Assembly (NCBI GenBank): GCA_024679065.1
Contig: JAGIQG010000006.1
Coordinates: forward strand, 43,772,001-43,836,000
Direction: 5' to 3'
Source: Sphyrna mokarran
Taxonomy: Eukaryota
Length of the DNA: 64,000 bases
The notes beneath the pieces are model-generated. The model made no database searches, was not told the DNA's origin, and saw only the letters and a list, made by a program, of their open reading frames with translations. A program made the translations under genes and the position numbers. This document shows, in pieces, positions 1 to 64,000 of the stretch (position 1 is its first letter; each line of letters begins with the position of its first letter).

Positions 1-12990: not shown

Positions 12991-15900
12991 CCCCACCACC
13001 ACCTCCTCCTCCTCCTCCCACCAACACCTTTATTTTGTCGCCAGACCTAAAATAGCTGCGGCCCTTTCTGCTTTCCTCCCTGCAAATAATGTGACCAATC
13101 CTAGCTGTGGAGGACCCGTTGTCTCTTTGGATAGATTAAAGCTTCTCTGCTCGGGGTAACGTGCCTCTTTCCTAACCCACCCCCCACCCCCAACCCCCCG
13201 ACTCCCCTTGAATTTCTATTCCCTCGCATTGTTGCTTTGAGGCATTTTGACATTGCTCTCAAAAAGCAGGGCCTTGCTGTTTGGGGAACTGGAAGTCAGA
13301 GCTCTCTCTCTCTCTACGCAGTGAGTCCATATGTAAAGAAGCAAACAATTTGCTCTGCTGTTTGTTTTTAATCGCTTCCCCGTCGTGGCCAAATGCTGTC
13401 TGGTCCCGGGATTCTTCAATTAAAATGTGCTCGATAATCGGCAGCGTGCAGTCAGATCAGAGATGGAAAGTTCACCGAATGGCTGAATGCTAAGTATCAT
13501 GCGACTCTTCGAACGCGCTGTCCTCCTGTTCCATTAGTATGTGTAGTAAAACATTACATAAAATCTTTACTGCGAGTCTTCTGTGTCATTTTATTTCGCA
13601 GATCCGAGGAATGTCTTATGAAACGTATTGCGCCTATGACTCTAAGTAGCTACTAAAAAAAAATGCCGCTTTACTTGGGACACCCGAGGATTTATTTTTA
13701 AAAGAGAGACAACCCGTCATTCAAAAACCTGCTCCCAGAGTTAAAGAACATGGATTGGCTCCGCATATAAGTAAAACACGACTCGGTTGCTTCATATGCT
13801 CCTCACAGGAGAAAATGGAACTGATCGAAGGACCATGTAGAATTCCCGCTCTGGTGTGGGCCTGGTTAGTTTGTTAAGCTCAAAGATATTACCATGATGT
13901 GCACACGAATTTTTCCCTTTCACGATTCATTATAACACCCTTTAGGTTTGCAGACTAATTAGATATGTGTTCAGCCAGTGAGTTTATTCAGAAACTAATG
14001 AGATTGTACGAATCTCGAGCAGAATCATATCACGCTGTTTCATTTTCTGTCCCTTTACCAAAAGGACGCTGCTACATCACTTTTAATGTTTTTATTAATA
14101 CGATCTCATATTCGTGTTAAAATTTCACTCAATATTACAAGCAATGCGACGAGTTTCTAATAAATTAGACAAACTGTTTTGGCGAGGTTTTGAAATTATC
14201 TGTTATCAGTTTCTCCTGTTATTGTTCATTTGCATATCTGTTGTATACTTATATAAGTGTGGATATTATGTTTAAACTATTGCTTATTTAATGCAAATTC
14301 TATATTTCAATTGACAATCCTAGCCTTTGAAATAGTGTTCATTTGATGCTTTATTAGTATTTAAATAACTAACTTAGGTTAAGAAGTGTTGGCAGTGTGG
14401 CACAGCATTCCACATTGGTCTTAATTTTTCAATGACAATACTTTGCCAACGTTTCATTTCAATTGGATCGTTTTCAGGATTCTTATTGCAGCCATGATAT
14501 CAGAAAAATGTAACAACTTGGTAAATGAATAAACGCAACAATAGCAAGCAGTCGATAAATTAAACTGAAATGTAACCGTTAGAAATGGCACAACAGACTG
14601 TAATGCTGTTATACAATTCCAATCCTAGTCCCACATAAAATGTCATCGCATGCAAAGGATGAGACAATTATACATTTTTATCAAAACACACGAAAGGCTT
14701 TAAATGACACAGGCTGTGACGTTAACGTTACTGCGCAGCAGATAGGTCCATTTTGAATTAAATGCTGGCTCAGTAACCACACTACACAAGGAAAGATTTT
14801 TTTCCATCATAAGGGTCATTTTCATGAAATGACACCAGTGTCGCCGTAAATTGCAACAGTGCACATTAAAACAGCTAATAGATTAAAGAGTGAGCCATTA
14901 CTAAAGGACCCCAAAATACTAAAGTCTTTTAAGTGGATTTACAATATGATGAAGCGAATTGTGGACAAATATCTCAATCCATTTTGACATGTTCTGGGAT
15001 TTGCTTAACTATGCTCTTAAGCGAATGACAATGTGTCCAATTATTGCAATATATAAGGCATGGCAGACTGACGTGCAAACAGACAGCAGACCTTTCTGTA
15101 TTTATTCTCAATTTTTGCAGTTTCAGGGGGCCTATTATAATATAAACGCAACCGTTAAAACTTATGGTTTTCTTAATATCATAAAAGGTGAAAGCTGTAT
15201 ACCAAAAATGAAGGTTATGTAAGTTGGATGTCACAGAAGACAGTGCTATAAACTATATGCAATGCCGACATACCTTAATACACCTTGTGCAGCATCCTTC
15301 CAAAATAAATAATTCACGAAGAACACTTGTAATGCAATTTTAAATGTTTAAGTGCATATTACTGTTCGAAGGAATAGACTATTGCTAGTGCGACTAAAAA
15401 CTAACCCAATGTATTTAAAAAAATCTTGGGAATGATGTCGGTATATAGTTACCCATGTGAGAGGCCGGTAGTGAGCTGCATTTTGTGTAAATACCAACCT
15501 CATTATATCTGTGTCCTCAAGTCTGCAGCAATATTTTGTATTAGGAATGCACAATCTCTCGAAATGAATCAGCTCGAATACACAACGACGGTCAAATTGA
15601 AATGAATCTCTTTTAAAATTAGTTCATAGTCATGTGCTATTCATTTTATGTGTATACACGAAAATGTCATCTCAGGAAATGTAATCCTAACCGGTTAGTT
15701 GCACCATTTTCAGGGGGAAAGTCCTTCAGTGCCAACGTCACTAAAATATACTAGTTGCCAAAAATGATTGCAGCAATAATAACTACCTGTCACATGGGTT
15801 AGCTTTCACTGGCAGCCGCGTGTTTTAATGGGAATAATAATTAAAGGCAATGGAAGTGGCAATAGTGAACGTGACGATTATACACTCGTGTTTCATTACT

Positions 15901-18689
15901 GATGTTCCCAATTCAAACCTGCCAATCTTCTTTTGGTTGCCTTATTACTATATATACGCCTTTGGCACAATAAAAGGAGGCTTTAGATTATTTTGTTAAA
16001 TGCTTATTTTAGCCACTTTCCTATTGAATTTATAATTGAATTAAGAATTTCGAAATACAGGGAGCAGTCTAAAAACACCATAAATATCGGCCAGTTTTAC
16101 CTGATTAGCGTGGCAAGGGTACACCTATGGAGACAATACTCACACAACCTTTCCATAAAACGTGTTCCCTTATGCAGGTGATGAACAGGGAGTATTTTAC
16201 CACGAATTTGATAGCTCACATTTCACCTTAATATTGTAAAATAAAAACCCTCAAAGGAACAGAGGTATTAGAAAATGAAGAAAGTATGAATATTCATTGC
16301 CTAAACATAAATTTAACTACATATATGCAGCAAAAATCCAGGTTGAAATACATTTGAAAGGTGTATCTATGCCAGAGCTGCTAGTTGAGTCAAGTTTTAA
16401 ATGAAAATGTCACCAGTGGTCTGTAGATTGGGACGTGATTGTCATGCCACTGTTGTAATCTTTTTATAGGTTTCCAGATGGATTCAGCGATATTACATGG
16501 CATGGATTTGAAGTACCCTCGTGATCTTAAAATAATGTCGCGACTACATATGTTAATATTCAGAATTCATAATTGTCTGCGAATGTACATGTGCACGTGA
16601 GCTTTATGTGATACATGGCTAGAGATACACAGACCTATATTCGACATTTTGCCGCCCCAATTCTGGTTTAGATAAATTGATGTAATTAAAACGAACAGTA
16701 CTGAGTCATTTTAGGAATCACCTATCTCATTGGAGTCGTGTGTCATGGTTATGAATAAGCCTCAGACCACTAAAACGAGATCTTGCTAGTCAAAACAGCC
16801 ATCTTGTATGATAAAAGGCCATTTAATTATAGCTATCTGTAGCGCTTTTGCAAAACACTTGGCTTGCATTCTGTGCGACTCTACTTTTTTTCTATACACA
16901 ACATTTGCATTTTTATCTTATTATAGCTGATCAGTGTCATATACATTTTGAGTTGGGGCGCCATATCTTTTACCAAAACTGTGTTTACATTGTGAAGGCA
17001 ATTGTTTTAGGTACCACACTCTGTCAAAACCTTCCTACATGACATAATAACAAGGCCAGTGCGTCATTAACTAAATGTTTTTATACGTTGAACATAGTAC
17101 ACAATTCACATGCATTTGTATACACGAAATACAGAATTTTTTTTACCGTTTTCGTCGGTATTATGTGTCAGAACATGAATGTATCCGGTTTACTTTCAAC
17201 CTGCAAAACATCCATGAATTGAAGAGATTAGTTAATGCTATTAGAATGCCAATAATTCTGACAAATGCTTTAAAACGTTGTAAAAGGTTAGAAAAAGGAT
17301 GTTTAATCTTCTGATAACGTATTTGTGACATGAGAGGTGTTTGAAATATAAATAGTTCCACTCAATTCCTCCTTGGTCACTTAACCCTGTTGTGTAATAA
17401 AGTCATGAATATTCATTCGTACATTACATGACGCGAATCTGCAACCCACAAGACAGTTTTAAGATGTTTGTTGTTATTGCAGAGCAGTGATTTTCTAAAA
17501 CAAAAACTGCTTTCCAGGGCATGGGAGAATCACATGAAATGGCGAAAAACTAAACTGTTCATATACGTTGTTCGGAAGTAGCTCCTGTATCCATCTTCAA
17601 ACAAGATTAAGGCAGGTCGTTTAAACTGAAGGGAAGACGAGCCAAGAACAAGATATGAATGCAATCTAGCGTTTTATGACTATCGGCGAGGTGTGCTTAT
17701 AATAAGATTTCCACCTTCTGCAATTATTAAAATCACGACCTCAATTCAAACAATTCAAAGCAATAGGATGCTACAGCTACTCATATATTCAATGTTATTA
17801 TTCCAATGTTTGGATTATAGTTTTGTTTTCAAAGTGGTGAAACCACAATTAAAATACGTTGTAAGTGATAAATGCGATTATCTACGGACAAAAGAAACAT
17901 AATGCACGCTCACTTCGCCACATTTACTGAAATATAGATGCGTGCCCTAGTTCTGGATTTCCCCTGAAAGACTGGATTGTTTGCAGTTAAACGCTCCCTG
18001 ATCTCTGCCCTATTGTCGAGCTCTGGAGCCTCTCTGAGTGCCACTGACCGTGGCAATGAGACTGAATTCAACTCGGCCAACGGATATTGTGTATATCTCT
18101 GTGAAACAGAACGTAGCAAGTCTGATAATAAAGCAAACAACTCAACAGCCATGTCAGTAATGCAAACACACGGTTGATGGCGGCATTAGATTATTTTCAG
18201 CCTGGTACCTGGAATCATTATCCTTATAAAATACACCTTGCACATACATATTGGGAGTCCCTCCTGAAAGCACAGTACATTTTGAATAGAGATCCGCAAG
18301 CAGAGCCTGGTCTCTGCTTGTCTGTCAGTAATATAAACTAGTAACAACTTCGTCATCTTCATAATTTAACAGAGTCCCAGTCACAGATTATGGCAAAATA
18401 TTTCAGAATCATAATTAAAACAACGGAATCTGCCAAATACTGCGGCCCTATCCAAACCGATAAACAGCAGCCAGATTCACAGATAATGTAACATGAGACA
18501 TAATAGATCGAGAAAGAAGCATAGATATAGAATAAGATTGAGGAGCCGAGTGAATGGACTGAATATATCTGACCAAAATGCACATCTGATGAAGTTTTGT
18601 ATGACCAAATGTCAGCATGCTGTACAACTGTAGAATGCAATGTCCGTTTCCCTTTTTGTCAGAAGCATTTCGGAATGATTAAACAGCAA

Positions 18690-18716
18690 CCCCCCCCCCC
18701 CCCCCCCCCCCCCCCC
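18690..18716. repeat. poly-C tract (~27 nt)
   Basis: Directly visible; poly-G on the host strand. Confidence 0.9.
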
Positions 18717-19137
18717 GCCAAACACACACAATCGAGTAATGTAAACAGTCAAAATCAAGTTCAACACCATTAAAATAATTACCATAACAATTTCAATGAG
18801 CATCCTTTCATTTCCAGGCAAGATACCAGCGCTAACACACATGCTAACTTTAAATTGGTATATTTTATATTTTACAGAAAAATACAATAATTCTATGTAA
18901 CTGAGTTGGACTTTGGTAAAACAAACTCACCTTTTTACTTTAAAATACCAAAGTTATTGCAGCAAATTTATCATTTATTACACGGAAGAAATTCATAATG
19001 TGATCAGCCAAATCATTAACTCAATGAAAATATAGATATTGATTTAAGATTAAAATATAATTTAACTAACATTAGAATTGCCACTGGCACGGATTGTTAT
19101 CTAGTGCAACCAGATGCAGGAAGATGTGTATACTTAC

Positions 19138-19323
19138 AGACTGGTGGATGATAAACTTCAAGGAGGTTTCATTTCTGAAATCTTGATGCATAAAACCCCG
19201 CAACTGAAAGGTCCTTTTGGCAAGTTTTGACTTCTTCATCGGCCTCAAAGCAACCAATGCCATTCCTCGACAATTTCATTCAAAAATAGCCGCTTATTTC
19301 CACATTATTCTGTTGTAATGACA
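19138..19323 (-). ncRNA. candidate internal exon (186 nt) of the host transcript
   Basis: Minus-strand acceptor TTTCCTCTCTATTCTAG|TGT and donor TCT|GTAAGTA. An alternative strong donor AAG|GTGAGT lies at 18930. Confidence 0.6.
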
Positions 19324-19399
19324 CTAGAATAGAGAGGAAATCTTCCACTCTTTAAGGAAAATAACTTTTTCCCCTATAACATTTTGCTCTCTCAAGCCC

Positions 19400-20810
19400 A
19401 AGAAGTAAAAAAAAGTGACGGTACTGCCGGCAAGTTTTTTTTTTGGAAGGGGGGGGGGAATGGAAGAGGGGGGCCGGGATGAAGATTGTCCAACCCCTCT
19501 GGCGGAGACGTGGTCTGAAAATCAAATAACTTCCCCATTTCTTTTGTTGCTGATGAACTGAAGCCCTATTGTTCATTCTTTGCATGATCTGATTTTTTTT
19601 GTGTGTGTGGAAGGGCCATTCCCAGAATACGCCGTGCCTTCTCTCATTTGGCGAATAATGTATTTCTTCAAACCGCCTCCCCACCCCACCCCCTCCCCAA
19701 CTCCAACACACACACACACACACACACAGACCCTGTCTGACAGACACAACAAATGAGAATTTATTTGAATAGAGCCAAGAGCGGACAAGAAACTCCCTTG
19801 TTTTTTTAAAAAAACATATTTTCGCGTGTGTGTATGTGAGTGTGTGGGGAGTTAACAGGCCCGCCGGGAAGTTCACGTGTTTACACCCCATCATTACGAT
19901 TTTAATTGCTGAACTTTTTCCCTCTTTCAAAGAGCACTGAGTCCTTTTTCTTCCCCACACAAGAACTCCAGACATTGATCGTTGTCCTTCCGATAGTTGT
20001 GGCGATCCCAGAAGCTTCCAGTTCGCACTTGGCTCTCTTCAGCCGCTTTGCTTTGTCTTCTCTCCAGCAACCACCTCCACCACTACACCCACCCGCCCCC
20101 CCACCGCCACACACACATCTCGCATACAGTTTTCTGTTTTGCTTCTTTAATATAGTTTTATTCAGTTAGTTCTCCCTCCCCCACTCTCTTCGTCGCCGAC
20201 AAAAATAAATAAAGTCAAAACAAAACATTTTCTTTTTCAACATAAATTTAAAAATCTGTAAACTCCTGACTGCGATACTTTGGTCGCCTCCCCCTCCCGC
20301 TCTTCGGGAAAGTACATCAGTAGTGGACTAAGGAGCAAGATTCCTGCGACGGGGAGGCGCTGCTGCACTGCCGTTCCAACCTGGGCACCCAGACTGGGCG
20401 AATAATAAAAAATAAACAGGCCGGATTTTCCCGCCACCGCCAGCTATTCATTCCTGTGGCGGGAATAATCTTTCACTCGCCGTTTTAGGCAAACAGACAT
20501 TTTTATTTTCCCTCTCACCACCGCCAAAAATAAAAAAAATCAGGATTTTCTCCAGCTTTTCTTTTTTTCTCGCTCTGCTTCCTCCTCTCCTCCCCCAGTA
20601 TACATCTAAGAGGAAGCGAAGCCAGTGATATAACTTGGAGATGCTTCACTGAAGGATTTTCCAAGAGTCTGTGGTTTTTTTTTACACATACACACAGCAC
20701 GCCCAGTGTATCGGCGAGGTCACGTCTGCCTACGTCACGTTAAAGTGTACGTCTGGCAACATTTCACATGAAATTATTAGCAACAAGACAAATATGCAAA
20801 TAGCCAGCTT
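19400..20810 (-). promoter_or_regulatory. proximal promoter / first-exon region of the miR-9 host gene
   Basis: CpG/GC-rich, about 8 kb upstream of the hairpin. Minus-strand TATATTAAAG at 20154-20145, donor-like G|GTGAGA at 20518, ACGT/half-CRE cluster 20722-20752, octamer ATGCAAAT 20794-20801. Confidence 0.55.
19706..19728. repeat. (CA)n microsatellite
   Basis: Directly visible. Confidence 0.9.
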
Positions 20811-23800
20811 ATTGTCTGACTGCAACAGAATTGATGGCGTTGTCCCAATTTATATTTTCTAAGCCTTCGTTTTTTTGTGCTTTCCAATAAGAAGACTGTC
20901 AGAATAGAGCGTGCAGGAATTTTTATATATGTAGGGACACTGGAGAAATATCCCTGCGTAATAACGCCGGTGGTGCGCCATCACCTCTGCTGTTGGCTGT
21001 AACGTGTGCGTTATTTTTAATATGTATACCTCTGTAAGTGTTTACTCACTTTTTTTTATTTTACCGAAGCTATTGACCGAAAAGGTCGGTTTCTACATAA
21101 ATATTCCAATGTATTATTGCTCCTTTAAAAAAACTCTATGTAAAGGCTACTTTTGTACTTAAATAGGTCATTCGTTTGGGCTTACGTTAAAATTAGCGCG
21201 TTGGAATCCTGTATACATATGTATGATTTCAACAACTACCGCTTCAATGCGATTTTGAATATGCATGTGTACACTTTAATGTCTGACATACTGATTTTAC
21301 CTGGCAAAGAATTTTATATTTGCCTAACCATTTATAATAAATTGGATGGATTCTTGTTCTAGTTAAATAATAATTATTGCTTGTTACGGATTTCAAAATA
21401 TCATGCCTTAGTTTCAATGCCCATGTTTGAAACTGCCTTTAAGGTTTCTTTGAGTGTGCCAGGAATATTTTGTTTTCCCATTCGTGCATCGATTTAAATA
21501 TTTAAAACACAACTATTAGCATCTTGTACAGTCAATGAGCCCCAACTCATAATCAACAATGTGCCTGGCAGCCTTGCCCTTCTGATTATACACAAAGGAT
21601 ACAAATTAAGATTTGATATATAAAGGGCAGGTGTTTCATATTTTTAGTCATACATTGGCATTTCCTTGCGCTTAAACAATCCACACAGCATATGATAGCA
21701 GCATTTTTTTAAAAAAAAGTATAATTCGTGCACCTTAAAAATTATGCCTGGTAAATATTAACTCATTACTCACCAATGTGTTTCTAACAGTTGTCACACA
21801 ATCCTTACATGTTCCTCATCTTTTTTTATGGAACTGTATTTGCAGAATCTGTGGCAACATACGTATTTAAAATGTTTTAGTGAACAAACATGCTTATACA
21901 CCAAACATATTTCATATTTATCACAAGATAGCAATCAGATGTGTACCGTTTCCTAGTGTTGGTTAGAATGTATGACTTAAAAGTTTAAATTAGTAGAATT
22001 ACCAGACTCTCGTAGCAGGAGTACCTGTACTGACAATTAGTTGCAATGTTTTTTATAGTCATGATCTTATAGACTCCAACTGTAGTTTTGCCTTCACGCA
22101 TACGCCAACAATTTTCGATCGTGCATTTCTTTCCTAGTGCGATCTTACAAAGCGATTTGAATAATTGACCAATTCTAATTGTTTGCTTCATACTCATTGC
22201 ACGGGTTAGTTTGCAATGGTGTATATTTACTATGATCTTTTTGTCTTATTTTGATGAATCATTTGGAGTAATATTCGTAGGGGGCGCCGTGAAATTAAAC
22301 TGCTCTGATAATATGGAACTTGAACAGTCTCTGCTTTTTTAGAATTGATAAACGCGTTCGAACCCAATTTCGCAGTGGAATTATTTACATAGAAAACGCG
22401 TTGGTATTAATATTACATTTCTGCACACCAATCTATTGATTGTGCAATTAACATTTGGTTGAGTGCATTTAAATACATCCTTATATTTAACACTTGACTT
22501 CAAACGTTTTTATTGTGGCCAAATGTGCACAACTCGCCTTACCTGTACATTTCAGAGCCAATGCGTAATTCTACACCACACAGCAGTTTGGAAACTCATA
22601 AACCACTTAACGTTTTGACTCATAACATATTTACATTTAATTGTATAACATTAATCAAATGAATAAATTTATATAAAGTATATACTCTAAGAGATCACTG
22701 CGATTTATTCGGTTGCTGTATACATTCGATAGATTTAACAAGTAGATGAGCTGAGTCATAATGCTTAAAGACTAACGCACTTCGACTTGTATAGCATACA
22801 GTACAGCTGTTTATTTATTGGCATATTATTATTTTATCGTGAAAATAAAGCATAGTTTGTTATGTGCACCTATGTAGAAACTGTTGTTTCATCGAGCTTT
22901 TTCATCCAGTCAACTAATTTCCATTTAACTAAGACGATTGCTGATAGTATGTATTTAAAGTATTGTAACATTATCACTAAACATTCTTATTTGTTGGCAT
23001 CCACAATGACAAATGTTTTTAAAATGTAAATCACTTTTCCAGTGCGTTTTATTTTAGCTTTCACTACTTTCGGTACCCTCGCCACATTCGCCACCAGCAG
23101 TTTAGCTTGCACGTTCAGACATTACAAGCACCCTTAGTTATCTTCCACAAAATGGCATTGGTACAGAATAGCTTGCCTTGCAAACAATGCTAGAAATTCC
23201 AATCAGAAGCTATACTTCTGTAGATTTTTGGCAAGGTCCTAAACAATGCCAGCCATGGTGCACAACAGGTTACACTCACATCCGATTTATTAGACGCTGA
23301 TGTTATTATTTTGGCAAATTGAAGCACATGGAGTCTTGGTAGTAATTCTGCAACTTGGGAATTAATTTGAGTTAACATATAAACCGTCCGTTTACTTTCT
23401 CTTTCAATATGTTGAAATAATAATTGAATGTGTCGTAAACAAACAATGCGACAAAGTATCATTTATGTTTGTATTTTAGAAATAGATTATTAACCAAGAT
23501 CTTATCCACGAATCCATTATGTAATTATCAGATAACACCAAGTCAACTGCCTGACGGTTTTTTGTCTAGGTTTTCAATAATTATTGAATATTTAAACAAA
23601 ATTGACACTAAGTTGTCACAAGAATTTTGGCAGTATAATGTAATAAACAAATTAATATTGTCGGGTTTTCACTAAACGAACAGCTTGTGGAATTTGTAGG
23701 TTTAATGCCGCAATATTCGGGAGCTTCAGTGTACCAGACTGAACCAAAGTCTTAATTATTATACGGTATCAGTAATATATTCAGTTTATTCCATCATTGT

Positions 23801-26334
23801 TACTTTATAGAATTGCTATAATAAAAAAAGAATTCCACAAAATGTGATTTAGAAATATACTAATATACTTTTAAATCACTTTTTATATTTAATGATAAAA
23901 GCAGCATCATACAAATATCAAACATATCGTGTATTCTCTTTTATATAGTAAGTTTCTATATAAGACATGAAATAAAACATTGTCACATTTGAAAATTCGT
24001 ATCAACTTTGCTAGATATCCTTATTGAAACATACACACAACAAATATCATTTTCCATTCAAATAATAGTGATAGTATACATTTATAATGATGCAACACTG
24101 ATTATATACACTTGTGTGCATCAAAACGTGTTAATTGCAACATGTATAAACGCAAACGACAGTCATATTACCATAATTTGCATTTGACATAAACATGGCG
24201 GATATTTAAAAAAATCAATAAAGGAGTAAATGCTGCAAAGGAGTCTAATTTAAGCAAGTAAATAAAAAAGCACCTTGCATAGAAACATGAAAAACTGATA
24301 TCACCTTGATATGATTTGTCGAGCGAATGGGCGGCGCCAGCAGTGGAAGGGCGACATCTTCTGGCAGCATCTCGTTTCTACTTATGCAACAGACAGATGC
24401 TGTGATTTTGCTCTTCACACCGAAAAGCCAATGGTAGCAAAAGGTGTTTTCCAAACAGCTTGTAAAACCAAAAACAAAGAGAGCAACATTAGCAGAAGTC
24501 CATAGTGAACAATCAACAACATTTTGGAAGCGAAGGAACTGTCAATGAAGGCTGTATATAAGTTGCAACTAACCATAAACAGAACATATGTAATATTTCT
24601 GAATCCCGTCACCTGATACCTTCGTTTAAAATTTACATGCAGCGCGCATATATTTGGAACGTGTCAACATAAATGACTTCGACATTATTAATTCAGAATG
24701 TGAGCAATAAAGCGCACAGCCCATTAAGGAAGCTGAAGCATACAGAACGAAAAAAAATGTTAGGGTAATACTTGACGTTACAGTCCGTTGTTAGTGCAAT
24801 AAAATCTGTTTCATTTGTAGATTACATTTGTGCAATAATGCATTAATATACATAACATGGAGTCCACTTCCTCGTTATGAGCTACATTTTATCGACCTAT
24901 GTGAATATTCATCAGTCATAATTTCCAAAATAACGTCAAAGACTATACTTTCGAAATATCACCCTTTGCCCGTGCGCTTATGTGGAGGGGCTGAAATATT
25001 TCTAGGCAATGAAAGACAACATTGAGGGGGAAGAAACAGAAGAAAGATGACATAGCGTACTGCATCTTTCCATAGATTGACCATACGTATATTTGTCAAA
25101 CCTCAAAATAGAATACTTCTGTCTAATGTCTTCATTATATTGCATATACAGTCTATAATGTTTCTAATGCAATTATGCCATTCATTGTAAATGGTGATTG
25201 TGACAAATATATTTCAAAATGCAATAGACGTGATTGAATTTAGATATAAAGTACAGAAGAATATTAAAATTATAGTAATTAAACTTGACTTCTGAAGTGT
25301 CTTGTTTAAATATAAAAATCCTTAAATATGTATATTATATATATCTATCTGCAAAGTAATAAACGATTTGCTGAGCTACTATTGTTATTTTTCCCATTGC
25401 AAATTGTTTGGAGCGACTGTAACTGTCGGCAAGAAATTGTAATTTTATATATTGAAACAAAACAAAAGATGTGGGTTGTCAATAAGTTTCCAAAAAGGTG
25501 AATTGGTTCTGTTAGCTACAAGTTTAAGAAATACTATCACTATTTTTTTTCATGTTATCTTTAAAACAGGTAATTTCTACATCTTAAAGATTAATCATTG
25601 CATGAATATCCGTTCTTAAAATTATCAAGATGTTTTGTAATTGGAATTCAAATAAATGCTCCACCTAAGATCAAACCAATATTATTTTTAAGAATCGCAT
25701 CTTTTATATAAACGCAGTTATTTTCAGTTACATAAAAATATAGCTTCAAGTTTTATGACAAACATATTTCATTATGCAAAGTCAAGGCAACATAGCAGGC
25801 CTAGTTCTATTAGATATCACAGCCTGAAAGGTTATTGCGTTCAAAATGTCCACTGATAGGTAAATTGACACGCTGTTCAGGTTTTTTTAAAAGAAATTTT
25901 TCCATTCCTTGCTATTAGCGCGAAATGTCTCAACTTTCATCTTGGGGTACATTTGGTTCAATAGAAAATGCACGCAGAGAAATTCAAAAGGAAATCGAGA
26001 TTAAAATACATCAGAAACGCAAGCGTATTGAATCAAATATTAATATTTACCCAAATAAAAATCCTAGGATTTGCAATAAACCGCACTTCAAGCTCAGGTT
26101 TAATTTACTTGCATTGTAATTTTATACAAGTTATTAAGTATTGTTAGGATTTGTGCTCCATTTGCTAAACATGTCTTCGTTGTTTTATAAAGTATAGAAT
26201 AAAAATGCAGCTTCAAGGTTTATAAAACAGTAATTCCGGTCATATACTGTAATGCTGGAATCAGTTAGCCATTGTTAGTGCATAGTAAATATTCATGTTG
26301 GGGTGAGAAAAAAGCGTCGAGTTCCAGCCCCTTT

Positions 26335-26760
26335 ACTTACTGTGCAACGCAAAGCGGCCCCTGGGCTCTAACCTCAGTCTCAGAACACTGCAAGTAACTG
26401 AAATTCTGCCCGATCCCTTGTCTGGGATCATATATTCGTGATCTGCAGAGACAACGACAAATAGTTTGAACGTTAGCCAAAAGACAATTTCACCAGCAAA
26501 TCGGTAAAACGTGACGTTCGCTACTTTCGGCTGTTTAACTCTGCACAGACCTGAAAGTTGACCAACGGATCTCAAAGTACAAAAGACTATCTGTTTGAAA
26601 TCGTCCCCTTACTGTTAGACTTATTAGCAATGCAGACGTTGTAAACGGTGGGAAAATTGATGGAATTTTTGTACAATTTACTTTCCTGTTTAGCATTCGG
26701 AAACCACAACACAGAGACTAAAGCTCCCCCACGCCCCGCCACCGCCCCCTCCCCCCACAC
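26335..26760 (-). promoter_or_regulatory. candidate distal promoter and first exon
   Basis: GC-box run 26726-26758, GTGGGAA at 26648-26654, CpG-rich 26300-26600, and minus-strand donor CA|GTAAGT at 26340. Confidence 0.4.
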
Positions 26761-29700
26761 TAAAGGCCTTTCTTAATATCACTCAAATATAATTTGCGAT
26801 AGACGTGTCACTGCTGAAATGCCACACATTAAAATACGCACAGTTAAACATCGTTTTAGTAATCAGGGCTCCATATATTTTGGATATTTCGACCACTTTG
26901 TACATTTTTAAGTGCGGTAGACTCGCAACACCGAACTTTAAAAGCATCTACAAAACACTGGATGTTACAGATCAGCACAAAAGGAGTCAGGCAGAGTTTT
27001 GGCATAACAGATATAAATTTTCCTTTTTTCTTACAATTTTTACTTAAACCCCTTAAAACTGAAAGTTTAGATTTAAACTTGTTTTTATATTTCGGTTACT
27101 TCAGAGTGCAATGCATTGCTTTGTATAAGGTTCGCTTGTTACCTGTACCAGATTTCCAATTGCCTTCTGGGAATAAATGCATAAAAGTCCACGTGTGCTC
27201 TAAATAAATGCAGAAGGACACACCTTTTAAAATGATTACAATCTGCTCTTAAAAGACATGCCTCGTGTCATACTCTTGCATACCTATAGTCATGATTAGA
27301 TATTACTCCGCATTTTTCATATAAATTATTTATCGCATGACTACATAATAAATAGGTTTGGATAATTTCTGATCAAATAGACCCCTATTAAATTATTTTG
27401 GCCAAAGTGATTGGTTTTCAGTGTGACAAACAATCACAAAAAAATGTCACGATTTGCATCAATGGAAGGGGCATCGAGGTCAAGAAATGTGGCAAGGCAT
27501 ACAATTATTAAACATTTTACAAAGTTTCTCCCTCAGGTCAATTCACTTTATTGCAATAAATAGCATCCAGTGTCGAATAATTCTTTTATTTGAAAATGCA
27601 TTATTTATTGTTTATGTAGGGGATTTATGACCAACTTCGAACGTAGCATAATAGCACTTAAACAATGTATATGTCAAAACTTTATGGGAATGCGTCGTAT
27701 CTATAAAATAACAATATTATGAGCTATTTCTCTTTGAAATATCGGACTTTTTGTTTGGGCGCAAGTGCAACAAGGAAACTTTGCAACTCAGAGCGAAAAC
27801 AAAATCAATTCGCCTCCATCTCAAACAATATCAAACTCTACTGATCGCTGAATATTATGTACCAATATCACACTTCAACTTTCCTTCAAAACATATGCTT
27901 TTGACCTATCTGTATTCGATTTATAACGGCTATTCAGAATGCGTAGATCAGAGGGAAATAACTTAAGGGGGGACAAACAAAATAAATTCTATTTTATAAG
28001 GGCATCCCGACTTGTTGGAACTCGCTGTCAATACTTTGGTTCCCCAGTAGAAGTTCATTTAATGACAGTATTTTGAGATATTTCTTGCCCATTAGTGACG
28101 ATTTTAGCAGCGTTTTAACAGAGAGGATATTCAAACAATCGAGTGGCTTTTAAAGGGACAAGAAAGCATGTTTAGATTAGTTAACAAATGCATGTTTTGA
28201 TAGACGCCATTTCACAAATATACATGTCATCAGTGTTGGCTTAAATGGAAAACGAAATGTACAGAATACTGTGTTCTATCTTTGGCACTGCATATCTTAT
28301 TTCGAAATGCCTGAAATAATCGAACAAGCTGGGGAATCATTCATTATTTTCCCTTTAAAAGTATACCTTTATCCCGATACATGTATTAATGTTGATTGAG
28401 GATGCAGAGGAATGTTTCAGTATTCCTGATCCTTAGAATGCTGATTTTAAAACCTTCCAGTGTTTAATAACCATGTGGTATTATTTCCACATTCACAAAA
28501 GAGGGCCGGCCAACTCTACGGCAATATTTTCCAGTCTTTTGACCAGAATAGCTAAAATATTCGTTACGTCTGAGACTTAACACGAAATGTACTCTTCATT
28601 AACTCATTTTAGATGAACTAATTTTGTCTTTAGGGTAAGACAGGTAATTTCAAATTCATATTTAACAATCTGCGTGTTTCTAATTATTTCTTTATAATGC
28701 CAACAATCAACAAGCTTTATGAATTAAAAATTACAGTTACAGATTAATATAACTGTTGTTAAACCAATATTTTTTTTAAAAAACTGATTAATTTGATGTC
28801 CCATTTTCTAACTTCCAGTTTAAAGTAAGTTGCCATTGGTAGGTTATTGCGCAAATTAGACCGCTTTAAGGGTCCATTATTTTTACAGGCAGAGGTACGT
28901 GAAATTAGGTTATAACATGTTATAAGCCACGCTCAATACTCATACATCTCACAAAACAAAGTAACAGCATCGACTACAACGGGAATTCAACAATAAATAA
29001 CAGCAAAAGTTATTTTGCTTAAAGGAACTTCATTTTATCAATTAAGCAGATTGTATGTGACATCATCGATGCAGTTCAGAATATTTAAAATAACATATTC
29101 AGAAGTTATAACTTTGCCGAGTAGCAGTGAACTTAAATATAGCTCTATATTCTGGAGTTTTGAGCATGAGAGCATTGGACAGCAATTTAATCCAATGAAA
29201 GAAATGCTTAGAAAAATACGAAGCAGCACCATCAACTTTGTGGATAGTTTATTTCAAAACTACTTAGACTTTTTAAAATGTAATAAGCGGAGCCACGGCC
29301 ATCGCGCGCTGATTGATCGAAATACAAAAGCGCATTGCGATGAGTTAATACTATATTCGAAAAAACTGTTCTCGTTTCCATATCTTAAAATAAGACATGG
29401 CGCATAACATTTTCAGCGACTGATAATATATCATCAAATTAACAGAGAAGTTCAATGCGATACTTATTTACAAATATTGCATAATACCCATGTCTATAAA
29501 GAGAGCGCTATTATTTTGTGGAAGAGGTTGAGATTTAACGATAGAATCAATGGCAAATAACAATCAGATTATCTGGGACTCAAATTAGCTGGGAGAGCTT
29601 CTCTACATTTAGAAACCTGGATGAACGACACTGGAAGGTATTGCAGGGATTAAAAAATATACGCGGAACGATAGGATAAATTAAGTCGTAGTTTAATGAT

Positions 29701-32124
29701 ATCAGATTCGGACTTTAAGATACATTTAAGTTGTCACAGGAAGTGAAGTCCGAATAAAGATGTCCACCGCTTTGAAGTTTTGAGAACGAATACGTCAGAA
29801 GAGGAGAAAAAAAATCAAGGTTTGCGCAACAATAATAATAAGTACACAATTGGTACAATAGGTCTCTTCATTATTAATAGGGGTGATTGGAGAACAAGTG
29901 TCTTCCATAATATAATGATACTAAAAAACAAAGTAACTTAAAGGCTAAAGAATGGCAGAGTGAGGAGTTAAAAAACTATAGAGGGGACAGCCTTATAAGA
30001 ACTTGATGCAATGTAGCCTCTAAATGTGTCACGTGAGCACTGAGCAGAAATTTACGATTTAAGATTTCAGCTAACAGGACTTGCCACAGCAGGCAAGGGG
30101 TACTATTTAATACATTTTTTGGAATATTAGTGCCATAAAATGAAACATAATCAGCATAATTGAGTGCATACAGTACCCTATGTAACAAATACTTTCTATC
30201 ATAAATAATAATTCACGGTGCAACGTATACTGGAACATGAAATATACAACCTATGCGAGGACACACATAAACAGCAGTGTCTTGGAAAATATTGGTATAG
30301 TTACTATTGGGTGGCTTCTATCACACTAAACGCTAAATGATCCCCTAAAGGACAAGATGAATATAATGTCACATATGGTAAACTTAATCTTGTATTTCGA
30401 TTCACATGCCACTTTGTGGAAAATCATAAGAGCAACGGAAAATATTGAGGCGAATGAAATAGAGACGAACTCTTATGGGACGAAATCAGCGATGAATAAT
30501 TCCCCCATCCCCCAATCGCTCAACGTGTTTTGAATTTTCCTTTCGCAAGTAAAATGGGCGATGCTTTTAAAAATGTATAATAGCGAATAGATCTTTAATA
30601 CTTCATAGAACTTTTTTTGAAGGGTTGCAAATGCAAAGGCAAAACTAACTTATCACGAGGATGTACAGTGGGGAATTTAAAAAGTGCTTTCATTGAGTGG
30701 ATAAGATGATAATCAATATTATTCCAGCGATTATACACGGCATTAATATTTTTAGAACAAAATCAAAAGTCAATTTAAGTTGTGAAATATTTGGTTAGCT
30801 TTTATGCCAGAAATGAGAAGGCGCTGCTGACAAGTAAACAGAAACATTTGTACCGAAAGTATTACTTTTACCTTTTATATGTCGATTTTGATGGGAGAAC
30901 TTTAGTGTCCAGTTTGAATTTAAATAAAAATCTGTGGAAGGATAGTTGCCATTATTAGAGTAAAGTTTTCTTCAAGCACTGGAATAGTTTCTGTATTTTC
31001 TTTAGGAAATGATTTTTTTTAACTGGGCTAGATTATGTACTATTTTACTGGAATTTTAAGGTTTAGTTTGACACATTGACGGGAAGAAATAGAAATTCTG
31101 AAGTCTAACAAATATAAATCGATTATTTAGCGATCTCTAGCGGTGGAACAGAGTAAAGACTGAAAGGTGTGGACATACATAAACAGCAGACAGAAACAGC
31201 AGCTTGATTGACTTAGCAAGGCACGACATTGTGGCGAACACAATTTTACTTTGCTTTAAAAACATTCTCATACTTTTCTCCGTTACTTAAAAAAATGAGT
31301 ATGTACAGAATTACTCTATGTAATTAGAATGCAAAAGCAGCTAAAGTACATACATGTATTTTACATGTATTCTGTAAGTTCAGAATACATGTATTCTGTA
31401 AGTTCTAACTTACAGAAGGGTGAAGATGTAATACAATTGAAAATGCTTAATAAAGAATAAGTCAAAACATTGTCATGATTGTGGAATGTGTTTGAAATAT
31501 TTAACTAACAAATGTCATAATTAGTCTCAATAAGCCTCGCCTCAAAGAATAGTGAGCCACGCCAACCATTATCAGGGCAGGAGGACGCAGGAGGGGAATG
31601 GAAAATGGAAACGATCCATAATAAGAGCCAAGTTCAAATAAATGAACAAAATGAAACGTATCTTTTGAATTTTTGCTGATCATGGAGTATATCGGTAAGA
31701 ACATAGTCCACCAGTTTTCTCTGAACAGTTGGAAATGCTTGCGAAGTTTCGGGAATTTATAGATGAAGGCGTGTTGACATATAAGAACTTATGTTCACGA
31801 ATGTTACAATTTGACAGAGGTTATTCTCTGCTTATCACAACTACATAGAACGAGAAAAAAAGTTTCAACAGACTTTACTGTGTGCCTTTAAAAGTGGAAT
31901 AGCGAAAGCCAATTAGTCATGATGGACTTACATGTAGGTTAGTCTTACGTGTAGGTAAGTCCATTAGTAGTAACAGTACTAATGCCTTTGTTAAAGTACT
32001 GCACTGTGTGCAATATGGTCTCCTCACTCCAGAATATGTAGAGAATACAATACAATTTTTTGGGCTGCTGCCTAGTATATGAAAACACTGCCTTAAAATT
32101 GCTTACAATAGTGCCAGCAGTGGT

Positions 32125-32440
32125 TCAAAAACTTGAGCATATACTGTTGAATGAAAGTCCGGTGCAGTACTGAGAGACTGCTGCAGTGATGACAATCCTC
32201 CATTTGAGTGGGATATTAATCCAAGGTACCATTTACTCTCTGAGGTGGCACAACAAATCCCAAGTCATCAATTCGAAGAAGAGCAATGGGGCGGCCAGTA
32301 CTTATCCCTCCACCTAATACCACTCACTAATAACTGGTCCACATTGCTGTTTGTGGAACCTGGCAGTGATTATTGAACATATTCCATTAGGATTGTCTGA
32401 AGTTATGAAAGGTGCTGTGTTAATGCAGAAAGTCTTCCTT
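32125..32440 (+). mobile_element. DeuSINE copy
   Basis: GTGCAGTACTGAGAGACTGCTGCA...TTCGAAGAAGAGCA; similar to 3414-3715. Confidence 0.7.
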
Positions 32441-32852
32441 TTTTTCCCTCAGGATTGTTATCTGCTCACTTATGTAGTTGGGAAAAGGCTGATTGAATGG
32501 GTTTTGCTTTCAGTAGTGACGAATGATCTGTGGGGATTTACACTGAACAATTGTAAATTAGAGCAAGCTAGAAATCCTTTAAGGGGACCCGGGACCAATG
32601 TGAACACAGCAAGTAACTGTAATATCCTTAATCAATCATTTTGAAGAATTGTAAACAAATATTGCAGAGTATGAAACAGGAAGAATCAGATTATTTAATT
32701 TGATATCAAATCATGTCAGAAAGCAAAATAAAGATAGGGAGAGAAATATGAGATTATGAGAAAAACAAAGGGCTTAAAAATAAGTTAAAATATATTTTTA
32801 TTACTTTTTTGAAACTTAAAAAATAATTAGAATTGGTAAGAAAGAAATTTTA

Positions 32853-33189
32853 TTGGCAATTTTAATGAGCATCTCTTGGATAGGTGCAACAATTTCACAC
32901 CAGTCCATTCATGTCCCCATGAGACAATGAATTCTGGATGTGTAGGATAACTCGGACAGCAGTTTCCTGTAGAAGTTATTTTTCAGTGCCAGAGAGGTTG
33001 TTTATTAGTAATTAACACTTATCATGGTTTTAAACATTCACTTACACTGGAATGGGCAAACTGTCACTTATTTTGGCAATTTTAATGAGCATCTCTTAGG
33101 TAGGTGCAACAATTTCACACCAGTCCTTTAATGTCCCTGTGAAACAATGAATTCTGGATGAATAGGACAACTCAGACAGCAGCTTCCTG
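32853..33189. repeat. 117-bp imperfect direct duplication (32853-32969 / 33073-33189)
   Basis: Colinear copies TTGGCAATTTTAATGAGCATCTCTT...GACAGCAG(T/C)TTCCTG, offset by 220 bp. Confidence 0.95.
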
Positions 33190-33329
33190 ATTTCCACATT
33201 GAATCATATAAATGTAGTGACGGGAATTGCTGTTGGATATATATTTGATTCATTGTGAGTGCTGTTAGTTTCACCATTAATTATATAGCAATATCCAGCC
33301 TATTACTGATTATAATATACAGCACAGAG

Positions 33330-33925
33330 ATCAGGCATTTGGACAAACCAGATCATCTCGGTGTCCACTCAAAACTTCCCCCCACATTTTCTAATTTAAC
33401 TCTATCATTGTAAGCCTCTATTCTCTTGTCCTTCAAACGTGTGTCTAGCTTCTCTGTAAATGCATTTATACTACTTGTCTCAGCCACTCTCTATGGGAGT
33501 GTGATCTACATTTTTACCACTCTTTTGGCAAAGATGTTTGTTTTGAAATTCTCTTCAGGATTTCTCGGTGACTATCTTATATTGATGGCCTCTAGTTGCA
33601 CTCTTTCTCAAAAGTGGTAATTCTTTCTATGTATCCAACCAATCAAAATCTCCCATAATTTGAAAGACTTCTAATTTTAATATATCACCACTCAGCCTTG
33701 TCTTTTCTAGAGAAAGCAGAGGCAGCCTATCCATGTTTCCCTGATAGGTATAATCTCTCAGTCCTTTATCACTTTTGTAAGTCTTCACTGCACTCTCTCC
33801 AGCTATAAATTTTTAATAATATAGTGGCCAGAGCTATACACAATATGCCAAGTGTGACCTAACTAAAATTGAATATGAGGTTAACATTGCTCTATTCAAA
33901 CTCTGTCCCTCTAGAAATAAATCTT
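33330..33925 (-). mobile_element. decayed CR1-like LINE 3' fragment
   Basis: Resembles the reverse complement of the CR1 3' coding region at 62.8-63.3 kb. Confidence 0.65.
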
Positions 33926-34249
33926 TTAGAACTGGGATGTCCCAAACTGAGTTCCACAGAACTCTGGGACTCTGTTGGATGTGTTCAGCTGTTCTGCAGT
34001 AGCCAAGCTGGTGTAAAAAAGTTGAAAAATGCTATAAAGCTGTTTGTTCAATCAGAGACTGATTTCTCTCTGCAGTGAGAAACCAGCCTGTCATTGGGCA
34101 AGCTGGAAAAAGAAGGAAAGTAAGTCCTCAAAGACCCAGATCAAGGTGAGAGCAAGGAAGAGAACAGGCATCGGCCAAAAGAGGAAGTGGCCGTGGAGAA
34201 TGAGAAATAGCAGGCATTGGGGAAGTGATCATAGAACAGAGCATGCAGT

Positions 34250-34530
34250 GGCCTTGTGTGTGTCTGTGAAAGAGAGGGAGGTAAGAATATGAACATATAT
34301 TTGTGTCGTGAGAGTGCATTTATTGTGGATATATTTGTGGAAGTGAGAGTATGATGTGTCTATGTAAGTGTGTGTGAAAGACAGAGAGGCATGAGCATTC
34401 GTGTCTGCGGGAGAAAGAGAGGTATATGTGTGTTTGTAAGAGAGAGAGAACTGGGCGAGAGTGTGAGTGGAAGTGCGATAAAGGAGTGTATGTGTGTATG
34501 TGTGTATGTGTGAGTGTGTGTTTGATGTGC
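34250..34530. repeat. degenerate (GT)/(GA) low-complexity tract
   Basis: Directly visible. Confidence 0.85.
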
Positions 34531-35423
34531 TTGTATATATTGAATATGAGAATCCAGCTCTTCAGCAGCACTCCTAACATTCAATGAACTTATGAGCTGC
34601 AACATTACCCAACCAAAAATGAAAAAAAATGAAGACTTAAGTACTTTGTTGAATAAGAAAATTAAATTATAATAAATGTATATTATTTATGTATATGGAA
34701 CATATGAAAACACTTCAATAAAATTTTTTTTATGTGTTCGCACCGATTGCACGAAAACAGTCAATTTTTTGTGGTTTAACTCTTCAACATAAAAAGAATA
34801 TTTCTTATGGGTTCCATGAGTACTTTTGGGAATTGAAAAGAGTTCCATGGCTGGAATAATTGGGAAAGCCTGTTTTAGCATAACCCTAGGCTTTTCTATA
34901 CTATAGGTGAGTGGTGACCCCAATGTCAGGGTAATAGGTGAGCCCTGAGACTGCACTTGGACCATAGTGGGATATGCTTGCAATTTTACAACAGGTAGCT
35001 TCCTATTTGGCATCTAAGTGCTCTTATCCAATTCAGGATAGAGAGTGGGCTCTTAACGTTAGTGGCCCAATCGCAAGGACAGAAACTCTGAAACCTCAAT
35101 GGCACAACCAGGAGAGGTTGTAGTTGCTGAGGAATGCAGGAGAAGTTAGTCTATGGCACGTAGGTGAAGAAAAGTTCATGAGTCTGAGGGTCACAGAGTT
35201 GACCTGTCTCAGAAGATCATTAGGGCCATGAGTGCCACTTTTCCTGCCAGTGGCACTTTCTTTGATCCTTGAGGTCTTTCTCCCAAGGCTACCATTTGGA
35301 GGTCACTTCCATTTAACTGGCAATCTCTCCACCTAGTAGGAAGTACCCCACCATTGGTAAAGTGCTGATGAAAATCTAAAAGGCCCTTGATAGAACCTTC
35401 ACATATATAAATTGTCTGCTTGC

Positions 35424-35930
35424 CTTGAGGACATCACTGCAGGAGTTTCTCAGGGTCATGTCTCTCAGTCCAACTATCATCATAGGGATGTTCACTGATG
35501 ACTGCACAATGTTCAGTATGACTCCTCAGATGCTGAAGCAATCCATGATGTCCCAATGCAGTGAGACCTGGACAATATCCAGGTTTGGGCTGACAAGTGG
35601 CAAGTAATGTTCGCGCCACGCAACTGCAAGGCAATGACCATCTCCAACAAGAAAGAATCTAATCATCTCCCTTTGACAGTAAATGACATTATTGTCGCTG
35701 AATCCCCCCACTATCAACATCCTGGGGTTATCATTGATATGAAAATTAACTGGCTCAGTCATTAAATACCGTGGCTCCAGGAAATCAACAAGGTTCCTGA
35801 CGTAGCACCTTTCCAATTCACAACTGTTAACATCTAGAAGAATGACGGCAGCAGATATATGGGAAATTCCTCTCCAAGCCATTCACTACCCTGACTTGGG
35901 CAGTAGATTCTGGACTGCTCAATGACACTC
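35424..35930 (+). mobile_element. decayed CR1-group LINE, RT/3' fragment
   Basis: Encodes GMFTDDCTMF (FADD-type RT motif) and ADKWQVMF, with frameshifts. Confidence 0.75.
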
Positions 35931-38399
35931 ACATCCCATAATTAATTTTTTAAAAAATCTGATCTGTTGCAAGATAGGGTGGCACAGAATAGAAAGCAGC
36001 AGGACAGAGCTCATGGAGGTTAAGGACTCCTGCATCTCTCAAGCAACACGGTGGAGATGTTTCTTTGTAACATGGGGCCATCTATAACAGAGTCCATTGC
36101 ATCCAGTGTTGCCAAGAACGTTTAGAATAACAGTATATTTCTGCCTCATGTCCCTCCTCAATTCTCCTCTTCACTGCCAGATAACAGGAAATTGGAAAGG
36201 AAGGTTGGTATTAGGGAAAGGGGCTAGTTCAGCAGAACATCTTTAACCCATTTCCTGGGTTTTCTTTGATGATTTTATAAGAGGACATTAATTAATTCAT
36301 ACAGCTGCTTATCTGTCTCTTAACCGGATACTGTAAATGCAAATCAATTTGAATTGTTTGCTTGCTATTGGACAATTCATTGAGCCAAATGTAAACATTG
36401 ACCATTCCTGGACATGGGTTGGTGTTGAATCCCAAATATTTCTTGAGGAGTTAAGGTGAAGGTTTGAGAATTCATTTGATTGTCTTCTGGTATTTGTGGC
36501 TTATTCTCCTGTTCTGAAAGTCATTTCAGCGCTCTTCAAAGTTTTATCCTGGATTCTCTTCTTTTCTTATTTATGTGCTACAACTGAGCAACAAATTCCA
36601 CAAGCATGAGGCTAATATGATCATTTATTCACAGCATTAGCCCTTGACCAACTCTTTTGAAACTAATGTCGCCACTCCCGAACTGGACTAACCATAAATA
36701 GTATGGCTACCAGAGCAGGTCGAAGACTAGCAAATGTCCGCTCTAACAGCACTGTGAGTGTATCTATACTCAAGCCCTGCAGTCGTTCATCACCACCTTT
36801 CAACTACAGCTAAGAAAGAACAAAGAACAAAAAATAGTACAGCATAAGAACAGGCCCTTTGGCCCACCAAGTCTGTGCTCTCATGGATGCTTCTCTAAGT
36901 TAATATTTTCTTGCCTCTACATGGTCCATATGCCTCAGCTCCCTGCCTGTTCATGTACAGCAGTAAATCATTGAGTTCTTGCATCTTGATTTCAGTTTTG
37001 CACAGAGATAATTGAAACTATGATGAGAAGCATCTGCTTATTTTGGAGGTTCTGGGCACCTCCTTTGTGTGGGGTGACTCAAAAAAGGAATGTTTATCCA
37101 GTGAAATAAAACCAGAACTCTGGAAATATGCAGCAGGTAGGCAGTATTTGCACAGAAAGAATCAGAATTAATGTTTCATCAAAACCATTGTCACTCCCTC
37201 AAACATTTCTTAGCTTGAGGAACAACTGGGGCCAGACTATCAAATATGAGAGGCTGAAGGGTATGGCCAATTCTTGTACAAGGAAAAGATGACAGGAAGT
37301 AGTGTTTGAAACAATTTAAAGGATGGTGAGTGCAAACATTGCAAGTGGTTGCTCAGGGAGTGGGAGGATGGTGTGGTGAGGGATAAAATGCACAGCTACA
37401 TCAGTCATAGCGAATTCCACAGTTAGGGGATAGACAGATAATTTGGACACCACTTTAGAATAAAGTTGCTTAAAGTGCAAAGCTAAGAGATATGACAGAG
37501 TAAGAAAAGAAGTTTTTGGAAACATACAGAAAACAATCAGAGGTATGGGTAATATTCAAACCAATGACATTGGAAAATTATATACTCCAGGTTGAGGTGT
37601 GCATAGAAAATTTCAGTGGGTAAAGGAATAAAGAGTCAAGTGTACATTATCATAATCACATGATTACTCTTGATACCATACACTAGTCAGTAAGACCAAG
37701 GGGGATAAGATGAGAGTTCAGATCCTTCAAATGAATGGAGTCAGTTCTGAGACAGCAGTTGTTTATAAAGGACAGACAATGTTTACCTAAACAGGACTGG
37801 GAGCAGTTTCCTCACTGGGAGAAAATCTAGTGCAGTTGTTTAATGTGTTTTGTTGAGCAGAAGGGAAAAAACAAAATGAGAAAACAGAAAGAAAAGGGTG
37901 CTATGAAATAATGAGACAGACAAACAAAGAAGGAAACAATGAAGCAATTATAAGAAGATCAAAAAGGAACAGACTGCCAGCAAAAGACAGATCTGAAATA
38001 TATACTATATATCAATGTAAATAAAACAACAACTTGACCTTTACTCTATGCCAATATTACCAATGCTCACAGTTGGGTCTGGCAATTTTTTGATGTGGTA
38101 GTTACCTTGATCAGGCCCTCAAATAATGCCTAACCAACAATGTTCTTTCACTAGAAAAACAGAGGAAATAAGGGCCAATATATTCAGTGTTTCTCTGGTT
38201 ATTGCTCAAGAGCAGCAACAAATTGTCTTTATATGGTGACTTCAACATAGCAAAACATCATAAGGCACTTCACGAGAGAGTTACCAAACAAAATTTGACA
38301 CTAAGTGCATATTAGAATATAATTGGTGCACTATAGGCCATAAATCATGATGAAAGAGGCATGATACAAGATCATCGACAGTGATGTAGCTTGTGTTAG

Positions 38400-38930
38400 G
38401 GTAGGAAACTAAATTGAACATTCCTGCTTTAAAAATATTCAGTAGGGATAGAGTAATTAATAAAAAGAGGAGGGAAAGCAGCATTAATCAAAGATCCCAC
38501 TATAGCACTAGAATGCCATGATGATATAGAGGATCGTGGGGAAGCTGAATATATTTGCTTTAAGTTAAGGAATAAGAAAGGACCTGTTACTCTTTTGGGA
38601 GCATATTAAAGGCATCAAGCAATGGGAATGAAATAATGGAAGAGGAAAATAAGAAAATTAAAGAAAAATATAACAGGGTCATAATAATACAAGGCTTAAT
38701 TTGGCCAAAGTATATTGGAATGCAAATAAAGTAAGTGGTAAAGCAGAGAATAATTTTGAGAATGTGCCCTGGACAATTATCCGGTCAATATAATTTTAAT
38801 CTGACAAGGTAGCTCTGGAAATCAAATCTAAGGTTGGGCACATACTGAAAATATCAACAGTAACATAATTAAGTTTGAGAAAGGAGTTAAAAAGAGAAAA
38901 AAGGGTCAAAGATAAAGAAACTTGAATAGG
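38400..38930 (+). mobile_element. highly decayed CR1 endonuclease-region fragment
   Basis: Remnants such as IFSRDR..KRGG and LRNKKGPVTLLG resemble the CR1 APE domain. Confidence 0.5.
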
Positions 38931-39169
38931 TTCTTACCCCACAATATCAGTTAAAATTAATTTTAATTTAGAAAGACATGGTCAGTTAAGGGTACCCAGT
39001 GTAAATTTGTGAAATTTGAGTTATGTCTGGGTCAGTGACCCATAGTTTGTAGATGAGACCAGTTAACAAAATTTCTCAGATTGCTGATTCAGACCACCTG
39101 TTACCCATCTGATGTCTGTCCAACATCAAGACTGTCCCACAATCACAATCACAGTTTATAGCTAAAGGA

Positions 39170-40260
39170 CCAATTTTGAGATCATAATCAAACATTAAAA
39201 GTTCTCATCACTGCACAATTTTTCACTGAAAAAGAAGAGGAAGATACTCCTGAAAACATTTGTGACAATTTGAGTGCTTCTCACCTAAAGGCAACTTGTG
39301 GAGTTTTCTGCCATGCATACTACTTAGTTTAAAACAACAGAGCTTGTTCTAACCACTTTGATTTATTGGAACTTCAGAATGGAAAGGATGTTGGTGTGGG
39401 AATTGGGTTGCATTCATGCTACAGTGCTGGAGAAATTATTGACCATGCGGCTACGCACATGAGGAAGAAAATTTGTCAGCATATCAAAATAGTTGAGGGT
39501 AACATTTTGATTCTAATTGATGAGTCTGCAAGCCTAAGCAACAGAATCACTCTAGTAATTTACCTAACATGTGGAAGCGAAAAAAAAGATGATTCACACT
39601 TCATGTTTTTGGATTTGATTGAACTTCCAGATCTAAAAGCTAACTTAATAGTTAAATGTCTTTGTGAATGTCTTGCAAACCATGCTTTTGACGACCCTTA
39701 CCTGAAGCCTCATCTTGTGGTGTTTGTTACTAATGGAGCGATGTTACGCTAGGCACCAAATCAGGTGCACCTAACGGGCTCATGGAGCAACAACCAGTAT
39801 TATTATTTGGGATTGCCTGAACATAGATAAGAACTTGCAGTGGACAAAAACTATTTCCATTCCTTCATGGACAAACTATACTCTATGTATGGTTGCTCCA
39901 GTCCCTACATATCTACTACATATCAGCCTGTCTTCTGTCTCAGAGATCTCCATTCCCTGTTGTGCTTACAAACTCTTGGTCCTAATTCAAGCTATGTGAT
40001 ACTCTTCTGCTGTGTTGCCCTTAAAGAGATAATCATCACAATCTCCATAATTGTCATCTACTTCTTCAATCAATGCATTCAGAGATAATGGGGAAGAAGC
40101 TGGACAACGCATTCCCCAGAATTTATGACCATTCCTAAATTGCATGCGAACAATTCCAAGCAGCACTGCAGAATTTAATCAAATGAAATTAATTATAACA
40201 CTAATGTGTTCAAGAATTCTCATATGGTACCTATTAGTGATTATGCTTGTAAAATGCATT
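39170..40260 (+). pseudogene. hAT transposase fossil, KIAA1586/ZNF862-like
   Basis: ORF 39366-39752 has ILIDESASLSNRITLVIYL and FVTNGA. Out-of-frame continuations give LGTKSG, IIIWDCLN, FHSFMDKLYSMY and TIPSSTAE..FNQMKLII, in hAT domain order. Disrupted by stops and deletions. Confidence 0.85.
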
Positions 40261-40909
40261 CATCTCTTGATGCGTTGGGATCCAAGACTCATATGTTAGA
40301 AATTGTTTGCGATGCCAACAATTGACAGAGGACTCAAAGATAACACCAGCTCCCTCTGGCACAAGTGTGGAACCAGACTTTTTATGGAAATTATAGTGAA
40401 GAATTGGTTGCAGAAATTCAAAAAGTGCCAAGTTTGTAGTGATCAAGCGCTTGCAAACCATGACACTGCTGGAAAATCTATTGATAAGTTTGCTATACTC
40501 ATTTCAGCTGAAAACATTTTGCTTGAACACATTTACAATGCTAACAAAATGAATCCGTTCTGTGGCATACTCCTAGGAAAGTATTAAGACTGGCTGAGGA
40601 AAATGCACCAATGATATGTTAAGTTGATTGTTTGACTGTCCTTGGTTGGGTCAATGTGGCTGTCACACACAGTGTAAGTTGGCTGCAGTTGGAAAGAGCA
40701 AATGCCCCAGGAGCATCAATGGCAATTAAACATTACCTGTTCACTGTCATGGCAATAAGAGAGACTGGGTTGACAGGAACATGTTTTCTGATTGGTTTCA
40801 CAACCACCAATGTACCAGACGCACATTGTCAGTTAGCTGGTCTAGAAGAAAACTGTCAAATCATGTTACTCCTGGACAATTATTGAACACATTCCCCTGC
40901 TGAGATCTT

Positions 40910-41664
40910 GGGTAGAATTTCAAGCGTGATGTGCACAAGCAGCAGGCGGAATCAGAAGTGGCCGTGTATCCCAGTTCCAAATATAAAAGCACAAGTCCCA
41001 TCCGAATTGCGGGAGTGGTCAAGCAGGGGTGGGCATCTGACAGCTTTCATGTCCAATGGTGGCCAGCCATAAACATCAAAAATGGCATCCACAGGCTGTG
41101 GTGACAGAGGGACTGAAACCTCCGGCGCTTGCCAATGGAAATCCCGGGTGTGATTCTCCGCTCTTGTTTGTGGTCGGAGTGAGAAAAGAAAATTTGGGCA
41201 CCCCAGTCAAAACTCAAATCACTCTGAGCAACACCAGAAAATATCAACCACGAGCAAGGACTGAAGATTTTGATCTTGTCTGAGTTCCACACTCTGATGT
41301 ACCCAACACACAGATCACTCTATCAGTTATCCACAACACCACATTGCCTCACTCCTATTTAACTCCTCAGCCTTTTTTGCAAGCAGGGACCTTTTATCCT
41401 GCACTTGTATTAAAAAATATCAATTCTGGTTGGGCCGGCTGCCTATTCTGCCTGTGGAACAAAGCTTAAAATATAAAATTTGGATTAATTGCGGTTTTAA
41501 TATTTTTAATCACCTTTTTAATTACCAGTGGGCACATGCCAAATCAGCACCTGTGCTTGTCTAGTGAAATACCATGTGAATTTGCAGTGACATCAGGATG
41601 TACTCTCAAAATCTTCATGTTCTGTTTCAGCATACAGACACTTGGAGGACATAAAATTCTACCC
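40910..41664. mobile_element. non-autonomous TIR element (Harbinger-like MITE)
   Basis: Perfect 11-bp TIRs GGGTAGAATTT (40910-40920) and AAATTCTACCC (41654-41664); TSD ambiguous. Confidence 0.7.
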
Positions 41665-41809
41665 TTGGTGAAGAACAATGTTTTCATTGTAATTCACTGT
41701 AATTAATTCAGCTGACGGATCAAGGCAATTTTCAGGTATTGGAATGTAAATGATGAAAACAGCAATGGCAAAGATGACATAATGAATTTGATAGAGGAAG
41801 TGCCCATAG

Positions 41810-42167
41810 CCATCCACTGACTCTGTCTACACTTCCTCTGCCTCAGCAAAGCAGCAGTATAATTAAGGACCTCTACGCACCCCAGACATTCCCTCTTCCA
41901 ACTTCTTCCGTTAGGAAAAGATACAAAATTCTGAGGTCACGTACCAACCGACTCAAGAGCAGTTTCTTCCCTGCTGCTGTCAGACTTTTGAATGACTTAC
42001 CTTGCATTAATCTCTCTACACCCTTGCTATGACTGTAACACTGCATTCTTCACTCTCTAGTTTCCTTCTATATGAATGGTATGTTTTGTTTGTATAGCAT
42101 GCAAGAAACAATACTTTTCACTGTATGTTAATACATGTGACAGTAATAAATCAAATCAAAATCAAAA
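41810..42167 (+). mobile_element. Rex1/Babar-like LINE 3' end
   Basis: Encodes HPRHSLFQLLP..RYKILRSRTNRLKSSFFPAAVRLLN, followed by AATAAA and an (ATCAA)n tail. Confidence 0.75.
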
Positions 42168-43084
42168 TAAATAAAAAAAAACTTATTAAGATGTGTTGAT
42201 ACATGCTCTTGAACAACAAGTGTTTATAGTGAGTAGAGGTAATGTACGAAACATGATATAAACTTACCAAACAATCAGCAATATTGATGAGGCAAATGAA
42301 GCTGGAAGAATTATTCAAGGATGCCTCCCAGCAGAGTACATTGACACTCTGAATCCTCTTTTAAAAACAGAATCAAAATTGGGTGCCAGAGATGGAACTT
42401 ATTACATATATTTATTATTCAGTGATCCATCTTGCATTTCTAGTCAACTAACTGACTTTAGACTATAGCTAGCCAAATTTTAGGCTATTGTAAGATAAGG
42501 GGGCGTAGTCTTATATTCAGTATTCAAAAAAAAATTATCACAAATCCGAAACAGGATTGGTCCCAAGATTTTGGGAATTGCGTGTTCGACCTGTAAAATG
42601 CTGCATAATGGAATTCTAGCTGCGCTAAAGACTAATGATTCAAAACACCACACAGTTCATAATAAAATGCCTACTGCCTACTGGCACTAATATTTTTCAA
42701 ATAAAATGCGTAGTTTACTGATCTTTGGGGAGTCAAATGATTAATATATAGGAAAATACAGCAATAGATTTAGAAATGATAGAGCCAACAGCTTTTCATA
42801 GTGCAGAATTTGCTGCTACACTATTGCATATACATATATATATATATGTGTGTGTGTATCTGTGCATCATTTATTGCATTTATTTAATGTGTTTCAACTT
42901 CTTTGTTAATTGGAGTTTTTGTGGGATACTGCATTTTAGTAAGCAATTTGTCCTCATTAATTACTTGACCCGTCTGTATTAACTCAGTATCCTGACTCAA
43001 AGTGAAATGGTGCATTAGCATGAATGTTACTGATCTCAGTTGGCAGTTTTAATTATTTTTTTAAGTTCATTTTTTTACATGATA

Positions 43085-44755
43085 TGTGTATTGTTGCCTA
43101 AGCCAGCATTTCATGCCATTCTTAATTGCACTTGAGAAAGTGATGGTGAGTTATCTTCTTGAACCACTGCAATCTTGTGGTGTAAGTACACTCACAGAGC
43201 TGTTAGGAAGAGAGTTTTAGGATTTTGACCAGTGACAGCGAAGGAACAGTGATATATCTGTAAGTCAGAATGGTAAGTGGCTTGGAGGGGAACTTCCTGG
43301 TAGTTGTATTCCCATGTGTCTGTTGTCCTTGTCCTTCTAGATGGTAGTCTTGATGAATTCCTGCAGGGCATCTTGTAGATCATACACACTCTATCACTGT
43401 GTGGAGGAAGGGGGTGAATGTTTGTGGATGGGGTACCAGTCAAATGATTTGTTTTATCTTGAATAGTGTAGAGCTTCTTGACTGTGTTGTTGAAATTGCC
43501 CTCATCCAATTAAGTGGAGAGAATTCCGTTACACTCCTGACTTGTGCCTTGTAGATGGTGGATTGACTTTGGGAAGAAGGAAGTAGATAACTCACCAAAG
43601 AAGTAAGTAACTCACCAAAGGATTCCTAGCCTCTGATCTTCTTTTGTAGTCATAGCAATATATAGCTATCCATAAAAATCTCTATGGTACAAAAGGAGAC
43701 CATTCAATCCTTTGAGTCTGCACTGACTCTCCAAAATACATCCTTAGCCAGGCCTTCCCCTTCAGCCTATCCTTTTAATCCTTCACATTTACTATGCCTA
43801 ATCCACCTAAACCACACATCTTTGGACACCAAGAGATAATTTAGCATGGCCAATCTATCTAAGCTGCACATTTTCTGACTGTGGGACGAAACCAGAGCAC
43901 TTAGAGGAAACACATGCAGACATGGAGAGAATGTGCAAACTCCACATAGACACTTACCCAAGACCAGAATTGAAACCAGGTGTCTGGCTCTGTGAGGCAG
44001 CAGTGCTAACCACTGTGCCACTATGCTGTGAACTAGTCCAGCTCAGTTTCAGGTCAATAATAATCCAGAGGATGTTGATAATGGGATTTCAATGCTGGCA
44101 ATGCCATCAAATGTCAAGGAATTATGGTTAGATTCTCTTTTGTTGGAGATAGTCATTGCCTGGATATTGACCGTGTCTTGCTGCATATGGAAATGATCTG
44201 CTTCTGTATCTGAGGAGTTGCAAATCATGCTGTCAGTCTCCATCAGCAAACATTCTAACTTTTGACCTTATGATGGAAAGAAGTTAATTGATGAAGCCAC
44301 TGAAGATGTTTGGGCCTAGGACATTCCATTGAGGAACTCCTGCAGCAATGTTTTGGAATAGAGATGATTGACATCCAATGACCACAACCATCTTCCTTTG
44401 CTCTGGGCATGATTCCAACTGGGAAGAAGAGATCTCCCCCGATTCCCATTGACTCTAGTTTAGAAAGGGCCTCTTGATGACATATTCAGTCAAATACTGT
44501 CTTGATGTCAAAGTCAATCACTCTCACCTCACCTCTAGAGTACAGCTCGTTTGTCCATGTTTGAACTGAGGCCATAATGAGCTCAGAAGCTGAGTGACCC
44601 TGGCAAAATCCAACCTGAGCATCAATGACCAGATTATTGTTAAGCAAGAGCTACCTGATAGCACTGTTGATGGCTCTTGATTTTTTTTCTACTTTTTGTA
44701 CCCAGGACATACCTGGCCAATTGTCCACATTTCAGGGTGGATGCCAGTGACATAG
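43085..44755 (-). mobile_element. decayed CR1-group LINE interrupted by a SINE
   Basis: Reverse-strand relative of 35424-35930 (CATCAGCAAACAT = MFAD). The halves rejoin across 43671-44028. Confidence 0.75.
43671..44028 (-). mobile_element. HE1-like V-SINE nested in a LINE
   Basis: GAATGTGCAAACTCCACATAGAC...GAGGCAGCAGTGCTAACCACTGTGCCAC. Confidence 0.88.
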
Positions 44756-44861
44756 TTTGTGCTGATTCTGTGCTTTTAAGAAATGTATTCTAAACATGTT
44801 TCTCTGCAGGTTTTTCGAGGAGGTATTGGTGCCATGATGCCTATTCCCGGTATCCTCCAGT

Positions 44862-45156
44862 TGTAAGTGAAGCAATATAATGGAAATCATGTTGATTTTA
44901 ATCTGGTTTAATGCAGTGTTTCTGTGGTTTTATGGTCCCTTCTGGATTGCTGAATGGAGCTTGATTTGGGAATGATTGATGGATCAGATAATATGCACGG
45001 GGACAGTGTTTTTTCAGAGAAAAGCCTAGTTTTTAGGTTCACTTTTCAGTATGAGAAGCAGTAGTGCTTTTCTTGTCTCTCTGGAGTTTGAGTTTTAGTT
45101 TCATGTGAGTTGCTGCTCAAAGCTGATGGAAGAAGAAGACAGTGTCTCTGTCCCTG

Positions 45157-45188
<32 letters not shown>

Positions 45189-45618
45189 TCCATAGGCTTG
45201 CTGAACGTTCCAGGATGGGAAAGCTTTAGAGATTTGATCCAACATTCAAAGGACAAGCCCAGCATTACATGAGCATATTTATTTCTGTGCTAAGTCAGAA
45301 GAGGAATATGTAGCTATGGGTTGGTGTTTGACTCAGAACAACATGGATAGTTAGCTGTTAAGGTCTACACTGTATTGGTTTAAATTTTGTATTTGGTAAA
45401 AATTAAGCTAATTTCTTTTTATTATATTTTAACTGTGTAAGAACACAGTTCAAAGTTTATCAAATAAACTTTGTTTGATAAAAGCTTTCTAGTGGGTCAC
45501 TTGAATCACACTTGGAATGAAACATGTTATGCTTACCTGTGTCAGATTCAAATGTGAAAACTTAGGGTCTAGGCTAACTTCATAAAACACCTTGGAGTTT
45601 CTAGCCTGGGTCTTAACA
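44862..45618 (+). mobile_element. possible solo LTR
   Basis: TGTAAG...CTTAACA termini, internal (TC)n and AATAAA at 45463; no matching TSD found. Confidence 0.4.
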
Positions 45619-45842
45619 AACTGTTTTGGAACAGCTTGGCTGGGGGGAGGGTGCACGACAAGTTCTGCAATAAGATGTGAATGCCTTCCCAGTTAAACCC
45701 ATATCCCATGAAAGAATAAAGGGAAAAAAATCCTTTATCCTTCCACCCTACCTCATCAGCACTTTGTTCTTTTCCTTCCCTCCTCCTTTTCACTTGTGTA
45801 AACAGCTCAAACTCTTCCCAGTTCTCATCAACATGAAATACT

Positions 45843-46554
45843 GGGCTGACAAACTCTGTTGGGCCGACTTCGGTCTCGCCTATGGTTCAGGGAATCAGCA
45901 ATGAATCCCATGAGTTTCATGGTGGCGATAAAAAGAATCAGTGGGCTTCAGATACTTACCAGGCTACTATCAGGCCTACCGTATGGTGGAGGTCCCCTCT
46001 GTGGAAAGCGGTCAATCAAAGGCTGGCAGCTTGTCATTGTCACCTCCAGGAACAGTGACTCCTCTCGGCAATGCCATTCTGGGACCCATTTCAGAGTGGG
46101 GATCATGGGTTGGGGGTAGGATAGATGAATGGGAGACAAAGGCAGCGATGAGTTACATCTGAGATTCCCCTGTCCTCTCTGCCAATACTGGCTCCCTCAG
46201 GTGTGGCATAGGTACCTATCTATGAAGGGTCTCCAGGACATCACTGATAAACCTGATTGTGTTTGATTGCATTTGCCCTTGCCTTCTTTGGAAAGCATGG
46301 GCAAACTATGCAGCATTTAAATCCTGAGCTACCATTAAGTGTGGTGGGCTCAGGGATAATAGATGCCAGCTAGGTCAATAGTGGACCTAATTAGCATCTC
46401 ACTGTCAGCAGCTGGGAATCCAGCAACAGCTTCTTCCACCTTCGCACTGGGAATGTTTTTGCCATTGCCGGGAGACTGACGCAAGAGCACCTTCATGATT
46501 AAGTGGGCCAGTTGTCACATTTCCCACCACAATGAGTTGCATTAGATACAGCCC
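45843..46554. mobile_element. TIR element (GGGCTG...CAGCCC) inserted into a Penelope-like end
   Basis: TGGGCTG 45842-45848 and CAGCCCA 46549-46555; flanks ACT/ATT. Sequences on either side join into the Penelope-like motif. Confidence 0.55.
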
Positions 46555-47014
46555 ATTGACTGTTTTCCTCTCCACAGCTTCTGCCAGACCAACTGAGTCT
46601 TTCCAGCATTTTGTGTCTTTACAAAAAATATTAACACTGGTTTTCGAATCACATCAACTATGAGACTGCCATGTTGCATAGTTAAAAGAAGGGCCTCAAA
46701 ACTGTTAAGACTTCACAATCCATAACACTCCTAATATTCATAGCCTAGAGTTTCAAATCAAATCCATATATCTCTGTGCTTAGCCAGATATTCTGTAGCA
46801 TTACTATATGCCAATCCACAATTCCATTTCTCAAAACATATTGGTTAATGAGTTCAGTGATAGAGAAACTGCATTTATATTGCTTCAAGGAAACGATGAG
46901 ACAATCATTCCCATAGTCACTTTCAGTTTGGAGAGGTGATTCATAAGGCTTTTGCAAAACTCAATCTTACTTCCTAAGCTTAAATGCAATGAAGGCTCAT
47001 AATGTTTATATTAT

Positions 47015-47190
47015 GGGGCGATGGCATATTGGTATTGTCACTGCACTAACAATCCAGAAAGCCCAGAGCATGATCTGGGGGCCTGATTCAAATCCCACTG
47101 TGGCAGAGGTGAAATTTGAATTCAATAATAAAATAATCTGGAACTAAAAGTCTAATGATGACCATAATACCAATTGTCATTAAAACAATA
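47015..47190 (+). mobile_element. tRNA-derived SINE (non-HE1 family), 5' part
   Basis: A-box-like TGGCATATTGG and B-box-like GATTCAAATCC. Related pieces lie near 57.4-57.6, 59.7-59.9 and 63.5 kb. Confidence 0.65.
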
Positions 47191-50100
47191 TATCATAATG
47201 AGTGTGTAGTAATAATGTGCAAACTTCACCAGCACTGAAAGGCATTTCCTAAATTACTCTGAGGAAAAATGTATTCAAACTTGCATGTCTTGCTGGCACA
47301 GTTCCAGTCCTCTTCATTCCAGTGGGAACTTTTGAACCTGAGATTGAGATCTGAGATCAGCAGTTTCAGGGTGAAATGCTCAACTTTAGCAGGATTTCAT
47401 TCCTATAGCTGGAGTATCATCTGTTCTGAGATCACTGATACCAAACCCTCCCTGAACATTAATCTTACTATTGGAGCAGAATATCGTCTAAAGGTGCCTA
47501 AATTAAATGAGTGCATCTACAGTTGACCTGATAAGATTAGGTACTAAAGTAACAGTCAAAAATCAACTAACAAATGCCAGATTCCATGGACTTTGATTTG
47601 TAATTAACGAATATTTTAAGAACATTTGCTGAACATGGACTCAACAAACAGATTCTACTCTTGAGCATTTTGGATTAGATTTTGCTGTCATGAGCATATT
47701 AGATCATGCCCATTCATTATATATTTTTTCTGTACCCCTCAACTGAAAGATTTATTGTGCCATAATGTGCTGGAAGTATAAGCTATGGCAGAGAAAATGG
47801 AGCACTGAGATGTCAATGAATAATGAGACCAACAGCATATCTCCTTAACCAATGAGATTTAAGGATTGAGAAAGCATCGGAGGAACAACTGAGAAGAAGA
47901 ATGAGTTACAGCCAAATCAAAAACAGAAAAAAAGAAGAAAAAGTAGCAGCTAAAAGAGAAAGGAAGAAAAAAGAATAAAAAATAAAACTTGACATCTTTA
48001 AAATCTCTATCAAAAAAACTATCACTCGAAGAAATAAGACTCCACAGTTTGAATTGTTTACTTTAACCAGAGGTTGATTAGCAGTACATAAAAAATAATT
48101 TAAAATGCTCTATCTTTCATAAATATACACACACTCAAAGTTTACACATGCACAAATATATTACAGAATGGGGAGGATAAATTAAGTAATTTAGTGCCCA
48201 GTAAAATTAAAGAGTTGTATGGCTCCTGAAGGTTAGTGATTTGGCTGGCTGCAAACTGAAGTTAGTGGTCTTGCTGCTTTCACTGGCAGACCTCTTGCTT
48301 TTTGACTCCAAGATGGTTTAAAGATATAGACAACAATTTATGTGTTCATCTGGGGAGTAACTGGGCTGAGTTCTTTATAAAATCTCTGATACCTGTCTAG
48401 TCAAATTCATCAGATAAGGTTCAAAGAGAAAGAGAAGCAAGGAACTGACTCACAGTTTTGTTCTTTGGAATCTCAGTTGCTTGAAATAGCTACTCAAACA
48501 CAAAAATGATTGGCTTGTCATTCTCTTACCGCCTAACCAATGATCCAAATATGGTCACAACTAATATATTCTAGGAATATTGATTAGATTATGGCTGGGA
48601 ATTCCTTTCCAAGCTAGCCTTCCATTGTCCAAATAATTATGCCTAAACGTTTGTCCCTGTCTAGTCTGTGTTGAGTATCCAAGTGATTGTCTGGATACTT
48701 TGTTAATGGAATAGAAGATGGTTCACATTCATCTCTTCCAAAACAATTGTTCCTGATACAGCTTTGAGGACAGACTATTTTCATATCAATAGTCTTGGAA
48801 TATAGAAGTTCTAGTAATGCATAATGCATCCGTCTTTGATTGTGTTCTCTTCACTGGAACGTGGCTGTAGTCTTTTAAAAAAAACAATTAGGGAATTCCA
48901 GCCAGCAAATCCAAAAATCATTTTTTTAAAATAAAAAGCATGGTTTCACAACAATGTTCATCGACAGGTACAGTTCCAATGTTCCTTGGATGCTGACACA
49001 CCTTGGCGAATTTGAACCAAAACATGAACTGAATTGATTCTTTAACAGATTTGAGTGAAACTAAATTAACAGATGACATTTAATTTATGCTTTAAACGTT
49101 CAGCTTTTTGAAAAGATCACAATGTAAAGTTCCTCTCAGCTAAGATTTGGAAAGATAATGGCTGCAATTCCCTCCTGACTGCAGGCCTATGGGATAGCTG
49201 TATAGTTTAGGGTTAAAAAGTTTGGTGTGGAAGTAGTGGTGAGCCAAGGCAATCAAAGGAAAGCAGAATGGACCCCTCTATAAAATGACAACTAATTTTA
49301 AATTTCTTGTACCCTTTACAAAGAACTAAGAGGTTGATGTGAGGGTGTTTGAAACCAATTCCAATTGTGGAGTTGCTGCTTTTTCCAGCTACATAGCAGG
49401 TGCTGGAGATTTGCATTCAACTGCCCCATCTAAATAGAGTGGTCTCTCACCAACTCTCACAAACTCTGAAAGTATCTGTGATGAAGTGCACCAGTGGGAG
49501 GAATTTGTGTGGATCTTCAGACTTATCTAATGCTGCTCCTCTATCTGTTTTTGGTAGGTCATTTTGACCCTGTGGACCATTACCCTGACATACAAATTTC
49601 TTTTGAGACCCTCTTACCTATGCAGATTCAACTACTGTGAATGTCAATCTTTTTCTGGGAAGTTGATGACAGTCATGGCAGGAAACAAACCTACATTGAT
49701 CAACTTTTGCTAGGCTTCATAATTTTCCCTTTTTAATTGCACTTTGATCTTAATTAATCGGCTACAAATCCTGTTCTCTGTTCAGCATGTGGAAATTGCA
49801 ACAAAGGCCTTTGAATTTGATCAACCCATTCCACTGATGAACTCAACAGATTTTCTTGTCAACAGTTTCACCAATCTTTAGCGAACATTGGAGATAGGTG
49901 TAAGAATCTTGCAACTTCTCTCCCCAGTGGGCTAAAACATTGACATATAGAATTGTTATGTTTGGGTATCATTCTATTGTTGGCTACATTTTTGACAGCT
50001 TCAAGCTATTTGCTTTATAACTCACAAGCTTTAACCTCTGAATTCCAGATAATGATTCATTTGAAAGATATTGTAAACTGGTATTGGTGGGTAATCTTCA

Positions 50101-50799
50101 AGGGATTAATCATAATTACTTGTTACAGTCCTAGGCAGCTCATTCTTGCTTATATTTTTTACAGCTGTAGTGCTCCAGAGAAGATCAGTAACATCTGTCA
50201 AAAAACCAACATCTTTACTGACACATTGCCAACATCTGCCAACTTGTGTTTTAGATGGCGCTATTGCCCAAAGCTTGTTTCCAAATAATGTATTTTGGTA
50301 TAGAACAACAGTAGTCATGAGGAATAATCTGTTGTCCTTTAGTTAGTCTCAATCACATCAGAGGCTAGGGGTCATTTGTCCCATTTTGTGAACTTTTACA
50401 AATTCTTTCTCTTCTACTAAAAGGTTGGCGGCTTTGCATGTTTGCTGATTTTAGTTGAAAAATGAATTTCACTTCTGCATTTGCCCTCTCAAAAAAAACA
50501 CAATATTACATATTTATTATCAGCTTAATGTATCTTATTCAAGCTTTTTTGTATTTCCTGAAGTTTGGTGCCCAGAATATGACACATTATTTTAGCTGGA
50601 GTTGAATTAGTCTTTTATGTAGGTTGGATGTCTCTCCCTGGCTTTTGTACTCGATGTGTGAAATCTTATCAGCCCTGGAAATTTTTAATTGTCAGGGCCA
50701 TTTGTAGGTTCTGACCCTGCCCAGAGGTGCTTTTTGCACTGTGACCTAATGAGAGGCAACCAATTAAAAGGCCAGCTCTCAATTAAAGACAATTGGAGG

Positions 50800-51140
50800 G
50801 AAATAAAGGCAAAATATGCAGATGCTGAAATCTGAAATAAAACCAGAAAATACTGGAAAAACTCAACAGGTCTGACAGCAATCTATGGACAGAAAATATC
50901 GTCAATGTTTTGAATCAGGATGACTTTTTATCAGAGTTGAAGGCAAAGAAAATCAGAGAAGATTAACCAACTACAGGCCCTTCTCCACCCTCCCACCCTC
51001 ATAATATAAATCTTTCTGATTTTCTTTGCCTTCAGCTCTGAAAAAGGGTCATCCTGGTTCAAAACATTGGCTCTACTCTCTCCCTCTTCCTCCACAGATG
51101 CAATCAAACCTGCTGAGTCTCTCTAGTATTTCCTGTGTTT
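50800..51140. mobile_element. fold-back Penelope-like element (inverted arms)
   Basis: About 50840-50964 is the imperfect reverse complement of 51009-51140, with a 44-nt spacer. Confidence 0.75.
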
Positions 51141-52602
51141 GTTTGGTGGGACATAACTGTGGATAGCCCAATAGGAATGCCCACAGGACTGGCCAATAGC
51201 AACTCCATTGGTAGAAGTGGGCACTGCTGGTACAGACGGAGAGAATGAATGTGCCTCAAAATAGAAGCCCTGTCAAAAAGCTTCCAAGGATTTATTAAAT
51301 ATGAAGCTGAGGGTTTTAATGAACTTTGGTGGCCTGCACAAGAATGACTTAGCCACTGCTGTGTCCATTTCAGCCTTGTGACTCTGATAGTAGCATGACA
51401 GTGGCCTCCCAACATGAAGCTTCCTTTGATGCCTTGGATTATTGAAACTGCTCAGCTCCGCATGCCTTCCATGATTACATTGCACAACTTAGATCGTCCT
51501 TTCACATATCTTAATTGGCTATCTGCCACAGATGGGTGGACATCTGCTATCACAGGCAACCCACCTCTGCGGAGAAGTCTTGGAGGTAGGAATACATCAA
51601 GGAGCTAACCCAGGTTGCATTGTTCCATAATTCTAACCTTTCCCAACCTCAAATCTACCTCCTTGGTGTTGTGAATATTCCATTCTATTTCTCTGTTTAC
51701 AAAGGCCAGGATTCAATACATTTAATTCACTACTTCACTGATCCATCCTACTGCCTTCAAAGATTCAGCCATTGAAACCTCTGGTCTCTCTTTTTTCGCA
51801 TCCCCTTTAACATTGTTTAGCATACAGCAGGATTTGTACCCAATTATCTTCAAGCACAAATGCAAAATGATAACAGAAGCAAAGTAAAGTATTCAACAGC
51901 CTTCACCACATTTCAGAGGATCAGTTTGCCCAATTGTTCCCTATATGATGACTTAGCAACTATGACAGGTGTTGGAAAGCATTAAGATTCTGTTTTCTTA
52001 ATAAACGATTCAGCAGACAGTTCATCATGAGTGTTAGCTGTCCATTATCAGTTCATGTAACAAATTCTGCCAGCATAATTCAGACTTCACTGATGTTGCA
52101 AATGTCTGTTTCAGTGGTCAAAAAATGCACAATAGTCAGTTTTTGCCAGTTGCCAGTGTCAACCTATTTTGGAAAGCTTTACCATCCTATTAAATGACAT
52201 CGCAGGGAAGTGAAGCTGTAATCCATCATATCCCTTGTACATCTCACATCCATTTTAAAATGTGTTACCCTTTTTTTTCAAACGCATTGAATCGTTTCTA
52301 CCTGCACAGAGTTTATCTCAAACTGCAATCCTGTCAATACAAGTATCTATTCCAAAGAACAGTGGATTAATTTTTGCAAGGCCCAGGGGTCTCACAGGGC
52401 CTCACAACATTTACCTCAGTGTCAAGCAATTTTGTAAACACCGAAACTGCAAAGTGCACTCACAATGACAATAAATCTTTCTTCAAAAAAAAAGAGCTAT
52501 CCAAATGGAAAATGTTCTGAGTAATAAATAAATAAATTGGATGGACTGTTCTTATTCATAAAAAGAGGTCATTTTAATACATCATTACCAATCTTTCTAA
52601 TT

Positions 52603-52745
52603 GAGTAGGTTAGGTGAATTGGCCATGATAAGCTCTCCCTCAGTGTACTCGAACAAGCATCAGAGTGTGGCAACTAGAAGATTTTCATAGTAACTTCATT
52701 GCAGTGTTAATGTAAGCCTACTTGTGACTAGTGAATAAACTTTAA
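52603..52745 (+). mobile_element. 3' fragment of an HE1-related SINE with an alternative tail
   Basis: GGTTAGGTGAATTGGCCATG followed by GTAAGCCTACTTGTGACT...AATAAACTTT. Confidence 0.6.
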
Positions 52746-53060
52746 ATTTTAAAATTTAGTGGATTTGGAAATGCAAACATATTTTCATGTTTCATTTGAG
52801 AGATCGCAGTTCTCAGACTTACTTGATAAACTAGCGAGTAGATAAAACCTTTCAGCCCTGCGTGGATTATGTGATATCGATGAACATAACAAATACTACA
52901 GACAAAGCAGAATGTTAGGATGGTTTAAGCGTTGTTCTGGAATTGAAATGATAAAAAAAAAGGAAGACTGGGCAGGACACTGTCTAAGGGCAGGAAACAG
53001 AATTCAGGACTAATGCTGTGCCTCAAAAACACCCTCAAGAAAAACAACCATCGATAACAA

Positions 53061-53440
53061 TTCCACTATGGTGCCCCTATAATTGGTCTGGAAACAAGTT
53101 TGGTGGCCAATTTGTGGCCACAAGGGTGGGAATAGAGCCAACATTATTGAAATGGAGACTGATTTAAGCAGACCACAGCAGCCAATCAACGATGGAAGAA
53201 TATAGACGTTTTGAATTAAACAATGTGTCAGGAAAGCTGGAGGCCTGGAACCTGGATAAGCCCTCAGTTTTCTGGAATTCTTCCTTGAGGCGGCATAGAA
53301 GAGGAGGGAGATCCTGTTCTTGGAGCATGGCTTGAGGAAGTCTCCCACCTAGACTTAGCAGAGGAGTGTGGGATACAGAAATTGTGTTCAGTGTAGGGAG
53401 AGGTTCAATGATCTGGTACACTTTGCTGAGGTGAGTGCAG
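53061..53440 (+). mobile_element. PIF/Harbinger-like remnant with a decayed Myb/SANT exon
   Basis: Translates LEFFLEAA*KRREILF...QCRERFNDL, followed by donor GAG|GTGAGT; pattern of NAIF1-type Myb domains. Confidence 0.55.
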
Positions 53441-53869
53441 TAGCAAACCCTGAGGACAGGATTCTGTGTATTCGTCCTCCGACAGAAACACCAACTGAGC
53501 AGCCTGAGGGAATATGCTGCTCCTAAACATGGGAGGAGCTGATGCCTGAGGCACTTACTGATCCCTCAGAATGGTTCAAAAACATAGTACTGTTAAGAAC
53601 TGAAAATGCAACTTCTTATCAATCAGTGCAATTAGTATTGGCCATTCAAGCAGCAGTGACTTATTTTTTTCTCTCTCCTTTATCCTTATTGAAGAAGCTG
53701 CTTCATAATGTCCATCTGATTAAAGAATGAAATGCATTCAACAGGGATCTTAGCCTAGCCAAAGACTGAATTGCATTGGGAAGCCACGGGACTGCAGAGA
53801 TTTCTGTTTCCAAGGCTAATTCTTGTCACATCTTGAGTCTCCACACCTGCAGATGTTATGAGGAGGCTT

Positions 53870-56030
53870 CAAGAAAACTTAAACAGGCTGGAGCAAGGCA
53901 AATGGAATATAATGTGAAGAAGTTGAAGTTATTCCCTTCCAGATTTCACTGGAATGCCCCATAATTGGCCAGGAGACAAGTTTGGCAGCAAATTTGTGGC
54001 CACAAGGGTGGGAATAGATGTGACAGTACTGAAGTGGGAGCTGATTTAAACAGGCCACAGCAGCCATTCAATGATGAAACAACATAAAAGCTTTAAATTA
54101 AACAATCTGTTAGGAAGGCTTGAGGTTTGAAATGTGGGACATGTTAGCCCCTCAAAAAGAGAAAGGCAGAATTTTTCTGAAATAGTGAGAGATTTATAAT
54201 TAGGAAGGCAAATGGTATATTGCTAGGGGTTTGAGTACATGAGTTAAGGTATTTACTGTGGTTAGAACCTTGGTGAGATTGCACCTGGAATATTGTGTAC
54301 ATTTTTGGTCCCCTTACCTAAGGAAGGATTTATTTGCCATAAAGGGAGTGCAACAGAAATTCACCAAATTAATCCCTGAGATTACAAAGTGTTTTACGCG
54401 GAAATATTAAGGAGATTGGGGCAGGATTTTCCAACTGCACTTACCTCAAAACGCAAAAATCCCACCCGAGGTCAATAGACCTTTGCATTCAAGAACAAAG
54501 AACAACACAGCACGGGAAACAGGCCCTTCGGCCCAACGAGCCCACGCCGCCATCCTAATGTCTTAATGACATATAGAGACCAATATAGGGACAATTTGTT
54601 ACCCAATCAGCCTAAGAGCGCATTTTTGGGATGTGGGAGGAAACCGGAGCACCCGGAGAAAACCCACGCAACCACGGGGAGAACGCGCAAACTCCCGCAG
54701 ACACAGGCCCAAATCCATGTGTCTGCACAGCAACAGCGATAGTCTCTGAGCTGTCATGTTGCCCATCTGATGGTCCAGTTTAAGCATATACTAACGACGT
54801 GAAGCACTAGGCCACTCCTGAAGTAACCTCCAGGAGGAGCCCTCGCACGACCTGCCAAATGCATGCACCTTGTTGGTTAACAAGGTGGACCGAATAGCCT
54901 GTGGAAACAATTAAAGTATTTAAACAGTCCTCCTATATCCCTCTATCTGCAGACTGCTCATGTGGCTGTCCAAGAGACCCTTAAAAAACCCTAACGTGCC
55001 TGCTCCCACCACCTTACTCGGTAGTGCATTCCACACCCCCACTACCCTTTGTGTGAAAAAATGCCCTCTAATATTAGTCTTATACATAGCCCCCTTCACC
55101 CTAAGGCCTCAGATATCAGGCCCCTCTCCCGCGTGAATACCGACGCAAAGTATTCATTCAGGATCTCCCCCATCCCCTCAGGCTCTAAGCATAGATCCCC
55201 TCCTCTGTCCCTGAGAGGTCCAATCTTGCCTCTAACCATCCTTTTGCTCCTTACAGAGGAGTAAAATGCCTTAGGATTTTCCTTAATCCTACCTGCCAAA
55301 GCCATTTCGTGGCCCCTTTTTGCCTTTCTGACACCCCTTTTAAGATCCCGTCTACACTCTCTATATTTTTCCACACACTATATTCATTCCACACACGACG
55401 ATTCCCATGGCAGGAAAACTCCCCCCCTTGATTCATATTCCCTAGGGGAATAGGGATAGGGGAGTTTCAAAGAATGAGGGTTGACCTTATTGAAAATTCT
55501 AACAGACTGTAACAGGGTAGATGTAGACAAGATGTTGAGTCTTAGACCAAGGGACTTAATTCTGAAGTTGCCCTTCTGTAGGGCAACTAGGGATGGGCAA
55601 TAAATGCTGGCCATGTCCATGATGTCTGCATTATGTCAAATGAATTTTTAAAAATTTCAGAGAAAGGGGTAGACCATTTAAGTATAAAGTAATGAGGAAC
55701 TATTTCATTCAAAGGGTGGTGGATCTTTGGAATTCTCTACGCCACAGGCTGTGGAAGCCTTGATGGGCCAAGTGGCCTGCTTCTGTTCCTGTACTTCTAT
55801 GTTTGCATGAGATGGTGAAATAAAGCAAAAGGATATCAATAGTGATGGTGCAATCTCTGGACAGATGTACTTCTCTTATTGGCAATAAGAAGGTTCTTGA
55901 TTAATAAGGGGATCAGAGGTAATGGGGAGAAGACAGGAGAATGGGGATGAGAAAAATATCAACTATGATTGAATGGTGGAGCAAATTTGCTGGGCTGAGT
56001 GGCTTAATTCTGCTCTTATGTCTTATGGTC
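53870..56030. mobile_element. nested cluster: old plus-strand CR1 split by later insertions
   Basis: CR1 RQMEYNVKK at ~53897 resumes at ~54150 and again at ~55460-56030. Confidence 0.7.
54490..55395 (-). mobile_element. young CR1/V-SINE composite
   Basis: Minus order: CR1 ORF2 linker (ORF 55096-55374, RIKENPKAFYS...LNEYFASVFT), CR1 C-terminus (FTQRVVGVWNALP), V-domain, then (TTCT)-type tail. CpGs are retained. Confidence 0.75.
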
Positions 56031-59000
56031 TTATGGACTTAGAGAATTCACATGTTCCAGGCTGTATCTTCAATGGAAGTGTTGATACAGACAGCTCAGA
56101 GTGACTTCCACTTCTTCTGGTCCAGAAGGGTTCACTCACAATGATCCTTAAACAGATTTTTGTTGACACTGATGGATTCGTGACAAGACCCTTAAGTCCA
56201 CTTTGGATCCAGCCACCTCGCTTCACAGCTGGGGCAGCTCAATGTCTATACATTTCCCCTGGACCTGCTCTTCCTCATATGAGCTGTTGTTCCAGAGCCT
56301 CACTTTTATCAAGGCTTACACTTCTCTAGAAGGCTACGTTTTGAAAGTGCAGCACAACACCTCAATGAGTGCAAGAGTGTACTGCAGGATGTCACTCAAC
56401 CAACCCTGACTCCAAAAACCTAATAGTCTGATCAGTGGTGTTGCAATGAATGTTTGACTTTTGTTGTAGTGCCCCTGTGCGTCTGTCTCTGAATCTCAAA
56501 GATGGATGGGCAGCTATCTCTTCAATGGACATCCCTTCTCCCTGAGAATCCATCCAAGGAGTGAAGTTTTGATAGCTCCGATTGGTGAAGGATAAAGGAG
56601 CCAGGTTAGCGGCCTGGAAACTAAATGCATACACGATGGCTCTTGCTGTGGTCACTGCCAATTGGTTGCTGAGGGAGAGGAACCCCTCCCTGTTGATGAA
56701 TCTCACCAGGCAGTCAGTTGGTGCTGAAATGGTTGCTTGGATGCAAATAATAATATCCTGTCTCTAAGCAATTTCAGAGATGGGTATGGAACCTACTCCG
56801 TGTCTGTGAGATTGCAACTATCTGGAATTGAATTACCATTCAGTTGCAGCAATATGGTATCAATGGCCAGCAAGATGCAACCAAGGTCTGCAGTTGATGC
56901 TTGGAAGAAACCAGAAGCAAAGAAGTGACAACTGGAAGGACATGGTGAGCACTGCTCCAAAATATGAGGTCTTTGATGATGAGGGCATTGATTTTTCTGG
57001 ACATCTGCCTAGAAAGTTGCAGAGTCTTGTGGCAGCTCCTCAGTCATCTTAAGGTATCTTCTTCTTCACTGTGAGATCCTAAGCTGAGGGTGTGATCTCT
57101 GTGTCCTTCTTACCCCTCATCCCTCTCCTCACCCCTCTTGATGTCTGAAACTTTACCTTTTCTATAGGGATGATGCCCCTTATTTTCACTGGACCCACAA
57201 TCTCAGGGTCCTGGCCCCAAGGACAGCTGCAGCCTTCCCTGTGCTCCATGATCATTTGAAGAGATATCAGATAATCAAGCTTTTCTCCTCTCTATCTTTT
57301 GCACCAACAATCTCTCCTTTCATCTCAAATTACCTATGTTTCTTGACTCTTTGCCAATGCTATCCAATTCCCTGACACCTCGGGAAGAATGTTCAAAATA
57401 TTCTTCACTGTTTAAGGGTTATGGCAATGTATCAGTTGTGCTGCTGAACTAATATCCATTGAAAATGAGTCCAAATATCACCAATTTGACCATCTGAATT
57501 CAATTCAAACATAACAGCCAGTATCTGTAAAATTTACACTGAAGTTGTCAAATTGTTGTAAACACTGACTTAGTAAACTAGTGTCTTCTAAAGAGCTTGG
57601 AACCAATCTCCTTGTGTAAATTTCAACAGCGAGCATCTGGAAGGCACATAAATTGGAGAGGGAATGTGGAACAGCACATCACAACTTCTATCAAGGAACA
57701 TTGGGGTGATATAATTCTCAATTGTACCTTTAATCTGCTGCTTAAACACTGTAATGCATCAAATCTTACATATATCAAATAAAAAAAAATCACTGTTATC
57801 AATTGTATATCAGCTTCAAACAATTGGACAGGGTTATGTAACTGACTTTTACCTTTTTCTTCTTGCCAAAATCATTTCTGACTATGGAAACAAACATAAA
57901 GAATGAAGCCAGTGATCTTATGCTCCCAACAGGGAATCAAGTACAAAGGGAAAGTTTAGTATCCGTTTTCCAATAATATTCCATTTGACTACAACTGCAC
58001 AATGGATTGAGTGAATTTATTTCTTGACCTGCTCCCATGTCTTTGCCTATGGTTATTTTTCAAAATATTCCCTTATAATACATTAATTCACAGTAGGCCT
58101 TACGTTAGTAAAATATTTACTTTCTAATTTGCCTGGCTACTGAATGTTGCTCCTTAGCATCTATCCTAACAAATAAAAGTAGTTATTTTTATGAGGCTTT
58201 CTTTAATGCTTGTAAACTCATTTATATAAGTATATGAATGGTCAACATCGTGCTAAATACAAATGTAGAAATCATTAACATTTTCTATCTACATTTTACA
58301 TACCTCTAATGCTTCAATCAGAATACTTTTCCCTACCACACTAGAATCTTGCAAACCGTTGTGATTTAACTTGCAGAAATCAAATTGTTTACGATGAGAG
58401 ACTCCATTGGCATTTCTGGAATTTACTGTTGGAATTGGAAGACAAAGAAATGCTGTTAAAGTCAGGCAGATCATTGTATCCAATAACGTTTATTGGTCAA
58501 GGAGCAAACATAATGTTCTTCCTACCTGTGACTATCTTTAAAAGGCCACTTCTCAAAAGGTTCTCTGGATAATGCTGAAATAAATGAAATCATATTAAAT
58601 GTGACACTAATACTGTTTTAATCCTGCTGTTTCCTCTTGATAATGGTGTCTTGTTTGAAACAACCTGGAACTTCTTCTAGTTTGCTAGTCCAGTGGTGAT
58701 GGCTTAATAGCTATGGGTGCTCATGGGATGAATGTGTCCAATACGTTTTAGTTTTGGGCATTGCAGCAGGCTGGGTATTAGATACTGAAGTGACTGTCTA
58801 TGCCTGGTCAGACCTTCACTTAAGACACCAAACATATTTGCAAAACTTGCCATAGTCAATCTGCTAATGACAAAAGACAACTGCTTTCTCTTGTTCTAGA
58901 CCAGTAACTTCATTCTCTGCTTGAAACATACTGGCACAATAGCATTGTGTTTACTTTGCTGATGAGTACCTCAGAGGACTGGATGAGTGATCTGGAGACT

Positions 59001-60778
59001 ATGGGGCTGGATTTTGTGTGAACTGTTTAGTTGGTGAACTGGCAGGAAACTCATGTCAATTCCATAGAGGAGGTCCGACAGAAGCAAATGCATCTCAAAT
59101 ACTTCAGTGACCGTCATTGACCCTCCTCCAGGATGAAGGTCCCAGGCAGCGGAAGACTTCCAGCTTAGAACTGCCAGTTAATCAGAGGCTGGCTGCAACT
59201 CATAGCTTCCAGCACCAGTGGAGGCAGCTGGCAACACTTTACCAACCAGAAGTCCAGGAACAACATAGGATTCCAGGACAAAGGTGTGAGGTAGGATAGA
59301 GATCACAAGTGAATTGGAGTTGTGGGGAGAGAAAGAGGAGTTAGATAAAAGAGCAGAGGGGTAGTTTACTGTGCCAAATTCCCTGGTGAGATGAAGACTG
59401 TCTGGTGAATATCACAGAATGTGTTGGATGACTTTCTGAGGGAACAAGAATGCCATGTAGCTTCTGTTAAATTTCTGAGGAACTACTGAATTCCAATGGC
59501 TTCAAGGAAAATGGGTTTCCAATGGTTCATTAAGGAGCATATTTGACATCTCACCATCGATGATTGGGAATCCCAGGTCAGCCCTTTCTACTCCATCGAG
59601 AGACTGACACAAGCCCTTTCCCACAGTTGCGTGGGCCATACCACCATGGTTCCTGACAAGATGGGCTGCTGTAAATGAAACCCATGAGTTCAAATGACAT
59701 GAAGGTAGTCAGGGAAACTAACATTAGTTAATATAATAAATATGGAATAAAAGGCTGATATAGTGATCATAGGATGACAAAGTTGTTGTAAAACTTCATC
59801 CAGTTCATCAATATTCCTTATGGAATGAAATTTTCTGACCTTATCCAGTCTGGACTATATATGATTCCAGACCAACAACATCATGGTTGTCTGTTAACTG
59901 CTCTCTGAAATAGGCTGGAAAGACATTTAGTTGTATCAAACTGCTAAGCCAAAGTCCATGAAAGGTAAATGAATAGGCCACTCAGCATTCAGCCAGGGCC
60001 AGTTACTGCACAAGTATTACAAGCTCAGACATCGTTGTAAAGACAGCCATCCCAAAGACAGTACCACAAACAGCCTTACATAGTCATACCTTTCAACAAA
60101 CATCTTCAACATTTCAAAGATATGGTTGCAATGTGACAAAGGCTGGAACTAAATATCCAAAGATAGTTGATATTTCATAAGGACAGGAATATAGAATTCA
60201 GAGGCAGTGATGTAACTTTGTTAATTAAGGTTGATACTAGTACAATTGTGAGAGATGACCTTAGTTCAGAAGATCACAGTGATCACAAAGTTCCTACTAG
60301 AGGCAAAAATCAAATTATAGCCCATAACCTCCTAGAAATCAAAACTGTAAGAGTGTCTGGATTTGAGAAGTTTAATTCACAGGTTAGAGAGGCGGACAGG
60401 ATGGGTTTAAACTGATCAAAGTAGACCAGCCTAACAATCAGAATAATCTGCATAATAAACATAGAACATAGAACATTACAGCTCAGAACAGGCCCTTCAG
60501 CCTTCATTGCGCTGACCAATTAAGAAAAAGCAATGACCCTCTAACCTTAACCATTCCCTTTTCATCCATAAGCTTATCTACTAACCTCTTAAACGCCCCC
60601 AAACTTGGCTCATCTACAACTGCAACATGGTTTGACTGTTCCCAGTAACAGTCATGTAAAAGGACCAATCCCTTCTGATAGTGCCTAATCTGAAGTTACA
60701 GAAGAGACAAGTCAGAGAAAATATCTGTTATGATTAACTCCAAAAGAATAAAGCAAATTCAGAATGTTGAAAAAAAAT

Positions 60779-61122
60779 GGGCAGCACAGTAGCACAGTGG
60801 TTAGCAGTTTCACAGCTCCAGGGTCCTGAGTTTGATTCTTGGCTCAGGTCACTGTCTGTGTGGAGTTTGCACATTCTCCTCGTGTCTGTGTAGGTTTTCT
60901 CCGGGTACTCCGGTTTCCTTCCACAGTCCAATGATGTACAGGTTAGATTGATTGGCCATGCTAAGAAATTGCCCCTTAGTTTCCAGGGTAGCGGAGGTTA
61001 GACAGATCATTTGGTATAATATGTAGGAATATGGGTGTGGGGCCTGGGTGGGATTGTGCTCTGTGCAGATTTGATGGGCTGAAGAGCCTCTTTCTGCACT
61101 ATAAGGTTCTATGATTCTATGA
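60779..61122 (+). mobile_element. near full-length HE1-like V-SINE
   Basis: GGGCAGCACAGTAGCACAGTGGTTAGC head, V-domain and (TTCTATGA)n tail. Confidence 0.9.
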
Positions 61123-61229
61123 ATGGGTTTATGTAGAGAAAAGAAATTGCAAAGTAAGAAACCATTTATGGGAATAATTTGTTGACTCCTTACATTGTAG
61201 GATAGAGGACAAGAAGATAAAATAATAAC

Positions 61230-63337
61230 AAATATACTGTAATCATCAGGGGTGATTTTTAAGCTTCAAATTAGATTAATCAGCTTGGCTATGGTAACCT
61301 GAAAGATGAGTTCATGGGCTGCTTTTGGGACAATTTCTTAGAAAATGAAATTGGGAAGGCAATGGCAGGCATTTAAAGAGTAAATAGGTGAACTCTAGAA
61401 ATTGTTTATTCCTGTCTGGCACAAGAGTAGTAAGGGAATTGTGGCCAAACCATGCTTACCAGAGGAAATTGAAATATTATCAGTTTCAAGGAAGAAACAT
61501 ACAAATTGGCAAAAAAAAAGCAATATGTCTGAAGATTGGGAGCAGTTTAAAACTCAGCAAAGGAGGATCAAGAAATTGATTAAGAACAGAAAAATAGGGC
61601 ATGAAAGCAAGCTACTGGGGAACATAAAAACTGACTGTTAAAGTTTCTATAGGTATGAAAAGAGAAAAAGATTGACAAAAATGAATGTAGGCCCCTTACA
61701 GTCAGAAACTGTAGAATTCATAATGGGAATAAAGAAGTGGTTGAGGAATTAAATTTGTACTTGATTTCAGTCTTCACAAAGGAAATTATGAATAATATAT
61801 CAGAAGTTCTGAGAGAAACAATTTTTAGTGAGGAGCTGAAGGAAATCAGCATTAGTTGAGAAATGGTTTTGGGGAAATTGATGGAATTGAAGGTGGATAA
61901 AACTTCAGGTCTTGATAATCTTCATCTTAAAGTACTTAAGGAAATGGCCCTGGAGATAGTAGATAGTGGTTATTTCCCAAAATCCTTTAGACTCTGGACT
62001 GATTCCTACAGATTGGAGGGTAGCTAATGTAAGTCCTCTATTCCAAAAGGGAGGTAGAGAGAAAACAGGGAACCATACATCAGTGAGCCTAACATCAGAC
62101 TTGCTGGAGTCCATTATCAAGAATTTTATAATTCAGCATTCGGAAGGCAGTGCTATGATCAGAAAAAGTCAGCGCGGATTTGCAAAAGGGAAATCATGTT
62201 TCATGAATCTATTGGAATCCTTTGAGGATAAAACTAGTAGAGTTGAGCAAGGAGAACTAGTGGATGTGCTTATTTAGACTTTCAGAAGGCTTTTGATAAG
62301 GTCTCTCATAAAGTTATAGCACATGAGATTGCAAGTAAGGTCTTGAAATAGATAGAAAGCTGATTAGCAGATAGGTAGCAAAGAGTTGGCATAAATGAGT
62401 TGTTTTCTAATTGGCAGTCAATGACTCGTGGGGTTCTGCAGGGATCTGTGCTTGGACCCAAATTATTCACATTATATATTAATGATTTGGAAGAGGGAAC
62501 TGAATGTATTATCTCCAAACCTGAAGATGATACAAGTTGGGTGGCAGGATGAGTGTGAGGAGAATGCAGAGATACTTCAGCATGATTTGGGCAGGCTGAG
62601 TATGTGGGCATTTGCATGGCAGATGCAGTGTAAAGTGGATAAATGTGGAAGACGGATTATTACTTGAATGGGTGTAAATTGAGAGAGGTAGATATCAGCG
62701 AGACCTTCATATCCTTGTGCAACAGTTGCTGAAAGTAAGCATGCAAGTACAGCAGGTTGTAAAGAAGGCAAATGGTATATTGGCCTTCATATGGTGAGAG
62801 GATTTGAGTATAGGGATAGGGATCTTTTGCTGCATAGGGCATTGGTGAGGCCACAGCTGGATATTGTGTACACTTTTTGTGTCCTTAATGAGGAAGGATA
62901 TCCTTGCGATAGAGGGAGTACAGCAAAGTTTTATCAGGCTGATCATTGAGATGGCAGGTCTGTCATATGAGGAGAGATTAAATCAGTTAGGATTATATTC
63001 ACTGGAGTTTAGAAGAGTGAGATGAGATGTCATAAAAACTTTTTAATAGGCTAGATAGGTAGATTCAGAAAGAATATTCCCAATGGTGGGAGAGTTATAG
63101 AATTAGGAGCCATAGTTTGAGGATAAGGGATAAATCTTTTAGAACTGAGGTGAAGAGAAATTTCTACACCCAGAAGATGGTGAATGTGTGGAATTCACTA
63201 CCAGATTGTAGTTAAGGCCAAAAGTTTGTTTGGTTTCCGGAAGAAATTGATATACTCTTGGGACTAAACGGATCAAGGTATATGGGTGGGGGGGGGCAAG
63301 TAGATCAAGATATTGAATTCAATGATCAGCCATGATC
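61230..63337 (+). mobile_element. CR1/HER1-like LINE ORF2 pseudogene (RT)
   Basis: IPTDWRVANVSPLFQKGGREKTGN..VSLTS, GFAKGKSC..NLLE, DFQKAFDKV and WQMQ motifs in order, with many stops and frameshifts. Confidence 0.93.
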
Positions 63338-64000
63338 CTGACTCCTGACTCAGAGCTGAGTCTCACTAACTGAGCTGTGACAAACTTACCTGCTGACAGA
63401 ATGCTTTGGCCAGTAAAAGGACCAGGGGAAGTATATTATCCTGGGTAGTTATTTAAATAGCTGCTGCTGGCATCACTGTCCTGTTAAGGATGCCACCATG
63501 GGATATGTCGCTAAAGCATTAGCCTGGGCCTCTGGATTACTAATCCACTGACACTAGCTCCACTGTACCACTTCCTTTGTAATTGCTCCTCTTTTTGTCT
63601 CTGTGTGACATCTTCCTTATCTGCATATGGTCCCTTGATGACATCAACTGTGACAACATCCACATATGCACTGAAGATATCCAAACCCCTCTCACTCAAT
63701 CCCACCATTCCTTCCATTGTATCATGTTACTTTTCCAAATCTGGTTTTGAATCAGCTGCAAAATATTTCAGTTGTATGTTGGGAAAACAAATGCCACCAG
63801 CTTTGATTTTCAACACAAACCTCATAGTCATGCCATTGATTTATTTCTCAGCCACTGCCTCGAGCTGAACAAGGCTGTTTGAATTTCTTTAGCATCAAGA
63901 CACCTTTTTACCTCAGTAACATTGTCTGCCTCTGTACCTGCATTTGTCCATTGGCTTCTGAAACTCTCATCCATACATTTGTCATTTTGTTAGACTCAGC

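Follow-up and report, generated by a model that had tools for sequence, protein, structure and literature searches.

A 42-codon open frame in the miR-9-2 host locus of Sphyrna mokarran, probably an incidental small ORF

Identity of the locus

The window analysed here is a stretch of 64,000 nucleotides from Sphyrna mokarran (assembly GCA_024679065.1, contig JAGIQG010000006.1, positions 43,772,001 to 43,836,000), which carries on its minus strand a mir-9 precursor hairpin and, about 7 kb upstream of it, the open frame under study (Table 1). Searching the 2.77-Gb genome, we have placed a MEF2 MADS exon 166 kb upstream of the hairpin and exons of TMEM161 some 297-350 kb downstream of it, both on the minus strand, the gene order being TMEM161 - miR-9 - MEF2 with all three on one strand. 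Two further miR-9 loci are found in the genome, one of which has the identical three-gene order, as a paralogous MEF2 - miR-9 - TMEM161 block of the same order and strand on contig C838 (10.81-11.13 Mb). Because this block has the same three genes in the same order, we take the flanking genes to be MEF2C and TMEM161B from the neighbours of the mammalian locus together with the primer matches.

Three of the 17 published mouse and human host-gene primers tested match well and in a cluster, 1.0-1.3 kb below the hairpin (19/22 at position 10721, 17/20 at 10892 and 18/23 at 11030). The 62-aa human LINC00461 smORF, for which a mean PhyloCSF of -3.3 and a maximum of 0.4 are given in the peptide records (PMC13577902/PMC10032668/PMC11909191), maps to the window frame 11349-11143, which lacks an ATG, with the motifs GFLEE, AERHDG, SPLVK and VLLC in common and with gaps that are apparently frame-keeping. 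This likeness probably reflects conservation at the nucleotide level, yet no other frame observed in this analysis is as well conserved. Hairpin, synteny, primers and human smORF all bear out the first-pass annotation in its naming of the miR-9 host, and the assignment as the miR-9-2/LINC00461 (C130071C03Rik) orthologue is supported by these sequence likenesses.

The layout is indeed that of LINC00461 (MIR9-2HG; C130071C03Rik or Visc-1 in mouse), where TMEM161, miR-9 and MEF2 likewise lie on one strand; the terminal-exon primer and smORF matches are common to both, the hairpin would lie about 0.65-0.7 kb inside the terminal exon in both, and in both short ORFs would enter that exon from an upstream exon. 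Homology to the mammalian host exons covers the terminal exon only (three of 17 primers and one smORF), and neither the 17 mouse and human primers nor the human peptides anchor the candidate exon at 19138-19323. Mouse Visc-1 is reported without ORFs longer than 100 aa and with a TSS unalignable to non-mammals (PMC4585502). AK082072 (PMC2926783) was set aside as a different lncRNA more than 200 kb away.

Several other features of the window were noted. A 102-aa ATG ORF with a strong Kozak context lies at 10417-10725 (minus strand) in the conserved terminal-exon region, and a primer for the mouse host gene finds its match (19/22) 4 nt past that ATG. The GC- and CpG-richer stretches at 12900-13200 and 19700-21200 resemble a proximal and a distal promoter of the host RNA, the number of CpG being raised across 6000-32000 overall, and a very GC-rich CpG island at 7550-7950, about 4 kb below the hairpin and bearing a plus-strand CCAAT-like box, is a possible antisense promoter. 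A 139-codon frame at 39333-39752 (plus strand) reads like what we presume to be a decayed piece of a hAT-type transposase.

Table 1. Features of the window bearing on the candidate frame.
Feature	Position	Strand	Basis or remark
Candidate exon (186 nt) of the miR-9-2 host RNA	19138..19323	-	weak predicted splice sites
42-codon open frame, GGA-ATG-G to phase-0 GTAAGT donor	19138..19263	-	letters
63-aa read-through ORF, stop 19074-19072	19072..19263	-	letters
MWK-stop upstream ORF, in frame with the 19263 ATG	19294..19305	-	letters
36-codon out-of-frame ORF overlapping the 19263 start, weak context	19169..19279	-	letters
mir-9 precursor hairpin	12030..12106	-	Rfam RF00237, 82 bits, E 1.1e-14
Matches of published mouse/human host-gene primers	10700..11052	.	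conserved terminal-exon sequence
69-codon stop-free frame without ATG, resembling the 62-aa human LINC00461 smORF	11140..11349	-	by eye
Strong donor AAG/GTGAGT (18930)	18925..18933	-	rank 2/1140 GT in 12110-32000
12168 acceptor and NPSP-stop	12154..12188	-	rank 122/1024 AG; two other AG within 21 nt
12807 acceptor and following frame	12711..12827	-	rank 10/1024 AG

The open frame and its chance expectation

Re-reading the sequence, we find every letter of the first-pass description in place: the exon ends (an acceptor-like TTCTAG/T at 19323 and TCT/GTAAGT at 19138, spanning 186 nt), the GGA-ATG-G at 19263, the MWK-stop in frame with it and the 42 codons open up to the phase-0 donor. The 42/63-codon frame thus exists as described, within a microRNA host locus that is already known. 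The start context at 19263 is strong, and the exon contains two upstream ATGs, at 19305 and at 19279, the second of which is absent from the earlier description. The whole 186-nt exon is closed in every frame and could therefore serve only as a start-bearing exon. The 63-aa product had been ascribed to use of a second donor at 18930; its length and frame exist, but the donor is unnecessary to it, since the stop precedes that donor by 141 nt and plain read-through suffices. A short unspliced RNA could end at an AATAAA (18974-18979, minus strand) that lies about 90 nt past the 63-aa stop and precedes the 18930 donor by 48 nt.

The first-pass description cautioned that ORFs this short also arise by chance. 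In dinucleotide shuffles of the exon an ATG open for at least 42 codons to the exon end was obtained in 1805 of 20000 cases (9.0%), and in 240 of 20000 (1.2%) when a purine at -3 and G at +4 were also demanded. Between 6000 and 32000 the minus strand holds 30 ATG ORFs of at least 42 codons, 8 with a strong Kozak context, and the plus strand 33, one with such a context. We have also assembled 193 consensus-bounded pseudo-exons from six strands (the window and two paralogous regions), 18 of which are open for at least 42 codons and 3 of which, the candidate among them, add a strong Kozak context; the candidate's layout is thus shared by 2 of the 192 others. With 7 pseudo-exons in the host region, this amounts by our own arithmetic to about 7% for at least one such layout, which is uncommon and is expected about once per 14 such loci. 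A 179-aa ATG ORF (228 codons from stop to stop) just upstream of the candidate exon, at 19352-19891 on the minus strand, crosses TG repeats and G/C/A runs and is likely a chance product of low complexity.

Splice sites and the status of the exon

Splice sites were ranked within 12110-32000 using an approximate matrix based on the vertebrate consensus, on which scale the 19138 donor comes 89th of 1140 GT and the 19323 acceptor 76th of 1024 AG. AG-GT pairs of 50-300 nt that are equal or better at both ends number 73 (65 on the opposite strand), and three further AG compete with the 19323 acceptor inside 28 nt, while a search over 60 nt gave no branch-point consensus. To call this exon cleanly bounded was an overstatement, both splice sites being weak and 73 pairs being as good. 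A better-looking candidate exon was observed at 26341-26442 (minus strand), having an acceptor of rank 7/1024 with CTAAC at -34, a GTAAGT donor and an ATG open for 30 codons.

The weak splice sites with their many equals, and the missing branch point and competing AG at 19323, favour a reading that we hold to be possible though on balance unlikely, namely that 19138-19323 is intronic or promoter/enhancer DNA and that the ORF never stands on a mature RNA. The candidate exon adjoins a GC-/CpG-richer stretch (19200-21200), conserved enhancers are described at the mammalian locus (bioRxiv 10.64898/2026.03.27.714903), and the exon structures of miRNA hosts are reported to diverge fast, with a median human-mouse transcript-transcript identity of 8.5% (PMC4739325). 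The very strong donor at 18930 argues otherwise, as do the reports that hosts with exonic miRNAs keep their splice sites (PMC4739325) and that those of mouse Visc-1 are conserved in mammals (PMC4585502). A mouse 261-nt exon at a similar distance also speaks for an exon here, lying 5.3-5.6 kb above the terminal acceptor (PMC7671363) as against 6.1-6.5 kb for the candidate, a match of position only; the sole translated ORF listed for this mouse exon has its start in exon 1 and takes up 49 nt of it.

As to the partner of the 19138 donor, joining to 12168 had been proposed to add NPSP-stop and give 46 aa. The letters fit, the stop falling at 12156-12154, 47 nt ahead of the Rfam mir-9 match, but 12168 is weak as an acceptor, and no branch-point consensus was found upstream of it. 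The 12807 acceptor is free of both faults seen at 19323 and 12168, its AG zone being clean and a CTGAT lying at -15, and a phase-0 splice from 19138 to it would add 32 aa, giving 74 aa in total; acceptors at 12620 and 12352 also score well on the same matrix. In the human Ribo-seq ORF c5norep85 the residues RRHL lie 8 codons into the terminal exon, and in the window they lie 9 codons after 12807. From this four-residue motif and its position, compared by eye, 12807 rather than 12168 is likely the conserved terminal-exon acceptor. After RRHL the window departs from c5norep85 (PFQL versus LLPS), the adjacent window frame reading LSSS, and from so short a motif we infer that the two frames part there. 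The upstream exon was not found in the window by searching with a human motif of 9 residues.

Coding signal, composition and homology

A Markov coding model was trained on a biased set, 30 GPCR ORFs without introns from the same genome. Over six settings the candidate is equalled or exceeded by 246-269 of 278 coding fragments and by 111-245 of 485 non-coding ORFs, its score falling where the two sets overlap. The first 27 residues hold 7 K/R and no D/E, which is matched by 2 of the 485 non-coding ORFs; the net charge of the first 30 residues is reached by 7 of 483 controls, the GC3 excess is reached by 9 of 483, and the synonymous codon choice, which falls inside the range of TMEM161 exon cores, is exceeded by 44-69 of 483 non-coding ORFs (top 9-14%). 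GC3 and codon choice lean towards coding; the charge, GC3 and codon tests were picked after the ORF was seen and are correlated rather than independent. The maximal amphipathic moment is ordinary (0.33 versus a control mean of 0.31, equalled or exceeded by 182 of 483 controls), and there is therefore no clear helix of the mitochondrial type. The suggestion of a targeting-peptide-like N-terminus thus stands for its basic, acid-free composition and falls for the amphipathic helix. The RNA fold of the candidate exon is unremarkable (z 0.54).

The candidate exon is single-copy in its own genome. A protein search with the ORF gave one candidate and none that scored, a search for longer proteins sharing words with the 42 aa found none (weak evidence), a Pfam search with two ORFs gave no family, and the best value of an Atlas search, 0.78, was below the lead level. 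Four matches in a 50% protein library were discarded: each was multi-stretch, and both of those inspected proved to be tandem-repeat proteins. These blanks in the protein databases are uninformative, because the control frame of the window that resembles the human smORF also finds nothing. Metagenome scans covered 438 stretches, none confirmed, and the 43 exact 17-mer matches had a best flank identity of 40/120 (mean 25%); given the same control, this blank is equally uninformative. In 40 kb upstream of the two paralogous miR-9 loci no homology to the exon was found (best E 0.11); the sole hit of a protein search of the own genome (E 2.5) was put down to chance, as was a likeness to window position 23250, equalled by 72 of 292 controls. 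Between 18900 and 19600, 0.12-0.42 of sampled words occur in 18 sequencing-run rows, which come from 10 studies and 7 organisms with none recorded as RNA, and this carries no evidential weight.

The mammalian record and the case for a selected peptide

Ribo-seq of mouse hippocampus gives, over all 50 places in the supplement, three translated ORFs in C130071C03Rik, one of which, ORF164, has 23 nt in an upstream exon and 190 nt in the terminal exon (PMC7671363). Human c5norep85 crosses a junction with 27 + 63 nt (PMC13577902/PMC10032668/PMC11909191), and its listed intron is close in length to that of ORF164 (3464 versus 3445 nt). Given 23 + 190 nt in the one and 27 + 63 nt in the other, the junction phases differ between mouse and human. 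In the same human records c5norep85 is classed as primate-young de novo with a PhyloCSF (mammals) of -210.66, and two of three human cortex smORFs have mean PhyloCSF values of -5.3 and -3.3. By these sequence comparisons, limited to the ORFs listed, the mammalian ORFs of the locus are unconserved in frame. Six human LINC00461 peptide sequences from these records were compared by eye and none is like the candidate; four peptides are given in PMC11909191, sequences having been compared for two, and the three with coordinates lie more than 120 kb from the hairpin. In the literature listings searched, no report of a conserved peptide from the miR-9-2 host was found.

The strong Kozak context, the basic acid-free N-terminus, the GC3 excess and a codon choice compatible with local coding exons would suit a functional basic micropeptide of a bifunctional host RNA, of 46-74 aa depending on the acceptor or 63 aa by read-through. 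We consider this improbable, given the ordinary amphipathic moment, the two upstream ATGs within the exon, a Markov score within the non-coding range, the mammalian ORFs unconserved in frame and the human peptides compared, none of them similar. A selected, basic 42-codon coding exon giving rise to a neural micropeptide of 63 or 74 aa (or, with far lower probability, to an N-terminal extension of TMEM161B), lost or replaced in mammals, so that miR-9 and a peptide would come from one transcript, would likewise be a long shot. The earlier proposal of a bifunctional pri-miRNA/micropeptide transcript with splice-switched C-termini drew support from none of the tests run, because the features are near chance, the conserved acceptor is probably another than the one chosen, and the mammalian ORFs do not keep frame. 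It is very improbable that the phase-0 exon serves as another first coding exon, joined across about 304 kb to TMEM161 exon 2, which would lengthen this membrane protein at its N-terminus under a neural miR-9-2 promoter: TMEM161 is downstream on the same strand and its exon 2 (contig C1215, 43487468) opens with CCAG/GGT GTT ATA, so that donor and exon are frame-compatible, both being phase 0, but the prior for such a match is one in three, the 42 aa have no words in common with any longer protein searched (weak evidence), and the distance is large, with no sign of read-through.

A probable incidental small ORF on the host RNA

We favour, with moderate confidence, the explanation that the 42/63-codon frame is an incidental small ORF of the miR-9-2 host RNA and not a conserved micropeptide, although the basic N-terminus, the GC3, the codon choice and the strong start context count against it. 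The host RNA would have as its job the delivery of the miR-9 hairpin, from which Microprocessor would release miR-9, and splicing would join it to a terminal exon that begins near 12807. With this likely partner the frame would run to 74 aa and end some 600 nt ahead of the hairpin, a layout shared with the ORFs whose translation is reported for mouse and human. Provided that the candidate exon is spliced in, ribosomes would scan past MWK-stop and the leaky 19279 start to the 19263 start, the product being a short-lived peptide without a selected sequence, and any effect would be at most a cis effect on how fast the host RNA turns over. Nonsense-mediated decay follows a 50-55-nt rule, and were the 18930 donor used, the stop would lie 141 nt before the junction, a classical layout for such decay. 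For other pri-miRNAs, PMC9144653 describes smORFs that act in cis independently of their sequence; the same source reports that nonsense-mediated decay is not involved for the pri-miRNAs tested and that knock-in flies showed no effect, which counts against the cis reading.

Short ATG ORFs upstream of the hairpin are likewise found in pri-miR-155 (smORF51), pri-miR-497 (smORF63) and fly pri-miR-8 and -14; for these, translation and an effect on the pri-miRNA were measured (PMC9144653), whereas the candidate is known from sequence alone. Apela, Tunar and LINC00116/mitoregulin likewise have 40-70 aa, a good start context and basic residues; unlike the candidate, which is read from one genome and has no Pfam family match, these owe their discovery to an ORF that is conserved and has a significant dN/dS (PMC4739325).

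If true, a selected peptide on the miR-9 host RNA would change the reading of host-gene knock-downs. More probable than such a peptide is a smaller lesson, that ORFs which are translated but unconstrained in sequence enter the hairpin exon. Such ORFs recur in mouse, in human and, by layout, in the window studied here, and conserved translation of an unconserved peptide is a testable idea for the dosing of miR-9.
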